Assembly (NCBI GenBank): GCA_965232515.1
Contig: CBDDPY010000002.1
Location: 2,848,001 to 2,912,000, forward strand
Source of the DNA: Alphaproteobacteria bacterium
GTDB lineage: Bacteria > Pseudomonadota > Alphaproteobacteria > GCA-2731375
DNA: 64,000 nt
Direction: 5' to 3'
The notes beneath the pieces are model-generated. The model searched no databases, had not been told where the DNA came from, and saw nothing but the letters and a program-made list of their open reading frames with translations. Within the stretch, counting starts at the first letter, position 1. Each line of letters starts with the position of its first letter. Positions 1 to 64,000 of the stretch are shown here, one piece after another. The translations under genes were made by a program, and so were the position numbers.

Positions 1-996
1 GGCGAGGCCGGACTGCTTTGCGCCACCATGCCGGTGGAGTATGGCGGCGCCGGGGCCGACTTCCGCTACAGCGCCGTCACCATCGAGGAGCTGGCGAAGG
101 TCGGCGCCACGGGGCCCGGCTTCTATCTGCATTCCGAGATCGTCGCGCCCTACATCCTGCACTACGGCTCGGAGGACCAGAAACGCGAGTTGCTGCCGAA
201 GATGGCAACCGGCGAGACCATCGGCGCCATCGCGATGACCGAGCCCGTGGCCGGCAGCGACCTGCAGGGCATCAAGACCACGGCCGTGCGCGACGGCAAC
301 CATTTCGTCATCAACGGCCAGAAGGTCTTCATCACCAACGGCCAGCTCGCCGATCTGGTGATTACGGTCACCAAGACCGACGCGACCGAGGGCGCCAAGG
401 GCGTGAGTTTGATTCTGGTCGAGCGCGAGCGTGAGGGCTTTGAGCGCGGCCGCAATCTCGAGAAGATCGGCTACAAGGCGCAGGACACATCCGAGCTGTT
501 CTTCGACAACGTGCGGGTGCCGATCACCAATCTGCTGGGCGAGGAAGGCAAGGGCTTCGTGCAGCTGATGGAGCAGTTGCCGCAGGAGCGCCTGCTGGTC
601 GCGATCCGCTGCGCCACGGCGATCGAGGCGGCGCTGGACGAGACCAACAACTACACCAAGGACCGCCAGGCCTTCGGCCGGCCGATCGCCAAGTTCCAGA
701 ACACGCGGTTCAAGCTGGCCGAGATCAAGACCGAGGCCACCGTCGTGCGGATTTTCGTGGACCGCTGCATCGAGATGCACCTGAAGGGCGAGCTCGATGC
801 GACGGACGCCGCCATGGCCAAGCTCTATACGACGGAACTGCTGAACAAGGTCCTGGACGAGTGCCTGCAGCTGCACGGCGGCTATGGCTATATGTGGGAA
901 TACCCGATCGCCCGCGCCTGGGCCGATGCCCGCATGTCCCGCATCGCCGGCGGCACGTCGGAGATCATGAAGGAGATCATCGGCCGCTCGCTGTAG
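1..996 (+). CDS. Acyl-CoA dehydrogenase (5'-partial, runs off window start)
   Basis: Frame open from base 1 (GEAGLLCATMPVEYGG). ACAD motifs AIAMTEPVAGSD, INGQKVFITNG, QLHGGYGY, IAGGTSEIMK. Confidence 0.95.
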   Translation, partial: GEAGLLCATMPVEYGGAGADFRYSAVTIEELAKVGATGPGFYLHSEIVAPYILHYGSEDQKRELLPKMATGETIGAIAMTEPVAGSDLQGIKTTAVRDGNHFVINGQKVFITNGQLADLVITVTKTDATEGAKGVSLILVEREREGFERGRNLEKIGYKAQDTSELFFDNVRVPITNLLGEEGKGFVQLMEQLPQERLLVAIRCATAIEAALDETNNYTKDRQAFGRPIAKFQNTRFKLAEIKTEATVVRIFVDRCIEMHLKGELDATDAAMAKLYTTELLNKVLDECLQLHGGYGYMWEYPIARAWADARMSRIAGGTSEIMKEIIGRSL

Positions 997-1077
997 AGGC
1001 AAGGGGGTGGGGGCCGCGCCCGGGAAACAACGGAACAACCCCATGCAAAGGGGGATTCGGGGGTCAAAGGGGACGGA

Positions 1078-2670
1078 TTGATGGGGAATTCGACAAAACC
1101 GGCGGCGCGGTTTTCCCGCATGGCGGACATGATCCGCCACCACGCCAGCGAGCGCGGCGACAAGGTGGCGCTGATCTTCGAGGGCCGCGAGACCCGCTAC
1201 CGGCAGCTCGACGACACCGCGAGCCGCATCGCCAACGCGATCATCGCCGACGGCGTCCAGCCGCAGGGCCGGGTCGCGATCCTGGCCAAGAACACGGATG
1301 CCTTCTTCGAACTCTACTACGGCGCCTGCAAGGCCGGCGCCGTGCTGGTGCCGGTGAATTTCCGCCTGGCGCCGCCCGAGGTCGCCTTCGTGGTCAACGA
1401 TGCCCAGGCCGACCTGCTGTTCGTCGGGCCGGATTTCTACGAGCTGGTCGAGGGCATCCGCAACGACCTGACGACGGTGAAAAAGATTGTCGCTTTGCCG
1501 GACCTTGACGGCAACAGTCACGGCGTCTGGACGGGCTACGACGACTGGCACGGCGCGCACGATGCGGCCGATCCCCGGCGCGACGGCGCGCCGCACGAGA
1601 CCTGCATACAAGTCTATTCCAGCGGCACCACGGGCCACCCCAAGGGCGTCGAGATCACGCACGACAATTTCATGACGCTGTTCGCGGTCGCCATCGAGGA
1701 CTGGGGCAACTGGCGGGTCGACGATGTCTCGATGGTGGCGATGCCGCTGTTCCATGTCGCCGGCAACGAATGGGGTTTCGTCGGCTTCTACATGGGCGCG
1801 ACCAACGTGCTGATGGCCGACGTGGACCCGGCCGCGATCCTGCGGACGATTCCCGAATACGGCATCACCAAGACGCTGTTCGTGCCGGCGGTCATCCTGT
1901 TCCTGCTGCAAACGCCCGGCTGCCGGGAGACCGACTTCTCCAGTCTGGAATCCGTGCTCTACGGCGCCTCGCCGATCCCGCTGCCGGTGCTGCAGGAAGC
2001 GGTCGAGGTGATCGGCTGCGACTTCGCGCAGGTCTACGGCCTGACCGAAACCAGCGGCGCCGTCACCTATCTGCCGCCGGAAGACCATGACGGCGGCGAG
2101 CGCATGAAGTCCTGCGGCAAGCCCATGCGCTCGGCCGAGATCCGCGTGGTCGACGACAACGGCGACGACTGCCCGCCCGGCACGGTCGGCGAGATCATCG
2201 TCGCCGGCGGCCAGATCATGAAGGGCTATTGGAACCTGCCCGAGGAGAGCGCCAAGGCGATCCGCGGCGAGTGGTTCCATTCCGGCGACGCCGGCTATTT
2301 CGACGAAGACGGCTATCTCTATATCCACGACCGCCTGAAGGACATGATCGTCTCCGGCGGCGAGAACATCTATCCGGCCGAGGTCGAAAGCGCCATGGCC
2401 GCCCATCCCGACGTCGCCGACATCGGCGTGATCGGCATCCCCGACGACAAGTGGGGCGAAACGGTCCTCGCCATCATCGTCGCGAAGGACCCGTCCTCAC
2501 CGCCGAGCGAAGCCGCCCTCGACGCCTTCGCCCGCGAACGCCTCGCCGGCTACAAGGTCCCCCGCCGCTACGCCTTCACCGACGCCCTCCCCCGCAACCC
2601 CTCGGGCAAGATCCTCAAACGCGAGCTCCGCAAGCCCTACTGGGAGGGGCAAGAGCGGCAGGTGCATTGA
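1078..2670 (+). CDS. Long-chain fatty acid--CoA ligase (ANL/AMP-binding)
   Basis: YSSGTTGHPKG P-loop, YGLTETSG, HSGDAG, DRLKDMIVSGGENIYP, PRNPSGKILK. Start may be the ATG at 1081. Confidence 0.93.
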   Translation: MMGNSTKPAARFSRMADMIRHHASERGDKVALIFEGRETRYRQLDDTASRIANAIIADGVQPQGRVAILAKNTDAFFELYYGACKAGAVLVPVNFRLAPPEVAFVVNDAQADLLFVGPDFYELVEGIRNDLTTVKKIVALPDLDGNSHGVWTGYDDWHGAHDAADPRRDGAPHETCIQVYSSGTTGHPKGVEITHDNFMTLFAVAIEDWGNWRVDDVSMVAMPLFHVAGNEWGFVGFYMGATNVLMADVDPAAILRTIPEYGITKTLFVPAVILFLLQTPGCRETDFSSLESVLYGASPIPLPVLQEAVEVIGCDFAQVYGLTETSGAVTYLPPEDHDGGERMKSCGKPMRSAEIRVVDDNGDDCPPGTVGEIIVAGGQIMKGYWNLPEESAKAIRGEWFHSGDAGYFDEDGYLYIHDRLKDMIVSGGENIYPAEVESAMAAHPDVADIGVIGIPDDKWGETVLAIIVAKDPSSPPSEAALDAFARERLAGYKVPRRYAFTDALPRNPSGKILKRELRKPYWEGQERQVH

Positions 2671-2930
2671 GCGGGATCGCGGCGCATTGTCGCTTGCGGC
2701 TATCCCCGACAGCTCCAGACCCTCTCACGTCAAACCGCACGTCGGATGCAGAACGCCGTGTGGCGGCGCGAAATCGTCTGCAGTTGGCGACGAAGACAAG
2801 CAACGGTCCATTCATGCCGACAGCGCACCGCGTTCAGAGACGAAGTCGAAGCAAATCTTTGTAAATAACGAGTGGGTTTGCCGGCCAATACTCGGAAAAA
2901 CTTCCATCAAAAACTAACGGCCGTCTGAAT

Positions 2931-2960
2931 TTGACAGCCTTGGTTCGGGCAAGGAATACT
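2931..2960 (+). promoter_or_regulatory. Candidate sigma70 promoter of the ABC operon
   Basis: TTGACA (2931-2936), 18-nt spacer, AATACT (2955-2960); GGAGG RBS before ATG 2987. Confidence 0.45.
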
Positions 2961-2986
2961 ATTGCGCCTGGGAGGGGTTACCGATC

Positions 2987-4543
2987 ATGAAAACTGAGTA
3001 TCAAAGACACCATGCATCTGCTTTGGTGAAAGCAGCGTTCGCGGTTTTCGCCGCTGTCGCTTCCATTTTGACGATCACGCCGTTCGCCTACGCCGCGGAC
3101 GACATGCTGCGGGTTCGGATCGGGTCGGATGTGGGCGTGCTGGACCCGGCGCGCATTTTTGGCATCGAGAACCAGACCGTCGCGGGGCACATCTATAACG
3201 GCCTCGTCAAATACGATCAGGCGACCAATAAGATCATGCCGGATCTGGCGAGCGAATGGTCCGTGTCGGACGACGGCACCGAATACACCTTCACGCTGCG
3301 CGACGGCGTCACCTGGCACAAGGGCTATGGCGAGCTCACCGCCGACGACGTCAAGTTCTCGCTGGAACGCGTCCTCGATCCGGAGACGAAGAGCCGCTAC
3401 GCGGGCCAGCTCGCCGGCGTGACCGCGGTCAAGGCCGTCGACAAGCTGACCGTCAAGGTGATGCTCGACAAGCCGAACGCGGGTCTGCTGAACAAGCTGA
3501 CCGCCTTCAACCAGGGCTGGATCGTCTCGCGCAAGGCCGTGACGGACATCGGCGACAAGAACTACCAGATGCAGCCGATCGGCACGGGACCCTTCGTGTT
3601 CGAGAAATGGACGCCCGGCAACCAGGTCACGGTCACCGCCAACCCGGACTATTTCGAGGGCGCCCCGAAGATCTCGGGCGTCACTTTCAAGCTGATCAAG
3701 GACGAGACGGCGGCGGCGATCGCGCTGGAGAACGGCGAGATCGACATCTTCTTCGCCCTGCAGCAGCCGGTGATCATCGACCGGCTGAAAAACGCCAAGG
3801 GCGTCACCGTGCACGACCGGCCGGCGAACCACACCATCAACCTGGTACTGAACACGTCGAAGAAGCCGCTGGATAACGTGAAGGTGCGCCAGGCCATCGC
3901 CTACGGCGTCAACCGCGAAGGCCTGATTCAGGGCTACTTCAAGGGCACCAAGGCCATGGGCCACAGCGTGCTGACCTCGTCGTTCCCGGAATACACCGAG
4001 GACGTACCGCAATACCCGCACGATCCGGAAAAGGCGAAGGCCTTGCTGGCGGAATCGGGCGTCGGCACGTTCGAGCTGGAGCTGGTGAGCGTGGGCCTCA
4101 GCCCGTACGACCAGCTGATCATTCCGGTCGCGAACGACCTCAACAAGATCGGCATCGAGACCAAGATCACGATCCTGGAACGCGGCGCGTACCTGCAGGC
4201 ACGCACCAAGGGCGACGTCATGACCGTCGTCACCGGCGTGGTCGGCCCGCCCGATCCGGATTCGCCGCTGGTGACGCTCTACGCCACCAAGTCGTTCCCG
4301 CCTGGCCTGAACACGGCGCGCTACGACAAGGCGGACGACCTGCTGGCCCAGGCCGCCGGCGAACTGGACGCCGACAAGCGCACCGGCATCTACCGGCAGC
4401 TCCTGAAGCAGACCATGACGGACGTGCCCGTGCTGCCGCTCTACGCCGACCGGCTGTTCATCGCCCATTCCGATGCGGTGACCGGCTTCGTGCAGAACTC
4501 GCTGTTCACGATGCACTCGTATTCGGTGTCGCTGAACCGCTAA
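2987..4543 (+). CDS. ABC transporter substrate-binding protein, family 5 (Dpp/Opp/Nik type)
   Basis: Signal peptide; IYNGLVKYD, PDLASEWSVSDDGTEYTFTLRDGVTWH, PIGTGPF, KVRQAIAY. Confidence 0.95.
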   Translation: MKTEYQRHHASALVKAAFAVFAAVASILTITPFAYAADDMLRVRIGSDVGVLDPARIFGIENQTVAGHIYNGLVKYDQATNKIMPDLASEWSVSDDGTEYTFTLRDGVTWHKGYGELTADDVKFSLERVLDPETKSRYAGQLAGVTAVKAVDKLTVKVMLDKPNAGLLNKLTAFNQGWIVSRKAVTDIGDKNYQMQPIGTGPFVFEKWTPGNQVTVTANPDYFEGAPKISGVTFKLIKDETAAAIALENGEIDIFFALQQPVIIDRLKNAKGVTVHDRPANHTINLVLNTSKKPLDNVKVRQAIAYGVNREGLIQGYFKGTKAMGHSVLTSSFPEYTEDVPQYPHDPEKAKALLAESGVGTFELELVSVGLSPYDQLIIPVANDLNKIGIETKITILERGAYLQARTKGDVMTVVTGVVGPPDPDSPLVTLYATKSFPPGLNTARYDKADDLLAQAAGELDADKRTGIYRQLLKQTMTDVPVLPLYADRLFIAHSDAVTGFVQNSLFTMHSYSVSLNR

Positions 4544-4571
4544 CCCGCGTTCGGAAGCGGTTGGGGTCGCC

Positions 4572-5513
4572 GTGGTCAAATACCTGGCGCAACGTTTGTT
4601 GCTGATGGGCATCACGGTCACCGGCATGGTGACCGTGGTGTTCTTTCTGCTGCGGCTGATCCCCGGCGACCCGGCGGAATACATGCTGGGCGACTACGCG
4701 ACCGAGGAAAGCCTGGCCGCGCTTCGGGCCGAACTCGGTCTCGACCTGGCGATCCACGAGCAATACCTGCGCTTCATGGGCCGGGCCTTCAGCGGCGATC
4801 TCGGCACCTCGGTCGTGACCGGCCAACCGGCGCTGGACGAGGTGCTGGCGAGCCTGCCCTGGTCGGCTGCGCTGGCGCTGGCCGGCATCATCATCGCGGT
4901 GGTGATCGGCGTCCCGCTCGGGGTCATATCGGCGGTGCGGCAGGGCAGCTGGACCGATCTCGGCGTCATGCTGATCGCGCTCGCCGGTATTTCCTTTCCG
5001 GTGTTCTGGGTCGGCCTTGTCGGGATTTTGATCTTCGCGCACGAGCTGCCGCTGTTCCCGGCACTCGGCGCCAGCTCGTCCGACAACGTGCTGACGCAGC
5101 TGCACCATCTGGCGCTGCCGGCGCTGGTGCTCGGCACGTCGGTCGCGGCCTATATCGCGCGGCTGACGCGCTCGGCCATGTTGGAGGTGCTGGGACAGGA
5201 ATATGTCCGCGTCGCCCGGGCCATGGGCGTGCGCGAGACCCGCGTGGTCTACCGCCTGGCGCTGCGCAACGCGCTGATCCCGGTGCTGTCGGTCATCGGC
5301 GTGACCTTCGCCTGGTCGCTCGGCAGCGCAATCCTGGTCGAGGCCGTGTTCAGCCGGCCCGGCCTCGGCTCGATGATCCTGAAGGCGATCTTCGCGCGCG
5401 ACTATCAGCTCGTACAGGCCGGCGTGATGGTGCTGTCGCTCGCGGTCGTCCTGATCAACACCAGTCTCGACATTGTCTACGGCATCGTCGATCCGCGGGT
5501 GCGCACGGGATGA
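4572..5513 (+). CDS. ABC transporter permease (DppB/OppB type)
   Basis: LIPGDPA, GDLGTS, EAA loop EYVRVARAMG, RDYQLVQ, DPRVR. Confidence 0.95.
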   Translation: MVKYLAQRLLLMGITVTGMVTVVFFLLRLIPGDPAEYMLGDYATEESLAALRAELGLDLAIHEQYLRFMGRAFSGDLGTSVVTGQPALDEVLASLPWSAALALAGIIIAVVIGVPLGVISAVRQGSWTDLGVMLIALAGISFPVFWVGLVGILIFAHELPLFPALGASSSDNVLTQLHHLALPALVLGTSVAAYIARLTRSAMLEVLGQEYVRVARAMGVRETRVVYRLALRNALIPVLSVIGVTFAWSLGSAILVEAVFSRPGLGSMILKAIFARDYQLVQAGVMVLSLAVVLINTSLDIVYGIVDPRVRTG

Positions 5514-6400
5514 CCGACGCTTCGACGACGGCGCCGGCGCGCACGGCCTTTGGCGGCATCCGGTCCCGCTATCTGCGTCATCCGGGATTCATGACCGGCC
5601 TGATCGTTATCGCGGCCATATCCATCGTCGCCATCGGCGCGCCCGTCTTCGCGCCCTACTCGCCGCTGGAAACCGACATGCTGAAGACGTTGGCGCCGCC
5701 GTCATGGGAGCATCCGCTGGGCACCGACCAGTTCGGCCGAGACGTGCTGTCGCGGCTGATCTGGGGGGCGCAGATCTCGCTTCAGGTCGCGGCCATGGTG
5801 GTGGTGATCTCGCTGACATTCGGGACGCTGATCGGCGCCGTCGCCGGGTATGCCGGCGGCTGGGTGGAGCGTGTCATCATGGTCGGCAACGACATCCTGC
5901 TGGCGTTTCCCGGCTTCCTGCTGGCGCTGGCGCTGGTGGCGGTGCGGGGGTCGTCGCTCGAATCCGTGATCCTGGCCGTCTCGATCGCCTATACGCCGCG
6001 GGTCGCGGCGGTGATGCGCTCGGTCGTGCTGACGATCAAGCCGCGCCCCTATATCGAGGCCAGCCAGGCCATCGGCATGACGGCGAGCCGCGTGCTGTTC
6101 GTACATGTCATCCCGAACGCCCTGCCGCCCGTCATCGTCGTCGCTACGGTCAGCGCCGCGACCGCGATCCTGGCGGAGGCCGGCCTCAGTTATCTCGGCC
6201 TCGGCGTGCAGCCGCCGGCCGCGACCTGGGGCAACGTGATCTCGGACGGGCAGAGCTACATCATCTCCAATCCCTGGATCTCGATCTCCGCCGGCGCCTG
6301 CATCGCCATCGTCGTGATCGCGCTGAACCTGCTGGGCGACGGCCTGCGCGACACGCTGGACCCGCAGATGCGCCGCTATGCCGGCTCGCGGATGTTGTAG
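5510..6400 (+). CDS. ABC transporter permease (DppC/OppC type)
   Basis: HPLGTDQFGRDVLSRLIWG, YIEASQAIG, LSYLGLGVQPP, NLLGDGLRDTLDP; ATGA overlap with upstream gene. Confidence 0.95.
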   Translation: MTDASTTAPARTAFGGIRSRYLRHPGFMTGLIVIAAISIVAIGAPVFAPYSPLETDMLKTLAPPSWEHPLGTDQFGRDVLSRLIWGAQISLQVAAMVVVISLTFGTLIGAVAGYAGGWVERVIMVGNDILLAFPGFLLALALVAVRGSSLESVILAVSIAYTPRVAAVMRSVVLTIKPRPYIEASQAIGMTASRVLFVHVIPNALPPVIVVATVSAATAILAEAGLSYLGLGVQPPAATWGNVISDGQSYIISNPWISISAGACIAIVVIALNLLGDGLRDTLDPQMRRYAGSRML

Positions 6401-6404
6401 CGCC

Positions 6405-7424
6405 ATGCCGGACGGAACCCCGCAAGCGACATACGCGCTAGACGTGCGGAACTTGCGCACGGCCTTCCCGACCGACACCGGCACCATTGCCGTGGTCGAC
6501 GACGTCTCGCTGGCGATCCGGCCGCGCGAGACCCTGGCCGTCGTGGGCGAGTCCGGCTCCGGCAAGACCATGACTTTCCTGTCTGTGCTGGGCCTGACGC
6601 CGCCGCCCGGCAAGGTGGTCGGCGGCGAGGTCCTGTTCGGCGGCCGGGACCTGACCAAGCTGTCGACGGAAGAACTTCGCGACATCCGCGGCGCCGGCAT
6701 CGCCATGGTGTTCCAGGACCCGCTGACGGCGCTGAACCCGGTCTTCACCATCGGCGCGCAGATCGTCGAGGTGATCCGCGCGCACCGGCCGGTCGGCCTT
6801 CGGGAAGCGCGAGAGCAGGCCGTCGAGCTGCTGGCCCGCGTGCATATTCCCGACCCCGCCCGCCTTATCGACAACTATCCGCATCAACTGTCTGGCGGCA
6901 TGCGGCAGCGCACGCTGATCGCCATGGCGATCGCGCTCGAGCCGGCGCTGCTGATCGCGGACGAACCGACGACGGCGCTCGACGTGACGGTGCAGGCGCA
7001 GATCCTGGAACTGCTGGCCGAGCTGCGGGAGTCCTATGACATGGGCATGGTGCTGATCACGCACGACCTGGGCCTGGTGGCGAAATACGCCGACCGCATG
7101 GCGGTGATGTATGCCGGCCGCGTGGTCGAGTATTGCGAGATCCACGAGGGCTTCGCGGCGGCGCGGCACCCCTACACCCATTCGCTGCTGCGCAGCATTC
7201 CCCGGCTCGACGCGCCCGCCGGCGAGGATCTGGCGGCGATTGAAGGCCAGCCGCCGAACCTGGAGACGTTGCCGCCGGGCTGCGCCTTCCGGCCACGCTG
7301 CTTCCTCGGATCGGAACGCACGGATTGCGCGGCCGAACGGCCGGCGTTGATGCCGACCGACCGCGACGCGCATTTGAGCGCCTGCCTGCATTGGCGCGCG
7401 CTTTCGGCCGGCGGGAGTCAGTGA
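6405..7424 (+). CDS. ABC transporter ATP-binding protein (DppD/OppD type)
   Basis: Walker [37 protein letters not shown]. Start re-assigned to ATG 6405 after upstream stop. Confidence 0.93.
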
Positions 7425-8491
7425 CGGCCATGGCGGAACCAATGACCGGCGACGCGGACGTGCTGCTGCAGATGGCGCGCGTCAGCAAGACGTTCAGCAA
7501 GTCGGAAGGCCTGTTCAGCCGCCGACGCCACACGGTCAAGGCGGTCGACGACGTGACGTTCACGCTTTACCGGGGCGAGACCCTGGGCCTGGTCGGCGAG
7601 ACCGGCAGCGGCAAGAGCACGCTCGGGCGCCTGGCGCTGCGACTGCTCGCGCCCGACGGCGGCCGCATCGAATTCGACGGCACCGACACCACGGACCTGT
7701 CGCCGCGCCAAGTCCGCCCGCTCAGGCGCAGGGCGCAGATGGTGTTCCAGGACCCCTACGGCTCGCTCGATCCCCGCAAGAAGGTGTCGTCGATCCTGGC
7801 CGAGCCGCTGGTCGTGCATGGCCTCTGGGACAAGGACGGCCAGCAGCGGCTGCTGGACATCCTGGACAAGGTCGGCCTGCAACCGGCGCACCTCGATCGC
7901 TATCCGCACGAGTTCTCGGGCGGGCAGCGCCAGCGCATCGGCATCGCCCGCGCCATGGTGCTGAACCCGGATCTGTTGGTGCTGGACGAGCCGGTCTCGG
8001 CGCTTGATGTCTCGATCCAGGCGCAGATCATCAACCTGCTGCGCGCGCTGCAGCGGCAGGCAGGACTGACCTTCCTGTTCATCGCCCACGATCTGGCCGT
8101 TGTGCGGCATGTCAGCGATCGGGTCGCGGTGATGTATCTCGGCCGGATTGTCGAGATCGGTCCGCGCGACGATCTCTACCGCGCGCCGCGCCACCCTTAT
8201 ACCGTCTCGCTGTTGTCGGCCGTACCGGTGCCGGACCCGGATCTCGAGCGCCAGCGAACCCGCGTGCTGCTGCATGGCGAGATCGGCTCGGCCACGGACA
8301 TGCCCGGCGGCTGCCGCTTCCATCCGCGCTGCTACAAGGCCCGGCTGCTGGCCGACCGGCCCGATGTCGAGACGGTCGCCGCCAAGGACGGTACCCGGCT
8401 GCCGCGCGCCTGCGTCGAGCGGGCGCCCGAGCTTGCCGGCGACAACGGCCATCTGGCGGCATGCCATTTCCCGGAAGCCGCGAGCGATTAG
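7421..8491 (+). CDS. ABC transporter ATP-binding protein (DppF/OppF type)
   Basis: GETGSGKST, FSGGQRQRI, LDEPVSALD, HPYT, GCRFHPRC, ACHF. GTGA overlap at 7421; ATG 7430 is an alternative start. Confidence 0.93.
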   Translation: MTAMAEPMTGDADVLLQMARVSKTFSKSEGLFSRRRHTVKAVDDVTFTLYRGETLGLVGETGSGKSTLGRLALRLLAPDGGRIEFDGTDTTDLSPRQVRPLRRRAQMVFQDPYGSLDPRKKVSSILAEPLVVHGLWDKDGQQRLLDILDKVGLQPAHLDRYPHEFSGGQRQRIGIARAMVLNPDLLVLDEPVSALDVSIQAQIINLLRALQRQAGLTFLFIAHDLAVVRHVSDRVAVMYLGRIVEIGPRDDLYRAPRHPYTVSLLSAVPVPDPDLERQRTRVLLHGEIGSATDMPGGCRFHPRCYKARLLADRPDVETVAAKDGTRLPRACVERAPELAGDNGHLAACHFPEAASD

Positions 8492-8546
8492 GCACCCACA
8501 TCGGGCGCGCAGGTTGTATGATTTGGATAGTGGTCAGGAGAACGGA

Positions 8547-9308
8547 ATGAGCGACGCGATCAGGGTATTCTGGCAACCGCATTGAACCAGCTGTCTCCGG
8601 GTTAAGGATTACCTGTCGGTCCGTGGGATCGAATTCGAATCCGTAAACGTGCTGGAAGAGAGCGGTATGGCGGCGCTGCAGGCGCTCGGCGCGCGTAGCG
8701 TGCCCGTGGTGTCGAAGGGCGACAAGTTCGTCTTCGCGCAGGTCATCAAGGATGTGGTCGACTTCCTGGAGCTCGAGGACGACACCGCGCCCGAGCTGTC
8801 GCCGGACGCGCTGGCGGCACGCTATGACGGCATCCTGGAAACGGCGATCCGGTTGACGCGGCAGATGCCAGACGCGCGCCTCGAGGACGAGCTGCCGAAC
8901 CGGCCGCGATCCTGGCGGGTGCTGATGCACCATGTCTTCCAGATCCCGGTGGCGTTCCTCGACATGGAGGAAACGGGCGCGACGCTGACCTACGAAACCA
9001 TGGTGGCGCCGCCGCCGGACGACATGACCAGCAGCGCCGACATCGCCCGGTTCGGCGAGGCCGTGCGCGCCCGCTTCCAGGATTGGTGGGCGGACGCCAG
9101 GGGTGGCGACTTTTCGGGCGACGTGCCGACTTACTTCGGCGCCACGTCGCGGCACGAGATGCTGGAACGCACGGTCTGGCATTCGACCCAGCACGTGCGC
9201 CAGGTCGCCTCGCTGTTGCAGCAGGCGGGTGTCACGCCGGACCGGCCGCTGACGGCGGCCGATATCGAGAACTTGCCGCTGACCGAGGCGGTTTGGGACG
9301 AGACCTGA
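8547..9308 (+). CDS. Probable selenoprotein: glutaredoxin-like (UxxC) domain fused to DinB-like domain; in-frame TGA at 8583-8585
   Basis: RBS CAGGAG (8535-8540), ATG 8547, then MSDAIRVFWQPH-TGA-TSCLRVKDYLSVRGIEFESVNV in frame with the 8649-9308 ORF. Grx cis-Pro motif RSVPVV; DinB-like His motifs LMHH and WHSTQH. Confidence 0.8.
8606..8642 (+). promoter_or_regulatory. Candidate bacterial SECIS hairpin
   Basis: Upper stem TCGGTCC/GGATCGA (8616-8632, one G-U) with GTG apical loop; lower stem GGATT/AATCC. Loop G is 37 nt after the TGA. Paired by eye only. Confidence 0.45.
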
Positions 9309-9329
9309 TACGGACGAGGAAGGACGAAC

Positions 9330-9983
9330 ATGACGGACATCGACAGCCAGCAGAACTATTACGACAAGATCGGATTCAGCGAGCGCCTGGGCTTCGGCAA
9401 GCGGCCGGCCGTGCTGGTGATCGACATGAGCCGCGGCATTACCGAGCCCGGCAAGATGTATATCGACATGGACGAGCACATCCCGCGCATCCAGGCGATC
9501 AACGAGGCGGCGCGGCGGATCGGCGCGCCGGTGATCTTCACCACGGTCGCCTATCACAAGGATCTCGCCGACGCCGGCACCTTCGGCCAGAAGGTGCCGC
9601 TGGTGCAGAACCTGCTCTACGGCTCGACCGACGTCGAGATCGACCCGCGCCTGCCGGTCGAGGAATCGGACCACCTGCTGGTGAAGAAGTTCCCGAGCGC
9701 CTTCTACGGCACCAACCTGCAGTCGATGCTGACCGGCCTCGGCGTCGACACCACCATCATCGTCGGCAACTCGACCAGCGGCTGCGTGCGGGCGACGACC
9801 TGCGACGCCATCTCGGGCGGCTTCCGCCCTGTTGTCCCCAGCGACTGCGTCGCCGACCGCGCGCCGCTGTCGCACGAGGTGAACCTGTTCGACATGGACT
9901 CGAAATACGCCGACGTCATGCCGAGCGGCGAGGTGCTCGCCTATCTCGACGGCCTGGCTACGGACCGGGTCGCGGCCGAGTAG
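9330..9983 (+). CDS. Isochorismatase-family cysteine hydrolase (N-carbamoylsarcosine amidase/maleamate amidohydrolase-like)
   Basis: LGFGKRPAVLVIDM, KKFPSAFYGT, GNSTSGCVRAT, DCVADR: Asp-Lys-Cys triad. Confidence 0.9.
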   Translation: MTDIDSQQNYYDKIGFSERLGFGKRPAVLVIDMSRGITEPGKMYIDMDEHIPRIQAINEAARRIGAPVIFTTVAYHKDLADAGTFGQKVPLVQNLLYGSTDVEIDPRLPVEESDHLLVKKFPSAFYGTNLQSMLTGLGVDTTIIVGNSTSGCVRATTCDAISGGFRPVVPSDCVADRAPLSHEVNLFDMDSKYADVMPSGEVLAYLDGLATDRVAAE

Positions 9984-9995
9984 TCACCTCATACG

Positions 9996-10021
9996 TCATG
10001 CCCGGACGTGATCCGGGCATT
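9996..10021. repeat. Half copy of an alphaproteobacterial REP/RIME-like palindrome
   Basis: GTCATGCCCGGACGTGATCCGGGCAT, 1 mismatch to the left hairpin of the element at 29255. Confidence 0.7.
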
Positions 10022-10988
10022 CCGGCAGGGGCGGATCGGCGGAGATGCCGTTCATGGCCGCGACGCCGGGCCAGTAGTCGCTGCGGCGGAGCTGGCAGTC
10101 GAAGAACTCGTAGCGGAACCGTTCCTTGCCGGGGAAGTCCGGCGGCCACCCGTCGTCCAGGAATTGCCGCGCCCGGGCGTAGTGGCCGGTATAGATCAAC
10201 TCCAGCATGATGTCCCACAGCTTGAAGTCGTAGGGGTAGACGTCGATGCTGCCCCAATATTCGCTGTTGCGCAGCGCCTGCGCTTCGCGCCGCAGCGTCT
10301 CTTCGGAGATCGCGGACCGACGCATCAGTTCCGGCGCGAACCGGTACTTGCCGTCGCGGAACTTAAGCACGACGCCGGGCGCCGGCGAGCTGGCGAAACT
10401 CGTTTTCCAGTAGGCGAAATTAAAGTCGTAAAGCTGCGCCTCAAGCGCCGGATCGTCGTCGAGGTTCGAGAAACTCATTGGGGAGTCGCCCGTATGGAAC
10501 TCCTGCACTTTCCGGAAGGCCTTACCGACGGAATAGATATGGTAGGAATAGCAGCAATGCGCGCCGCCGGAATAAGTGGCGACCAGTACGTTCGGTTCGC
10601 CGTCGCCCGTCATGTCCTTGCCCAGCGGTATAGGCGGCACACGGTCCCAGAACGGCAACGCTCTCGGACCGACATAGATGTGTTGCTCTTCTAATTCGTC
10701 GACGATGCGGCCGGCGTTTTCGATCACCAGGCGGTCCTCCAAGCTGATGCGCCAACCGATCATGCCGCATCTGATGTCATAGATCCGGAAGGTGTAGTCG
10801 CCGATCGACGCCGATGTTTCGAGTTCCGGCCTGGCGTCACTGCTGTCGGCCGTCGTCGGAACGATGCACACCGATACCAGCGCAACGGCGAAAGCCACGG
10901 TCAGAGCCACACACCGCTTCCGTAAACCCTCCACCCGTGGGATCATCATCTCTGCCGCCCGCTCCCGGTCATCTTGGAACGAACGCAT
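9996..10988 (-). CDS. Hypothetical exported protein
   Basis: Hydrophobic N-terminal segment, DMTGDGEPN (FG-GAP-like), YSGGAHCC motif, aromatic-rich. Start uncertain, possibly a later ATG. Confidence 0.75.
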   Translation of the reverse strand: MRSFQDDRERAAEMMIPRVEGLRKRCVALTVAFAVALVSVCIVPTTADSSDARPELETSASIGDYTFRIYDIRCGMIGWRISLEDRLVIENAGRIVDELEEQHIYVGPRALPFWDRVPPIPLGKDMTGDGEPNVLVATYSGGAHCCYSYHIYSVGKAFRKVQEFHTGDSPMSFSNLDDDPALEAQLYDFNFAYWKTSFASSPAPGVVLKFRDGKYRFAPELMRRSAISEETLRREAQALRNSEYWGSIDVYPYDFKLWDIMLELIYTGHYARARQFLDDGWPPDFPGKERFRYEFFDCQLRRSDYWPGVAAMNGISADPPLPECPDHVRA

Positions 10989-11137
10989 CTTATCATAGAA
11001 AAATCTAACTTATATACACTAAGAAGTAGAATTCAATTTCAGCGGCATACTTCGATCCACACCGAAGCACGGGCCAGAACCAAGCGTTACCTTCGCCGAC
11101 GTTCACTGAATGACATCGGCGGGAAGGCAGGCGGCTC

Positions 11138-12115
11138 ATGGCGAATGCGGCGCGAGCGTCAAACCGAGCGGTGGAGCTGGCGCTGTTGGGGTTGCTGGCG
11201 TTCCTGTGGGGGGCGTCCTATCCATTATTGAAGGTAGCGGTGGCGGAGATCCCGCCGCTGACGGTGATCGCGGTGCGGGTCGCGACGGCGGCGGCGGTGC
11301 TGACCGCGTTGGCGCGGTGGCAGGGCCATCGTCTGCCGCGCGAGACCAAGATGTGGCGGGCGCTGCTGGTGCAGGCCTTCTGCAACAGCATCGGCGCCTG
11401 GACGCTGCTGGCCTGGGGACAGCGCCATGTCGACAGCGGTCTCGCGGGCGTGCTGAATTCGACGTCGCCGATTTTCGTCTTCGCGATGACGTGGCTCTGG
11501 ACCCGGCACGAGGCGGTGAACGGCCGCAGGCTGCTCGGCGCCCTGCTGGGGCTGGCGGGCGTGGTCCTGATCATCGGCATCGACGTGCTGCAGGGACTGG
11601 GCCGAGAGGTGGTTGCGCAGGCTGCCGTGCTGGCGGGCGCCGTGCTCTATGCGATCGCGGCGATCTACGGCAAGCGCTTCGCCGGCCAGCCGCCGGCGGT
11701 GACGGCGGCCGGCACGATGATCTGGGCGACGGTCTGCCTGGTACCGCTCAGCCTCACCGTCGAGCGGCCGTGGACGCTGCAGCCCTCGATGGCGGCGATC
11801 ATGGCCACGGCCATACTGGCCGTGTTGTCGACGGCGCTGGCGCTGCTGCTCTATTTCCGGCTGGTGCGAACGCTGGGGTCGATGGGCGTCGCCAGCCAGA
11901 GCTATCTTCGGGCCGGCATCAGCGTCCTGCTTGGCGTGGTCCTGCTGGGCGAGACGATCAGCTGGCCGGTCGGCCTAGGCCTGGCGGCGATCATCGCCGG
12001 CGTCGCCGCCATCAATGTCGCGAGACCACGCCGTCCCGCTCAGTCGGGTGAGGCGAGCAGATCCGGATACACGAGAAAGGCCGTCACGAGGAACGCCAGC
12101 AGGCCGGCGGCCTGA
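11138..12115 (+). CDS. DMT/EamA family transporter
   Basis: LWGASYPLLKVAV..IPPLTVIAVR, DSGLAGVLNSTSPIF, about 10 TM segments, LLGETIS. Confidence 0.9.
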   Translation: MANAARASNRAVELALLGLLAFLWGASYPLLKVAVAEIPPLTVIAVRVATAAAVLTALARWQGHRLPRETKMWRALLVQAFCNSIGAWTLLAWGQRHVDSGLAGVLNSTSPIFVFAMTWLWTRHEAVNGRRLLGALLGLAGVVLIIGIDVLQGLGREVVAQAAVLAGAVLYAIAAIYGKRFAGQPPAVTAAGTMIWATVCLVPLSLTVERPWTLQPSMAAIMATAILAVLSTALALLLYFRLVRTLGSMGVASQSYLRAGISVLLGVVLLGETISWPVGLGLAAIIAGVAAINVARPRRPAQSGEASRSGYTRKAVTRNASRPAA

Positions 12116-12228
12116 AACATGGCGGCGGCGCGCCGACCGCGCCGGAAGGCGTAGACGATCAGGAACGCCCACACCAGCACGCCCCATAGAAACGCGATCT
12201 GAAATGCCAGCAGATTGTCCATATCCAT
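12040..12228 (-). CDS. Small two-TM membrane protein (62 aa)
   Basis: Two hydrophobic helices flanking RRGRR; convergent 76-bp overlap with the EamA tail. Confidence 0.55.
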   Translation of the reverse strand: MDMDNLLAFQIAFLWGVLVWAFLIVYAFRRGRRAAAMFQAAGLLAFLVTAFLVYPDLLASPD

Positions 12229-12300
12229 TCCCAGCGCAGACCGAGCAAAAATATGACATGGATCACATCACGGTTGGGACGGCGTGCTTAACTTTGAGGC

Positions 12301-12501
12301 ATGCACATTCGATTTGATGATGTGGTTGCGCGGGTGCGGCGGCTGCCGGCGGCGCAACAGGACGAGGCGGCGGCGTTGCTGATTGATTTTCTGCGGAATG
12401 TCGACAAGCCGCCGGCCGGGTGCGACGGCCGGACAGGCGTGCCGGGGCGTTATGCCACGGCGGCGCAGATCGACGCGGTCTTCAGATCGCTCAGCCGCTA
12501 A
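12301..12501 (+). CDS. Small hypothetical protein (66 aa), antitoxin/addiction-module-like
   Basis: GAGG RBS; VARVRRLPAAQQDEAAALL...ATAAQIDAVF resembles small antitoxin-like proteins (recollection, not searched). Confidence 0.55.
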   Translation: MHIRFDDVVARVRRLPAAQQDEAAALLIDFLRNVDKPPAGCDGRTGVPGRYATAAQIDAVFRSLSR

Positions 12502-12514
12502 CGCCGCGGGCGGC

Positions 12515-13345
12515 CTAGCGCCTGACGCCGTGGACGATCAGGTAGTCTCTGGGGACGCAGATCCCCAACTCGGTCGCGAAATGCGCATGGAAGGCGACGA
12601 ACTTCCGCTTGAGGTCCTGGCAGGCCGCCTCGTCGAGCCTCGCCACGAGCGTGCGCAGCGGGCCGTAGCCGGTTGAGAACGTCTCCCAGGCCGTGAGGCC
12701 GTCCGGCTCGCGATAGTACGAGGTGCCGTGCTCGAAGGTGAGGTCGAAATCGTCGCCGAGAAGTTCGGCAATGCGTTCCGGCCTGCCCCATTCGAACGGC
12801 GAGGCCGGCGGCGTGCCGGCCGGCGCCGGCATGAAGGCCTTCATCACCTTGAACATCTCGAAGACGTTGCCGTCCGGTGTCCAGGTCGCCAGCGCCAAGC
12901 GGCCGCCCGGCCGGCAGACACGGGCAAGCTCGGCGGCGGCGTCTGCCGGCCGCTGCACGAACATGACGCCGAAGGTCGAGATCACGGCGTCGAAGGCGCC
13001 CGTCGGATAGGCCAGCAGCTCGGCGTCGCCGTCGTCGAATGCGATATCGAGACCGCGCGTGCCGGCGAAGTCCCGCGCCGCGGCGACGACGTCGGGCGCG
13101 AAATCGACGCCGGTGACCTTGAAGCCCCGGTCGGCCAGCCGCCGCGCGGTCCAGCCGGTGCCCGTGGCGACGTCGAGAATGCGGTCGCCCGGCTCGGGCG
13201 CCAGACGATTGATGCAGTGCTCGATGGCGTCCGCGATGCCCCGGCTCACCTCGTCGTAGGCGCGGCCGGCCGACGACCAGGTCGCCGACGGCACGGCATT
13301 GTGCGGGCGGACGGTTTTCTCGACAGAATCTTGTGCAAGAGTCAT
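12515..13345 (-). CDS. Class I SAM-dependent methyltransferase
   Basis: ILDVATGTG, GDAELL, FDAVISTFGVMF, ARVCRPGGRL. Start ATG 13345 has a GGAGA RBS; the ORF-track extension is spurious. Confidence 0.9.
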   Translation of the reverse strand: MTLAQDSVEKTVRPHNAVPSATWSSAGRAYDEVSRGIADAIEHCINRLAPEPGDRILDVATGTGWTARRLADRGFKVTGVDFAPDVVAAARDFAGTRGLDIAFDDGDAELLAYPTGAFDAVISTFGVMFVQRPADAAAELARVCRPGGRLALATWTPDGNVFEMFKVMKAFMPAPAGTPPASPFEWGRPERIAELLGDDFDLTFEHGTSYYREPDGLTAWETFSTGYGPLRTLVARLDEAACQDLKRKFVAFHAHFATELGICVPRDYLIVHGVRR

Positions 13346-13425
13346 TCTTGTCTCCATTCGATTGCACGCCCGAGACCAGATGGCCCCTGGACGTGGCGGG
13401 GAGATCGGAAAGCGAGAACCGACGA

Positions 13426-13448
13426 TCCAGTTCAGAAAATGAACCGGA
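13426..13448. promoter_or_regulatory. Palindromic operator, probably for the HxlR regulator
   Basis: TCCAGTTCA-GAAAA-TGAACCGGA between divergent methyltransferase and HxlR genes. Confidence 0.55.
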
Positions 13449-13516
13449 CACGGGATTGGCCGTCGCCTACATATCGACAGACGCCGATCCGGCAACCCAG
13501 TCAGGACCGTCGAGCC

Positions 13517-14224
13517 ATGAAAAAAGAAACGGAATACGGGCAATTCTGCCCTGTCGCCAAGGCGGCCGAGATCGTTACCACGCGATGGACGCCGCTGATC
13601 CTGCGCGAGCTGATCTGCGGCAGCTCGCGCTTTAACGAAATCCATCGCGGCGTGCCGCTGATGTCACGGGCCCTGCTGTCGAAGCGGCTGAAGGAGCTGC
13701 AGACATCAGGCGTCATCGAACGTGACGGGCCGGCTGGATCGCAGACCTCGGCCTACCGCCTGACGCAATCGGGCGAAGCGCTGCAGCCGATCATCGTCGC
13801 GCTGGGCCTCTGGGGCCAGCAATGGGTGGAGAGCGCGCTCGAGGGACCGGACTGGGATGCCGGCGTGCTGATGTGGGACATGAAACGGCGCATCGATACC
13901 TCGGTCATGCCCACCGGACGTACGGTCATGCAGTTCGACTATCACGACGCGCCAAGCGAGCTGAGCCGCTGGTGGCTGGTCATCGACGACGACGATGTCG
14001 ATCTTTGCCAGTCCGATCCGGGGCACGAGGTCGACCTTTACGTCGCTTCCAGCGTTCCGGTCATGGCCAGCGTCTGGATCGGCAAGCGGTCGCTGGCGGG
14101 CGCATTGGATGACGAGGAAATCGTCGTCGTCGGCGACGCCGCGCTCTGCAAGACAATCCGGCGCTGGCTGAAGTTGTCCCTGCTGGTCGATGCCGCGAAA
14201 GCGTCAGAAGCCCTAGCGGGTTAG
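13517..14224 (+). CDS. HxlR-family winged-HTH regulator with C-terminal SCP2-like domain
   Basis: YGQFCPVAKAAEIV..RWTPLILREL, RFNEIHRGVP.MSRALLSKRLKEL, VDLCQSDPGHEVDL. Confidence 0.9.
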   Translation: MKKETEYGQFCPVAKAAEIVTTRWTPLILRELICGSSRFNEIHRGVPLMSRALLSKRLKELQTSGVIERDGPAGSQTSAYRLTQSGEALQPIIVALGLWGQQWVESALEGPDWDAGVLMWDMKRRIDTSVMPTGRTVMQFDYHDAPSELSRWWLVIDDDDVDLCQSDPGHEVDLYVASSVPVMASVWIGKRSLAGALDDEEIVVVGDAALCKTIRRWLKLSLLVDAAKASEALAG

Positions 14225-14388
14225 AGACCGGCGATGGTGACGAGATTAACCATAGTCGCAAAAAGTTGATCTAATGCGCCGATTTCCGGCGTTTTCCGAG
14301 CAAGCTGCGGAGCCTTGCCGGCCATTGTTCGGGCATGCGACTATTGGCGGCATTCGGGCAAACGGGGGCGCAAGGCGGGTTGCGGCCG

Positions 14389-14757
14389 ATGGCAAGAACA
14401 ATGTTTGAAAAATACGGCGGATTCGGCGCCGTCAGCAAAGTGGTCAGCGCGTTCTACGACAAGGTGCTGGACTCCGACATCATCGGTCCGTATTTCGACG
14501 ATGTCGACATGCGCCGGCTGGTGGATCACCAGACCAAGTTCATCTCGGACACCATGGGCGGCCCGGCCAGCTATTCGAACGAGGCCCTGCGCAAGGTGCA
14601 CGCGTCGCACCATATCGATCGCGAGGCGTATGAGGAGATGGCCCGGCTGCTGCGCGAGACGCTGCTGGAGTTCGAGATCGAGCCGGCCGACGTCGACGCC
14701 ATCATGAGCGAGATCGAGGCCCGGTCGGCCTACGTGATCTCCGGTCAGGCGACGTGA
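14389..14757 (+). CDS. Group I truncated hemoglobin (2/2 globin)
   Basis: MFEKYGG..AVSKVVSAFYDKV (B10 Tyr), YFDDVDMRRL..HQTKF, MGGPASY, proximal His in LRKVH. Confidence 0.88.
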   Translation: MARTMFEKYGGFGAVSKVVSAFYDKVLDSDIIGPYFDDVDMRRLVDHQTKFISDTMGGPASYSNEALRKVHASHHIDREAYEEMARLLRETLLEFEIEPADVDAIMSEIEARSAYVISGQAT

Positions 14758-15842
14758 GCGAGCCGGCCCGGGATATCGCCATGAACATGGACCGCTTCCG
14801 CGCGGCCCTGCTCGACACGGTCGGTGTCGGCTTGGCCGTCGTCGAGCCGAACGAGTTCCGCTTGCTGATCCATAACGCCATGTTCGCCGAATGGTTCCCG
14901 GCCGTGAATGAGGGTTCGGTGCGGCTGCTGGACATCCTGCCCGACTTCGACTTGCCGATGGCGAAGGCGCGCCTCAGCGAAGCGCAGAGCTGGAAATTCG
15001 AGGTCGAGGTCAAACCGAAACGCCGCACCATCGTGCTGGCGATCGAAGTGGTGCCGGCCGAGGGTTCGATCGACGGCGAGCTGATGGTGCAGTGCCAGAA
15101 CATCTCGAAGATCCGCGAACTGGAATACATGATCGAGTCCTACTCGAACATGATCGAGCGGCAGAACCGCGACCTGCGCAAGGAGAAGGAGCGGGTCGAA
15201 AAGCTGCTGCTGAACATCATGCCGCAGCAGGTCTACGAGGAATGGAAGGAGTTCGGCGTCACCACGCCGCACCGCTATGACGCGGCATCGGTGCTGATGC
15301 TGGATTTCGTCGGCTTCACCGAGATGTCGATCACGCACGAGCCGACCAAGTTGATCGCCGAATTGAACGACATCTTCACCGGCTTCGACCGCATCGTCGA
15401 ACAGTTCGGCTGCGAGCGACTGAAGACGATCGGCGATGCCTATGTGGCCGTCGCCGGCGTGCCGGAACCGAACCCGGATCACGCGCGCAACGTCGCCCAG
15501 GTGGCCCTGCGCTTCGTGCGGTTTCTCAAACGCCGCAACAGCACCAGCGAGTTCGAATGGCGCTGCCGTGTCGGCATCAGCTCGGGCCCGGTGATCGGCT
15601 CCGTCGTCGGCGTGCAGAAATACGTCTACGACATCTTCGGCCCGGGCATGAATCTCGCCGCCCGGCTGGAGCCGCTGTGCCAGCCCATGGAGATCCTGGT
15701 CAGCGGCGACACGCACGCGCTGATCGGCAACGACTTCGCCTTCTCGAACATGGGCACGCACGACATCCGCGGCTTCGGCCCGAAGGCCGTCTACCGCCTG
15801 GAAGGCGACTTCGGCGCGGCCAACGATTCCGCCTTCGGATAG
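14754..15842 (+). CDS. Class III adenylate/guanylate cyclase with N-terminal PAS-like region and coiled-coil linker
   Basis: EKERVEKLLLNIMP, LDFVGFT, LKTIGDAYVAVAG, YDIFGPGMNLAARLE; GTGA overlap with the globin. Confidence 0.9.
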   Translation: MSEPARDIAMNMDRFRAALLDTVGVGLAVVEPNEFRLLIHNAMFAEWFPAVNEGSVRLLDILPDFDLPMAKARLSEAQSWKFEVEVKPKRRTIVLAIEVVPAEGSIDGELMVQCQNISKIRELEYMIESYSNMIERQNRDLRKEKERVEKLLLNIMPQQVYEEWKEFGVTTPHRYDAASVLMLDFVGFTEMSITHEPTKLIAELNDIFTGFDRIVEQFGCERLKTIGDAYVAVAGVPEPNPDHARNVAQVALRFVRFLKRRNSTSEFEWRCRVGISSGPVIGSVVGVQKYVYDIFGPGMNLAARLEPLCQPMEILVSGDTHALIGNDFAFSNMGTHDIRGFGPKAVYRLEGDFGAANDSAFG

Positions 15843-15849
15843 CGCCGCG

Positions 15850-17106
15850 TCAATCACCCAGCGAAGCCGACCGCGATGCGGTGTCGACTGTCTCACGCGC
15901 CAGATAGTCACGCTGCAGGTCCGTGATGTAGTCGCGGGTGATCGGGGCGGCATCGCGCTGGCGGGAGAGCTGCATCTGGAAGACGAGCTGGCTGCCGGTG
16001 CGGAACATCATCTCGGCGCTGATCAGATAGAACTCCCACATACGGGCGAAGCGGGCGTCGTACATCGCTTCGATTTGCGCCCGGTTGGCCTGGAAGCGGC
16101 GGTCCCATTCCAGCAGCGTCTTGGCGTAGTGCACGCGCAGGAATTCTAGGTCGGTGACCCAGAGGCTGTGCTGCTCGACGACCTCGAAGACTTCAGACAA
16201 CGCGGGCGAATAGGCGCCGGGAAAGATGTATTTCCTGAGCCACGGGCTCGCCGTGCCGGGCGGGCTCATATGGCCGATGGAATGCAGCATCATCAGGCCG
16301 TCGTCGGGCATCAGATCGTTGATCTTGGCGAAGAACTCACCGTAGTGATGCACGCCGACATGCTCGAACATGCCGACCGAGACGATACGGTCGAAGCGGC
16401 CCTCGACCTCGCGGTAATCACGCAGCTCGAAACGCACCCGGCCCTCCAGCCCGGCGTCACGCGCGCGCTGCTGCGCCAGCGCGTGCTGCTCTTCCGAGAG
16501 CGTGACGCCCAGCACCTCGATATCTTCGAGCCCGGCGAGGTAGAGCCCGAGTCCGCCCCAGCCGCAGCCGATATCGAGCACGCGCTGGCCCGGCTTGAGG
16601 CCGAGCTTGGCGGCCAAGAGCCGCATCTTGTTGCGCTGCGCCGCCTCCAGGCTGTCGCCATCGTCGCGGAAATAGGCGCACGAGTAATGCATGTCGTCGT
16701 CGAGGAAGAGTTTGTAGAAGTCGTTGCCGAGGTCATAGTGATGGGCGACGTTCTGCTGTGCCTGCCCGACCCGGTTGGCCTGCTGGAACTTCTTCAGCAT
16801 GCGCGAGATGCGCCGCAACACGTGCTGCAGCGGATAGGAGCCCAGCGCCAGACGGTTGATCGAGAACAGCGTCAGAAAATCCCGTAGACCGGAGTCCTCG
16901 AAGCTGAGCCGGCCGTCCATATAGGCTTCGCCGGCATGCAGTTCGGGATTGAAGAACAGCTTGCGGTAAAGCGTCGGATCGCTGAGCCGCATGGTCACGA
17001 CCGGCCCCGGCGCGCCGGCAAAGACATGAACGCGGTCGTCGGCATCGATCACGTTCAGCGTGCCGGTTTGCACGAACGACTTCAGCATGTGCGACAGGGG
17101 AAACAT
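15850..17106 (-). CDS. cfa: Cyclopropane-fatty-acyl-phospholipid synthase family methyltransferase
   Basis: AHHYDLGNDFY, YSCAYF, VLDIGCGWGG, SVGMFEHVG, KYIFPG, RMWEFYL. Confidence 0.9.
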   Translation of the reverse strand: MFPLSHMLKSFVQTGTLNVIDADDRVHVFAGAPGPVVTMRLSDPTLYRKLFFNPELHAGEAYMDGRLSFEDSGLRDFLTLFSINRLALGSYPLQHVLRRISRMLKKFQQANRVGQAQQNVAHHYDLGNDFYKLFLDDDMHYSCAYFRDDGDSLEAAQRNKMRLLAAKLGLKPGQRVLDIGCGWGGLGLYLAGLEDIEVLGVTLSEEQHALAQQRARDAGLEGRVRFELRDYREVEGRFDRIVSVGMFEHVGVHHYGEFFAKINDLMPDDGLMMLHSIGHMSPPGTASPWLRKYIFPGAYSPALSEVFEVVEQHSLWVTDLEFLRVHYAKTLLEWDRRFQANRAQIEAMYDARFARMWEFYLISAEMMFRTGSQLVFQMQLSRQRDAAPITRDYITDLQRDYLARETVDTASRSASLGD

Positions 17107-17368
17107 CCGCGCATCCTCGAATCTCTCGGCCGGCCGAGTCGCCGCCGCCGCTACCTTAACGCGGTAACAGATACGTCCAAAGACGCACCGTTAGATGCAC
17201 GGCGCCGGCAATACGTCACGGCCTGGCGAAAACGTTTGGTCGCGCCGGGACGGCGCGGTCCTTCGTCCCGACCAACCAGCGTATCGCCCCGATTCACAAG
17301 ACGTCGGGCGATATCAACACGGCGTGCGATATCGCCACAACGGCCGTGAAGGCCCCGGACGTGCCGGC

Positions 17369-20300
17369 TTAAGCCGCTGCCGGTTGCGCCGACATGCCCG
17401 GCGAGCCGGTAGCCGGCACGGCCCGACGGTGCAGCAGCACGTAGACCGCAGGCACGAAGATCAGCGCCAGGATCATCGAGCCGCCGACCCCGCCGACCAG
17501 CACGATCGACAGCGACGGCCAGAAATCGCCGCCGACGATGATCAGCAATGGCAGGAACCCGCCGATGGTGGTGAACGTCGTCGACAGGATATGCCGCGTG
17601 GTGCCGACCACGGCTTCGACCATGGCCGTCGGCTCGGCCGCCGCCGCGTTGGGTTCGGCCCGGATCGCCGCCAGCACGACGATTGAGTTGTTGAAGGCAA
17701 GACCGATCAGGCCGAGCGTGCCCAAAATGGTGTTGAAGCTGATCGGGAACTGGATCAGCCATGTCGCCAGCAGCCCGAGTCCGACCGACAACGCGGCGAC
17801 CACGCTCAAAAGCGCCGCCAGCCGCACGCTGTTAAAGGTCAGGACCAGCGTCGCGATGGTGAGCGTCACCAATACAGGCACATAGATCACCAGGTTGCCC
17901 TTGGCCTCGGCGTCCTGCTCCGCGGCGCCGCCGCTTTCGATGCGATAGCCGGGCGGCAGCGCGAAGCCGCTCGCGGCCAGTCGTTCCTCGACCGCCCGGG
18001 TCACGTCGATCGGCAGGGCATCGTTGCTGGTATAGCCCTTGATGATGTTAGTGCGCTCGCCGTCGAACCGGGTAATGCCGCCGAGATCGGGCCTGAGGCC
18101 GATCTTGCCGATGGCAGCCAGCGGCACCCAACCGTCGCTGCCGGCACGGACGAATTGCGTGGAGGCGATGTCATCCAGGCTGGCGCGTTGCGACTGGCTG
18201 TAACGCACGCGCACGGGCATCTGTTCCAGATTCTCGATCACCGACCCGCCGACGCTGCCCTCGAGATTGCTTTGCAGCTGGCTGGCGACATCGTTAAGCG
18301 TCAGCCCGGCAAGACGCGCGGCGTCCTCGTCGGCCTCGAGCCAGAGCTTGGGCTCGCCGCGCGGCATGGTCGCCTGCGTATGCAGGGCATCCGGATGGGA
18401 CTGCAGCGCCAGCCGCACCTGCTCGCCCAGGTCCTGCAGCACCGGAATGCTGGGCCCGAACACCCGGTACTCGACGTCGGCGACGACCGGCGGCCCCTGG
18501 CCGAACTGCCGCACGACGATCTGAGCCTCGGGAAAGCGTCGATCGAGCTCGGCCTGCAACGGCGCGATCATCGCCTTGGCGTCCTCATTCGAAGTTGCCG
18601 TGACGATGGCCTGGGCGTAATGGCCGGCATTGTCCTGGTTCATGATCAGGTTGTAGTAGACCGTCGGAAAGCTGCCGCCGACCAGCCAGTAGACCCGCTT
18701 GGTGGCCGCGAACTCGCGGATTGCCGCCTCGATGCCGATCGCCTGCCGTTGCGTGTTGTCGATCGCCGAGTCGGACGGCAGCCAGACCTGGACCTGGAAC
18801 ATGTCGCGGTCGACCGGCGGAAAGAACTCGTTGCCGAGCGAACGTGCCGCGATGAAGCCACTCAAGGGCAGGAAGCTGGCAATCAGGATGGCGGCGACCG
18901 GCAGGCGCAGGCCCGCGAGCAGGCCACGGCGATAGAGACCGGTCAACCAGGCCGGGCCCAGACCGTCGCGCCAGAACCGTTTCTTGGCGCCGGGCGGCGT
19001 CGGCCGGGCGAACAGACCGGCGAGGCCGGCGGTGATAGTCATGGCGATGGCGAATGAGGCGATCAGCGCCATGATCACGCTGCCGCCGATCGAGCCGACG
19101 AAATCGCCCGGCCCGCCCGGCAGCAGCAGGATCGGCGCGAAGGCCAGCACGGTCGTCAATGTCGAGGCGAGGAGCGGCAGGAAGAGATGCCGGACGGCGC
19201 CGTCGACCGCGGCGAGCGCCGTCGCCCCCTTGGCCTTGCGCTTCGCGACCTCGTCCGCCATGACGATAGCGTTGTCGATCAACAGGCCGAGCGCGATGAT
19301 CATGCCGAAGATCGACATCTGGTGGATGGCGTTGCCGCCGATCTGCAGGCCGAACAGCACCGTGCCGATCACCAGCGGCAGAGCCAGCCCGACGATCAGC
19401 GCCAGCCGCCAGCCCATCATCAGGAAGACGACGGCGATCACCACGGCGGCGCCGGCCAGCAGATTGCCGACCAGTTCGCGCAGCAAACCGGTGGTGTATT
19501 GCTCCTGCTGAAAGATGCGGTCGATGGCGACGCCGCCGCCGACCTGGGCGGCGAAATCGTCGACCACGGCATCGGCCTCGGCGGTCCAGAGATCGACCCG
19601 CTTGCCCGTGCCCATGCGTACGGCGACCAACACGGACCGGCCGCCGTCGATCATGGCGATCTCGTTGGGCGGCGTGCGCCAGTCGCGGCGGATGTCGGCG
19701 ACATCGCCGAGGCGCACCATGGCCTGCGTATCGCCATCAGCCAACGGGACATCGGCGATGCGCTGCAGAGAGGTCAGTTCGCCACGCACCTCGAGCAGTA
19801 CATCCGAGCGCGCACCGCGCAGCACGCCGGCCGGCGTCTTCGAGTCCGCAGCGGCGATGCGGCGGGCCACGTCGTTCGCGTCTAGCCCAAGCTCGGCCAG
19901 CTCGTCGGAGTCGACCGTGACCGTGATCTCCTCGTCCGGCTCGCCGTAGAGCCGCACCAGTTCGGTGCCGTCGATATTGCGCAGGCGGTCGGAGAGGTCT
20001 TCCGCCAACCGGTTCAGAATGCCAAGGCCGGGCGCGCCGTCGGCCGTCCAGCGGACCGCGACGATCAGCGTGAAAGCGGCCGGATCGCGCTTGTCGTCGA
20101 TCACCGGCGCCAGGGCTTCGGGCGGCAGCTCCGGCAGCACCTCGCCGATCTCGTCGCGGATCTCGGCAAAGATTTCCGTGTTCTTCGACGACGTTATGGT
20201 TTCCTTGAGCTCGACCGAGATGATCGAGATGCCGGCGCGCGACGTGGACTCGATGTCCTTGATCGCGGCGACTTCCTGCAGCGATTCCTCCAGCACCTCG

Positions 20301-20509
20301 GTGACCAGCGTCTCGACCCGCTCGGCCGACGCGCCGGGAACCGCCGTGATGATGATCGGATTGCGGTTGACGATGCGCGGGTCTTCCAGCCGCGGCAGCG
20401 AGAACACGGCCGACAGACCGGCGACCAGGATGACAAGGATCGCCAGAACCAGCAAATGCCGGTTCCGGAACAGCAGGGTCGCGAGGCTACGTTCGGGATC
20501 CGACGTCAT
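17369..20509 (-). CDS. RND efflux transporter permease (AcrB/D/F family)
   Basis: 1046 aa; LPRLEDP, LGLLIDNAIVM, two TM bundles with large periplasmic loops. Confidence 0.93.
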   Translation of the reverse strand: MTSDPERSLATLLFRNRHLLVLAILVILVAGLSAVFSLPRLEDPRIVNRNPIIITAVPGASAERVETLVTEVLEESLQEVAAIKDIESTSRAGISIISVELKETITSSKNTEIFAEIRDEIGEVLPELPPEALAPVIDDKRDPAAFTLIVAVRWTADGAPGLGILNRLAEDLSDRLRNIDGTELVRLYGEPDEEITVTVDSDELAELGLDANDVARRIAAADSKTPAGVLRGARSDVLLEVRGELTSLQRIADVPLADGDTQAMVRLGDVADIRRDWRTPPNEIAMIDGGRSVLVAVRMGTGKRVDLWTAEADAVVDDFAAQVGGGVAIDRIFQQEQYTTGLLRELVGNLLAGAAVVIAVVFLMMGWRLALIVGLALPLVIGTVLFGLQIGGNAIHQMSIFGMIIALGLLIDNAIVMADEVAKRKAKGATALAAVDGAVRHLFLPLLASTLTTVLAFAPILLLPGGPGDFVGSIGGSVIMALIASFAIAMTITAGLAGLFARPTPPGAKKRFWRDGLGPAWLTGLYRRGLLAGLRLPVAAILIASFLPLSGFIAARSLGNEFFPPVDRDMFQVQVWLPSDSAIDNTQRQAIGIEAAIREFAATKRVYWLVGGSFPTVYYNLIMNQDNAGHYAQAIVTATSNEDAKAMIAPLQAELDRRFPEAQIVVRQFGQGPPVVADVEYRVFGPSIPVLQDLGEQVRLALQSHPDALHTQATMPRGEPKLWLEADEDAARLAGLTLNDVASQLQSNLEGSVGGSVIENLEQMPVRVRYSQSQRASLDDIASTQFVRAGSDGWVPLAAIGKIGLRPDLGGITRFDGERTNIIKGYTSNDALPIDVTRAVEERLAASGFALPPGYRIESGGAAEQDAEAKGNLVIYVPVLVTLTIATLVLTFNSVRLAALLSVVAALSVGLGLLATWLIQFPISFNTILGTLGLIGLAFNNSIVVLAAIRAEPNAAAAEPTAMVEAVVGTTRHILSTTFTTIGGFLPLLIIVGGDFWPSLSIVLVGGVGGSMILALIFVPAVYVLLHRRAVPATGSPGMSAQPAAA

Positions 20510-21672
20510 CGCGCGTCGCCCTCCAGCGCTGCGATCAAGGCGTCCGACGCCGGGGTGACCCGCACCCGCTGACCCGGCACCAGCCGATGCCGGCCACCGA
20601 CCACGACGCGCTCACCGTCGCTGAGCGTGCCGCGCACGAAGACCCGGTCCGCTTCCTGGTGCAGCAGCTCCAGCTCGCGGCGTTCGACAACCGCCGTGTC
20701 GCTGTTGGCGGCGTCGACGACATAAACCGCCCAGAGCCCGCGCACGCTTTCGGTCAGCGCCGTCAGCGGCAGCCAATAGCCGGGCTCGGTGACCGAACGG
20801 TCGATTTGCAGCCGCGCAAGGTCGCCGCGCCGGATCCCATTGAAGGGCGCCTGCAGCGTCAGCATCACATCGACGCTCCGCGTCGCGCGGTCGCGCACCG
20901 GCAGGACCGCGCGTACGACGGCCGGAACCTCGTTGCCGCGCACGTCGAGCGTGTGGGTCTGACCAACGGAGATGGCGGCGATGGCGTCGCCGGCGACGCC
21001 GATCCGAACCTCGGGATAGCTGTCCTCCAGCAGATCGACGATCGCGTGGCCGGTCGACACGACGGTGCCTTCATCGACGGCGCGGGCGGCGACGATGGCG
21101 TCGAACGGCGCCCGCAACGTCGATTTTTCGATATCCAGCGCCACGGCGGCGATGTCGGCGTCCACCTGCTGCAACCGGCCCAGCAACGCGGCCTCCTCGA
21201 ACCGCGCCTCGTCGAAGCGCTGGCGGGACGAGTGCCCCTGCTTGGTCAACATTTCCTGCCGGGCGCGGGTGGCGCGGGCCAGCTCGATATTGGCTTTAAG
21301 CTCGGTGCGCTGACCGACCAAGCGCTGCCGCCGCAACTCCAGTTGGTCCGTGTCGAGCCGGGCGATGACCTGGTCTTTGCGGATGACGTCGCCCTCGTCG
21401 ACGCGCACCTCGGTCACCAGCCCCGGCAGCTCGAACCCAACCCGGCTCTCGCGCCGCGCTTCGATGCGGCCGACGAAAGCGCGCGGCACGGCATAGCCGG
21501 GCACGAGCGTCGCCGGCATGACGGCAACGCTCAGGACGCGTTCCTCGGTTGCCGCGACCTCGTCGCTCGGCGCGGTCAGCCGCACCATGCCGCCAAGACC
21601 GACCAGCACGCCGCCGCCGACCAGGAGCGTCGCCAGGCTGCGCTTCAGACGACCCTTCGTGGATTGCCGCAT
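20506..21672 (-). CDS. RND efflux periplasmic adaptor (MFP)
   Basis: N-terminal TM, VGFELPG.V..V.VDEGD, LRAPFD, VVGGRHRLVPGQ; 4-bp overlap with permease. Confidence 0.92.
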   Translation of the reverse strand: MRQSTKGRLKRSLATLLVGGGVLVGLGGMVRLTAPSDEVAATEERVLSVAVMPATLVPGYAVPRAFVGRIEARRESRVGFELPGLVTEVRVDEGDVIRKDQVIARLDTDQLELRRQRLVGQRTELKANIELARATRARQEMLTKQGHSSRQRFDEARFEEAALLGRLQQVDADIAAVALDIEKSTLRAPFDAIVAARAVDEGTVVSTGHAIVDLLEDSYPEVRIGVAGDAIAAISVGQTHTLDVRGNEVPAVVRAVLPVRDRATRSVDVMLTLQAPFNGIRRGDLARLQIDRSVTEPGYWLPLTALTESVRGLWAVYVVDAANSDTAVVERRELELLHQEADRVFVRGTLSDGERVVVGGRHRLVPGQRVRVTPASDALIAALEGDAR

Positions 21673-21711
21673 ACCTACCCCTCCAACACCCGGACACCCG
21701 TGAATTCGAAG

Positions 21712-21727
21712 ACGTGCATATACACGT
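21712..21727. promoter_or_regulatory. MarR-type operator upstream of the RND operon
   Basis: ACGTGCATATACACGT, near-perfect palindrome; related copies at 22228-22243 and 48305-48320. Confidence 0.65.
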
Positions 21728-21767
21728 TATCTGGCAAAGTTTAGTACGCGGCTGGACATGATTTAGA

Positions 21768-22226
21768 TCACGCCACAGATGCGACAAGCGCCATATGGCG
21801 ATGAAAGCCGTCCCATGCCTCAGCGCCGAGCGACGACTTCAACTGCTGCTGCGCGCGGCGCCAGAGCGGCACGGCCTCGGCCAGGAGCCGCTCTCCTGCC
21901 GGCGTGATGTCGACATGGCGCGATCGGCGATATCCTTCCGCCGAGATCTTGATCAACCCCTGCCGCTCGAGCGGCCGCAAGTTCCGGCTGAGCGTGGTCC
22001 GATCCATGCCCAGATTTTCGGCGAGATCGGTCAGCGTCGCCGCGCCCTGCGCGTAAACGACCGCGGTCAGCAGAGTGAATTGGGTGGCCTTCAGCCCCGT
22101 CGGCTTGATGGCTTCCTCGTAGGCGCGGGTGATCAGTCGCGCCGTCTGCCGGGATTTGAAGCAGGCGCAATTCCCCGCCACTTCCCGCGACAGGGCCAGC
22201 GCCGATTTTGCAGATGTTTTGCCCAT
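21768..22226 (-). CDS. MarR-family regulator (N-terminal CxC)
   Basis: NCACFKSRQTARLITRAY, GLKATQFTLL, MDRTTLSRNLRPLE, PLWRRAQ. Start ATG 22226 preferred. Confidence 0.9.
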   Translation of the reverse strand: MGKTSAKSALALSREVAGNCACFKSRQTARLITRAYEEAIKPTGLKATQFTLLTAVVYAQGAATLTDLAENLGMDRTTLSRNLRPLERQGLIKISAEGYRRSRHVDITPAGERLLAEAVPLWRRAQQQLKSSLGAEAWDGFHRHMALVASVA

Positions 22227-22227
22227 G

Positions 22228-22243
22228 ACGTGCATATGCACTC
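22228..22243. promoter_or_regulatory. MarR autoregulatory operator
   Basis: ACGTGCATATGCACTC directly upstream of the marR start. Confidence 0.65.
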
Positions 22244-22263
22244 ATTTGGCATGAATTTCAAGC

Positions 22264-22307
22264 CGTCGCCCCGACCCGCCCTAGCTTGACGCCGGGTCGG
22301 GGCGACG
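22264..22307. repeat. 15-bp inverted repeat (hairpin or possible terminator)
   Basis: CGTCGCCCCGACCCG ... CGGGTCGGGGCGACG just after the stop of the 22318-23535 gene. Confidence 0.6.
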
Positions 22308-22317
22308 TTGGTGGTGC

Positions 22318-23535
22318 TCAGCTTCGATCCGCGGTCGGACTGGGGGTGGATTTGAAACGCGCCAGTTGCGCGCGCAAGTAGGCCAGCGCTGCATCGTTGC
22401 GGGTAAGCAGGTTGTCGATCGATCCTGCCTCGTGCCAACGATCGATCTGGGCGATGCCGAAGAACGGCGGCGGATCGCCGGGCGTGCGGGCGTTGCGCTC
22501 CAGCATCAGGGCATTGTCGGCGCGGGGATCGGCAACGGACAGCAGGCGCAGCTCCGCCGCGACCAGGAGGTGGGCCTTGATCTGCTCGTTCAGGCGCAGC
22601 AATTGCCGTTCACCGTCGGGCGCCGCCGCCGGCCCGTTGTTGAATATCTCGGCCAGCACGCGGCCGGCCCCCGGACCCGGATTGGGCGGCGTCACGCCCA
22701 GCGTCGCGGCGATGGTCGGCACGACGTCGATGATCTCGGCATAGGGAATCGTATAGCCCTGCCGCACGCCGGGCCCGTGGAAGATCATCGGCGTGCGCCA
22801 GCTCTGTTCATCCATGGGCAGATGCCAGCCGTGCCGGCCCTGTCCGTCGGCCATGAAGACGAAAAACGTCTCGTCCCAGCGGTCGAGCTCTTTCAGCCTG
22901 GCGATGAAACGGCCGAGCTGGCGGTCGGCCGCGCGCGCGGTTTCGGCATAGGGCGAGTCGGGATGCCAGATATCGGCCTGCCAGGCGGTACCGTCCGGCG
23001 CGTTGATGGTGCGATAACCGGCGCGCCCGGGATCCTGCAGCTGTATACGGAAGAAGGTGGGATCGTGCCGGTCAAGAAGGTCCAGCATGGCGTCGGTCAG
23101 CGCCGTGTCCGACGTGTCGAGCATCTCGACCAAGCTGAAGCCGCGGGTGATGGTGTCGTAGGCCTTGCTGCCGACCGCGACGGCCGTGGTGACCTTTCGC
23201 GGGAACTGGTGCTGCAGCATCGGCTGATCGGGCCTGAGGAACAAATTGCCCGCCATGGTCACGGGGTTCGGCAGCGAGGTCGAATGCATGCGGCCATAGC
23301 CGCCCGTGGTCGGATGCCAGGGAAACACCATCACGGCGTCGTCGACATCCGTGCCGCCGGCGCGCAGGGCCTTCAGGTTCGGCAGGTCGAGCCGGTCGAT
23401 GGCGTCGGGGTGCAGGCCGTCGAAATAGAACAGAACGGCCCGTTCGGCCCGCGGCGTGGCGGCCGCGATGTGGGCCGGGCCGGAGAGCCCGAGGGCAAGG
23501 ACGCCCAAGCCCAGGATTGTCGGCAGGGTGCGCAT
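22318..23535 (-). CDS. Exported alkaline-phosphatase-superfamily (NPP/phosphodiesterase-like) protein
   Basis: Signal peptide; FYFDGLHPD, STSLPN, FMADGQG, PMIFHGPGV, IIDVVPTIA. Confidence 0.75.
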   Translation of the reverse strand: MRTLPTILGLGVLALGLSGPAHIAAATPRAERAVLFYFDGLHPDAIDRLDLPNLKALRAGGTDVDDAVMVFPWHPTTGGYGRMHSTSLPNPVTMAGNLFLRPDQPMLQHQFPRKVTTAVAVGSKAYDTITRGFSLVEMLDTSDTALTDAMLDLLDRHDPTFFRIQLQDPGRAGYRTINAPDGTAWQADIWHPDSPYAETARAADRQLGRFIARLKELDRWDETFFVFMADGQGRHGWHLPMDEQSWRTPMIFHGPGVRQGYTIPYAEIIDVVPTIAATLGVTPPNPGPGAGRVLAEIFNNGPAAAPDGERQLLRLNEQIKAHLLVAAELRLLSVADPRADNALMLERNARTPGDPPPFFGIAQIDRWHEAGSIDNLLTRNDAALAYLRAQLARFKSTPSPTADRS

Positions 23536-23602
23536 CGTCGAAGTCCTTTGTCGAAGTTCGGGGTGCTTCAGACGTTGCGATCCGCCATGTCGCCTTCAAA
23601 TA

Positions 23603-23621
23603 TCAATCAGAGCTTTATTGA
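23603..23621. promoter_or_regulatory. LysR-type operator
   Basis: TCAAT-CAGAGCTTT-ATTGA dyad between the divergent phosphodiesterase and lysR genes. Confidence 0.5.
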
Positions 23622-23633
23622 GACTATGGCGAT

Positions 23634-24530
23634 ATGACGATCGAACTCCATCACCTCCGGCATTTCGCGGCCGTGGCCGACGAACTGCATTTCGGGCGCG
23701 CCGCGCAACGCCTTGGCATGACGCAACCACCGCTCAGCCAGTCGATCAAGCGGTTGGAAGCCGCGCTCGGCGTGACCCTGTTCGAACGCAGCCGCCGCAG
23801 GGTGGCGCTGACCGCCGCCGGCCGGGTGTTCCAGGCGGAGGCGGCGCGCACGCTCGCCCAAGCCGACGCGGCGATCCGGCTGACGCGGCGGGCCGCCTCG
23901 GAGGAAATCGCCGAGCTCCGCATCGGCTTCGTCAGCGCGGCGCTCTACCGGCTGCTGCCTGAGGTGCTGCGCCGGTTTCGGGAGCGATTTCCGGATGTCG
24001 AGATCCGCCTGGAGGAACAATCGACGGAGGCCCAACTCGACGGACTGCGCGACGGCAGCCTCGATATCGGTTTTGTTCACCCGCCCCTACGGAACGTGGA
24101 TGACCTGACGGTGGCAACCGTGAGTCGGGACCCGCTGATCGCCGCGGTTCCGGCGACGCACGCGCTGGCCGGCGCGGCGACGATCGAGCTCTCGGCTCTC
24201 GCCGACAGCGACTTCGTGCTCTTCCCCGCGCGCCAGGGCCCGGTTCTGCAAGGCCGCATCATCCAGGCCTGCCGCCGGGCGGGCTTCCTGCCGCGCATCG
24301 TGCAGGAGGCGCAGCGCATGCACACGATCCTCAGCCTGGTCGCGGCGGGTCTTGGGGTCTCGCTGGTGCCGGACGGCGCCCGCAGCCTGCGGCTCGACGG
24401 CGTCAGCTTTGTGCCGATCGACGGTTTGCCGAACGAATTGGCATGGGAGCTGGCAACGGTTCGTACACTGCGCCCGCCGCGGCGACATGAACGCGCGTTT
24501 ATCGCTATGATCCGTGCCATCGGGGATTGA
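23634..24530 (+). CDS. LysR-family regulator
   Basis: IELHHLRHFAAVADELHFGRAAQRLGMTQPPLSQSIKRLE HTH; LVAAGLGVSLVP. Confidence 0.95.
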   Translation: MTIELHHLRHFAAVADELHFGRAAQRLGMTQPPLSQSIKRLEAALGVTLFERSRRRVALTAAGRVFQAEAARTLAQADAAIRLTRRAASEEIAELRIGFVSAALYRLLPEVLRRFRERFPDVEIRLEEQSTEAQLDGLRDGSLDIGFVHPPLRNVDDLTVATVSRDPLIAAVPATHALAGAATIELSALADSDFVLFPARQGPVLQGRIIQACRRAGFLPRIVQEAQRMHTILSLVAAGLGVSLVPDGARSLRLDGVSFVPIDGLPNELAWELATVRTLRPPRRHERAFIAMIRAIGD

Positions 24531-24549
24531 TCTCTGCCAAGAGGAAGCC

Positions 24550-24960
24550 ATGACAACGAACAATGACAAGGCGAACGCGGCGGCGGCAGCGCAGGCGCAT
24601 TTTCACGACACCACGGGATACCTGCCGGAATCAATCCGGGTGTTGAGCGAACATGCGCCGCACGTGGTGGACGGTTATCTGGTGCTGCGGGAATACGTGC
24701 ATGCGGTGCCGCCCGACGGGCACCTCGACGTCAAGACGCGCGAGCTGCTGTTCACCGTGCTCGATGTCGTCGAGGGTCATGTCGATGGCGCCAAGGCGCA
24801 TGTCGAGGCGGGCCTGCGTGCCGGCCTGACCATCGGCGAACTGACCCAGGCGCTGACGATCGCCATGATGGTCTCGGGCATCCACACCTGGTCGATGTGG
24901 GGCCATCAGGTGGTCGACCACGCCGCTAAACTGGCGGCGGGCGGCGCATCTGAAGGCTAA
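24550..24960 (+). CDS. Carboxymuconolactone decarboxylase (CMD/AhpD-like) family protein
   Basis: GAGG RBS; LDVKTRELL, AKAHVEAGLRAGLTIGEL; no CxxC. Confidence 0.8.
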   Translation: MTTNNDKANAAAAAQAHFHDTTGYLPESIRVLSEHAPHVVDGYLVLREYVHAVPPDGHLDVKTRELLFTVLDVVEGHVDGAKAHVEAGLRAGLTIGELTQALTIAMMVSGIHTWSMWGHQVVDHAAKLAAGGASEG

Positions 24961-24963
24961 CGA

Positions 24964-25944
24964 TCAAGCCCGTTTGCGGAAGCGGCGGCGGGTCGGAAAG
25001 CTCTTCTTCGCCGCCGCGTAGCCGTCGATCGGCGGCGGCGAGGTCGGCGCCGGCATGCCGCGGGCGGTCGACTCGATCTTCTCGATGCGCTCCTGCGTGT
25101 CGGGGTGGGTCGAGAACAGCGAGTTCGTCGCCTCGGTCTCGCGCGGCGTCACCTGCAGCATGGTCTTGAAGAAGTTCGCGGCGCGGGACGGATCATGGCC
25201 GGTGCGGCCGAACACCGTCAGGATATGCTGGTCGGCCTCGCGCTCGGCGCCCCGCGAATAGCCCGATGTCACCATGTCGAACAGCGGGTCTTCCAGGGCG
25301 TCGATCAGCTTGTCGGTCATGTAGGCATCGCCGCTGCCCATCTCGGCCATGATGGCCTCGCGGCCGAGCGCGGTCAGGCCCTTGTTGAAGCTTTTCGAGC
25401 GCATCTGCTTGATGCCGTGGCTGAGCTCGGCATGGCCGATCTCGTGGCTGAGCACGGCGGCGAGTTCGGCCTCGTCGGCGGCGTAGCGCAGGACGCCCTT
25501 GTTGACGGCGATCTTGCCGCCGGGCAGCGCCCAGGCATTCAGCGTGTTGTCGTTGATCAGCACGACCTCCCACGGCAGCTTGCTCCGCCCCGAGGTGGCG
25601 ATCAGCGGGTCGGCGAAACGCCGCAGCCCGGCCTGCGCCTTGGCGTTGCCGTAGGCGCCGCCGGACTTGTCGACGAGGCGCCCGAACAGCTCGTTGCCGA
25701 TGCGGATCTCGTCGTCCTCGCCCAGGCTCAGGCCCTCGAACAGGTCCTGCGCGCCCTGCAGGATGCGGCCGAGATCGAGGTTCAGGCCGGATCCGGAATC
25801 ATTGTCCGAGCCGCCGAAGCCGAAGCGGAACTGCGCCAGCGCCGGCGCGGCGACGGCACTGGCGGCCACGCTCGAGAGGCCGGCGACCACGGCTCGGCGT
25901 CCGAATTGTCGCTTCGAAGCCTTTGGCCTTGATGTATCCGACAT
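24964..25944 (-). CDS. M48 zinc metallopeptidase with Tat signal
   Basis: FGRRAVVAGL twin-Arg leader; NAWALPGG, HEIGH, YSRGAEREAD, FSTHP...RI. Confidence 0.9.
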   Translation of the reverse strand: MSDTSRPKASKRQFGRRAVVAGLSSVAASAVAAPALAQFRFGFGGSDNDSGSGLNLDLGRILQGAQDLFEGLSLGEDDEIRIGNELFGRLVDKSGGAYGNAKAQAGLRRFADPLIATSGRSKLPWEVVLINDNTLNAWALPGGKIAVNKGVLRYAADEAELAAVLSHEIGHAELSHGIKQMRSKSFNKGLTALGREAIMAEMGSGDAYMTDKLIDALEDPLFDMVTSGYSRGAEREADQHILTVFGRTGHDPSRAANFFKTMLQVTPRETEATNSLFSTHPDTQERIEKIESTARGMPAPTSPPPIDGYAAAKKSFPTRRRFRKRA

Positions 25945-25993
25945 ATCGATCCTCCTTCTGAGATCGTAAATCTACTGGCCCATAGGGCCTGTA

Positions 25994-26076
25994 CTCGACC
26001 CGTCCCACTCCCCCACCCGACCACCCACGGAAGTATGCTTGATGGGTGGTCGGGTGGGGGAGTGGGACGGGTCGAG
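25994..26076. repeat. Perfect 34-bp inverted repeat with 15-nt spacer (MITE/REP-like)
   Basis: CTCGACCCGTCCCACTCCCCCACCCGACCACCCA (25994-26027) and its exact reverse complement (26043-26076). Confidence 0.9.
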
Positions 26077-26093
26077 CTCTTTGCCCATTGGCA

Positions 26094-28217
26094 TCATTTC
26101 GTAGTCGCGACAAAGGCGCGGTCCCAATTGGCGGGCGGCGGCTCGGCCAGATAGTGCCGGCAGCGTTCGACATACATGGCCGCCGCCTCGTCATCGCCAG
26201 CCAGGCGTTGGAAGGCCGCGATGGCGTCGGCGAAGCGGCGCCGGTAGTAGAGTGCCAGCGCCGAATGGAAGGCGCGCACGCCGCTTAACCGGTTGTCGCC
26301 GACCTCGGCGCGACGCCCCACCACCTCGTAGACCTTGACCGGCTGGGTCCGGCCCTTGACCACCAGGCGATCTAGGCGGCGCAACACGAACTCGTCACCC
26401 AGTTTGCGGGCCGTCTCCTCGCCGACCATCAGCAGGCTGCCGTAGGTCTTGTTCGCGCCCTCGAGCCGGGCCGCCAAGTTTACGGTGTCGCCGGTTACCG
26501 TGTAGTTGAAGCGCGCGGTCGAGCCCATGTTGCCGACCACGGCCGCGCCGGTGTTGATGCCGATGCGGGTGCCGATATCCGGCAGGCCGTACTTGCCGCG
26601 CACGATATCGCGGTTGAAGTCATCGAGCGCGGCGAGGCAGTCGACGGCGGCGCCGACGGCGTGCCGCTCGGCCTCGGCATCGGGCAGCGGCGCGCCCCAG
26701 ACCGCCATCACCGCGTCGCCGATGAACTTGTCGATATAGCCGCCATGGCGCTCGACGATCTCGGTCACGGTGGTGAAGTATTCGTTGACTACCTCGACCA
26801 GCAGCTCCGGCGTGTCGCGCAAGCGCTCGCTGATGCCCGTATAGCCGACGATATCGGAGAACCAGATCGTCACCCGGCGGCTTTCGCCGCCGAGCTTCAG
26901 GCTGTCGGCATCGTCCGCCAGCCGGTCGACCAGGCTCGGCGCCAGATAATGCCGGAAGGCGTGCTGAATGCGGCGCTTGGCCTTGTCCTCGACGACGAAG
27001 CGGAAGGCATAGACAATGGTATAGGCAACGATGGCGGCCAGCAGGATGGCGCCGATCGGCAAGACCACGCCGGACCGGAAGGCGAGCAAGGCGGCAATGC
27101 CTTCCGCGGCCAGCGTCGCGGCGCCAGCCACGAGGCCGGTCATCGGCGGCAGCAGGAAGAACAGCAGCGCCAACCCCGAGGCCCCGGCCGCGACCAATGC
27201 GAAGACCCCAACGGCCGGCAACAGCGTCAATGCGTTGTCCTTGGCCATGGTGTTGACCGCCGCCGCATGCACATAAATGCCCGGGATCGAGCGGCGGTCG
27301 GCGACGGCGCCGAAGCGATCGGCGTCGAACGGCAGGACGCAGCGCGCCGGCCCGCCGTTGTCGCGCGAAATGGCGAAACGTTTGGCCGGCACCCGCCGGT
27401 CCTCAAGGTCCAGCGCCGAACCGATGATGACGATGCGGTCGCCGAAATGTTCGGCGAAAAAGGCGTCGCGCCCCGTCTCTCGGCAGGCGTGCAGGTCGGC
27501 GAGGCTGTAGGTCGGCACGTCGCCGGCCCCGGTGTTGTAGTTGATCAGGAATTCGCCGTCCGGCAGCGGGAATCCGGCGCGCCGCGCCAGTTCGGCCGCG
27601 AAGGTCGTGACCGCACCGCCGGCCTCGGTCGGCACGGTCGGCCGATAGCGCCGCACCACCTCGTCCGCATCCAGCACCAGATTGAGCGACTTGACGTTCG
27701 ATGGACCGCCCGCGGCCCGTATCTGGCCCAGGTAGGGCCGAATGGTCTGTTGCGACAACCGGGTCTCGCCCAGGATCAGACGACCGGCCCTACCGGCGCG
27801 GAAAAAGCTCTTGAGCAACGGTTTGTCATAGCCCGGCAGCAGGCCCCGCCGGTCCAGGCTGGTTGGATAGATCAGGTCAAGTCCGATGACCCGAGCGCCC
27901 GCTTTATCGATGGAATCGATGATCTCGGCCAGGAGCGGCGTCCAGGCCACCTTCGGCGTGTCGATGAACGGCGGCGTGCGGTAGGTCTCCTCATCGATGA
28001 CCACGGCGACGACGGCGGAATCAGACGGTGGAAACAGGGGGCCTTCGGTCTGGTGCCGGGCGGCGATCAGTGCGTCGATGCCCATTCGATGCAGCAATCT
28101 GGCGTCCGGCCAGATGGCGATGGCGCCCAGGACCAGCCCCAGACAACCCGCGATGAGCAGCCGCCGCGACCAGTTCCCGCGGCCAAAGGCCGGTTTCGCG
28201 CGCGTCGTGCCCGCCAC
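26094..28217 (-). CDS. CHASE2-domain class III adenylate cyclase with C-terminal TPR-like tail
   Basis: VVIDEET, GARVIGLDL, PGIYVHA, 3 TM, FSDIVGYT, DKFIGDAVMAVWGAP, YTVTGDTVNLAARLEGANK, PPPANWD. Confidence 0.92.
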   Translation of the reverse strand: MAGTTRAKPAFGRGNWSRRLLIAGCLGLVLGAIAIWPDARLLHRMGIDALIAARHQTEGPLFPPSDSAVVAVVIDEETYRTPPFIDTPKVAWTPLLAEIIDSIDKAGARVIGLDLIYPTSLDRRGLLPGYDKPLLKSFFRAGRAGRLILGETRLSQQTIRPYLGQIRAAGGPSNVKSLNLVLDADEVVRRYRPTVPTEAGGAVTTFAAELARRAGFPLPDGEFLINYNTGAGDVPTYSLADLHACRETGRDAFFAEHFGDRIVIIGSALDLEDRRVPAKRFAISRDNGGPARCVLPFDADRFGAVADRRSIPGIYVHAAAVNTMAKDNALTLLPAVGVFALVAAGASGLALLFFLLPPMTGLVAGAATLAAEGIAALLAFRSGVVLPIGAILLAAIVAYTIVYAFRFVVEDKAKRRIQHAFRHYLAPSLVDRLADDADSLKLGGESRRVTIWFSDIVGYTGISERLRDTPELLVEVVNEYFTTVTEIVERHGGYIDKFIGDAVMAVWGAPLPDAEAERHAVGAAVDCLAALDDFNRDIVRGKYGLPDIGTRIGINTGAAVVGNMGSTARFNYTVTGDTVNLAARLEGANKTYGSLLMVGEETARKLGDEFVLRRLDRLVVKGRTQPVKVYEVVGRRAEVGDNRLSGVRAFHSALALYYRRRFADAIAAFQRLAGDDEAAAMYVERCRHYLAEPPPANWDRAFVATTK

Positions 28218-28235
28218 GGGTGCCTACGCGGCCGG

Positions 28236-29066
28236 TCAACGACTGACCGGCACCACCCGGCTGAGCGCCGTATTCGGCCCTTCCAGGTCCGGGTCGATCG
28301 AGAACAGGGCTTCCAGCGCGGCACTGCCGGCCATCGCAACATTGACCTGGTAGGGCCACCCGATTTCCAGTGCCGGCGCATCGGCGGGATATTCAACCCG
28401 GTCGCCGTCGACGCTGGCCTGCCAGATGACCTGCGGCGGCTCCTGGTCCATGTCGATAACGGAGACCGTGGCGGCGCCGCCGGTCGAGGTCCATTTAAAA
28501 GTCGGTCGCGCGACCTTGACCGTCCATTCCGACCAGTCCTGACCCGAGAACGGTGTGTCCTTTTGGACCCGCGTCACGGCCGCGCCGGCTTCCGCGCCGC
28601 CCTCGCCGGACGCAGCGGCAACGACGATCTGATCGCCCTGGCAGGCTACCTTCTCCATGCTGACCCTGCCGCCATCGACGGCGCTGGCACCGCGCTCGAC
28701 CGTGACCCGGCCGCCCTGGATGGTCTCCAGCATGCAGGAATCGAAGTAGGACAGGATCAGTGTGCCCTTGCTGCCGAGGTCGATGGTTTGCCCCGGAAAC
28801 ACGTAGTCGAGGAAGGACACGCCGGCGTCGGGCGCGCTCTTCACATCCTCGACCAACGCCGCGGCGCCGTCGCCGCCGACGGCACCGCCGCCGCCCGACT
28901 GCAGGCCCATGCGGCCGCTGTTGTCCTGATCCTGAGATTGATTGCCCTTGGTCGCGCCCTTCAGGAGGCTCTCGAAGAGATTCTGGGCGTTCACGGGCGC
29001 CGGTCCGCCCGCCGCCATGGCAAGACACAACAAGCCGGCAACCATTGGAATGCGGTGCGTTCGCAT
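28236..29066 (-). CDS. Exported hypothetical protein upstream of the CHASE2 cyclase
   Basis: Signal peptide; RPTFKW and YPADAPALEIGWPYQV resemble DUF928-type segments (inference). Confidence 0.75.
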   Translation of the reverse strand: MRTHRIPMVAGLLCLAMAAGGPAPVNAQNLFESLLKGATKGNQSQDQDNSGRMGLQSGGGGAVGGDGAAALVEDVKSAPDAGVSFLDYVFPGQTIDLGSKGTLILSYFDSCMLETIQGGRVTVERGASAVDGGRVSMEKVACQGDQIVVAAASGEGGAEAGAAVTRVQKDTPFSGQDWSEWTVKVARPTFKWTSTGGAATVSVIDMDQEPPQVIWQASVDGDRVEYPADAPALEIGWPYQVNVAMAGSAALEALFSIDPDLEGPNTALSRVVPVSR

Positions 29067-29199
29067 CTCTTTTCCCCTCTTCCCGCCGGTCGTCTGTCGC
29101 CAAACGACATTTGCGCGTCAAATGTTAGCAAATTCCTAACGCGAGCGCCGACGGCCGTCGGTGATCCGCGTCACGATCCCGCGAGTTTCGTTACTCGAC

Positions 29200-29228
29200 A
29201 AAAAAACGGGGGCGCCGAAGCGCCCCCG
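29200..29228 (-). terminator. Intrinsic terminator after thiolase
   Basis: Minus strand CGGGGGCGC-TTCG-GCGCCCCCG-TTTTTTT. Confidence 0.85.
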
Positions 29229-29254
29229 CGTTAACGATATCCGGTTGCTTGTTT

Positions 29255-29338
29255 GTCATGCCCGGACTTGATCCGGGCATCCAGGAGCACGGCCTAACCG
29301 CCCGTCACCTGGATTGCCGGGTCAAGCCCGGCAATGAC
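29255..29338. repeat. Alphaproteobacterial REP/RIME-like double-hairpin element
   Basis: GTCATGCCCGGACTTGATCCGGGCATCCA ... TGGATTGCCGGGTCAAGCCCGGCAATGAC. Confidence 0.85.
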
Positions 29339-29354
29339 GACAGGCCGTGGCGAT

Positions 29355-30557
29355 TTACCCGTCGTAGCGGCCGACGATGGAGATCGACGAGACGTTCTGG
29401 TGCGGGAAGCCGCCCAGATTGTGGGTCATGCCGTGCGTGGGATTCTCGAGCTGGCGGTCGCCGGCCCGGCCCAGGATCTGGCTGTACATCTCGTAGAGCA
29501 TGCGCAGGCCCGAGGCGCCGATCGGATGGCCGAAGCACTTCAGGCCGCCGTCGATCTGGCAGGGGATCTGGCCGTCGGCGTTGTAGAAGCCGTCCAGCAC
29601 GTCGCGCCAGGCATTGCCCTCTTCCGACAAATACAGGTCTTCCATGGTCACGAGCTCGGTGATCGAGAAGCAGTCATGGCATTCGAACATGCTGATCTCG
29701 TCGCGCGGCTTCTCGATGCCCGCCTCCTTGTAGGCCCGCTCCGCCGCCTTGCGCGTGGTCATGAAGTAGCTGCCGTCCCAGGAATTGTGGCTGGCCTCGA
29801 CGCCATTCGAGACCGCGAGCTGCAACGCCTTCACCGAGACGAGGTCGGTCTTGCCCAGGCTCCGGGCGATCTCCGGCGTGGTGACGATGGCCGCCGCCGC
29901 GCCGTCCGACACGCCGCAGCAATCGAACAGGCCGAGCGGCTCGGCGATCATCGGCGCGTTCAGCACGGTGTCGATGTCGATTTCCTTGCGCAAGTGCGCG
30001 CGCGGGTTCTTGGCGCCGTTGGCGTGGCTCTTGACCGAGATCTGCGCCATGGCGCGCTTCAGCTCATCGGCATCGACGCCGTGCTTCTCGCGGTAGGCGC
30101 TGGCGAGCTGGGCGAAGCTGCCGGGCGCCGACGCGTTGGCCCAGTACATGGACTGCAGCACGCCGCGGTTACGCTGCGGCAGACCGCCGTAGCCGGTGTC
30201 TTTCAGCTTCTCGACGCCGGCGGCGAGCGCGATATCGGCCGCGCCGGAAGCGACGGCGTAGACGGCGCCGCGAAACGACTCGGTGCCGCTGGCGCAGTAG
30301 TTCTCGACCCGGGTGACCGGGATGTACGGCAGGCGGAGCGCCACCGACAGCGGCACGCCCGACTTGCCGACATGCGCTTCCTCGATGGCGGTCGAGAACC
30401 AAGCGGCGTCGATCTGACTGGTCTCGATGCCGGCGTCCTCGAGGCATTCCTCGTAGGCCTCGACGATCAGGTCCTCGGCCTCCATGTCCCAGCGCTCGCC
30501 GAACTTCGAGCAGCCCATGCCGAGAATGGCGACCTTATCCTTGATACCGCTTGCCAT
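29355..30557 (-). CDS. SCP-x-type thiolase (acetyl-CoA acetyltransferase family)
   Basis: VENYCASG, DCCGVSDGAAA, FECHDCF, GHPIGASG, THNLGG. Confidence 0.9.
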   Translation of the reverse strand: MASGIKDKVAILGMGCSKFGERWDMEAEDLIVEAYEECLEDAGIETSQIDAAWFSTAIEEAHVGKSGVPLSVALRLPYIPVTRVENYCASGTESFRGAVYAVASGAADIALAAGVEKLKDTGYGGLPQRNRGVLQSMYWANASAPGSFAQLASAYREKHGVDADELKRAMAQISVKSHANGAKNPRAHLRKEIDIDTVLNAPMIAEPLGLFDCCGVSDGAAAAIVTTPEIARSLGKTDLVSVKALQLAVSNGVEASHNSWDGSYFMTTRKAAERAYKEAGIEKPRDEISMFECHDCFSITELVTMEDLYLSEEGNAWRDVLDGFYNADGQIPCQIDGGLKCFGHPIGASGLRMLYEMYSQILGRAGDRQLENPTHGMTHNLGGFPHQNVSSISIVGRYDG

Positions 30558-30619
30558 GATGTCTCTCTCCTATCGCTGGCGCCTGTCGGCACGCCTGTCT
30601 GTGGTCTCTAGGGTCGGAT

Positions 30620-32074
30620 CTACTGACGGGTATGGTCAGGCGCGGCCTTCCAGAAGTATTTGGTAAAGCCGCGCTGCTCGTCGTGCTCCTTGATGCGGAA
30701 GACCATGCGCATCGGCATGCCGACGTCGACGCCGCCGACGTCCACGTCGGTCAAGTCTGCCATAAGCCGGCCGCCCTCTTCAAACACCACCATGCCGAAA
30801 TGCTGCGGCGGATCGGGTGTGTAGGTCAGGTTGTCGGCGGTCCAGCTCTGGACCTTGGCCGGAATGTTGGCGAAGGGGTGATCCTCCTGCGTGCGGAAGG
30901 CGCCGCAGTTCGGATTCACGCAAACGTTCGATTTCGGATACTGCACCGTGCCGCAGCGGCCGCACTTGCCGCCGACAAAGCCGGTCAGCATGTCCTTCTT
31001 GCGGTAGAGCGTCGACAGTGCGGTCTGCTTATCGAGTTCGGCGCGGATGCCGCGGTCCTGCGTCACCAGATGATTGAACGACAGGTAGCGGTTGTAGTTG
31101 GTCTCTTCCTTGCGGCGGGCGAGGAAACCCTTCACGCCCTGGCGGCCGCTGAAGCCGGCGAGCGCGTCCGTCGTGCGGAACAGAAGCGCGTCGCAGCCCT
31201 GGCCCCAGCCCAGCAGCAGCACGGTCTGGCCGGGCTTCGCGTCCTGCAGCGCGTCGACCAGCATGATCAGCGCGTGCGCCGTGCCACTCTCGCCCATGAC
31301 GCCATGCAGGTTGTCGCGCACGGCGGTATCGGGGATGCCGGCCTTCTTGGCGACGCGGCCCGGCACCGGGCGCATCACCGTCGGCATCACGAAATGGTCG
31401 ATGTCGCCGGGCTTGATGTCGGTCTTGGCGAACAGGCCGTCCAGCGCGCGCGGCACGATCTTGAAATAGCCCTCGTCGCGGATCCAGCGCTCTTCCCAAT
31501 TGTAGTCGAAGTCTTCGTTGCCGCCGCGGTAATGGTCGACGAAGTCGGTGGCGACCTGATGCGCGGCGACGAACTCGGCAATGACGCCGTCGCTGCCGAG
31601 TGTCAGCGCCGCGGCGCCGTCGCCGTAGAGCAGCTCGTGCGTGCCGGACGACTTGGTGCGCCGCTTTTCGGTCGCGACATAAAGCGTCTGGCCGCCCTGG
31701 CCGGCGAGCGCGTTCAGCGCGTTGATCAGGCCCGAGGTGCTGGCCCGCTGCGAGGCGGTGACGTCCATCGTCATCATGTCCTCGCCCAGGTTCAGCGCGG
31801 TCGCCAGCACGCCGGCGTTCTGGCGGTCCTGGAACGGCAGCGTGGTGGAGGCGAGATAGATCGCCTTCAGGTCGGCGGGCGCGTCGCCGGCAAAGCAGTC
31901 GCGGCCGGCCTCGACGGCCATGGTCAGGCTGTCCTCGTCCCAGTTGCAGATCGAACGCTCGCCCTTGGCCAGGCCCCTGATGCCCGGATTGAACCAGGAA
32001 TTTGCTTCGACGATTGCCTGGCGGCTGAGTCTGAGACGCGGCACGTAAGCGCCGAATGCCGTGATGCCGATCAT
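30620..32074 (-). CDS. HMG-CoA-synthase-like domain fused to DUF35 (Zn-ribbon/OB-fold)
   Basis: GAYVPRLRL, DEDSLTMAVEA, GDGAAA; C-terminal CGRCG..YP....CVNPNCG and MRMVFR..YFWKAAP. Confidence 0.88.
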   Translation of the reverse strand: MIGITAFGAYVPRLRLSRQAIVEANSWFNPGIRGLAKGERSICNWDEDSLTMAVEAGRDCFAGDAPADLKAIYLASTTLPFQDRQNAGVLATALNLGEDMMTMDVTASQRASTSGLINALNALAGQGGQTLYVATEKRRTKSSGTHELLYGDGAAALTLGSDGVIAEFVAAHQVATDFVDHYRGGNEDFDYNWEERWIRDEGYFKIVPRALDGLFAKTDIKPGDIDHFVMPTVMRPVPGRVAKKAGIPDTAVRDNLHGVMGESGTAHALIMLVDALQDAKPGQTVLLLGWGQGCDALLFRTTDALAGFSGRQGVKGFLARRKEETNYNRYLSFNHLVTQDRGIRAELDKQTALSTLYRKKDMLTGFVGGKCGRCGTVQYPKSNVCVNPNCGAFRTQEDHPFANIPAKVQSWTADNLTYTPDPPQHFGMVVFEEGGRLMADLTDVDVGGVDVGMPMRMVFRIKEHDEQRGFTKYFWKAAPDHTRQ

Positions 32075-32288
32075 GGCCTCATTTCCCCGTGCGTATTTGT
32101 TTTAAGCTTGAAGGATCTCGTTGGGATCATCCTTACCACCCGGCCGAGAACAAGGCAACGACGCGGGCGGATTTCAGCGGTTTTTTCAACGATTTGACAT
32201 GACATGCGGCCGTCTTGCCGCCTGCTGCCGTCACCCGCCTCGACTGTCATTCTGACGTCATGGTCGCTCCCTAGTATGTGACGCCTTC

Positions 32289-32325
32289 TTGACAGAGCGC
32301 GATATCTCGATATTTTTGGAGATAT
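32289..32325 (+). promoter_or_regulatory. ars promoter/operator
   Basis: TTGACA (32289), 16-nt spacer, TATTTT; dyad ATATCTC..GAGATAT (32302-32325) overlapping the arsR ATG. Confidence 0.55.
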
Positions 32326-32653
32326 GGAGAAATCAGACGCGATCGGCGCGCTGGGCGCGCTGGCCCAGGACACCCGGCTCGACATCTTTCGCCTGCTGGT
32401 GCGGGTCGGCCGCGACGGCCTGCCGGCCGGACGGATCGGCGCCCGCTTCGGTCTGCCCTCGGCGACATTGTCGTTCCACTTGAATCAATTGAAGCAGGCC
32501 GGCCTGCTGACCTGCCGGCGCGAGGGCCGGTCGATGATCTACGCCGCCCAGTTCGACGCCATGAACGAGCTGCTGGCCTATCTGACCGAGAATTGCTGCC
32601 AGGGACAGACCGGCGATTGCGCCGTGCCGGTCTGCGCGCCCGCGGCGGAATAG
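32324..32653 (+). CDS. arsR: ArsR/SmtB regulator with C-terminal Cys cluster
   Basis: ALAQDTRLDIFRLLV, ATLSFHL, YLTENCCQG..DCAVPVC. Confidence 0.9.
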   Translation: MEKSDAIGALGALAQDTRLDIFRLLVRVGRDGLPAGRIGARFGLPSATLSFHLNQLKQAGLLTCRREGRSMIYAAQFDAMNELLAYLTENCCQGQTGDCAVPVCAPAAE

Positions 32654-32665
32654 GAGACGATATCG

Positions 32666-33091
32666 ATGAAACGCCTGCACGTGCATGTGGCCGTCGAAAA
32701 CCTCGACGAGTCGATCCGGTTCTACGCGACGCTGTTCGGCGCCGAGCCCAATGTCAGCGAACACGATTACGCCAAATGGCTGTTGGACGATCCGGCGGTC
32801 AACTTCGCCATCTCGGACCGCAGCGGCCGTCGCGGCATCGACCACCTCGGCATTCAGGTCGAAACAGCGGACGAGCTGGCCGATGTGACCGAACGCCTGT
32901 CCACCGCACAGGCGCAGGTCCTGCAGGAAGAAGCCGCCCAGTGCTGCTACGCCAAGGGCGACAAGACCTGGACCGCCGATCCGCAGGGGGTGGCTTGGGA
33001 GACCTTCCACACCTATGGCGAGATCCGCGTTTTCGGCAAGGACACCGGCGCGGTCCGGCGGCTGCAGGACGCGCCACCGGCCGAAGGCTGA
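32666..33091 (+). CDS. ArsI/CadI-family VOC metalloenzyme
   Basis: MKRLHVHVAV..L..SIRFY, DYAKWLLDDP.VNFAIS, HLGIQV, CCYA..DK.W..DP.G..WETF. Confidence 0.88.
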   Translation: MKRLHVHVAVENLDESIRFYATLFGAEPNVSEHDYAKWLLDDPAVNFAISDRSGRRGIDHLGIQVETADELADVTERLSTAQAQVLQEEAAQCCYAKGDKTWTADPQGVAWETFHTYGEIRVFGKDTGAVRRLQDAPPAEG

Positions 33092-33114
33092 CGTCGAGCG
33101 GGGGACAACAGCAT

Positions 33115-34314
33115 ATGCGCCAACAGGAGCTGCCGATCGCCGTGATCGGGGCCGGCCCGATAGGCTTGGCGACGGCCGCGCATCTGCTGGCGGCGGGCGA
33201 AACGCCGCTGGTATTCGAGGCCGGCGATAACATCGCGGCCAATATCCGGCAGTGGGCGCACGTGCCCTTGTTTTCGCCCTGGCACGAATGCCTGGACCCG
33301 GTCTCAGCCGATATGCTGCGAGGCAACGGCTGGACGCCGCCCGATCCGGATGCCATGCCGCATGGCCGCGATGTCGTGGCGGACTATCTTGAACCTCTGT
33401 CGCGCCTGCCCGCGATGGCGGCGTGCGTCAGGCTGCGGCGTCGGGTGACGTCGATCCGGCGGCAAGATCCCGGCAACACCCAAGCACGCTTCGTGCTGCA
33501 TGTGCAGGATGGCGAGGGCGGTGATGCCGATGTGCCGGCCCGGGCCGTAATCGATGCATCCGGCACCTGGATGACGCCCAACCAGCTGGGTCGCCGCGGC
33601 CTGCCCGTCACCGGCGAAGCCGAGCTTCGAGACCGCGTGCATTACGGCATTCCCGACATCCTCGGCCGCGACAGGGCGCGTTACGCCGGCCGGCGCGCCC
33701 TGGTCGTCGGCGCCGGCCATTCGGCCGCGAACTGTTTGTTGATGTTGTCGGAGTTGGCGCTGGACGCCCCCCGCACGGAGATCGTCTGGGCCATTCGCGG
33801 CAGCCGGGCGCGGCAGATCATGGACGACCGAAGTGACGATCCGCTGTCGGCGCGGGCGCGGCTCGGACGCGATGTCGCCGACCTGCTGCGCGACAAGCGC
33901 ATCGATTTGTTCAGCCAGTTCCAGGCTAGCGCGTTGCGCCGCGACGGCGACCGCGTCGAGGTCGTCGGCCACAGCGACGGCACGATGCCCGCGTCGCTGG
34001 TCGTCGACCAGGTGATCTGCGCGACCGGCCAGCGGCCCGATCCGACGCTGGCACAGGCTCTGCGGCTCGATCTCGACCCCGTGCTCGACTGTCCGGCCGG
34101 TCTGGCGCCGCTGATCGATCCGGAACGTCATACCTGCAATACCGTCGCCGCGCACGGCGCCGCCGAGTTGCGGCATCCCGAGCCCGACTTCTACACCGTC
34201 GGCATGAAGAGCTATGGCCGTGCGCCAACCTTCCTGATGCGTACCGGCTACATGCAGGTGCGGTCGGTCGTCGCCGCCATCACCGCAGCCCACCGGCAGC
34301 AGCCCGCCGCCTGA
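33115..34314 (+). CDS. Flavin-dependent oxidoreductase (ArsO-like)
   Basis: IGAGPIGL, LFSPW, VIDASGTW, VVGAGHSA, VGMKSYGRAPTFLM.TGY.QVRSV. Start ATG 33115. Confidence 0.85.
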   Translation: MRQQELPIAVIGAGPIGLATAAHLLAAGETPLVFEAGDNIAANIRQWAHVPLFSPWHECLDPVSADMLRGNGWTPPDPDAMPHGRDVVADYLEPLSRLPAMAACVRLRRRVTSIRRQDPGNTQARFVLHVQDGEGGDADVPARAVIDASGTWMTPNQLGRRGLPVTGEAELRDRVHYGIPDILGRDRARYAGRRALVVGAGHSAANCLLMLSELALDAPRTEIVWAIRGSRARQIMDDRSDDPLSARARLGRDVADLLRDKRIDLFSQFQASALRRDGDRVEVVGHSDGTMPASLVVDQVICATGQRPDPTLAQALRLDLDPVLDCPAGLAPLIDPERHTCNTVAAHGAAELRHPEPDFYTVGMKSYGRAPTFLMRTGYMQVRSVVAAITAAHRQQPAA

Positions 34315-34325
34315 GGAAACCGCTT

Positions 34326-34835
34326 ATGTCCCAGCACACGCGCAACGTTCTGTTCCTGTGTACCGGCAATTCGGCCCGCAGCATCATGGCCGAATGCGTC
34401 CTGAACCGTGTCGGCCAAGGCCGGTTCCAGGCGTACAGCGCCGGCAGCCACCCGACCGGCCAGGTAAACCCTTACGCGCTCGACCTGCTGCGCAGCCTCA
34501 ACTACGCCACCGACGGTCTGCGGTCGAAGGATTGGGACGAGTTTGCCCAGGCCAACGCGCCCATCATGGATTTCGTGTTAACGGTCTGCGACAGCGCTGC
34601 CGGCGAAGCCTGCCCGGTCTGGCCCGGCCAGCCGATGACCGCGCATTGGGGCTTTCCGGACCCGGCGGCGTTCGACGGCACGGAGGCCGAGATCCGGGCC
34701 TTCTTCGCCGAAATCTACGGCCAGATCGAACGCCGGCTGTCGATATTCGCAAACCTGCCGCTCGACGCCCTCGACCGGTTGGCGCTGCAACGACGTCTGG
34801 CCGAGATCGGCCAGACCATGCCTCGCTCGGCCTGA
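34326..34835 (+). CDS. arsC: Arsenate reductase, LMW-PTP type
   Basis: LFLCTGNSARSIMAE, SAGSHP, RSKDWDEF, TVCD.AAGEACPVWPG, HWGFPDPA. Confidence 0.92.
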   Translation: MSQHTRNVLFLCTGNSARSIMAECVLNRVGQGRFQAYSAGSHPTGQVNPYALDLLRSLNYATDGLRSKDWDEFAQANAPIMDFVLTVCDSAAGEACPVWPGQPMTAHWGFPDPAAFDGTEAEIRAFFAEIYGQIERRLSIFANLPLDALDRLALQRRLAEIGQTMPRSA

Positions 34836-34844
34836 CGCGGCGCG

Positions 34845-35528
34845 ATGGCAATGGAAACGGTCGACCTTCCCCGCCGCCTGGCCGCCGAAGCCCTGGGCAC
34901 GGCGTTTCTGCTGGCCGGCGTGGTCGGCTCCGGGATCATGGGCGAGACGCTCGCCGGCGGCAATGTGGCTATTGCGCTGTTGGGCAACACGGTCGCCACC
35001 GGCGCCATCCTGGTGGTGCTGATCCTCATCTTCGGGCCGGTCTCTGGCGCGCATTTCAATCCGGCCGTGACGTTGTCGTTCTTTCTGCAGCGCGCAATCG
35101 GCCCACGGGACGCGCTGATGTATCTGGGCGCCCAGGTCGTCGGCGGCCTGATCGGCGTGATCGCCGCGCACGCCATGTTCGACGCGCCGCTGCTGGCCGC
35201 CTCGGTCAACGCGCGGACCGGCTTTCCACAATGGACGGGCGAGTTCGTCGCGACGTTCGGCCTGGTGGCGACGATCCTCGGCTGCCTGCGCGCCCGGCCC
35301 GAGGCGGTGCCGTTCGCCGTCGGCCTCTATATCACCGCCGGTTACTGGTTCACCTCATCGACCTCGTTCGCCAATCCGGCGGTGACTGTCGCGCGTGCCT
35401 TCACCGACAGCTTTTCCGGTATCCGGCCCATGGACGCGCCGGGCTTTATCATCGCGCAACTGATTGGGGCGACGGCCGCGACCATGGTCTTCGCCTGGCT
35501 GCTGGCGCAAGGCCGCAGCCAAAAATAG
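34845..35528 (+). CDS. MIP/aquaporin family channel (AqpS-like arsenite channel)
   Basis: SGAHFNPAVT and SFANPAVT NPA motifs; ars context. Confidence 0.9.
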   Translation: MAMETVDLPRRLAAEALGTAFLLAGVVGSGIMGETLAGGNVAIALLGNTVATGAILVVLILIFGPVSGAHFNPAVTLSFFLQRAIGPRDALMYLGAQVVGGLIGVIAAHAMFDAPLLAASVNARTGFPQWTGEFVATFGLVATILGCLRARPEAVPFAVGLYITAGYWFTSSTSFANPAVTVARAFTDSFSGIRPMDAPGFIIAQLIGATAATMVFAWLLAQGRSQK

Positions 35529-35541
35529 ATCGCTCGAGGGT

Positions 35542-35832
35542 TCAAATCTTGAGGTGATGCGCCCGGGCGTAGTCGATGAAGTGGCGCATGGTGGCGACCA
35601 GCTTGGCGGCGTGCGCCAGGTCGCCGCGGGCGCGCGCGGCGTCGATGTCGTCGAGGATGATCTGCTTCAGGCGCGGACCGCCCTCGGCCGTATGCACGAG
35701 ATAATTCGCCATCTCGAGCGCCAGCATTTCCGGCAAATGTTCGTGCTCGGCCACGGCGTCGATCAGGTCTTCCTCGACGTCGCAGCAGCCGAGACAATCC
35801 TCCCAGGTCAGCATGCCGGCCTCCATTGCCAA
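35542..35832 (-). CDS. Conserved-looking small hypothetical protein
   Basis: MLTWEDCLGCCDVEEDLIDAVAEHEHLPEM; protein-like composition. Start possibly ATG 35814. Confidence 0.7.
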   Translation of the reverse strand: MAMEAGMLTWEDCLGCCDVEEDLIDAVAEHEHLPEMLALEMANYLVHTAEGGPRLKQIILDDIDAARARGDLAHAAKLVATMRHFIDYARAHHLKI

Positions 35833-35921
35833 CGCATGACAGTTATTTGACGGGATGCTGACAGTTTGGCGCGGCCGGCCAAATGATCTAAGTCAACGGC
35901 AGGTTTGATGCGGGAGTAACC

Positions 35922-37373
35922 GTGATGACGTTGAGTGGGGTTGCGGATCTGGCGGCGTTGGAGGCGCGCATCGCGCACGATCTGGCCGTCACCGCCTATC
36001 CGACGAAGCCGTGGCTGCGGCCGATGGCCGGCCCGGACGGCGCGCATGTCTACGATGTCGTCATTGTCGGCGCCGGACAGAGCGGGCTTGCCGCCGCCTT
36101 CGGCCTGCGCCGCGAGAAGGTCGAGAATGTGCTGGTGATCGATGCCGCGCCCGCCGGCCGCGAAGGCCCCTGGATGACCTTCGCCCGCATGCCGACGCTG
36201 CGCTCACCGAAATACCTGACTGGCATCGATCTGGGCGTGCCGAGCCTGACTTTTCGCGCCTGGTACGAGGCGCAGCATGGCGCCGCCGCCTGGGAGGCTT
36301 TGGGCAAGATTCCGACCGACATGTGGATGGCCTATCTGATGTGGTTCCGCCGCCTCTTGGACCTGCCGGTCGAGAACGACTGCCGGCTGGAGCGCACCGA
36401 GCCGGTCGACGGCATCTTCCGGCTGCACCTGACGCGCGCGGGTTTGCCGGACACGATCTATGCCCGCAAGGTGGTCTATTGCACCGGCCTCGACGGTACC
36501 GGCGAGTGGTATGTGCCAGACATCGTTCGCGACAACCTGCCGCCGGACCGCTTCCGGCACGCCGCCGACCCGGCGATCGACTTCGCCGCGCTGCGCGGCA
36601 AGACGGTGGCGGTGCTGGGCGCGGGCGCGTCGGCCTTCGACCAGGCCTCGGTGGCGCTGGAGCAGGGCGCCGCTGATGTGCATGTGTTTTCACGCCGTGA
36701 AACACTGAACCGGGTGCAGCCGTTCATCCATCTCGAGCTGGCGGGATTCCTGCGCAACTTCGCGGAGCTCACGCCCGAATGGCGCTGGCGGTTCATGAAC
36801 TATCTACTGCGCCAGCGCGAGCCCTGCCCGCCGGAGACCTGGGAGCGCGCGACCCGGCACGAGAACTTCCATCTGCATACCGGCGCGCCGTGGGACGCGG
36901 TTCGCATGGACGGCGACCGCATCCGCATCGAGACGCCGAAGGGCGTGACGGAGGCGGATTTCGTGATCTGCGGCACCGGCATCACGGTCGACATGAGCCT
37001 GCGGCCGGAACTGGCCGACATCGCCCCCCATGTCGCCACCTGGGCCGACCGCTATACGCCGCCGCCCGAGGAGGCCAATCCCTGGATCGCCTCCTACCCC
37101 TATCTCGACCCGGCCTGCGCGCTGACCGAGAAGGCGCCGGGTACCGCGCCCTGGCTGCGTCACCTGCACGTCTTCACCTTCGGCGCGACGCTCAGCATCG
37201 GCTTTTCCGGCGGCGGCATGAACGGCCTGAAATACAGCCTGCCCCGCCTGATCGGCGGCATCACCAAGGGCCTGTTCGAGGACGACGTCGAACAGCAATA
37301 CCAGGCCCTTCTGGACTACCAGGAGCCGCTGTTCGATCTGGGCAAGTGGGCCGATAAAGACGCGGCGGAATAG
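35922..37373 (+). CDS. FAD/NAD(P)-dependent monooxygenase (HpyO/urate hydroxylase-like)
   Basis: IVGAGQSG, EGPWMTFARMPTLRSPKYLTG.DLG.PSLTF, LGAGASAFD, VICGTG. Confidence 0.82.
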   Translation: MMTLSGVADLAALEARIAHDLAVTAYPTKPWLRPMAGPDGAHVYDVVIVGAGQSGLAAAFGLRREKVENVLVIDAAPAGREGPWMTFARMPTLRSPKYLTGIDLGVPSLTFRAWYEAQHGAAAWEALGKIPTDMWMAYLMWFRRLLDLPVENDCRLERTEPVDGIFRLHLTRAGLPDTIYARKVVYCTGLDGTGEWYVPDIVRDNLPPDRFRHAADPAIDFAALRGKTVAVLGAGASAFDQASVALEQGAADVHVFSRRETLNRVQPFIHLELAGFLRNFAELTPEWRWRFMNYLLRQREPCPPETWERATRHENFHLHTGAPWDAVRMDGDRIRIETPKGVTEADFVICGTGITVDMSLRPELADIAPHVATWADRYTPPPEEANPWIASYPYLDPACALTEKAPGTAPWLRHLHVFTFGATLSIGFSGGGMNGLKYSLPRLIGGITKGLFEDDVEQQYQALLDYQEPLFDLGKWADKDAAE

Positions 37374-37573
37374 CGCCGCCCGCTGCCCCCATCTCACTGT
37401 TGCAGATCGCGCGCGGCGACGCGGCCGGCGGATCGTTTCGGCCTGTTGAAGCGTATCTCAAGCGAATGTCATTTGCCTGCTGCACAGGGCGGTGGAACGA
37501 ATGACGCGTGGCAACCCATGCCATGCAAACCAGAAACCGTTCGCCAAGAAACGGGCAATTCGGGAGGGAGATC

Positions 37574-38398
37574 ATGCGCAACATGCAAGCGTTCGTCGCA
37601 GTGAGTCTGTTCGTCCCCGTTCTGTTCAGTCACGGCGTATCCGCGCAGACCGCCGACGTGACGGCGGGCGAGGCAACGGCGGCGGAGGTCTGTGCCGCCT
37701 GCCACGGCATCAACGGCATTTCGGTCAGCGACGACATTCCGAACCTGGCCGGCCAGAAAGGCAAGTATCTGACAGCACAGCTCAAGGCGTTTCGCGGCGG
37801 CGAGCGCAAGAACGCGTTGATGAACGCCATCGCCGGTCAGCTCGAGGATACCGACATCGAGAACGTCGCCGCGTTCTTCGCCGGCCTGCCGGCGAGTCCG
37901 GGCCAGGAAACGTCATCGCTGTTCCCCGAACTGGTGGGCGACCTGCTGAGCTTCCCGAAGGACTACAAGGACAGCTTCACCCACTACACGACGATCTCGT
38001 TTCCAAAGCGAAAGCAGGTGCGCCACTACTACGCCAACCCGGCGGCGCTGGCGGCGGCCAAGGCCGGCGGCACGTTTCCGAATGGATCGTATCTCTTCGT
38101 CGAGGTTTTCAAGGCCAAGTTCGATGCCGACGGCAAGCCGGTGACCGGCGTCGATGGGCATTTCGAGGCCGATAAACTGGCCGTCTACACGGCCATGGAG
38201 AAGCAGGCCGGTTGGGGCAACACGGCGCCCGAGATCCTGCGCAACGGCGACTGGCGCTATGCGGTCTTCGGCACGGATGGCGCCCACAAGACCGGGCTCA
38301 ACGAGGCAAAGTGCCTCGCCTGCCACAAGCCGCTTACCGGCCAGGACTATGTTTTCTCCATCGAGGCGCTGAAGCAGAAGGCCACCAGCGCCAACTGA
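37574..38398 (+). CDS. Diheme protein: class I (c4/c553-like) cytochrome fused to cytochrome P460/c'-beta domain
   Basis: GGAG RBS, signal peptide; CAACHG..PNLAGQ..LMNAIA; YANP..FPNGS..MEK..NGDWRYAVF..CLACH..DYVFS. Confidence 0.85.
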   Translation: MRNMQAFVAVSLFVPVLFSHGVSAQTADVTAGEATAAEVCAACHGINGISVSDDIPNLAGQKGKYLTAQLKAFRGGERKNALMNAIAGQLEDTDIENVAAFFAGLPASPGQETSSLFPELVGDLLSFPKDYKDSFTHYTTISFPKRKQVRHYYANPAALAAAKAGGTFPNGSYLFVEVFKAKFDADGKPVTGVDGHFEADKLAVYTAMEKQAGWGNTAPEILRNGDWRYAVFGTDGAHKTGLNEAKCLACHKPLTGQDYVFSIEALKQKATSAN

Positions 38399-38424
38399 CG
38401 GCGGTGGACGGCCGGGGGCTGGTC

Positions 38425-39108
38425 CTAGTTCGCCCGCGTCGGCGCCGTCTTCCAGCCGAGGCGCACGGCGGCGATGGCCTGCGCGACGGCGGCCTGGCTG
38501 GGGTCGATGACCGGCACGCCGAGACGGTCCTCGAGCCGGGTGCGGTAGCGGGCCATGCCGGCGCAGCCCATGATCAGCACGTCGGCGCCGAACTCGTCGA
38601 CGACGCGGCCGCCGACCTCGGCCATGCGCGCCTCGACCTTGTCTTCCTGATCGAGGCCGGTGACGCCGACGCCGATCGGCAGCTCGCCGGCGAAGCGATC
38701 GTCGAGACCCATCTGCCGGATGTAGCGCCGGTGCCGCGTCACCGAGGCCGGCAGGATGGCGATGATGCCGAAACGGTCGCCCAAATTGAGCGCCGTGGTC
38801 ATGGCGCATTCGGAAATGCCCAGCACCGGCCGCGCCGTCGTCTCGCGCGCCGAATGCAGGCCGGGATCGGAGAAGCAGGCGACCACGAAGGCGTCGGCCT
38901 GATTGTCCTCGCGCTTGATCAGGTCGCAGAGCGGATCGACGACGCCGTCGACATGGCGCTGGGTCTCGATGCCGGGCGGTCCCTCGGCGAGCGTCAGACA
39001 ATCGATCTCCGGCCCGTCGGCGAAACGCAGATCCGCCATCGCGTCATCGATGCCTTGCGTCACGGCCTCGGTCGAGTTCGGGTTGATAACGACGATACGC
39101 TGGCTCAT
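38425..39108 (-). CDS. Asp/Glu/hydantoin (allantoin) racemase family
   Basis: VINPNST, VACFSDPGL, GISE, IMGCAGM, GVPVIDP (two catalytic Cys). Confidence 0.9.
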   Translation of the reverse strand: MSQRIVVINPNSTEAVTQGIDDAMADLRFADGPEIDCLTLAEGPPGIETQRHVDGVVDPLCDLIKREDNQADAFVVACFSDPGLHSARETTARPVLGISECAMTTALNLGDRFGIIAILPASVTRHRRYIRQMGLDDRFAGELPIGVGVTGLDQEDKVEARMAEVGGRVVDEFGADVLIMGCAGMARYRTRLEDRLGVPVIDPSQAAVAQAIAAVRLGWKTAPTRAN

Positions 39109-39140
39109 GGCGCGTCCTTCTGGGGCGGCGGGTTCGTTGG

Positions 39141-40070
39141 TCATTCGGCCGGCGGCACGGCGGCGGTCTGGTCGACGATGATGCTGTAGTGCTCGGTGCG
39201 GCGGTGGTCGGCGAAGTTGAAGATCGTGTCCTTGATGTACTGGCCGCGGCTGAGATCGGCCTTGGCGGTAATGACCTCGTCACCGTCGGTGGTGGCCAGC
39301 GCCACCAGCTCGCCGGTCGGCGCGACGATGCAGGAGCCGGCCATCATGTGCACGCCCTCCTCCATGCCGGCCTTGGCTGTGCCGACGACCCAGGTGCCGT
39401 TCTGGTAAGCGCCGGCCTGCATGGACATGTGGTTGTGGAACATGCGCAGGTGCTCGGCCTCCTTGGCGACGGCGTTGCCGGTGGGCGTGTTGTAGCCGAG
39501 CATGACCAGCTCCACCCCGCGCAGGCCCATGCAGCGCCAGGTCTCGGGCCAGCGCCGGTCGTTGCAGATGCACATGCCCATGACGCCGCCCATGCTGCGC
39601 CAGACCGGGAAGCCGAGATCGCCGGGCTCGAAATAGCCCTTCTCCAGATGCTGCCAGGGCCGCTCGGGGTCGTATTCGGCATGGCCCGGCAGGTGCACCT
39701 TGCGGTACTTGCCGACGATCTCGCCGGCCTGGTCGACCAGGATGGCTGTGTTGAACCGGTGCTTGTCGGGCGTCATCTCGGCATAGCCGAGATAGAAGCC
39801 GACGCCGAGTTCCTTCGCCACCTCGAACAGCGGCTGGGTCTCGTTCGACGGCATCTCGCGCTCGTAGAAGTTATCGAGCTCCTCCTGGTCCTCGATCCAC
39901 CAGCGCGGAAAGAACGTGGTCAACGCCAGTTCCGGGAACACCACCAGCCGCGCGCCGCGGCCATGCGCCTCGCGCATGAGCGCGATCATGCGGTTGACGA
40001 CGCTCGTGCGGCTCTCGGCTCGCGCGATCGGGCCGAGCTGCGCCGCGGCCACGACGATCTCTCGGGACAT
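39141..40070 (-). CDS. N-carbamoyl-D-amino-acid hydrolase (nitrilase superfamily)
   Basis: AAAQLGPIAR, FPELALTTFFPRW, YRKVHLPGH, CICNDRRWPE, GYNTP. Start ATG 40070 with AGGAG RBS. Confidence 0.92.
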   Translation of the reverse strand: MSREIVVAAAQLGPIARAESRTSVVNRMIALMREAHGRGARLVVFPELALTTFFPRWWIEDQEELDNFYEREMPSNETQPLFEVAKELGVGFYLGYAEMTPDKHRFNTAILVDQAGEIVGKYRKVHLPGHAEYDPERPWQHLEKGYFEPGDLGFPVWRSMGGVMGMCICNDRRWPETWRCMGLRGVELVMLGYNTPTGNAVAKEAEHLRMFHNHMSMQAGAYQNGTWVVGTAKAGMEEGVHMMAGSCIVAPTGELVALATTDGDEVITAKADLSRGQYIKDTIFNFADHRRTEHYSIIVDQTAAVPPAE

Positions 40071-40158
40071 ACCTGCTCCTGTGGACCGGTTTTGAATTGG
40101 CGGGCGCGATGATAACATTTCGCCGCGCAACAAGAGCAACACCGAAGAGTCCCCATCC

Positions 40159-41088
40159 TTGGCTATTCTGATCCATTGCCCCTGGCCGAACGCGCAAGTC
40201 TGGCTGGACCGTCTGCGGGCGGCCCTGCCCGACGCGGAAATCTGCGTCTGGCCCGATCTGGGCGCACCCGGCGACATCGACTTCGCCATGGTCTGGCAGC
40301 TGCCGGCAGGCGTGCTGTCGACCCTGCCGAACCTCAAAGGCGTCTGCTCGCTGGGCGCCGGCGTCGACCACTTTCTCTCCGACCCCGATATGCCACGGCA
40401 TCTGCCGGTGGCACGGCTGGTCGACCCGCTGATGGCCGACCGGATGGCCGAATATGTCACCGGCCAGGTGCTGCGCTATCACCTGCGCAGCGACGACTAT
40501 GCCGCCCAGCAACGGCAGGGCGTCTGGGAGCGCCTGCCGCAAAAAGACGCACCGGCACGGACCGTCGGCATCCTCGGGCTGGGTCATCTGGGCACGGTCT
40601 GCGCAAAGCAGCTGTCGAGCCTGGGCTTCCGGACCTGCGGCTGGAGCCGGTCGGCGAAGCAGGTCGCGGGCTTGGAAACGTTCCATGACGCTGACGGCCT
40701 GGCGTCGATGCTACGACAGACCGAAATCCTGGTCTGCCTGCTGCCGCTGACGACAGAGACACGCGGCATCCTGAATGCCGAGACGTTCGCACAGATGCCG
40801 CGCGGCGCCGCGTTGATCAACGTGGCGCGTGGCGATCATCTGGTCGACGCCGACTTGCTGGCGGCGCTGACGTCGGGCCAGCTCCGCGGGGCGACACTGG
40901 ACGTGTTCCGCGACGAACCGTTGCCGGCGGCACACGCCTTCTGGCGGCACGATAAGATCTTGGTCACGCCGCATATCTCCAGCCTGTCGGAACCGGCCAC
41001 CGCCGCGGTCATTTTGGCCGAGCAGTATCACCGCTGCCGGCGCGGCGAGCCAATGCGGGATCTGGTGGATCTGTCCGCCGGCTATTGA
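40159..41088 (+). CDS. ghrA: Glyoxylate/hydroxypyruvate reductase A-like D-2-hydroxyacid dehydrogenase
   Basis: SLGAGVDH, RLVDP..MAEY, GILGLGHLG, GWSRS, INVARG, LDVF..EPL, TPHIS. Confidence 0.88.
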   Translation: MAILIHCPWPNAQVWLDRLRAALPDAEICVWPDLGAPGDIDFAMVWQLPAGVLSTLPNLKGVCSLGAGVDHFLSDPDMPRHLPVARLVDPLMADRMAEYVTGQVLRYHLRSDDYAAQQRQGVWERLPQKDAPARTVGILGLGHLGTVCAKQLSSLGFRTCGWSRSAKQVAGLETFHDADGLASMLRQTEILVCLLPLTTETRGILNAETFAQMPRGAALINVARGDHLVDADLLAALTSGQLRGATLDVFRDEPLPAAHAFWRHDKILVTPHISSLSEPATAAVILAEQYHRCRRGEPMRDLVDLSAGY

Positions 41089-41144
41089 CCACAGCGACCG
41101 CCGGCCGCTGGGACCGGCGCTGCAATGACCTTGGGAGGAGGCGC

Positions 41145-41345
41145 ATGAACAAGATTGACGACGACTTCGTGCGGGATCTGGCCCGCATGTGGCATGGACT
41201 GGAATTGTCCGATGCCGAGGCCGCCGGCATTCGGGCCATCCTGACGGCGCAGGAACCGATCGCCGAGACCGCGGCGAAGAAAATGAGCTTTGACGCCGAA
41301 CCCGCGGGCTTCATCAGCTTCCTGGAAACGGACGACAAATCATGA
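41145..41345 (+). CDS. Small 66-aa protein coupled to amidase (GatC/AtzG-like accessory subunit?)
   Basis: GGAGGAGG RBS, ATG 41145; DLARMWHGLELSD...FDAEPAGF; ATGA overlap with amidase. Confidence 0.7.
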   Translation: MNKIDDDFVRDLARMWHGLELSDAEAAGIRAILTAQEPIAETAAKKMSFDAEPAGFISFLETDDKS

Positions 41346-42763
41346 GCCGCGAGCTGGCCGAACTGAGCCTGGTCGAGGTCGCCGACCGCATCACTAGCCG
41401 CGACGTCTCCGCGGTCGAAGTCGCCCGCAACGCCATCGCCCGCATCGAAAAGCTCGAGCCGACGCTCAACGCCTTCATCTCGTTCGAGCCCGAGGCGGCG
41501 CTGGCCGACGCCGAGCGGGTCGATGCGGCGATCGGCCGCGGCGATGACGTCGGACCGCTCGCCGGCGTGCCGCTGGCGCACAAGGACATGTACTACCGGG
41601 CCGGCAAGGTCACGACCAGCGGCTCGAAGATCTCGAAGGGGTTCGTCGCCGACCACAATTCGACGGTCCTGCTGCGTCTGCAGTCAGCCGGCGCGCTGCA
41701 TCTCGGTGGCCTCAACATGTCGGAGTTCGTCACCGGGCCGACCGGCCACAATCTGCATTACGGCGACTGCCACAATCCCTGGAATCCGGATCACGCACCG
41801 GGCGGCTCGTCGAGCGGCTCCGGCGCGACGACGGCGGCGCGGCTGGTCTATGGCGCCATGGGCTCGGACACCGGCGGATCGATCCGGATCCCCGCCGCCA
41901 TGTGCGGCGTTGTCGGCCTGAAGCCGACGCAGACCCGGGTCACGCGCTACGGCGCGACGCCGCTTTGCTTCTCGTTCGATTGCTGCGGGCCACTGACCCG
42001 CACGGTGCGCGACGCCGCGCGCATGCTCGGCGTTATCGCCGGCCACGACCCGCACGACCCGACCTCGAGCCGGCGGCATATCGACGACTACGAGGCGGCC
42101 TGCGGCCAGGATGTCCGCGGCCTGCGCGTCGGCGTGCCGACCAGCTACTACAACGAGGATCTGGATCCGGCCGTGGCGGCGATGATGGACGCGAGCCGCA
42201 AGACCTTCACCGACCTCGGCTGCGAGCTGGTCGAGGTGGACATGCCCGACCACGACACCATCAACACGCTGTGGAACGTGATCCTGTCGTCGGAGGCCGC
42301 CGCCATCCATCGCCGCTGGCTCTGCGACCGCCGTGACGATTATGCGCCGCAAGTGCGCCGGCGGCTGGAGGTGGGGCTGTTCCAACCGGCGACGCGCTAT
42401 ATCGAAGCGCTGACGCTGCGCACCGGCATCGCGCAGGCTTTCGTCGACGACGTGCTCGGCGCCTGCGACGTCCTGCATATCCCGACCATGCCGATGCCGG
42501 CGCCGCGCCTCGACGAGATCGCCGTCGGCGACGACGACGATATGCCGGCGGTAATCCTGCGGGTTTCCGGCATGACGCGGCCGATCAGCTTTCTCGGTTT
42601 GCCGTCGCTCAGCATGCTCGGCGGTTTCAGCGATGCCGGCATGCCCGCCTGCTTCCAGCTCGTGGGCCGGCCGTTCGCCGAGATGACGCTGTGCCGGCTC
42701 GGCGACGCCTTCCAACAGGCGACGGACTGGCACACCCGCCTGCCAGATCTGGCTGACTTCTAG
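41342..42763 (+). CDS. Amidase-signature family enzyme
   Basis: [28 protein letters not shown] (Ser-cisSer-Lys). Confidence 0.93.
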
Positions 42764-42864
42764 CAGTCGCGGAAATTTGTCCGACGCGCCTCTGGCGGGC
42801 GCGTCATCGTTCGATTATATACCAATCAGTCCAAAACTATCGACCGACAGGAGAAATCGCACCG

Positions 42865-43380
42865 ATGTCGACAAAAATTCATCCCGGAGACGCCATGCCG
42901 CAATTCGAACTGCCCGCCGTGGGCGGCGGCGACGTGCAGATCGGCGGCGACGGCCGCTGGCAGCTGGTGGTCGTCTATCGCGGCAAACATTGCCCGATCT
43001 GCAAGCGCTATCTCGGCGGTCTGAACGAGATGAAGGACGACTTCGCCAAGCTGAACACCGACATCGTCGCAATCTCGGCCGACCCGCAGGAGAAGGCCGA
43101 GCCGGATGTCGCCGAGATGGGTATCGACCTGCCCGTCGGATACGGCTTGAGCGTCGACCAGATGCGGTCGCTCGGCCTCTACATCTCCCAGCCCTATGCC
43201 GAGACCGAGACCGACAGGGAATTCGCCGAGCCCGGCCTGTTCGTGGTCAATCCCGAGGGCAAGGTGCAGATCATCGACGTCTCCAACGCGCCCTTCAGCC
43301 GGCCCGACCTCGCCGGCATCGCCCGCGGCATCGGCGTGATCCAGGAACGCAACTACCCGATCCGCGGCACGCTTGCCTGA
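42865..43380 (+). CDS. AhpC/TSA peroxiredoxin-like protein
   Basis: YRGKHCPICKRYL, AISAD, FAEPGLFVVN, NAPFSRP. Confidence 0.88.
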   Translation: MSTKIHPGDAMPQFELPAVGGGDVQIGGDGRWQLVVVYRGKHCPICKRYLGGLNEMKDDFAKLNTDIVAISADPQEKAEPDVAEMGIDLPVGYGLSVDQMRSLGLYISQPYAETETDREFAEPGLFVVNPEGKVQIIDVSNAPFSRPDLAGIARGIGVIQERNYPIRGTLA

Positions 43381-43414
43381 CACCAGACGGCACCCATAAG
43401 AGACCTATAGCCGA

Positions 43415-43520
43415 CCCTTCGAGACGGCCGCTGCGCGGCCTCCTCAGGGTGAGGCAGGCAATTGATATCAGGGGCCAGCCTCATGTTGAGGAGGACCCGC
43501 AGGGGCCGTCTCGAAACATG
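43415..43520. repeat. Alphaproteobacterial intergenic palindromic repeat (second family)
   Basis: CCTTCGAGACGGCC..CCTCCTCAGGGTGAGG and inverted CCTCATGTTGAGGAGG..GGCCGTCTCGAA. Confidence 0.8.
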
Positions 43521-43628
43521 CGATATCGGTTACGACCATCGCGACCGTGACGGCGGGGCCTTGGCCCCGCCGTTGGTTTGCGCCACCATGCCGGCCGATA
43601 AACAAACAATTGTTCGGAGGGTTGCGTC

Positions 43629-45578
43629 ATGGCGGGGGAGATTGTCTGGCGGCCGGATGCGGAGACCATCGCCAACAGCCGGCTGACGGCGTTCCTGAAG
43701 CATGTCGGCTTGGCCGACTATGACGCGCTGGTGGCGAAAGCGGACGCCGAGCCGGCATGGTTCTGGGACACCGTCATCAAGTGGCTCGACGTCCGCTTCG
43801 AGCGTCCCTATGACACCGTGCTCGACCTGTCGGACGGCCTGCCCTGGCCGAAATGGTGCGTCGGCGGCACGACGAATTTCACGCTGAACTGCCTGGACCG
43901 GCATCGCGGCACGCCGGTCGAGGACGCGACGGCCATCGTCTGGGAGTCCGAGACCGGCGAGACCCGTGCCTGGAGCTATCGCGAGCTCGACGCCGAGGCC
44001 TGCCGGCTCGCCGAAGGCCTCAAGCAGCTGGGCCTGGGCCCAGGCGACGCCATCGGCATCTACATGCCGATGCTGCCGGAGACGGCGGCGGCCTTTTTCG
44101 CCATCGCCCGCATCGGCGGCGTCGCCGTGCCGTTGTTTTCCGGCTTCGGCGCTGAGGCGATCGCAACGCGGCTGAACGACGCCAGCGCGAAGGCGGTGAT
44201 CTGCGCCGACGGCACCCGGCGGCGCGGCGCCGATGTACCGTTAAAGCCGGTGCTGGACCAGGCCGCGGCCGAGGTGCCAACGCTCCAGCATGTCGTCGTG
44301 CTGCGCTCGCGCGGCAACGACCTCGACTGGCATGAGGGGCGCGACCGCTGGTGGCACGACGTGGTCGCCGGCCAGCCCGACCGCGGCGATCCGGAGATCG
44401 TGCCCGCGGAGACGCCGGTGCTGCTGGTCTTTACCTCGGGCACGACCGGCAAGCCCAAGGGCACGGTCGGCACCCATTGCGGCTTCCCGATCAAGATCGC
44501 CATCGACTTCACGCTCTGCCTCGACTTCAAGGCCAGTGACCGGCTGATGTGGCTGACCGACTTCGGTTGGGTGGTTGGGCCGATGATCACCGTCGCCGTG
44601 ACCATGGCCGGCGGCAGCCTGCTGATGGCCGAAGGCGTGCCGGACTATCCCGAAAAGGGGCGCATGTGGAAGCTCGCCCAGGACCACGACGTCACCGTTC
44701 TGGGCACGGCGCCGACCTCGATCCGCACGCTGATGCGCAACGGCGTCGAAGAAGTCGAGAAGTACGACCTGTCGTCGTTGCGCACGATCGTCTCGACCGG
44801 CGAACCCTGGACCGACGAGGCCTGGGCCTGGTGCTTCGAGAATGTCGGCAAAGGCCGCATCCCGCTGCTGAACTGGACCGGCGGCACCGAGATCGGCGGC
44901 GGCATCCTCTGCGGCACCATGCACCACGCACTGAAGTCCTGCGCCTTCGGCGGCCCGGTGCCGGGCATGGGCGCCGACATCGTCGATGAGCAGGGCCGGT
45001 CGGTACCATCAGGCCAGGTCGGCGAGCTTGTGCTGCGCCGCCCCTCGATCGGCCTCAGCCGTGGCGTCTGGCAGGACCGCGAGCGCTACCTTGAGACCTA
45101 CTGGTCGATGTTCGGCGACATGTGGCGGCAGGGCGACTGGGCCTCGCGCGACGACGACGGCATGTGGTACGTGCACGGCCGCTCGGACGACACGCTGAAG
45201 CTCGCCGGCAAGCGCACCGGCCCGGCCGAGATCGAGGGCCTGGTGATGGCGACCGGCAAGGTCTCGGAGACCGCCGCCATTGGCATCCCCGATCCGATCG
45301 CCGGCCAGGCGGTCATGTGCGTCTGCGTGCCGGCGCCGGGCGTCGCCGTGGACGCGGCGCTTGAGGCGGAAATCGCGGATGCCGTCGCCGCCGGCTTGGG
45401 CAAGCCGTTCCGACCGAAACGCCTGCTGTTCGTCGACGACCTGCCGAAGACCCGCAACATGAAGATCCTGCGCCGCGTCGTCCGCGCCGTCGTTCAGGGC
45501 GACGCGCCGGGCGACCTGACCGCCCTGGTCAACCCCGAAGCCATCGATGCCTTGCGGGAAAAAGCCCGCGCGTCATAG
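43629..45578 (+). CDS. Acetyl-CoA synthetase-like AMP-binding enzyme
   Basis: PLFSGFG, FTSGTTGKPKG, STGEPW, GGTEIGG, GRSDDT, LPKTRNMKILRR. Confidence 0.92.
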   Translation: MAGEIVWRPDAETIANSRLTAFLKHVGLADYDALVAKADAEPAWFWDTVIKWLDVRFERPYDTVLDLSDGLPWPKWCVGGTTNFTLNCLDRHRGTPVEDATAIVWESETGETRAWSYRELDAEACRLAEGLKQLGLGPGDAIGIYMPMLPETAAAFFAIARIGGVAVPLFSGFGAEAIATRLNDASAKAVICADGTRRRGADVPLKPVLDQAAAEVPTLQHVVVLRSRGNDLDWHEGRDRWWHDVVAGQPDRGDPEIVPAETPVLLVFTSGTTGKPKGTVGTHCGFPIKIAIDFTLCLDFKASDRLMWLTDFGWVVGPMITVAVTMAGGSLLMAEGVPDYPEKGRMWKLAQDHDVTVLGTAPTSIRTLMRNGVEEVEKYDLSSLRTIVSTGEPWTDEAWAWCFENVGKGRIPLLNWTGGTEIGGGILCGTMHHALKSCAFGGPVPGMGADIVDEQGRSVPSGQVGELVLRRPSIGLSRGVWQDRERYLETYWSMFGDMWRQGDWASRDDDGMWYVHGRSDDTLKLAGKRTGPAEIEGLVMATGKVSETAAIGIPDPIAGQAVMCVCVPAPGVAVDAALEAEIADAVAAGLGKPFRPKRLLFVDDLPKTRNMKILRRVVRAVVQGDAPGDLTALVNPEAIDALREKARAS

Positions 45579-45599
45579 GCGTCCACTTCCAAAGAGTTT

Positions 45600-45688
45600 T
45601 CACCACGAAGACGCAAAGACACCAAGGTCAGACGTCAGGATCGCCGGATATCCTGCGTGATCTTTGTGTCTTTGCGTCTTTGTGGTGA
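45600..45688. repeat. 27-bp imperfect inverted-repeat element (third family) between convergent genes
   Basis: TCACCACGAAGACGCAAAGACACCAAG (45600-45626) versus the reverse complement of 45662-45688: 25/27 match. Confidence 0.85.
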
Positions 45689-45700
45689 TTCTACTCTGAC

Positions 45701-46420
45701 TTAGCTTCCATCCCGCGCCGCGCGCCATTCGTCGTAGGCGGCGAGCGTTTCTTCGTTGGGCGGGTATGTGCCGATGGTGGGGTGGCCGTCGCGGACGCGC
45801 TGGATCAGGAATTCCTCCAGCACCTCCTGCTCGGCGCTGTCGCGGGCGACCTCGTCGGCGACGACGCGCGGAATGACGACCACGCCGTCGGTATCGCCGA
45901 CCAGCACGTCGCCCGGAAACACCGCGACGCCGCCGCAGGCGATCGGCTGGCCGATGTCGGCGCCGAAATGCACGGTGATGCTCGCCGGCGCGGCCGAGCC
46001 GTTGCAGAACACCGGCAGGCCCACCGCGGCGACGGCGGCGGCATCGCGCATCGGTCCGTCGGCGACCACGGCGGCGCAGCCGCGCGCCAGCAGCCGCGTC
46101 GCCAGGATGTCGCCGAGCGCGCCGGCGCGGCGGTCGCCGCGGCAATCGATCACCATGACCTGGCCGGGCGGGATGTCCTCGATGGCCTTGCGCGGCGGAT
46201 ATTCGGGATCGCCCAGCACCTCCGGCCGGCTCAGATCCTCGCGCATGGGAATGAAGCGCAAGGTGTAGGCCTCGGCGGCGAAGCGGCTGTTCGCCGGATC
46301 GAGCGGCTTGGCGTCCTGGATGAAGACATTGCGGAAGCCGCGCTTCAGAAGCTGCATCGTCAGCGTCGCCGTGCCGACGCCCCGCAGTGTTTCAAGCGTG
46401 TTTGGGTCGAGGGCCGCCAT
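45701..46420 (-). CDS. RraA-like / HMG aldolase family protein
   Basis: AYTLRFIPMRED, GDIL, VADGPMRD, CGGVAVFPGDVLVGD.DGVVVIP. Confidence 0.88.
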   Translation of the reverse strand: MAALDPNTLETLRGVGTATLTMQLLKRGFRNVFIQDAKPLDPANSRFAAEAYTLRFIPMREDLSRPEVLGDPEYPPRKAIEDIPPGQVMVIDCRGDRRAGALGDILATRLLARGCAAVVADGPMRDAAAVAAVGLPVFCNGSAAPASITVHFGADIGQPIACGGVAVFPGDVLVGDTDGVVVIPRVVADEVARDSAEQEVLEEFLIQRVRDGHPTIGTYPPNEETLAAYDEWRAARDGS

Positions 46421-47613
46421 TACGCGGCCCGCCCGAGCAGGCCACGCAGGGCCAGATTCCGCATCAGCTCGCCGACCCCGAAGGTCCAGGGCGGCAGCCG
46501 GTCGGTATGGTTCACCCGGTTGATCAGCGCGCCGAGCATTGGCGTCGAGATCGTCACCACGTCGCCCAGATGGTGTGTGAAGCCTTGATCCGGACCGTCG
46601 CGATCTTCCGTCGGGGCGAACATGGTGCCGGTGAACAGCAACAGACCATCGGGATACTGGTTATGGGCGCCGATGGCCTGGCCCGCGAGGTCGGCGGGAT
46701 CGCGGCTGATCTCGGACAGCGAGCTGACGCCGTCCACGGTGAAGCCGTCGTCGCCCGCGACGGTCAGGCGGATGTCCATGCGGCGCACGTCGTCCATCGT
46801 GAAGCTGTCGTCGAACAGCCGCACGAACGGCCCGACGGCGCAGGAGCCGCGGTTGTCCTTGGCCTTGCCCAGAAGCAGAGAGCTGCGGCCCTCGACGTCG
46901 CGCAGGTTCACGTCGTTGCCCAGCGTCGCGCCGACGACGCGACCGTCCGGCGCGATCACCAGCACGACCTCCGGCTCCGGATTGTTCCAGGTCGAGGCCG
47001 GATGCACGCCGATCTCGGCGCCGGTCCCAACCGACGCCATTGGCTGGGACTTGGTGAAGACCTCGGCGTCGGGACCGATACCGACTTCGAGATAGGGCGA
47101 CCAGAGCCCCTTCTCGACCAGCACCTGCTTGACCGCCATGGCGCCGTCCGAGCCCGGCTCGATGTCGGCGAGGCTGTCGCCGATCTGTTCGGCCATCAGG
47201 CGGCGAATTTCGGCGGCCTGGTCGGGATCGCCCTTGGCCTGCTCCTCGATGACGCGCTCGAGCATGCTGCGCACGAAGGTAACCCCGCAGGCCTTCAGCG
47301 CCTGCAGATCTGCCGGCGCCAGAAAATGCGGCGCGTCACCCCGGCGGGCGGCGTGGTGGCTGTTGGCGAGAATGTCGGCGACGTCGCCGAGACGTTCGCC
47401 GGCGCCCGCTGTCGCCGTCGTGGCCGGATCGTCCGCCGCCAGAAGGCCGGCCAGCGTCGGCGCGACGGCGCTCAGATCGAACACGCCGTCGTCGCGCACC
47501 AGCACCGGACTCGGCCCCGGAACCGTGCCGGGCACCCATGCCCGGCCGACGAATGTGCCGCTAAGACCGCCTTCCGGCAGGCAATTCGTTGGCGTCAGGT
47601 CGACGTCCGGCAT
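46420..47613 (-). CDS. Fumarylacetoacetate-hydrolase family (XylX/KDX-dehydratase-like)
   Basis: KACGVTF, AEVFTK, WNNPEPE, GNDVNLRDVEGRS.LLLGKAKDN, TGTMFAP. Confidence 0.88.
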   Translation of the reverse strand: MPDVDLTPTNCLPEGGLSGTFVGRAWVPGTVPGPSPVLVRDDGVFDLSAVAPTLAGLLAADDPATTATAGAGERLGDVADILANSHHAARRGDAPHFLAPADLQALKACGVTFVRSMLERVIEEQAKGDPDQAAEIRRLMAEQIGDSLADIEPGSDGAMAVKQVLVEKGLWSPYLEVGIGPDAEVFTKSQPMASVGTGAEIGVHPASTWNNPEPEVVLVIAPDGRVVGATLGNDVNLRDVEGRSSLLLGKAKDNRGSCAVGPFVRLFDDSFTMDDVRRMDIRLTVAGDDGFTVDGVSSLSEISRDPADLAGQAIGAHNQYPDGLLLFTGTMFAPTEDRDGPDQGFTHHLGDVVTISTPMLGALINRVNHTDRLPPWTFGVGELMRNLALRGLLGRAA

Positions 47614-47694
47614 GCCATCCCTCCCGTTTCCGATGCCGCCAGTATGCCACCGGCAGCGGGCGGAAGGCCACGGCCCGAATGGTCGTGTTGCGGG

Positions 47695-48207
47695 TTAGGC
47701 GCTGGCCGCCGGGAGCAACGGTTGAACGGAGCCGCCAGATTCCGACCGGGCGCTCTGACCGGCCGCGACGGCCTGCGACAGGAACGACATGAACATTGGC
47801 CATTGCTGACTGCCGAAATGTTTCAGCAGGCGTTTCTGCGCCGCCTCCCAGAGCGGTATGGCGCGGGTGATTGCGGCGATGCCGTCCTCCGACAGGGAGA
47901 TCAGCTTCCGATTGCCGGTCGGACCGGCAGTCTTTTCGATCAATCCCTGCTGCATCAGCGGCTGCAGGTTACGGGCCAGCGTCGACGGGTCCATCACGAG
48001 CTCGCGCGACAGCTTGGCGACGCTAGCCGGCCCGTGCCCCGCGACCGTGATCAGGATGGCGAGCTGGGTCGAGCGCAGGCCGGTGGGCTCCAGCGCCTCG
48101 TCGAACAGCTGCGTGACAACGCGCGACGCCTTGCGAATGTTCAAGCACCCACAGGACTCCGCCGCGGCGGCGCAGTGCTCCGGGTCGAACCGAATTCCCG
48201 ACGTCAT
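47695..48207 (-). CDS. MarR-family regulator (N-terminal CxC), paralogue of 21768-22226
   Basis: SCGCLNIRKASRVVTQLFDEALEPTGLRSTQ, MDPSTLARNLQPL, PLWEAAQ. Confidence 0.9.
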   Translation of the reverse strand: MTSGIRFDPEHCAAAAESCGCLNIRKASRVVTQLFDEALEPTGLRSTQLAILITVAGHGPASVAKLSRELVMDPSTLARNLQPLMQQGLIEKTAGPTGNRKLISLSEDGIAAITRAIPLWEAAQKRLLKHFGSQQWPMFMSFLSQAVAAGQSARSESGGSVQPLLPAASA

Positions 48208-48304
48208 GGCGTCGGCCCCCCTTTAATTTTGTTATCGGTTGATCGTCATTATTCACGAACCCGTGAACAGTGCAATGGGAACGGCCACCAACTTCATGCG
48301 TTTA

Positions 48305-48320
48305 CCTTGTATATGCACTT
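48305..48320. promoter_or_regulatory. MarR-type operator upstream of the PEP-CTERM gene
   Basis: Reverse complement AAGTGCATATACAAGG, 13/16 identical to the site at 21712. Confidence 0.55.
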
Positions 48321-48336
48321 TACAAGGGGGTTGATC

Positions 48337-48972
48337 ATGGCACCGTGCCAGCACAAGGGCCATCATAGCATCATTTCAATAGCTGTCGTTTCCGTCATCC
48401 TCGTCGCTACCCTGATCGCCGGTTCCGGTTCGGCCAAGGCGGTGCCGACCATCATCGATTTCAACGCCGGCCAGGGCTTCGCGGTTCGTAGCATCCCGGC
48501 CGGTGATCCGGCGGGTACCGGCACCACGGCGTTTTCACGCATCGGCGCGGCATTCGACGGCGGCGAAGTCCTGTTCACGGGCACGCCGGCCTTCTACGCC
48601 TCGCCGCCATCGTCTTATGTGTTCGGCGGCAATCCCGGTTCGGTGATGTTCCGCGACCTGGCAACCGGCGTGCGGTTTTTCTTCGTCGACAATGCCGGCG
48701 GTGGCGCCTTCACGGCGACCGCGTTCGACGATATGGACAACGTCATCGGCACGGTGTCGAGCAATCAAATCACGGTCGTGAACGACCCGGCCAACTTCGT
48801 CGGCTTCGGCCCCGACGCGGCGATCCGGCGAATCGCGTTCACCGGCGGCATCATCGACAACTTCGCCTTCGATGTGCCGGAGCCCGGCACGCTGTCGATC
48901 TTGGCGACCGGCATGCTGTCGTTGCTGGCCTTGCGGCGGCGGCGGCGGGTTGCGGCGAGAATTCCTGGCTAG
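48337..48972 (+). CDS. PEP-CTERM sorting-domain protein
   Basis: Signal peptide ending SAKA; C-terminal VPEPGTLSILATGMLSLLALRRRRR. Confidence 0.88.
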   Translation: MAPCQHKGHHSIISIAVVSVILVATLIAGSGSAKAVPTIIDFNAGQGFAVRSIPAGDPAGTGTTAFSRIGAAFDGGEVLFTGTPAFYASPPSSYVFGGNPGSVMFRDLATGVRFFFVDNAGGGAFTATAFDDMDNVIGTVSSNQITVVNDPANFVGFGPDAAIRRIAFTGGIIDNFAFDVPEPGTLSILATGMLSLLALRRRRRVAARIPG

Positions 48973-49709
48973 GACATCCGCGCGGCGAATGCCGTGTGGA
49001 TGTCGTCCTGCAGACGCTGCGCGGCCGCCTTGGGATCCTTGGCCTGCGTGACCTCGCGGGCGGCAACGATGTAGTCGGCGCCGCCGGCAATGGCCTCGGC
49101 CGGGGTAACGACGCGTTTCTGATCGCCGTGCGGCACGCCGGCCGAGCGCACGCCGGGCGTGACGACGATCGGGCCATCGCCCAACGCCTCGCGCAGGCGT
49201 GCCGCCTCGGCGCCGGACGCGACGATTCCGTCAAAGCCGGCCGCGACCGACTCGCGGGCACGATGCAGGACCAGGTCCGCCAAGTCCCAGGCGTAGCCCA
49301 TGCGGCGGATGTCGTCGGCGTCGAAGTTGGTCAGCACAGTTACGGCCAGCAGCTTGAGGTCGCTGTCGGCGCGGCCACGCACGGCCGCCGCCGGTGTCGG
49401 CCCGACGCCGTGCACGGTCAGGAAATGCACGCCGAGGCGGGCGATGCTGTCGGTGGCGCTGGCCACCGTCTGCTCGATGTCGAACAGCTTGGTGTCGAGG
49501 AAGATCTTCCGGCCGTCGGCGATCAGCTCGGCCGCGAAATCGATGCCGCCGGCGAACTGCAGCTGCAGCCCGATCTTGTAGAATTGCACCGTATCGCCCA
49601 GACGATCGACAAGCGCGCGGGCGGCATCCGCCGACGGCAGATCCAGACCGACAATCAACCGGTCTTCGATGGGCGCATCGCGCCCAACAACTGCCACCTG
49701 GTCCGCCAT
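48969..49709 (-). CDS. pyrF: Orotidine-5'-phosphate decarboxylase
   Basis: LIVGLD, YKIG, FLDTKLFDI, TVH, AVTVLT, VTPGVR, DQKRV.TP. Start ATG 49709 with GGAG RBS. Confidence 0.93.
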   Translation of the reverse strand: MADQVAVVGRDAPIEDRLIVGLDLPSADAARALVDRLGDTVQFYKIGLQLQFAGGIDFAAELIADGRKIFLDTKLFDIEQTVASATDSIARLGVHFLTVHGVGPTPAAAVRGRADSDLKLLAVTVLTNFDADDIRRMGYAWDLADLVLHRARESVAAGFDGIVASGAEAARLREALGDGPIVVTPGVRSAGVPHGDQKRVVTPAEAIAGGADYIVAAREVTQAKDPKAAAQRLQDDIHTAFAARMS

Positions 49710-49767
49710 CCGTATCTCCATCTGTCGCTTGGTCCGGCGGGAGCGGACTATAGCCGATTCGGCCGGC

Positions 49768-50778
49768 TCAGCCTTGCACGACGCCGTTGCTCGCCGCGTC
49801 CCAACGCCAGAGCGGACCGGGACTCCGCAGATGCACGCCGCCGCACCAACGGTCGACGCCGTTCTCGGCAATCCAGTCGGCCTCGCCCGCCAGCAGGGCG
49901 CGGCCGAACTCGGTGAGCGCGATGGGATCGCGCCAACCGGCCGCCGGCGTCAGCGCCGGACGCCGCGCCGACGTCAGCGACTCGATATCGCTCCAGTACA
50001 TCAGGTCGCCGAGGAACGGCCGTTCCTCGAGTTCCGTGTGCAGGGCATGGAACGCCCGGCCCGGCGTGTCGGCGCCTTCGGTCACGGCGCGGAGCGTCAG
50101 GCGCTGGGTCAGGCTCAGGCCGGAATCCGTCCAGGGCAGTTCCTGCAGATGCCGTCGCAGGGCGGCAGCCAGATATGGCAACGCCGGCGGGTCTTCGGCG
50201 GCCAACGCGGCGAGCGCCGTCGGATCGGGATCCTGCAAGGCCCGCCAGGCGCGGCTGGCGAGATCGAACATTTCAGCCGTCACCGGCCGTTCCTGCCCGA
50301 GCAGGCCGGCGAGCTGCGTCGGGTCGAGCTGGCCGTAGCCGACGAACCGGTCAATGCCGGGAACATGGTCGGTCGAGAGCAGGTACAGGCGGTCGTGCAG
50401 ATCCGGCAGGCCCCTGAAATAGTCCAGCAGTCGGATCAGGATGGCCTGGTCGTAGAGGTCGTGCTCGAACCAGAGGATCACGCGGTCGTAGTTTGCCGCA
50501 TCGGCGAGCGCCGCCCATTCGCGCTCGAGACGGGCCTGGCAGTCCGCCGCCGTGCCCTGCCGCCAGGCCTCCGCGATGAATCGCCCGCGCCGCCGGTGCA
50601 GTTCGGCAACCTCGACGCCCGCCGGCACCGGCCCCCGGCAAACGGGGTCGGCGAATTCGAGAAAATCCCCCGGTACAGCGGCAGCCGCCAGCGTCTCTTT
50701 GATGTCGCTGCCGCAGCGGATATGCAGTTGGCGCGGCTCGCCCACCGTCGCCAGCTCGTTCGCGACCCCAGATGTCAT
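49768..50778 (-). CDS. DUF1835-like protein
   Basis: HIRCGSD, DPVCRGPVP, LWFEHDLYDQ, RHLQELP..GLS.TQR, FLGD, DRWCGGV. Confidence 0.8.
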   Translation of the reverse strand: MTSGVANELATVGEPRQLHIRCGSDIKETLAAAAVPGDFLEFADPVCRGPVPAGVEVAELHRRRGRFIAEAWRQGTAADCQARLEREWAALADAANYDRVILWFEHDLYDQAILIRLLDYFRGLPDLHDRLYLLSTDHVPGIDRFVGYGQLDPTQLAGLLGQERPVTAEMFDLASRAWRALQDPDPTALAALAAEDPPALPYLAAALRRHLQELPWTDSGLSLTQRLTLRAVTEGADTPGRAFHALHTELEERPFLGDLMYWSDIESLTSARRPALTPAAGWRDPIALTEFGRALLAGEADWIAENGVDRWCGGVHLRSPGPLWRWDAASNGVVQG

Positions 50779-50814
50779 GGTGTCAACCTAGGTGGTGGCC
50801 GCCAACGGGGCCAG

Positions 50815-50847
50815 AAAAAAAGCGCCCCCGGAGAAGATCCGGGGGCG
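50815..50847 (-). terminator. Intrinsic terminator of the putative sRNA
   Basis: Minus strand CGCCCCCGGA-TCTTC-TCCGGGGGCG-C-TTTTTTT. Confidence 0.85.
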
Positions 50848-50903
50848 AGTCTAACAGGGAGGTCGGAACCCATCAGGTTGGGGGGGAAGCCTTGAAGGGT
50901 TCA
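50815..50903 (-). ncRNA. Putative sigma54-dependent small RNA (~90 nt)
   Basis: Promoter upstream, terminator at 3' end; 5' hairpin GAACCC..GGGTTC with loop CTTCCCCCCCAA; CCTCCC linker; no plausible ORF. Confidence 0.7.
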
Positions 50904-50912
50904 CTCTCCACA

Positions 50913-50930
50913 TTGCATCGCGCGTGCCAG
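50913..50930 (-). promoter_or_regulatory. sigma54 (-24/-12) promoter
   Basis: Minus strand CTGGCACGCGCGATGCAA: TGGCAC-N5-ATGCA with exact GG-N10-GC spacing. Confidence 0.75.
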
Positions 50931-51074
50931 TTTTTGCCGGTACGGAAATCCGGCCTTTTTCGACTGTAGTTCGCCAATGGCACAACAAATTCTGTATCAA
51001 TCTGGGACGCATCCAGGTTCGATACAGACCTGAACGCAGCCCAGTTGGCATGGCTGCAGAACGGAAATAAATCT

Positions 51075-51104
51075 ATTGACCAATTGGTAAATCCAACGTA
51101 CCTT
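51075..51104 (+). promoter_or_regulatory. Candidate sigma70 promoter overlapped by a palindromic operator
   Basis: TTGACC-17nt-TACCTT; dyad ATTGACCAATTGGTAAAT covers the -35 box. Confidence 0.5.
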
Positions 51105-51186
51105 TTGACGGGTGGATGCAGTCGAGTGGCTAGCGTGTGGGGACGTGCGCCACGACAAGGGCAAATGGGGACAAGGAGAGCGATCG

Positions 51187-52290
51187 ATGGCGCTGGACAC
51201 GCTTCAGCAAGGCAAAGCCGACAACCTGGCCGAACGGATAGAGATGCCGCCGGCCGAAACCAGCGGCGCCGAGCCGGACGCCGCGCAATTGCTGTTTGGC
51301 GCGGAAGATCCGCCACCCTTTCCTGAGATGAACATCTTTCCGCTGGAATGGCGGGTCGAGACGCCGAAGCTGGAGGCAATCTACGATTCCGCCCGCGATC
51401 CCGGCTGGGCGCCGAACAAGCTGCCCTGGGACACGCTTGATCCGAGCGCCTTCACGCTCGATCAGCGCTACGCCATCTCCTACTGGTTTACGCTGCTGAG
51501 CGTGTTCGACGGTTCCGGCCCGGCCGTGTTCTCGCGCGCCTTCATTCACACCTGGGAGACGCACGAGGAAGACCCGATCCGCAAGTGCTTCTTCTCGATC
51601 GTCCGCGACGAGGTCAATCACGAGGAGATCTGCCAGCGCGCGATCCAGGCGATGACGCCGAACGGCCCGCTCGATTTCGAGCCGGAGACGCCGCTGGGCC
51701 AGCTCGCCCGCAACAACATCAAGTGGTACTACCACAACGGCTGCCGCTACTGGTCCGGCTTCCAGAAGGGCGTGCTGAAGTTCCAGCTGCCGATCCTGTT
51801 CACCTCGTTCCTGATGGGCGAGGTCGCCTCGTCGACGCTGTTCCATTCCATGTACCAGAAGACCTCGATCCCGGTGTTCAAGGAATGCTTCAAGCGCGTC
51901 GGCCAGGACGAGGCCCGGCACATGGGCATCTGCCTGACCGTGCTGGAGAACATCCTGCCGAACCTGACCAACGAGCAGCGCGAGATCATCACCAAGCAGA
52001 TCCGCGCCGGCTTCGTCTTCCTCTCAGGTATCCTCTACCTGCCGCCGGAGGATTTCTGGGAGCTCGGCCCGACCTTCCGCCCGGCGCACAAGCTGCTGGA
52101 GGAGACCGCCCGCGAGGCCGGCCTCGGCATCCTCACCGACGAGGAGCGCCGCGAGAACTGGCGCACCGCCGTGCTCAAGCTCAAGGGCCTGCTCGACCCC
52201 TACGGCGTCGAGTTCCCGGCCCTGCCCGAGATCGGCATCGACGGCAAAACCGTCGCCTTCGATCCCGACGACATTATCCCCGTCTTCTGA
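51187..52290 (+). CDS. Ferritin-like di-iron carboxylate protein (oxygenase/desaturase-like)
   Basis: AAGGAG RBS; two DExxH motifs (RDEVNHEE, QDEARHMG) plus MGEVAS and SVFDG acidic ligands. Confidence 0.82.
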   Translation: MALDTLQQGKADNLAERIEMPPAETSGAEPDAAQLLFGAEDPPPFPEMNIFPLEWRVETPKLEAIYDSARDPGWAPNKLPWDTLDPSAFTLDQRYAISYWFTLLSVFDGSGPAVFSRAFIHTWETHEEDPIRKCFFSIVRDEVNHEEICQRAIQAMTPNGPLDFEPETPLGQLARNNIKWYYHNGCRYWSGFQKGVLKFQLPILFTSFLMGEVASSTLFHSMYQKTSIPVFKECFKRVGQDEARHMGICLTVLENILPNLTNEQREIITKQIRAGFVFLSGILYLPPEDFWELGPTFRPAHKLLEETAREAGLGILTDEERRENWRTAVLKLKGLLDPYGVEFPALPEIGIDGKTVAFDPDDIIPVF

Positions 52291-52337
52291 TGTCGTGACG
52301 TACCCCCGGACCGGCGACCACCGCCGGTCCACCTGTC

Positions 52338-52378
52338 AAAAAAATGGAGCGGCGTTAAAGGCGCCGCTCCGTCTTTTT
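52338..52378. terminator. Bidirectional intrinsic terminator
   Basis: A-tract, GGAGCGGCG..CGCCGCTCC, T-tract between convergent genes; preceded by the hairpin GGACCGGCG..CGCCGGTCC. Confidence 0.75.
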
Positions 52379-52414
52379 GGAGGTGTTTTTCGATTAAGCC
52401 CTGATCGCCGTCCG

Positions 52415-53455
52415 CTAAAGCACCGCCTCGGCAAGCACCTGCAGCGCCTCCGGCTTATTCACCCGGACCAGCATGGAGCCGACGTGGCGTTTGGCGCCGG
52501 CGTCCTTCCAGGCCTCGAGGCGGTCGCGGATGCGGTCGGCAGGACCGACCAACGCCATGGCGTCGACCAGGTCGTCGGGCACGGCGGCCACGGCCTCGGC
52601 GCGGCGGCCGTCCAGGAAGGCGTCCTGGATCTTCACCGCCGCCTCCTCGTAGCCCATGCGCTTGGCGTAGTCGTTGTAGAAGTTCTTATCGCGCGCGCCC
52701 ATGCCGCCGATGTAAAGCGCCAGGTTCTCCTTGATCGGCAGGCGGCAGGCGTCGAGATCGTCGCCCATGGCCACGGAGACGAACGGCGCGACCTCGAAAT
52801 CGTCGAGCCCCTTGCCGCCGCCGGCCTTCTCGAAACCTTCCGCCAGATAGGTCCCGTAGGCGTCGTAGCGCTCAGGAATCATGAAGAACGGGAAGATGCC
52901 ATCGGCCACCTCGGCGCTGGTGCGGATACCGGCGGGGGCGATGCTGGCGGTGTAGATCTTCAGGTCGGGCTTGGGGTGCAAAATGGTCTTCAGCGGCTTG
53001 CCGAGGCCGGTCGCGCCCTCGCCGTTGTAAGGGATCTGATAGTGGAAGCCCTCGTGCGTCAGCGGCTCCTGACGGGCGAAGATCTTACGGACGATCTCGA
53101 TATACTCGCGCGTCCGGGTCAGCGGCCGGCCATAGGGCACGCCGTGCCAACCTTCGACCACCTGCGGGCCCGACGGGCCGAGACCGAGGATGAAGCGGTC
53201 GCCCGAGAGCTGCTGCAGGGTCATGGCCGTCATCGCCGTGCAGGCGGGCGTCCGTCCCGGCATCTGCATGATCGCCGTACCGACCTTGATCTTCGTGGTG
53301 CGGGCCAGAATCCAGGTCGCCGGCGTCACGGCGTCCGAGCCCCAGGCCTCCGACGTCCAGACGCTGTCGAACCCAAGCCGCTCGGCCTCCAAGATCAGAT
53401 CCATGTGCGGGTCGTAATGCGGGCCGCTATAGCCCATGAGAAGGCCGAGACGCAT
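52415..53455 (-). CDS. Luciferase-like monooxygenase (LLM), F420-dependent-type oxidoreductase
   Basis: AERLGFDSVWTSEAWGSDA, GLGPSGPQVVEGWHG, ALYIGGMGARDKNFY. Start ATG 53455. Confidence 0.9.
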   Translation of the reverse strand: MRLGLLMGYSGPHYDPHMDLILEAERLGFDSVWTSEAWGSDAVTPATWILARTTKIKVGTAIMQMPGRTPACTAMTAMTLQQLSGDRFILGLGPSGPQVVEGWHGVPYGRPLTRTREYIEIVRKIFARQEPLTHEGFHYQIPYNGEGATGLGKPLKTILHPKPDLKIYTASIAPAGIRTSAEVADGIFPFFMIPERYDAYGTYLAEGFEKAGGGKGLDDFEVAPFVSVAMGDDLDACRLPIKENLALYIGGMGARDKNFYNDYAKRMGYEEAAVKIQDAFLDGRRAEAVAAVPDDLVDAMALVGPADRIRDRLEAWKDAGAKRHVGSMLVRVNKPEALQVLAEAVL

Positions 53456-53619
53456 GGCGATGTCCTTTCCCTGTGCGTGTCCGACGGCGCGTCGCGGCGC
53501 CGCGTTGCTTGACCTCAAGGCCTATCGCAAACGCGTGACACGGGCAACCGGCACGGGCTGATCCGGTGCCGAAATTCAGTGACCGTTCAAACCGCCGGCG
53601 CGTTGGCGCGCCGATAGTG

Positions 53620-54081
53620 TCAGACCTTGTCGATGCGACAGGTGAGATCGAGGCGCAGCTTGCCGTTCTTGGCCCGACGGTCGAGGTCGATGCGGCGCGC
53701 CTTGGCCTTGCGCCGGAACGCGGCCATCAGCACCTCGCGCTCATCCTTGGTCAGATCGCGCGCGCTCAAGCTCACCTCGACACCGCCATTGGCCGGTTTC
53801 GGGGCCGATTTTCGCTTCGCCGTGGCGCTTGCCGCCTTGCCGTTGGCCCGCGCCGGCCTGCGGTCCGGCTTGCCGAAAACGGCGTTCCAGCCATCCCGGT
53901 ACTCGTCGGTGGAGACGCTGGAGAAATAGCTGATCGGCCGCGCCGGCGCCTTGCCGCCGCCGGACGACGAACTGCTGGAACTGGAACCGGAACCGGAGTC
54001 GCTCGACTTGGAGCCGCTGTCCGACTTGGACGAGGAAGACGAAGAGCTGGAATCGCTCTTTTTCGTTTTGTCGGCACTCAT
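53620..54081 (-). CDS. Hypothetical protein with Ser-rich disordered N-terminus and basic C-terminus
   Basis: GAGG RBS; poly-Ser tracts; ISYFSSVSTDEYRDGWNAVFGK motif. Confidence 0.7.
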   Translation of the reverse strand: MSADKTKKSDSSSSSSSSKSDSGSKSSDSGSGSSSSSSSSGGGKAPARPISYFSSVSTDEYRDGWNAVFGKPDRRPARANGKAASATAKRKSAPKPANGGVEVSLSARDLTKDEREVLMAAFRRKAKARRIDLDRRAKNGKLRLDLTCRIDKV

Positions 54082-54236
54082 TGTTGAACCAACACCTCAC
54101 GTTTGCGCTGCCATGGGACCTGACGGGCGGCTCTATACCAAAACTGCCGAATTTTTCAATTCACAGCCGGCATGGCGGGCCGATAGCCCGCTTTCGGCTA
54201 TAGTGCCGGCGTCCGCGGTAATGGGAGGAGACGACG

Positions 54237-54710
54237 ATGGCCGAAGGCCTGCTGGACAAGTATTACGACGAGCTCTCGGTCGGCGACCGCATGGTGACGC
54301 ACGGCCGGACCATCACCGAAACCGATATCGTCATGTGGTGCACCCTGACCGGCGATATGTTCCTGATCCACACGGACCGGCACTATGCCGAGAAATCCAT
54401 GTTCGGACAGCGCATCGCGCCCGGCCTGATGGTGAACGCCTTCATGGCGGGCCTTGGCGTGCCGGCGGGCTCGCCCTCCATTCTGGCCAACTACGGCACC
54501 AACGAGCTGCGCTTCACGGCCCCGGTGTTCATCGGCGACACGCTGCACCTCGAAGCCGAGGTGGTCGAGAAGAAGGACCGCAAGCCGGGCCGCGACGGCG
54601 TGGTGACGCTGCAGTGGAACGCCGTCAATCAGAACGGCCGGACGGTGATGTCGAGCCAGTTGATGAGCCTGATGGCCTGCCGGCCGGCGGCGAAGGAGGC
54701 CGCGGCATGA
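54237..54710 (+). CDS. MaoC-like (R)-enoyl-CoA hydratase
   Basis: GRTITETDI, TGDMFLIHTD, FGQRIAPG, LRFTAPVFIGDTL, NQNG. Confidence 0.9.
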   Translation: MAEGLLDKYYDELSVGDRMVTHGRTITETDIVMWCTLTGDMFLIHTDRHYAEKSMFGQRIAPGLMVNAFMAGLGVPAGSPSILANYGTNELRFTAPVFIGDTLHLEAEVVEKKDRKPGRDGVVTLQWNAVNQNGRTVMSSQLMSLMACRPAAKEAAA

Positions 54711-55477
54711 GCGACGGCACCGTTCTGCTCGAGCGCCAGGGCGCGGTCGCCGAAATCGCCTTCAACCGACCGGAATCGAAAAACAGCCTGCGGCCGCAGG
54801 AGCTGGCGCTCTTGGCCGAGCACCTGGACGCGGTCGAGGCGTCGGACGCGCGCTGCCTGCTGCTGCGCGGCGAAGGCGGCGCCTTCAGCGCCGGCCGCGA
54901 TATCGCCGGCGCCGATCCGGCGACGGATGACAACGAGGCCCTGCTGAAGGACGGCATCAACCCGGTGTTGAAGCGGGTCAAGGACTTCCCTCTGCCGACC
55001 GTGGCGGCGGTCGAGGGGCCGTGCCTCGGCATCGGCTTCGGTCTGGCGTTTGCCTGCGATATCGTGCTCGCCGCCGATGACGCCGTGCTCGGCAGCCCGT
55101 TCCGCAACATCGGCTGCATCCTCGATTCCGGCGGCCACTGGTTCATGGCCGACCGCATCGGCACGCACCGGACGCTGGAGCTGATCTATACCGGCCGGCT
55201 GATCAGCGGCCGCGAGGCCAGCGACATGGGATTGATCAACCGGGCGCTCGCCCGGCTCGATCTGTTGCCGGAAGCGCGCAAGCTCGCCGGCAACATCGCC
55301 GCCGGACCGACGATCGCCTTCAAGATCTCGAAACGCATCCTGGCCGAGGGCGCGGACTACGCGCGCACGCTCGACCTGGAGGCGGAAGGCCAGGCCGAGG
55401 CCCTGCGCACCGAGGACGGCGTCGAAGGCTTCAAGGCCTTCCAGGAAAAGCGCCGGCCAACATTTCACGGCCGTTAG
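54707..55477 (+). CDS. Enoyl-CoA hydratase/isomerase (crotonase) family
   Basis: FNRPESKNSL, AFSAGRDI, GPCLGIGFGLAFACD, AFQEKRRPTF; ATGA overlap. Confidence 0.92.
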   Translation: MSDGTVLLERQGAVAEIAFNRPESKNSLRPQELALLAEHLDAVEASDARCLLLRGEGGAFSAGRDIAGADPATDDNEALLKDGINPVLKRVKDFPLPTVAAVEGPCLGIGFGLAFACDIVLAADDAVLGSPFRNIGCILDSGGHWFMADRIGTHRTLELIYTGRLISGREASDMGLINRALARLDLLPEARKLAGNIAAGPTIAFKISKRILAEGADYARTLDLEAEGQAEALRTEDGVEGFKAFQEKRRPTFHGR

Positions 55478-55491
55478 GCGCGCCGCGATAG

Positions 55492-56091
55492 ATGGCGAAG
55501 ACGCGGGCCGAGCGGCACGAGGATCAGCAACGGCGCATCATCGAGGCGGCGGCGCGCCTGTTCGCCGAACGCACCTTCACGCGCACGTCCATAGCCGAAC
55601 TGGCCAGAGCCTGCGGCTTTTCGAAGCCGCTGCTGTACCACTATTTCGAGTCCAAGGAGGACGTGCTCTACCGCATGCTGCAGGCGCATATGCGCGATCT
55701 GCGGGCGGCGCTGGTGGGCGCGCACGACAGTTCGGACGACCCGCAAGGCCGGTTCCGCGCCTTCGTCTCGGCCTCGCTCTCGGTCTACACCGCCGTGCCG
55801 GAGAAACACGTGGTGCTGATGCACGACCTCGACTGCCTGCCGGAACCGCAGCGCGCCGAGATCGTGGCGGCGGAGCGGGAACTGGTGGAGCTCGTCGCCG
55901 ACATGCTGGCGGCGCTCAGGCCGGAACTGACGACGGACCGTCGCCTGCGCAAGCCCTATGCGATGATGTTCTACGGACTGCTGAACTGGACCTACATCTG
56001 GTACGACCCCAACGGCCCGGTGCCGCCGGAAGAGTTCGCCCAGCGCGCCTGCGACACGTTTCTCTACGGCTTCCTGCCCTCGAAGACCTAA
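55492..56091 (+). CDS. TetR-family regulator
   Basis: IIEAAARLFAE..TSIAELARACGFSKPLLYHYFESKE; GLLNWTYIWYDP. Confidence 0.92.
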   Translation: MAKTRAERHEDQQRRIIEAAARLFAERTFTRTSIAELARACGFSKPLLYHYFESKEDVLYRMLQAHMRDLRAALVGAHDSSDDPQGRFRAFVSASLSVYTAVPEKHVVLMHDLDCLPEPQRAEIVAAERELVELVADMLAALRPELTTDRRLRKPYAMMFYGLLNWTYIWYDPNGPVPPEEFAQRACDTFLYGFLPSKT

Positions 56092-57068
56092 ATCCGGCCG
56101 AAGTCGCTGCCGTATACCGCTTCGAGGCGTTCGAGCGCCTCGCGCGGCAATGGGCCCATCTCGGCGGCGGCAATGGCCTGTTCGAGGTGATCGAGCTCGG
56201 CAAGGCCCAGGACGACGCAATTGATGTCCTCGTCGGCGAGGGCAAAGCGGATCGCCGTCTGTGCCCGCGTCCCATAGGCATCGCCCAGCGCCGAGAACAC
56301 GGCGCGGGCGCGCTGCTCTTCCTCGCTGACAACGGTCGCGTCCGTGATCATGACCTCACGGCCGGTGCGCGCATCCGTCGCCAGCACGCCGGCGGCGAAC
56401 ACCCGAATGTTCATGACGCCCACGTCGCGCGCTTTGCAGGCCGCGATCAGGCCGTTGAAGTCGTGGCCCGACCACGCCGTCGGCATGGCCTGGCCGGCGC
56501 TCGGATTGAGCAGGTTGTAGTAGACCTGCGCCGTATCGAACCGGCCGCTGTCGACGACGCGGCACAGGCTGGCGGCATCGCCCAGCGCGGTGATGCCGGT
56601 GAAGCGCGTCAGCCCCTGCTCGCGCAACCGGTCGAGGCAATCGGCAACGCCGCCGGGGCCGATGACCTGGTCGACGCCGATCATCGTGTCGGTGGTCGCG
56701 GCGCCGATCGGGTTGTGCAGCTGCAGCAGGTCGACGGAACCGCGCCGCAACCGCTTCAGGCTGGCTTCAGCGCTGGCCTCGATCTGGTCGCCGATGTCAT
56801 CGAGCGCGCCGAGATCGAGCCTGACTTTCGTGGACAGATACGGCGTCTCGTCGATCTCGGCCAGCAGCCAGCCCAGCGCCTCTTCCGATTGGCCGTCGCC
56901 ATAGGACGGCGCCGTATCGATGAAGTTGATGCCGGCGTCCAGCGCGCGGCGGATGGCGGCGCGCTTGGTGTCGTCGTCGCGGTGGATCAGGATGCCGCCG
57001 ACCCAACCGCCGCCGAAGATCACCTCGGAGACCATCAGATCCGTCCGGCCGAACCTGCGATAGTTCAA
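56088..57068 (-). CDS. Aldo/keto reductase
   Basis: YRRFGRTDLMVS, GINFIDTAPSYG.GQSE, STK, VDLLQLHN, QVYYNLL. Confidence 0.92.
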   Translation of the reverse strand: MNYRRFGRTDLMVSEVIFGGGWVGGILIHRDDDTKRAAIRRALDAGINFIDTAPSYGDGQSEEALGWLLAEIDETPYLSTKVRLDLGALDDIGDQIEASAEASLKRLRRGSVDLLQLHNPIGAATTDTMIGVDQVIGPGGVADCLDRLREQGLTRFTGITALGDAASLCRVVDSGRFDTAQVYYNLLNPSAGQAMPTAWSGHDFNGLIAACKARDVGVMNIRVFAAGVLATDARTGREVMITDATVVSEEEQRARAVFSALGDAYGTRAQTAIRFALADEDINCVVLGLAELDHLEQAIAAAEMGPLPREALERLEAVYGSDFGRI

Positions 57069-57119
57069 GACGGCCTCTCCTCTGTTGTCGCCGCGTCCCG
57101 GACGCGGCGGCGCCCGCGG

Positions 57120-57881
57120 CTATTGCGCCGACATGCCGCCGTCAACGGTCAGGACGCTGCCGGTGCTGAAGCCGGATTCGTCGCTCGCCAGGTAGAGCAT
57201 GGCATAGGCCACCTCCATGGGCGTGCCGAGCCGGTTCATCGGATGGCGCGCCTCGAGGCTGCGGCGCAGACCGCCGGGATCGTCGCTGCTGGCGAACATC
57301 TCGTCGAAATAGGCGGTCTCGATGGTGCCCGGCGCCACCGCGTTGATGCGAACGCCGTCGTCGACATGGTCCAGCGCCATGGCCCGGGTCAGCGCCGCGA
57401 CCGCGCCCTTGGACGCGACATAGGCCGCGCGGTCGCGAATGCCGATCGCCGCCACCACCGACGCGGTATTGACGATGACGCCGCCGCCCTGTTGGCGCAT
57501 GACCGGAATGACGTATTTGCAGCCGAGATAGACGCCACGCAGGTTGACCGCGATCAGCGCGTCCCAATCCGCTTCGTCGGTTTCGACGACGCTGCCGGTA
57601 ATGCCGTAGCCGGCGTTGTTCACCAGCACGTCGATGCGGCCGAAGGCGGCGACAGTGTCGTCGATCATGCGCTTGACATCAGCGCTCTCGGCAACGTCGA
57701 CCGCCGTCGCCTCGGCCCGGCGTCCGGCCGCCCGCGCCGCCCCCGCCGCGGCTTCGGCGGCTCCGGCATTCTTGTCGGCGATCATCAGATCGGCGCCTTC
57801 GGCGGCGAACAGGTCGCAGACCGCGCGGCCGATGCCCGAGCCGCCGCCAGTGATAATGACGATCTTGTTTTCCAGGCGCAT
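57120..57881 (-). CDS. Short-chain dehydrogenase/reductase
   Basis: TGGGSGIG, VNNAG, YVASKG, NAVAPG, VDGG. Start ATG 57881. Confidence 0.93.
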   Translation of the reverse strand: MRLENKIVIITGGGSGIGRAVCDLFAAEGADLMIADKNAGAAEAAAGAARAAGRRAEATAVDVAESADVKRMIDDTVAAFGRIDVLVNNAGYGITGSVVETDEADWDALIAVNLRGVYLGCKYVIPVMRQQGGGVIVNTASVVAAIGIRDRAAYVASKGAVAALTRAMALDHVDDGVRINAVAPGTIETAYFDEMFASSDDPGGLRRSLEARHPMNRLGTPMEVAYAMLYLASDESGFSTGSVLTVDGGMSAQ

Positions 57882-57888
57882 GGCGCGG

Positions 57889-58695
57889 TTACCTCCCCCG
57901 CCAGACCGGTGGACGTTTTTCCAGGAAGGCGGCGATGCCTTCGCGGGCGTCCTCGGCCTGGAAGGCGCGCACCATCTGGTCAGCCACATAGTCATAGGCC
58001 TGGGCCCTGTCCATCTCGTACTGCCGGTAGAATGATCGTTTCCCCAGCGCCACGGCAAACGGCGACTTCGAGGCGATAACCGTCGCCAGCTCGGTCACGG
58101 TCGCGTCCAGCGCCGCCGGTGGCACGGCCTCGTTGATCAGGCCGAAACGCGCGGCCGTCTCGGCATCCATCAGCTTGCCGGTCAGCAGCATCTGCATGGC
58201 GTGCTTGCGGCTGACGGCGCGGCTGAGCGCGACCTGCGGCGTCAGGCACCAGAGCCCAATATTGACGCCCGGGGTGGCGAACTTGGCCTCGGTCGAGGCG
58301 ATCGCCAGGTCGCAGCTGGCGACGAGCTCACACCCGGCCGCCGTGGCCGTGCCCTGCACCTTGGCGATAACAGGCTTCGGCGAATCCACAATCGACTGCA
58401 TCATCCGGTTGCAGACCAGATTGGCGGCCCGTTTCTCCTCGCCGGAATTCGTCGCCAGGGACTCCTTGAGGTCGTGGCCGGTGCAGAACAGCCGCCCGCT
58501 CGCCGTGATCACCACGACGCGCACCGTGTCGTCCTCGGCGATCCGGTCGAACTCGGCCTGCAGATCGTGCACCAGGCCATGCGACAGACTGTTGCCCGAC
58601 GCCGGCCGGTTCAACGTCAGCGTGGCGATGCCGTCGGCATCGTCGCGCAACAGGACCGGTTCGACCGCGTCCTGAGCCTCGGGCTGCACCGACAT
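57889..58695 (-). CDS. Enoyl-CoA hydratase (crotonase) family
   Basis: LNRP..GNSLS, FCTGHDLKE, ATAAGCELVASCD, FATPGVNIGL.C, AFLEKRPP. Confidence 0.92.
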   Translation of the reverse strand: MSVQPEAQDAVEPVLLRDDADGIATLTLNRPASGNSLSHGLVHDLQAEFDRIAEDDTVRVVVITASGRLFCTGHDLKESLATNSGEEKRAANLVCNRMMQSIVDSPKPVIAKVQGTATAAGCELVASCDLAIASTEAKFATPGVNIGLWCLTPQVALSRAVSRKHAMQMLLTGKLMDAETAARFGLINEAVPPAALDATVTELATVIASKSPFAVALGKRSFYRQYEMDRAQAYDYVADQMVRAFQAEDAREGIAAFLEKRPPVWRGR

Positions 58696-58752
58696 GATTC
58701 AGGTCCTCCTCGCACTGTCACGAGCGCGAGTATAGCACCAAGGGACGTGTGG

Positions 58753-59304
58753 CTAGCCCAGCGGCCGGTCCTCAAACGCGCGACTTCCGTCGATCGGCGT
58801 GAAGGTGCGGACCTGCACGCCCACCGGCACGGTCCGCCGGACGCCGCCGATCCAGGAATGCACGGTCGCGCCGAGGATCATGTCCACGTTCGTGCCGTCG
58901 GACGACAACGGCAGCAGCACTCGCTCGCCCTGCGCCGGCTTCTTGGCCTCGGCGTAGAGTCGGCCGCTGATATGCGCGACGCAGGGCAACTCGACCACCT
59001 TGCGGAAATAGTAGAACACCCGCTGTTGCGCATCAGGCGCCACCATCTCGTCGAGATAGCGACCGGTGATATTGCTGTCATAGGCGTCACGGACATGATC
59101 GCCCATCAGCCGGTAGCGGAACCGCTGGCCCTCGGACAGATAGTCGCAAAGCCAGACGAACGGCAGCAGGCGTGGAATCTCAGCGGGATCGATGTCTCGG
59201 CGCGCGGGCATGTCCCGGTCACGCGCCGCCGCCATCCAGTATTCGATGAGTTCGCGCAACAATGGCTGCCCAACATGATCGAAGCTGCCCATCGTCAGCC
59301 GCAT
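58753..59304 (-). CDS. PAS-domain protein (PAS_5/DUF1457-like)
   Basis: YW...MPARRDIDP.EIPRLLP, FRYRLMG, ERVLLPLS.DG..VD.ILG. Start 59304 or 59292. Confidence 0.8.
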   Translation of the reverse strand: MRLTMGSFDHVGQPLLRELIEYWMAAARDRDMPARRDIDPAEIPRLLPFVWLCDYLSEGQRFRYRLMGDHVRDAYDSNITGRYLDEMVAPDAQQRVFYYFRKVVELPCVAHISGRLYAEAKKPAQGERVLLPLSSDGTNVDMILGATVHSWIGGVRRTVPVGVQVRTFTPIDGSRAFEDRPLG

Positions 59305-59435
59305 CAGTTGAGCTCTTGACGACTGTCGTCGCATGGCTCTTTCGGCGCGCGCGCATCGACCGCCAGGTGCGTTTGGATGCAGGCACCACAAAGGGCCAGT
59401 CCAACAAGACCGGCCCCAACCCCCTTACGCGGCAT
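59304..59435 (-). CDS. Possible 43-aa small (lipo)protein coupled to the PAS gene
   Basis: GGGAGGGG RBS, MPRKGVGAGLVGLALCGAC..., TGATG stop/start overlap. Confidence 0.35.
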   Translation of the reverse strand: MPRKGVGAGLVGLALCGACIQTHLAVDARAPKEPCDDSRQELN

Positions 59436-59613
59436 GGACCCCCTCCCGCGAAGCACTGAACACACAACAATTGCGGCGGTGAATCGCCGCCGCATTCAGT
59501 CTGGCGCGGTCGAAGGTGGGCGACAAGCATCTATTTGCCCAAGGCCGGCGCGGCTTCGAGGTATTCTCAACCAGTGGAAAGGAAACGAACGTGAGCACAA
59601 GACGGTGACCAGG

Positions 59614-60525
59614 ATGCAGGATCGTTTCGTTCCCGAACCGGGCCAGGTCTTCCTCGACCACGTCGGCCTGTTCGTCGCCGAGTTGGACGCGGTGCCGGCC
59701 GCGTTATCGCGCCTGGGCTTCACCCTGACGCCGCGCGCCGTGCATATGAACCGGGATGCCGCCGGCAACGACACGCCAAGCGGCACCAGCAACCATTGCG
59801 CCATGTTCCGGGAAGGCTATCTGGAAATCCTGAGCGCCACCGCCGATACGCCGCTGGCGACGCAACTCAAGGCGCGACTGGCGCGCTATCCCGGCGCCCA
59901 TCTCATCGCTTTCGCCGCCGCCGACGCGGCCAGCCGGCACACATCGCTGACCCAAACGGACCTCGCGCCGCTGCCGCTGGTGAACCTGCAACGCCCGATC
60001 GATGTCGAGGGCGGCACGGCCACCGGCCGCTTCAGCGTCGTCCGCATGCCGCCCGACGACATGCCCGAGGGGCGCATTCAAATCGTCACGCATCACACGC
60101 CGGAACTGGTCTGGCAGCCGCGCTTCCTGACGCATGCCAACGGCGTCGAGGCGCTGACCGAGGTGCTGGTCTGCGTCGACGACCCGGCAGAGGCCGCCGA
60201 CCGCTTTGGCCGGCTGCTGGCGCGTCCGGCGCCGATATCCGAGGGCGAAGCCGAAATCGGCCTGAGCCGGGGCCGCATTCGGTTTCTGACGCCAGATCGA
60301 CTGGCCGAGATTGTGCCCGGCGTAATGCCGCCCTGCCTGCCGTTCATTGCCGCCGTCGGATTCCGCTGTCGCGATCTCGCGGCGACCGGCCGGTTCTTCG
60401 CGGATCGCGATATCGCCGTCACCGGACGGGATCGGATGCAGATCCAGTTGCCGGCATCGGAAGCCTTCGGCCTGACCATGCTGTTCCGGTCCGCCGACAT
60501 AGGGTCATTGACGCACCGACCCTAA
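59614..60525 (+). CDS. VOC/glyoxalase-like protein
   Basis: LDHVG, LGFTLTPR..H, GTSNHCAMF..GYLE, HANG. Start ATG 59614. Confidence 0.85.
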   Translation: MQDRFVPEPGQVFLDHVGLFVAELDAVPAALSRLGFTLTPRAVHMNRDAAGNDTPSGTSNHCAMFREGYLEILSATADTPLATQLKARLARYPGAHLIAFAAADAASRHTSLTQTDLAPLPLVNLQRPIDVEGGTATGRFSVVRMPPDDMPEGRIQIVTHHTPELVWQPRFLTHANGVEALTEVLVCVDDPAEAADRFGRLLARPAPISEGEAEIGLSRGRIRFLTPDRLAEIVPGVMPPCLPFIAAVGFRCRDLAATGRFFADRDIAVTGRDRMQIQLPASEAFGLTMLFRSADIGSLTHRP

Positions 60526-60543
60526 CGTCCAAGACTTGACGGG

Positions 60544-61056
60544 ATGCGTCTCTGGGGCTCGATACTGGCGGGCGCCATCCTGACAGCGGCGGCGCCGGCC
60601 GACACCGACCGGCTGACCTGGCCGACGGATTACCGCGCCTCGGACCTGCACTATGCCACCATCGATCAACCGCTGCGCAAGATGATCCATCGGCTCTACG
60701 CCAACCCGACCGCCGTGGACGCGGTCCGGCGCGGCGGACCGTTTCCGACCGGCACCCGTTTGATCATGGAGGTGCATGCGGCGCGCCTCGACGACGCGGG
60801 CCGGCCGCTGACCGATCCGGACGGCGGCTTCCTGACCGCCGGTCCGATCGCCGTCTACGTCATGCAGAAAAGCGCCGGCCAGGGCGAGGCGCCCTCGCTG
60901 CGTCAGCGGCGCAGCGGCGAATGGACCTACGGCGAGTTCGATCCGGGCGGACGGCACGCCAGCGACGATGTCAGCGGCTGCGTCGAATGCCACCACCTCA
61001 GGCGCTACGAGGATTTCGTGTTCAGCCGGCAGCGTCTGGAGCAGCACTTGCGCTGA
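60544..61056 (+). CDS. Cytochrome P460/c'-beta family protein
   Basis: Signal peptide; YANP, FPTGT, VMQK, GEWTY, C-terminal CVECH, DFVFS. Confidence 0.82.
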   Translation: MRLWGSILAGAILTAAAPADTDRLTWPTDYRASDLHYATIDQPLRKMIHRLYANPTAVDAVRRGGPFPTGTRLIMEVHAARLDDAGRPLTDPDGGFLTAGPIAVYVMQKSAGQGEAPSLRQRRSGEWTYGEFDPGGRHASDDVSGCVECHHLRRYEDFVFSRQRLEQHLR

Positions 61057-62116
61057 CGCCGCCAGGATCCGTGGCAAGGAAGCTGTCCAGCTGAATCTGC
61101 GTCGCGGCCGCACCGAGCTCGGTCAGGCGCGCCGCGCAGGCGTCAACGAATTCCGGCGGTCCGGCGATGAAGCATTGCCGCTGGGCCGCGTCCCAGACCT
61201 CTCGGTCGAGCCAATCTGGCACGCGGCCGGCGAGCCAGCCGCTACCGGCGGGCGGTTCTTCGCGCGTCAGGGTGACGCGATAGTCGAAATTTGCGTGGCG
61301 ATGGCGCAGCGTCTCCAGTCGGTCGAGCGCGAACACTTCGGCCGCCGTGCGCACCGACAGGACCAGCAGCACCGGCAGGTCGACTCCGTCCGCAAGCGCG
61401 CGGGTCAAGTTGCTCAATACCGGCGACAGGCCGGTGCCGCCGGCAAGCCCCAGCAGCGGCCGCCCCTCGTCGCCGCGCCAGGTGCAGTCGCCGAACGGTC
61501 CGTGCAGATCGACATGATCGCCGACGGTCAGGTTGTCGTGGATCCAGCCGCTGGCCTTGCCCTGCGCGTGCCGCGTCACGAAGAACCGCAGCAGGCCGTC
61601 GGGCGCCCGGCCGTCGGCGTCGGGCGCGTCGGCCATGGAATAGGTACGGCTCGGCTGCACGCCCGGCACGGCGAGCTCCATGTGCATCCCGGCGCGGAAG
61701 CGCAAGTCGGCATCGGCGGGCAGGGCCACGGCGACCTCGCGCACCGACGGCGTCACGGCGTGGCTGGCGACCACACGGGCGCGGACGTCGACCGGCCGCA
61801 CCAGCACCTCGTCGGCGGCCACCGCCGTCATTTCGCCCAGCGAGCGGATGCGCAGCTCCGGCGTCAGCGGCTTCGACTGGCAGATCAGGCACTTGCCCTC
61901 GGCCCGTTCGGCGTCGTCGATGCCGAAATTCATCGCCCAGCCGGGGTCGACCTCACCGCTGACGACCTGCACCTTGCATTCGCCGCAGGCGCCGCCCCGG
62001 CAATTGTGCGGCAGGTGCAGGCCGGCGTTCAGACCGGCGTCCAGCACCAGCTCGTCGAAGCCGCACTCATAGCTCTCGCCGGTGTTTTCGACGAATACCG
62101 TGCAGTTATTGCTCAT
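61022..62116 (-). CDS. 2Fe-2S ferredoxin--NAD(P)H reductase (oxygenase reductase component)
   Basis: PHNCRGGACGEC, CLICQ, RTYSMA, GKASGW, GPFG, AGGTGLSP, AGPPEFV. Start ATG 62116. Confidence 0.9.
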   Translation of the reverse strand: MSNNCTVFVENTGESYECGFDELVLDAGLNAGLHLPHNCRGGACGECKVQVVSGEVDPGWAMNFGIDDAERAEGKCLICQSKPLTPELRIRSLGEMTAVAADEVLVRPVDVRARVVASHAVTPSVREVAVALPADADLRFRAGMHMELAVPGVQPSRTYSMADAPDADGRAPDGLLRFFVTRHAQGKASGWIHDNLTVGDHVDLHGPFGDCTWRGDEGRPLLGLAGGTGLSPVLSNLTRALADGVDLPVLLVLSVRTAAEVFALDRLETLRHRHANFDYRVTLTREEPPAGSGWLAGRVPDWLDREVWDAAQRQCFIAGPPEFVDACAARLTELGAAATQIQLDSFLATDPGGVSASAAPDAAG

Positions 62117-62214
62117 CCACGCATCCCCGGGCCTTGTCTCGTGGCCGAAATGGCCGATGATGAGGGGCAAGTCAAGCAAGCGGGCAAGAAAGCTTGGCCA
62201 GAAGGAGGCGCCTC

Positions 62215-63009
62215 GTGACCGACACCGACCGCATCGAACGCATTGCCGGGAAGCTCTACAACGACCATCGGGCGAAGGCGCAGCTTGTCGCGCTGAGCGG
62301 CGATCTGCAGCCGCGCGACGTCGCCGAGGGCTATGCCGTGCAGGATGCCTTGCAGACGCTTTACGCCCGCGACGGCAAGTCGCTCGGCGGCTGGAAGGTC
62401 GCGCTGACGACGCCGGTCATGCAGGAGATGGTCGGCGTCAGCCATCCCTGCGAAGGCGGCATCTTCGCCGACCGCATCCACCATGGGCTCGGCGAGATCC
62501 GCGCCGCCGACTTCGTGCATATCGGCGTCGAGGCCGAGATCGCCGTGCGGCTGGACCGCGACCTGCCGGCCGGCCCCACGCCCTACGACCGGGACTCGGT
62601 GGCGGACGCGGTCGGCGCCTGCATGGCGGCGATCGAAATCGTCGACGACCGCGCCTGCGAATACGGCACGCTCGACGGCGCCACGCTGATCGCCGACAAC
62701 AGCTTCAACTTCGGCTGCGTCGTCGGACCAGAAGTCACTGCCTGGCGCGAGCTCGACCTCGCCACCGCGGCCGGGCGGATGACCATCAACGGCGAGACCG
62801 TGGGCGAGGGCCACGGCCGCGACGTCATGGGCCATCCGTTCGAGGCGCTGGCCTGGCTCGCCAACAGCCTGGCCGCGCGCGACAAGCCGCTGCAGGCCGG
62901 GCAGATCGTGCTCACCGGCTCGGTCGTGGCGACCAAATGGCTGTCCCCCGGCGACGAAATGGCCAGCATCATCGAGGGCCTGGGCGAAGCCCGGCTACGG
63001 GTCAGCTAG
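62215..63009 (+). CDS. 2-keto-4-pentenoate hydratase-like (FAH superfamily)
   Basis: GYAVQ, GWKVALT, VEAEIA, AIEIVDDR, IADN, LAWLAN, VLTGS; GTG start with AAGGAGG RBS. Confidence 0.88.
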   Translation: MTDTDRIERIAGKLYNDHRAKAQLVALSGDLQPRDVAEGYAVQDALQTLYARDGKSLGGWKVALTTPVMQEMVGVSHPCEGGIFADRIHHGLGEIRAADFVHIGVEAEIAVRLDRDLPAGPTPYDRDSVADAVGACMAAIEIVDDRACEYGTLDGATLIADNSFNFGCVVGPEVTAWRELDLATAAGRMTINGETVGEGHGRDVMGHPFEALAWLANSLAARDKPLQAGQIVLTGSVVATKWLSPGDEMASIIEGLGEARLRVS

Positions 63010-63520
63010 CGCGCCGCCCCAGCGAACCGAACAGCAACGCCGTGATCACGGCCGCGGTCATCAGAATGCCCATGATCGCGAGCCGCACCGGCAGGTCGCC
63101 GCCCGCGCCCTGCATCGCGCCCGTCGTCAGCGTCAGCGCGGCAACCCCGACGGCCAGCAGCGCGAAGAACAGCGCGACCCGGTCGCCATGCCTGATCAGA
63201 ACGGCGATCGGCGACGCCAACAGCGCGCCCAGCACCAGATGCGAGGGCCAGGCGATGCCGGCGAACGGCAGGTAAGTCAGAACCGCCAGCCCAGCCAGCG
63301 ACGCCAATATCAGCCCCCGAATTCGCTGCAACGACGATCCGACGACAACCGTCCCGATCGCCGCGGCGGCGACGAAGGGCAGCACGTCGATCGCCGTCAA
63401 TGCGGCGATCGGCCAGACCGGCTCGGCCGCCGCCTCCAGTGACAGCAATCCGGCCAGCAACAACGTCCAGACGGTGCCGGCGAGGCCGATCCGGTGCAGC
63501 GCGGTCAGTGTCTGGGCCAT
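63002..63520 (-). CDS. Hypothetical membrane protein
   Basis: 172 aa, highly hydrophobic with several TM segments; GGAG RBS. Confidence 0.65.
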   Translation of the reverse strand: MAQTLTALHRIGLAGTVWTLLLAGLLSLEAAAEPVWPIAALTAIDVLPFVAAAAIGTVVVGSSLQRIRGLILASLAGLAVLTYLPFAGIAWPSHLVLGALLASPIAVLIRHGDRVALFFALLAVGVAALTLTTGAMQGAGGDLPVRLAIMGILMTAAVITALLFGSLGRRAS

Positions 63521-63536
63521 CTCCGATACGGCAGAT

Positions 63537-64000
63537 TCAATGCGCCTTCAGGAAGCCCATCAGGGTCTCTGTGTAGATCGCGGCCTGCTCGACATTGGCG
63601 ATGTGGCGAGCGTCGCCGATCACCGCGAGCTGCGCGTCGGCAATGCCGTTCTTGATGGTTTCCGCCGCCTCGACCGTCGTGGAGGGGTCGTCCTCGCCGG
63701 CGATCACCAAGGTCGGCGTCTTGATCTCGCCCAGACGGTCCGTGTAGTCGAGTGTCGAAATCGCCTGGCAGCAGCCGACATAGCCGGCGACCGGCGTGCT
63801 CAGGATCTCCGAGCGGATCCGCTCGACGCCGTCGCCGTTCTCGGCGAAGTACGACGGCGTGAACCAGCGCTCCAGCGTCGGCTCCGCCAGCGCCGCCATG
63901 CCGTCGGTCCGCGCCATGGCGATGCGCTCATCCCACATCGGCTTGGCCTCGCCCGGCACCCGGCTGGTGGTGTTGCTCAACGTCAGCGACGCCAAGCGGT
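63537..64000 (-). CDS. pcaD: 3-oxoadipate enol-lactonase-like alpha/beta hydrolase (5'-partial)
   Basis: W.ERI..AR..GM, TLERWFT, GY.GCC.AI, PTLVIAGEDDPST, HIANVEQ; runs off window end. Confidence 0.8.
   Translation of the reverse strand, partial: RLASLTLSNTTSRVPGEAKPMWDERIAMARTDGMAALAEPTLERWFTPSYFAENGDGVERIRSEILSTPVAGYVGCCQAISTLDYTDRLGEIKTPTLVIAGEDDPSTTVEAAETIKNGIADAQLAVIGDARHIANVEQAAIYTETLMGFLKAH

Follow-up and report, generated by a model that had tools for sequence, protein, structure and literature searches.

On the forward strand of the window, the stretch of 64,000 nucleotides of alphaproteobacterial DNA that was analyzed, positions 8547 to 9308 hold a gene of 253 codons plus a TGA stop, in which codon 13 is a second, in-frame TGA (8583 to 8585, forward strand) that we propose is read as selenocysteine (Sec). 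A Shine-Dalgarno-like AGGAGA (8536 to 8541, forward strand), read from the sequence, lies 5 nt 5' of the ATG at 8547, and homologous loci carry purine-rich stretches at the equivalent position. From this ATG, the frame runs through MSDAIRVFWQPH (the ATG and eleven more sense codons), the TGA as codon 13, and then TSCLRVKDYLSVRGIEF. The protein continues in frame after the TGA as TSCLRV, and the frame is ended by the TGA stop at 9306 to 9308, giving 253 residues upon read-through of the internal TGA. The proposed Sec13 is the first residue of a U13-T-S-C16 redox motif, the Cys16 of which is encoded at 8592 to 8594, and the read-through protein also contains the motifs S51-V-P53, L126-M-H-H129, and W211-H-S-T-Q-H216.

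A sequence-only reading of this DNA had proposed a start at ATG 8547 with a ribosome binding site, a TGA at the first position of a CxxC-type motif, continuation to 253 amino acids with no frameshift, and the presence of SVP, LMHH, and WHSTQH motifs. When we re-read the frame, we confirmed all of these elements. The same reading had claimed that gene callers truncate the gene. The standard list of open reading frames begins this one only at GTG 8649 (219 amino acids), and public calls of 213 to 240 amino acids agree with that claim.

Upstream of the gene lies a Dpp/Opp-type ABC transporter and downstream an isochorismatase-family gene, an arrangement shared only with members of the same genus. 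In other clades, the neighbors include an OYE flavin reductase, a luciferase-like monooxygenase, and SDR, P450, HpaB, GST, amidase, thiolase, and CoA-transferase genes. Across the compared loci, there was no universal operon partner that pointed to a substrate, and the neighborhoods share at most a loose redox or catabolic theme.

Conservation of the in-frame TGA

When 40 related genomes were searched in six frames, 24 gave full-length matches at 44 to 90% identity, each with an internal TGA, and the gene family was present in 21 of the 24 genomes sampled from the taxonomic family to which the window belongs. We extracted 20 loci from related genomes, the window's own included. TGA was codon 13 in every one of them, down to about 45% identity, in the context VFW[QR]P[HGA]-U-[TS]SC. 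The aligned start was ATG in 17 of these loci and GTG in 1, and in the remaining 2 it was an ATG 15 nt further upstream. An even sample of the class (301 genomes; family called at an E value of ≤1e-20) contained the family in 20 genomes, 14 with the TGA form and 6 with a TGA-free form. This sample added 8 TGA loci, for a total of 28 of 28 TGA-bearing loci with TGA at the same codon, and in all 6 of the TGA-free homologues codon 13 was TGC or TGT.

At least 562 species genomes among the named genome records encode the family. Most of the carriers are metagenome-assembled genomes (MAGs) of Alphaproteobacteria (Rhodospirillaceae, Hyphomicrobiaceae, and Acetobacteraceae), with further carriers in Beta- and Gammaproteobacteria and single bins labeled Planctomycetota and Acidimicrobiales. 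In the best 80 named-genome loci, TGA was found in the UxxC context in 78, of which 76 were in register and 2 had longer N termini; the other 2 loci have aberrant N termini. Protein databases contained 1,776 relatives at an E value of ≤1e-5. Of the top 120, nearly all are 213 to 240 amino acids long and represent calls that restart after the TGA; their names are “hypothetical,” “glutaredoxin domain-containing protein,” or “DinB family protein.” One relative (P0007) is a full-length Cys form of 252 amino acids that is 75% identical to the protein studied here and reads VFWQPHCTSC. An exhaustive profile search returned 2,033 representative clusters at an E value of ≤0.001, 261 of them at ≤1e-30. 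The best 150 representatives comprised 60 with CxxC, 1 with SxxS, and 89 without an N-terminal motif (truncated or fragmentary), and residue 13 was thus Cys in 60 of the 61 that possess an N terminus. Homologues thus carry either Cys or a conserved TGA at position 13, the observation to which the earlier reading had looked for support.

The likely source run has exactly the sequence of the window. In addition, two RNA-seq libraries of a different study contain contigs of a strain that is about 98% identical, and these span 8583 to 8585 and keep the TGA unchanged, which answers the read check that had been suggested over this codon; these contigs reproduce the TGA and are no proof of transcription. 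A further run (X3) is uninformative on the TGA because 8551 to 8602 lie outside its coverage. The idea that the TGA arose through faulty sequencing or assembly, or through a recent nonsense mutation in a pseudogene, has a negligible probability and is already refuted by the comparative data, given the same TGA in 28 independent genomes, in 78 of the best 80 named MAG loci, and in the contigs of these two further runs, and given that the gene is otherwise intact and conserved.

We counted pairwise differences by codon position among the 28 Sec-form genes. Codons 5 to 12, which lie 5' of the TGA, had 682, 451, and 1,306 differences at positions 1, 2, and 3, and codons 14 to 37 had 2,214, 1,970, and 4,063. 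The 36 nt before the start codon showed no phase (1,491, 1,572, and 1,558). On this pattern, the codons upstream of the TGA evolve as coding sequence. This third-position bias on both sides of the TGA argues against the hypothesis that the TGA is a true stop and that the product, 213 to 219 amino acids long, starts at GTG 8649 or ATG 8667, with the upstream 12 codons being a leader or noncoding. That hypothesis agrees with standard ORF calling, which yields 8649 to 9308, and with the lengths of nearly all of the top 120 database entries. However, a product starting there would lose the active-site motif together with strand 1 and helix 1 of the glutaredoxin fold. Moreover, conservation of the ATG and of the VFWQP motif extends down to 45% identity, and the Cys forms are continuous full-length proteins. 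We regard a true stop as extremely improbable.

We masked the Sec/Cys column and built a tree from 53 Sec and 49 Cys forms, on which the Sec/Cys label must change at least six times; the starred branches force at least two changes. The Cys form P0007 is nested in a starred clade of 16 Sec forms. Sec and Cys have therefore been exchanged for each other repeatedly within the family. Repeated interchange of this kind is usual for selenoprotein families.

A candidate SECIS element downstream of the UGA

Positions 8616 to 8632 of the forward strand can form a SECIS-like hairpin in which 8616 to 8622 pair with 8626 to 8632 beneath an apical GUG loop (8623 to 8625). The sequence, UCGGUCC-GUG-GGAUCGA, gives a 7-bp stem and a 3-nt loop with a folding energy of -8.3 kcal/mol. 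In the bSECIS model, as set out in the available text and the Fig. 2 legend of PMC13188914, a stem of 4 to 16 bp carries a loop of 3 to 9 nt located 16 to 37 nt from the UGA, with G in loop position 1 or 2 followed by G or U and a minimum free energy of ≤-7.5 kcal/mol. The hairpin falls within this model, and its spacing of 37 nt from UGA to loop is the upper limit that the model allows.

Across an alignment of 20 sequences, 85.6% of the cells at the hairpin were paired, compared to 77.6% in shuffles, with 0 of 500 shuffles as high, a statistic that is inflated by the kinship of the sequences. Slid-partner controls were 20 to 59% paired. Compensatory changes occurred in four of eight hairpin pairs; at pair 38-46, for example, 10 sequences have CG and 8 have UA. 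Since the coding sequence that contains the hairpin is conserved, some of this covariation could be protein driven. The Sec forms (n = 28) had a mean of 6.93 of 8 pairs and -8.6 kcal/mol, and the Cys forms (n = 6) had 3.17 of 8 and -2.9 kcal/mol, kin in both sets being nonindependent. The CGU codon at the hairpin apex encodes Arg26, a residue that does not vary among the Sec forms and is also found in P0007; in Cys forms, the position is Asn, Ser, or His.

Folding of the single sequence from 8583 to 8650 was no better than shuffles (z = 0.36), as were 60-nt folds of six family members, and RNAalifold on 20 sequences retained only the four lower pairs. An extended lower helix (alignment columns 24 to 28 with 56 to 60) was 54% paired, and we rejected it as unsupported.

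Five other genes in the same genome have TGA at classic Sec positions, namely, a Rdx/SelW-like gene (CVQU), a Prx gene (TPGU), and Prx-like genes (WUPYC, HWUPYC, and WUGC). A CCGUG apex lies 3' of the TGA in four of the six TGA genes of the genome (0.06 expected per gene; binomial P = 1.9e-4), and the apex of the hairpin described here therefore matches the organism's other candidate SECIS elements. In the three other genes, CCGUG starts at +23 or +24 after the UGA; here it starts at +39, about 15 nt further.

One clade of the family (L029 to L031 and L136) forms only five of eight pairs at the usual hairpin site. The lowest-energy folds of L029, L031, and L136 contain instead a hairpin of 8 bp whose GUU loop is at +27; L030 shares this sequence, yet its lowest-energy fold pairs differently. 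These folds suggest that the SECIS element was relocated in this clade and that the family evolved at least two SECIS positions, with the loop at +41 or, in this clade, at +27.

Selenocysteine machinery

The earlier reading had proposed a check of the genome for selA, selB, selC, and selD. We found selA (575.7 bits), selB (429.2 bits), selD (290.4 bits), and tRNA-Sec within about 11 kb of one another. The tRNA-Sec scored 71.6 bits and has the anticodon tca (ARAGORN). No Sec-type FdhA was detected, as 19 of 19 FDH-like matches were without stops, and the sel cluster contained no Sec client recognizable by Pfam.

Within the class sample, selA scored over the cutoff in 39 of 301 genomes. Of the 14 genomes carrying the TGA form, 12 had selA, and the other two are 77% and 69% complete; of the 281 genomes without the family, 24 had selA. 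Three of the six genomes with the Cys form also had selA, so the association of the Sec form with selA is one-directional. At five of the 80 named loci (L074, L075, L079, L083, and L096), a gene belonging to one homology cluster follows 94 to 403 nt downstream in the same orientation; the cluster member in L074 is selA (Pfam SelA, 528 bits). In two other genomes (G082 and G134), the family gene and selA are 8 to 9 kb apart on one contig.

Read-through in itself leaves the inserted residue unspecified, and a different hypothesis is that the UGA is read with a residue other than Sec, either Trp or Cys by a near-cognate tRNA or under an altered code. The gene's own terminator is TGA, as it is in many homologues, which means that this organism uses TGA as a stop codon. 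The TGA-free homologues have Cys, never Trp, at the aligned position, and the hairpin specific to Sec forms and the co-occurrence with selA likewise speak against insertion of another residue, which we consider very unlikely.

Domain architecture and predicted structure

An AlphaFold2 model built from an alignment of 22 sequences (pLDDT, 90.9; pTM, 0.86) has a glutaredoxin fold at residues 5 to 74, a linker, and a helical bundle at residues 86 to 226. We assign residues 1 to 75 (8547 to 8771, forward strand; pLDDT, 82 to 92) to a glutaredoxin-like thioredoxin-fold domain on the basis of Pfam and structure matches. Pfam Glutaredoxin (PF00462) matches residues 6 to 62, across the TGA, with an E value of 3.7e-9 and 37.1 bits (cutoff, 22.9). 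In the model, U13-T-S-C16 precedes a helix at 14 to 25, and the invariant Pro53 (8703 to 8705) precedes a strand at 54 to 57. Profile matches of this domain in the PDB included 7c10 (1.7e-11) and NrdH (1h75), which are small dithiol redoxins, and the VIA Z scores were 12.3 to 3zij and 11.5 to 7c10. No NCBIfam model matched at its cutoff; the scores were 36.3 for YruB (TIGR02196; cutoff, 88.55), 33.2 for NrdH (TIGR02194; cutoff, 85.75), and 23.1 for Uxx-star (NF041212; cutoff, 66).

Residues 86 to 226 (8802 to 9224, forward strand) form a four-helix bundle of the DinB/YfiT fold according to Foldseek and VIA. A DinB-like C-terminal domain had been named from its His motifs, and the fold comparison bears this out: the best match, 6iz2, has a Foldseek probability of 1.00, a TM score of 0.83 normalized to the target, and a VIA Z score of 15.6, followed by 3di5 (Z = 15.1), and twelve DinB-type entries had Z scores of ≥12. 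For this protein, both Pfam families fall under their cutoffs (DinB_2 [PF12867], 20.6 versus 24.8; DinB [PF05163], 19.2 versus 23); two other family members, P0123 (28.0) and P0240 (27.2), pass the DinB_2 cutoff. A profile of the domain searched against PDB sequences found no solved DinB protein, only noise from ribosomal L21 and Tdp2 (E values, 0.16 to 1.5).

Three histidines are invariant in the 22 sequences, His129 (8931 to 8933), His212 (9180 to 9182), and His216 (9192 to 9194), and they show an H...HxxxH spacing that we take to be that of the YfiT metal ligands. Judging from this invariance and spacing, we infer that the three are equivalents of the DinB/YfiT metal ligands and that they probably bind a divalent metal. 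Other invariant residues are K20, R26, P53, E207, R208, W211, Q215, R218, and Q219. The protein ends in a tail (9225 to 9305, forward strand) that was delimited by invariant columns; these columns (L243, P244, L245, W250, and D251) make up an L-P-L-x4-W-D motif at residues 243 to 251.

Beyond the proteins aligned here, the ESM Atlas contains Grx plus DinB_2 clusters that bear automatic names only, and in one singleton database protein the module is fused to MmgE/PrpD.

Discussion

We conclude that the locus is a real selenoprotein gene. The UxxC principle is well known, and what is new is the architecture and the family. We put the probability that the gene encodes a Sec-decoded fusion of a glutaredoxin domain with a DinB domain at about 0.88. 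Translation would start at ATG 8547, and the hairpin at 8616 to 8632, with its GUG loop, would recruit SelB with Sec-tRNA(Sec) at the UGA (8583 to 8585), so that selenocysteine would be inserted as residue 13 of a two-domain product of 253 residues.

The chemistry that such a protein might carry out can be sketched tentatively. Sec13-Thr-Ser-Cys16, at the start of helix 1, would be the redox center of the N-terminal domain, and the DinB pocket would hold a substrate or a low-molecular-weight thiol, for example, glutathione, at the metal. The invariant R119, R121, R124, R208, and R218 would be well placed to accommodate an anion, as glutathione is. The selenolate of Sec13 would act as the nucleophile and yield an Se-S or Se-substrate intermediate, which Cys16 could resolve to a selenenylsulfide, and the glutathione or thioredoxin systems could re-reduce the redox center. 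The net activity would be that of a GST-like or Grx2-like thiol reductase or transferase in which the DinB bundle replaces the usual helical domain. Taken as a whole, this chemistry of a metal-assisted thiol/selenol reductase or transferase is a possibility that we hold with low confidence.

An alternative hypothesis is that Sec is real and that the two domains do not cooperate in catalysis, either because a general disulfide reductase is tethered to an unrelated DinB domain or because the role of Sec13 is that of a fourth metal ligand or of a redox switch and not that of a catalytic nucleophile. Glutaredoxin fusions to many partners are described in the available text of PMC2679010, and DinB-fold domains serve enzymes as diverse as MDMPI, EgtB, and SenA. 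On the other side, the fusion is fixed across the family (2,033 representatives at an E value of ≤0.001), the Sec and Cys forms alike have both domains, and the pTM of 0.86 suggests a defined packing between the domains in the model. We think that independent domains are unlikely, though this hypothesis deserves serious weight beside the cooperative chemistry sketched above.

Extending the cooperative mechanism, we speculate that the protein could be the first selenoenzyme of the DinB superfamily, convergent on a GST-like design, with its selenolate acting on a substrate or thiol bound at a His3-metal site, and that it could be a principal Sec client in many Alphaproteobacteria without a Sec-type formate dehydrogenase. 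We offer this extension as doubtful but conceivable. A role as a principal Sec client would account for the placement of the gene immediately 5' of selA in some genomes, as well as for the evolution of two or more SECIS positions in the family.

This family occurs widely and has been consistently misannotated; at least 562 species genomes encode it, and 2,033 clusters represent it. Because public calls are truncated and there is no NCBIfam model, selenoproteome censuses and annotation pipelines probably miss it. Earlier counts of “Grx” selenoproteins could include members of this family without the second domain having been noted. Our literature search found nothing relevant that joined selenoproteins or selenocysteine with DinB, nor anything on Grx-DinB fusions. 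The word DinB is absent from the main text of PMC13188914, PMC9312934, PMC2398784, and PMC1088965, and DinB is not among the glutaredoxin domain combinations in the available text of PMC2679010.

A DinB domain with a fused, Sec-activated redox center offers an experimental handle, through U13C versus wild-type proteins and through natural Sec/Cys pairs. To our knowledge, little has been established about what DinB-fold proteins do in the cell. The contrast between the hairpin specific to Sec forms and the Cys forms, together with the clade in which the hairpin appears relocated, provides a natural data set for the rules of bacterial SECIS elements at the limit of spacing.

Comparison with known systems

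The closest match to the C-terminal domain is DR0053 of Deinococcus radiodurans (6iz2), a DinB/YfiT protein that superposes with an rmsd of 2.3 Å over 144 residues. It differs in having only 17% identity, a single domain, and no Sec, and the title of its entry names no function. The available text of PMC10950700 describes the characterized DinB/YfiT proteins as thiol S-transferases that depend on a metal, the site for which is lined by three conserved His. The STL proteins BstA/YfiT (bacillithiol) and MST (mycothiol) have the same four-helix bundle, with VIA Z scores of 12.6 to YfiT (1rxq), 11.8 to MST (8f5v), and 9.4 to BstA (5wk0), and the conservation of His in a 1 + 2 pattern in the family described here is consistent with a metal site. 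Unlike these proteins, the present family has a redox-active Sec/Cys domain of its own and occurs in glutathione-using Proteobacteria, and it shows no sequence-level similarity to the solved members.

In MDMPI (mycothiol-dependent maleylpyruvate isomerase; 2nsg), EgtB, SenA, and OvsA, too, a DinB domain serves to bind a metal or a thiol and is joined to another, catalytic domain. The VIA Z scores were 13.1 to MDMPI and 10 to 11 to EgtB, SenA, and OvsA. In those enzymes, however, the partner domain is not a glutaredoxin and there is no Sec.

Cys-type GSTs and Grx2-like proteins follow a similar plan, in which an N-terminal thioredoxin fold with the catalytic residue is joined to a helical C-terminal substrate domain. 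Whole-protein matches to GSTs in Foldseek and VIA had Z scores of 8 to 10 with poor alignments (rmsd, 13 to 16 Å in Foldseek and 4.8 to 7.9 Å in VIA), and the topology of the C-terminal domain here is that of DinB, not GST_C. We therefore rejected membership among the canonical GSTs, as no GST Pfam family matches and the C-terminal domain has the DinB fold, and we treat the likeness as an analogy only.

UxxC selenoproteins of the thioredoxin fold, including Grx and “Grx-like” proteins, have long been known, as the available text of PMC1088965, PMC2398784, PMC9312934, and PMC13188914 describes. The family reported here shares with these Sec-containing Grx and Grx-like proteins the thioredoxin fold, the Sec that comes first in UxxC at the start of helix 1, the existence of Cys homologues, and a SECIS directly downstream. 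The difference lies in the second domain: those proteins have been catalogued by the Grx domain alone, whereas in this family the Grx domain is always fused to a DinB-fold domain of about 170 residues.

Selenocysteine machinery and further candidate selenoproteins

SelD of G000, the genome from which the window comes, is encoded on contig C2 by a 773-aa ORF (5873594-5875800; extracted locus L019:1387-3711, minus strand). SelD occupies the C-terminal half of this ORF and is preceded by a pyridine-nucleotide-disulfide oxidoreductase domain in the N-terminal half, so the protein is a fused SelD. About 1.7 kb separates the fused selD gene from tRNA-Sec, and this stretch (C2:5875805-5877511; L143:1406-3112), which adjoins tRNA-Sec, contains long ORFs on both strands, for none of which a Pfam match was found. 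When the stretch was read with TGA as U, one frame reached 989 aa and contained three TGAs.

We also detected five further candidate selenoprotein genes in G000, all with a TGA at classic positions (L144 to L148; C2:4664903-4665109, 6733012-6733377, 1340287-1340727, 6784186-6784515, and 1291126-1291485). The candidate types were Rdx/SelW-like (CVQU), Prx (TPGU), and Prx-like (WUPYC, WUGC, and HWUPYC). Three of the five have a hairpin with a CCGUG apex that starts at +23 or +24 relative to the UGA. A sixth TGA-bearing candidate, with a weak CMD match, lies at C2:6315276-6315404. The Sec machinery of G000 is complete, yet no Sec-type formate dehydrogenase was found in the whole genome; internal stops were absent from all 19 formate dehydrogenase-like matches.

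Genomic context and related copies of the Grx-DinB gene

Upstream of the Grx-DinB gene, and 55 nt from it, ends a Dpp/Opp-type ABC transporter consisting of two permeases and two ATPases (window 4572-8491), while an isochorismatase-family gene (window 9330-9983) starts 21 nt 3' of it. Given these short gaps, the transporter, the Grx-DinB gene, and the isochorismatase-family gene may form one operon. This gene order is kept only within the same genus.

For window positions 8300-9500, the comparison with sequencing runs covered X4, X5, and X6 to X13. Closely related copies, at about 98% identity, came from RNA-seq libraries carrying another organism label. Small shares occurred in runs labelled as coral and marine metagenomes, and these small-share runs are no evidence of habitat.

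Variation across the Grx-DinB family

In five homologous loci, the Grx-DinB gene is followed directly by a selA-cluster gene in the same orientation (L074:3865-5280 and the equivalent position in L075, L079, L083, and L096), with Pfam confirmation in L074 only. The MAGs with this arrangement belong to Hyphomicrobiaceae, Filomicrobium, and Magnetovibrio. In the database singleton P0165 (721 aa), MmgE/PrpD N- and C-domains precede the Grx-DinB module; this protein could be a true fusion or two merged gene calls.

The usual SECIS-like hairpin is degraded in the clade of L029 to L031 and L136, retaining five of eight pairs. When the corresponding regions were folded (L029:2158-2217, minus strand; L030:1537-1596; L031:1537-1596; L136:3037-3096), the lowest-energy structure of L029, L031, and L136 contained a hairpin of 8 bp whose GUU loop lies at +27 relative to the UGA. 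L030 is identical in sequence at this site, but its lowest-energy structure has other pairings. It looks as though the SECIS was relocated in this clade of the Grx-DinB family.
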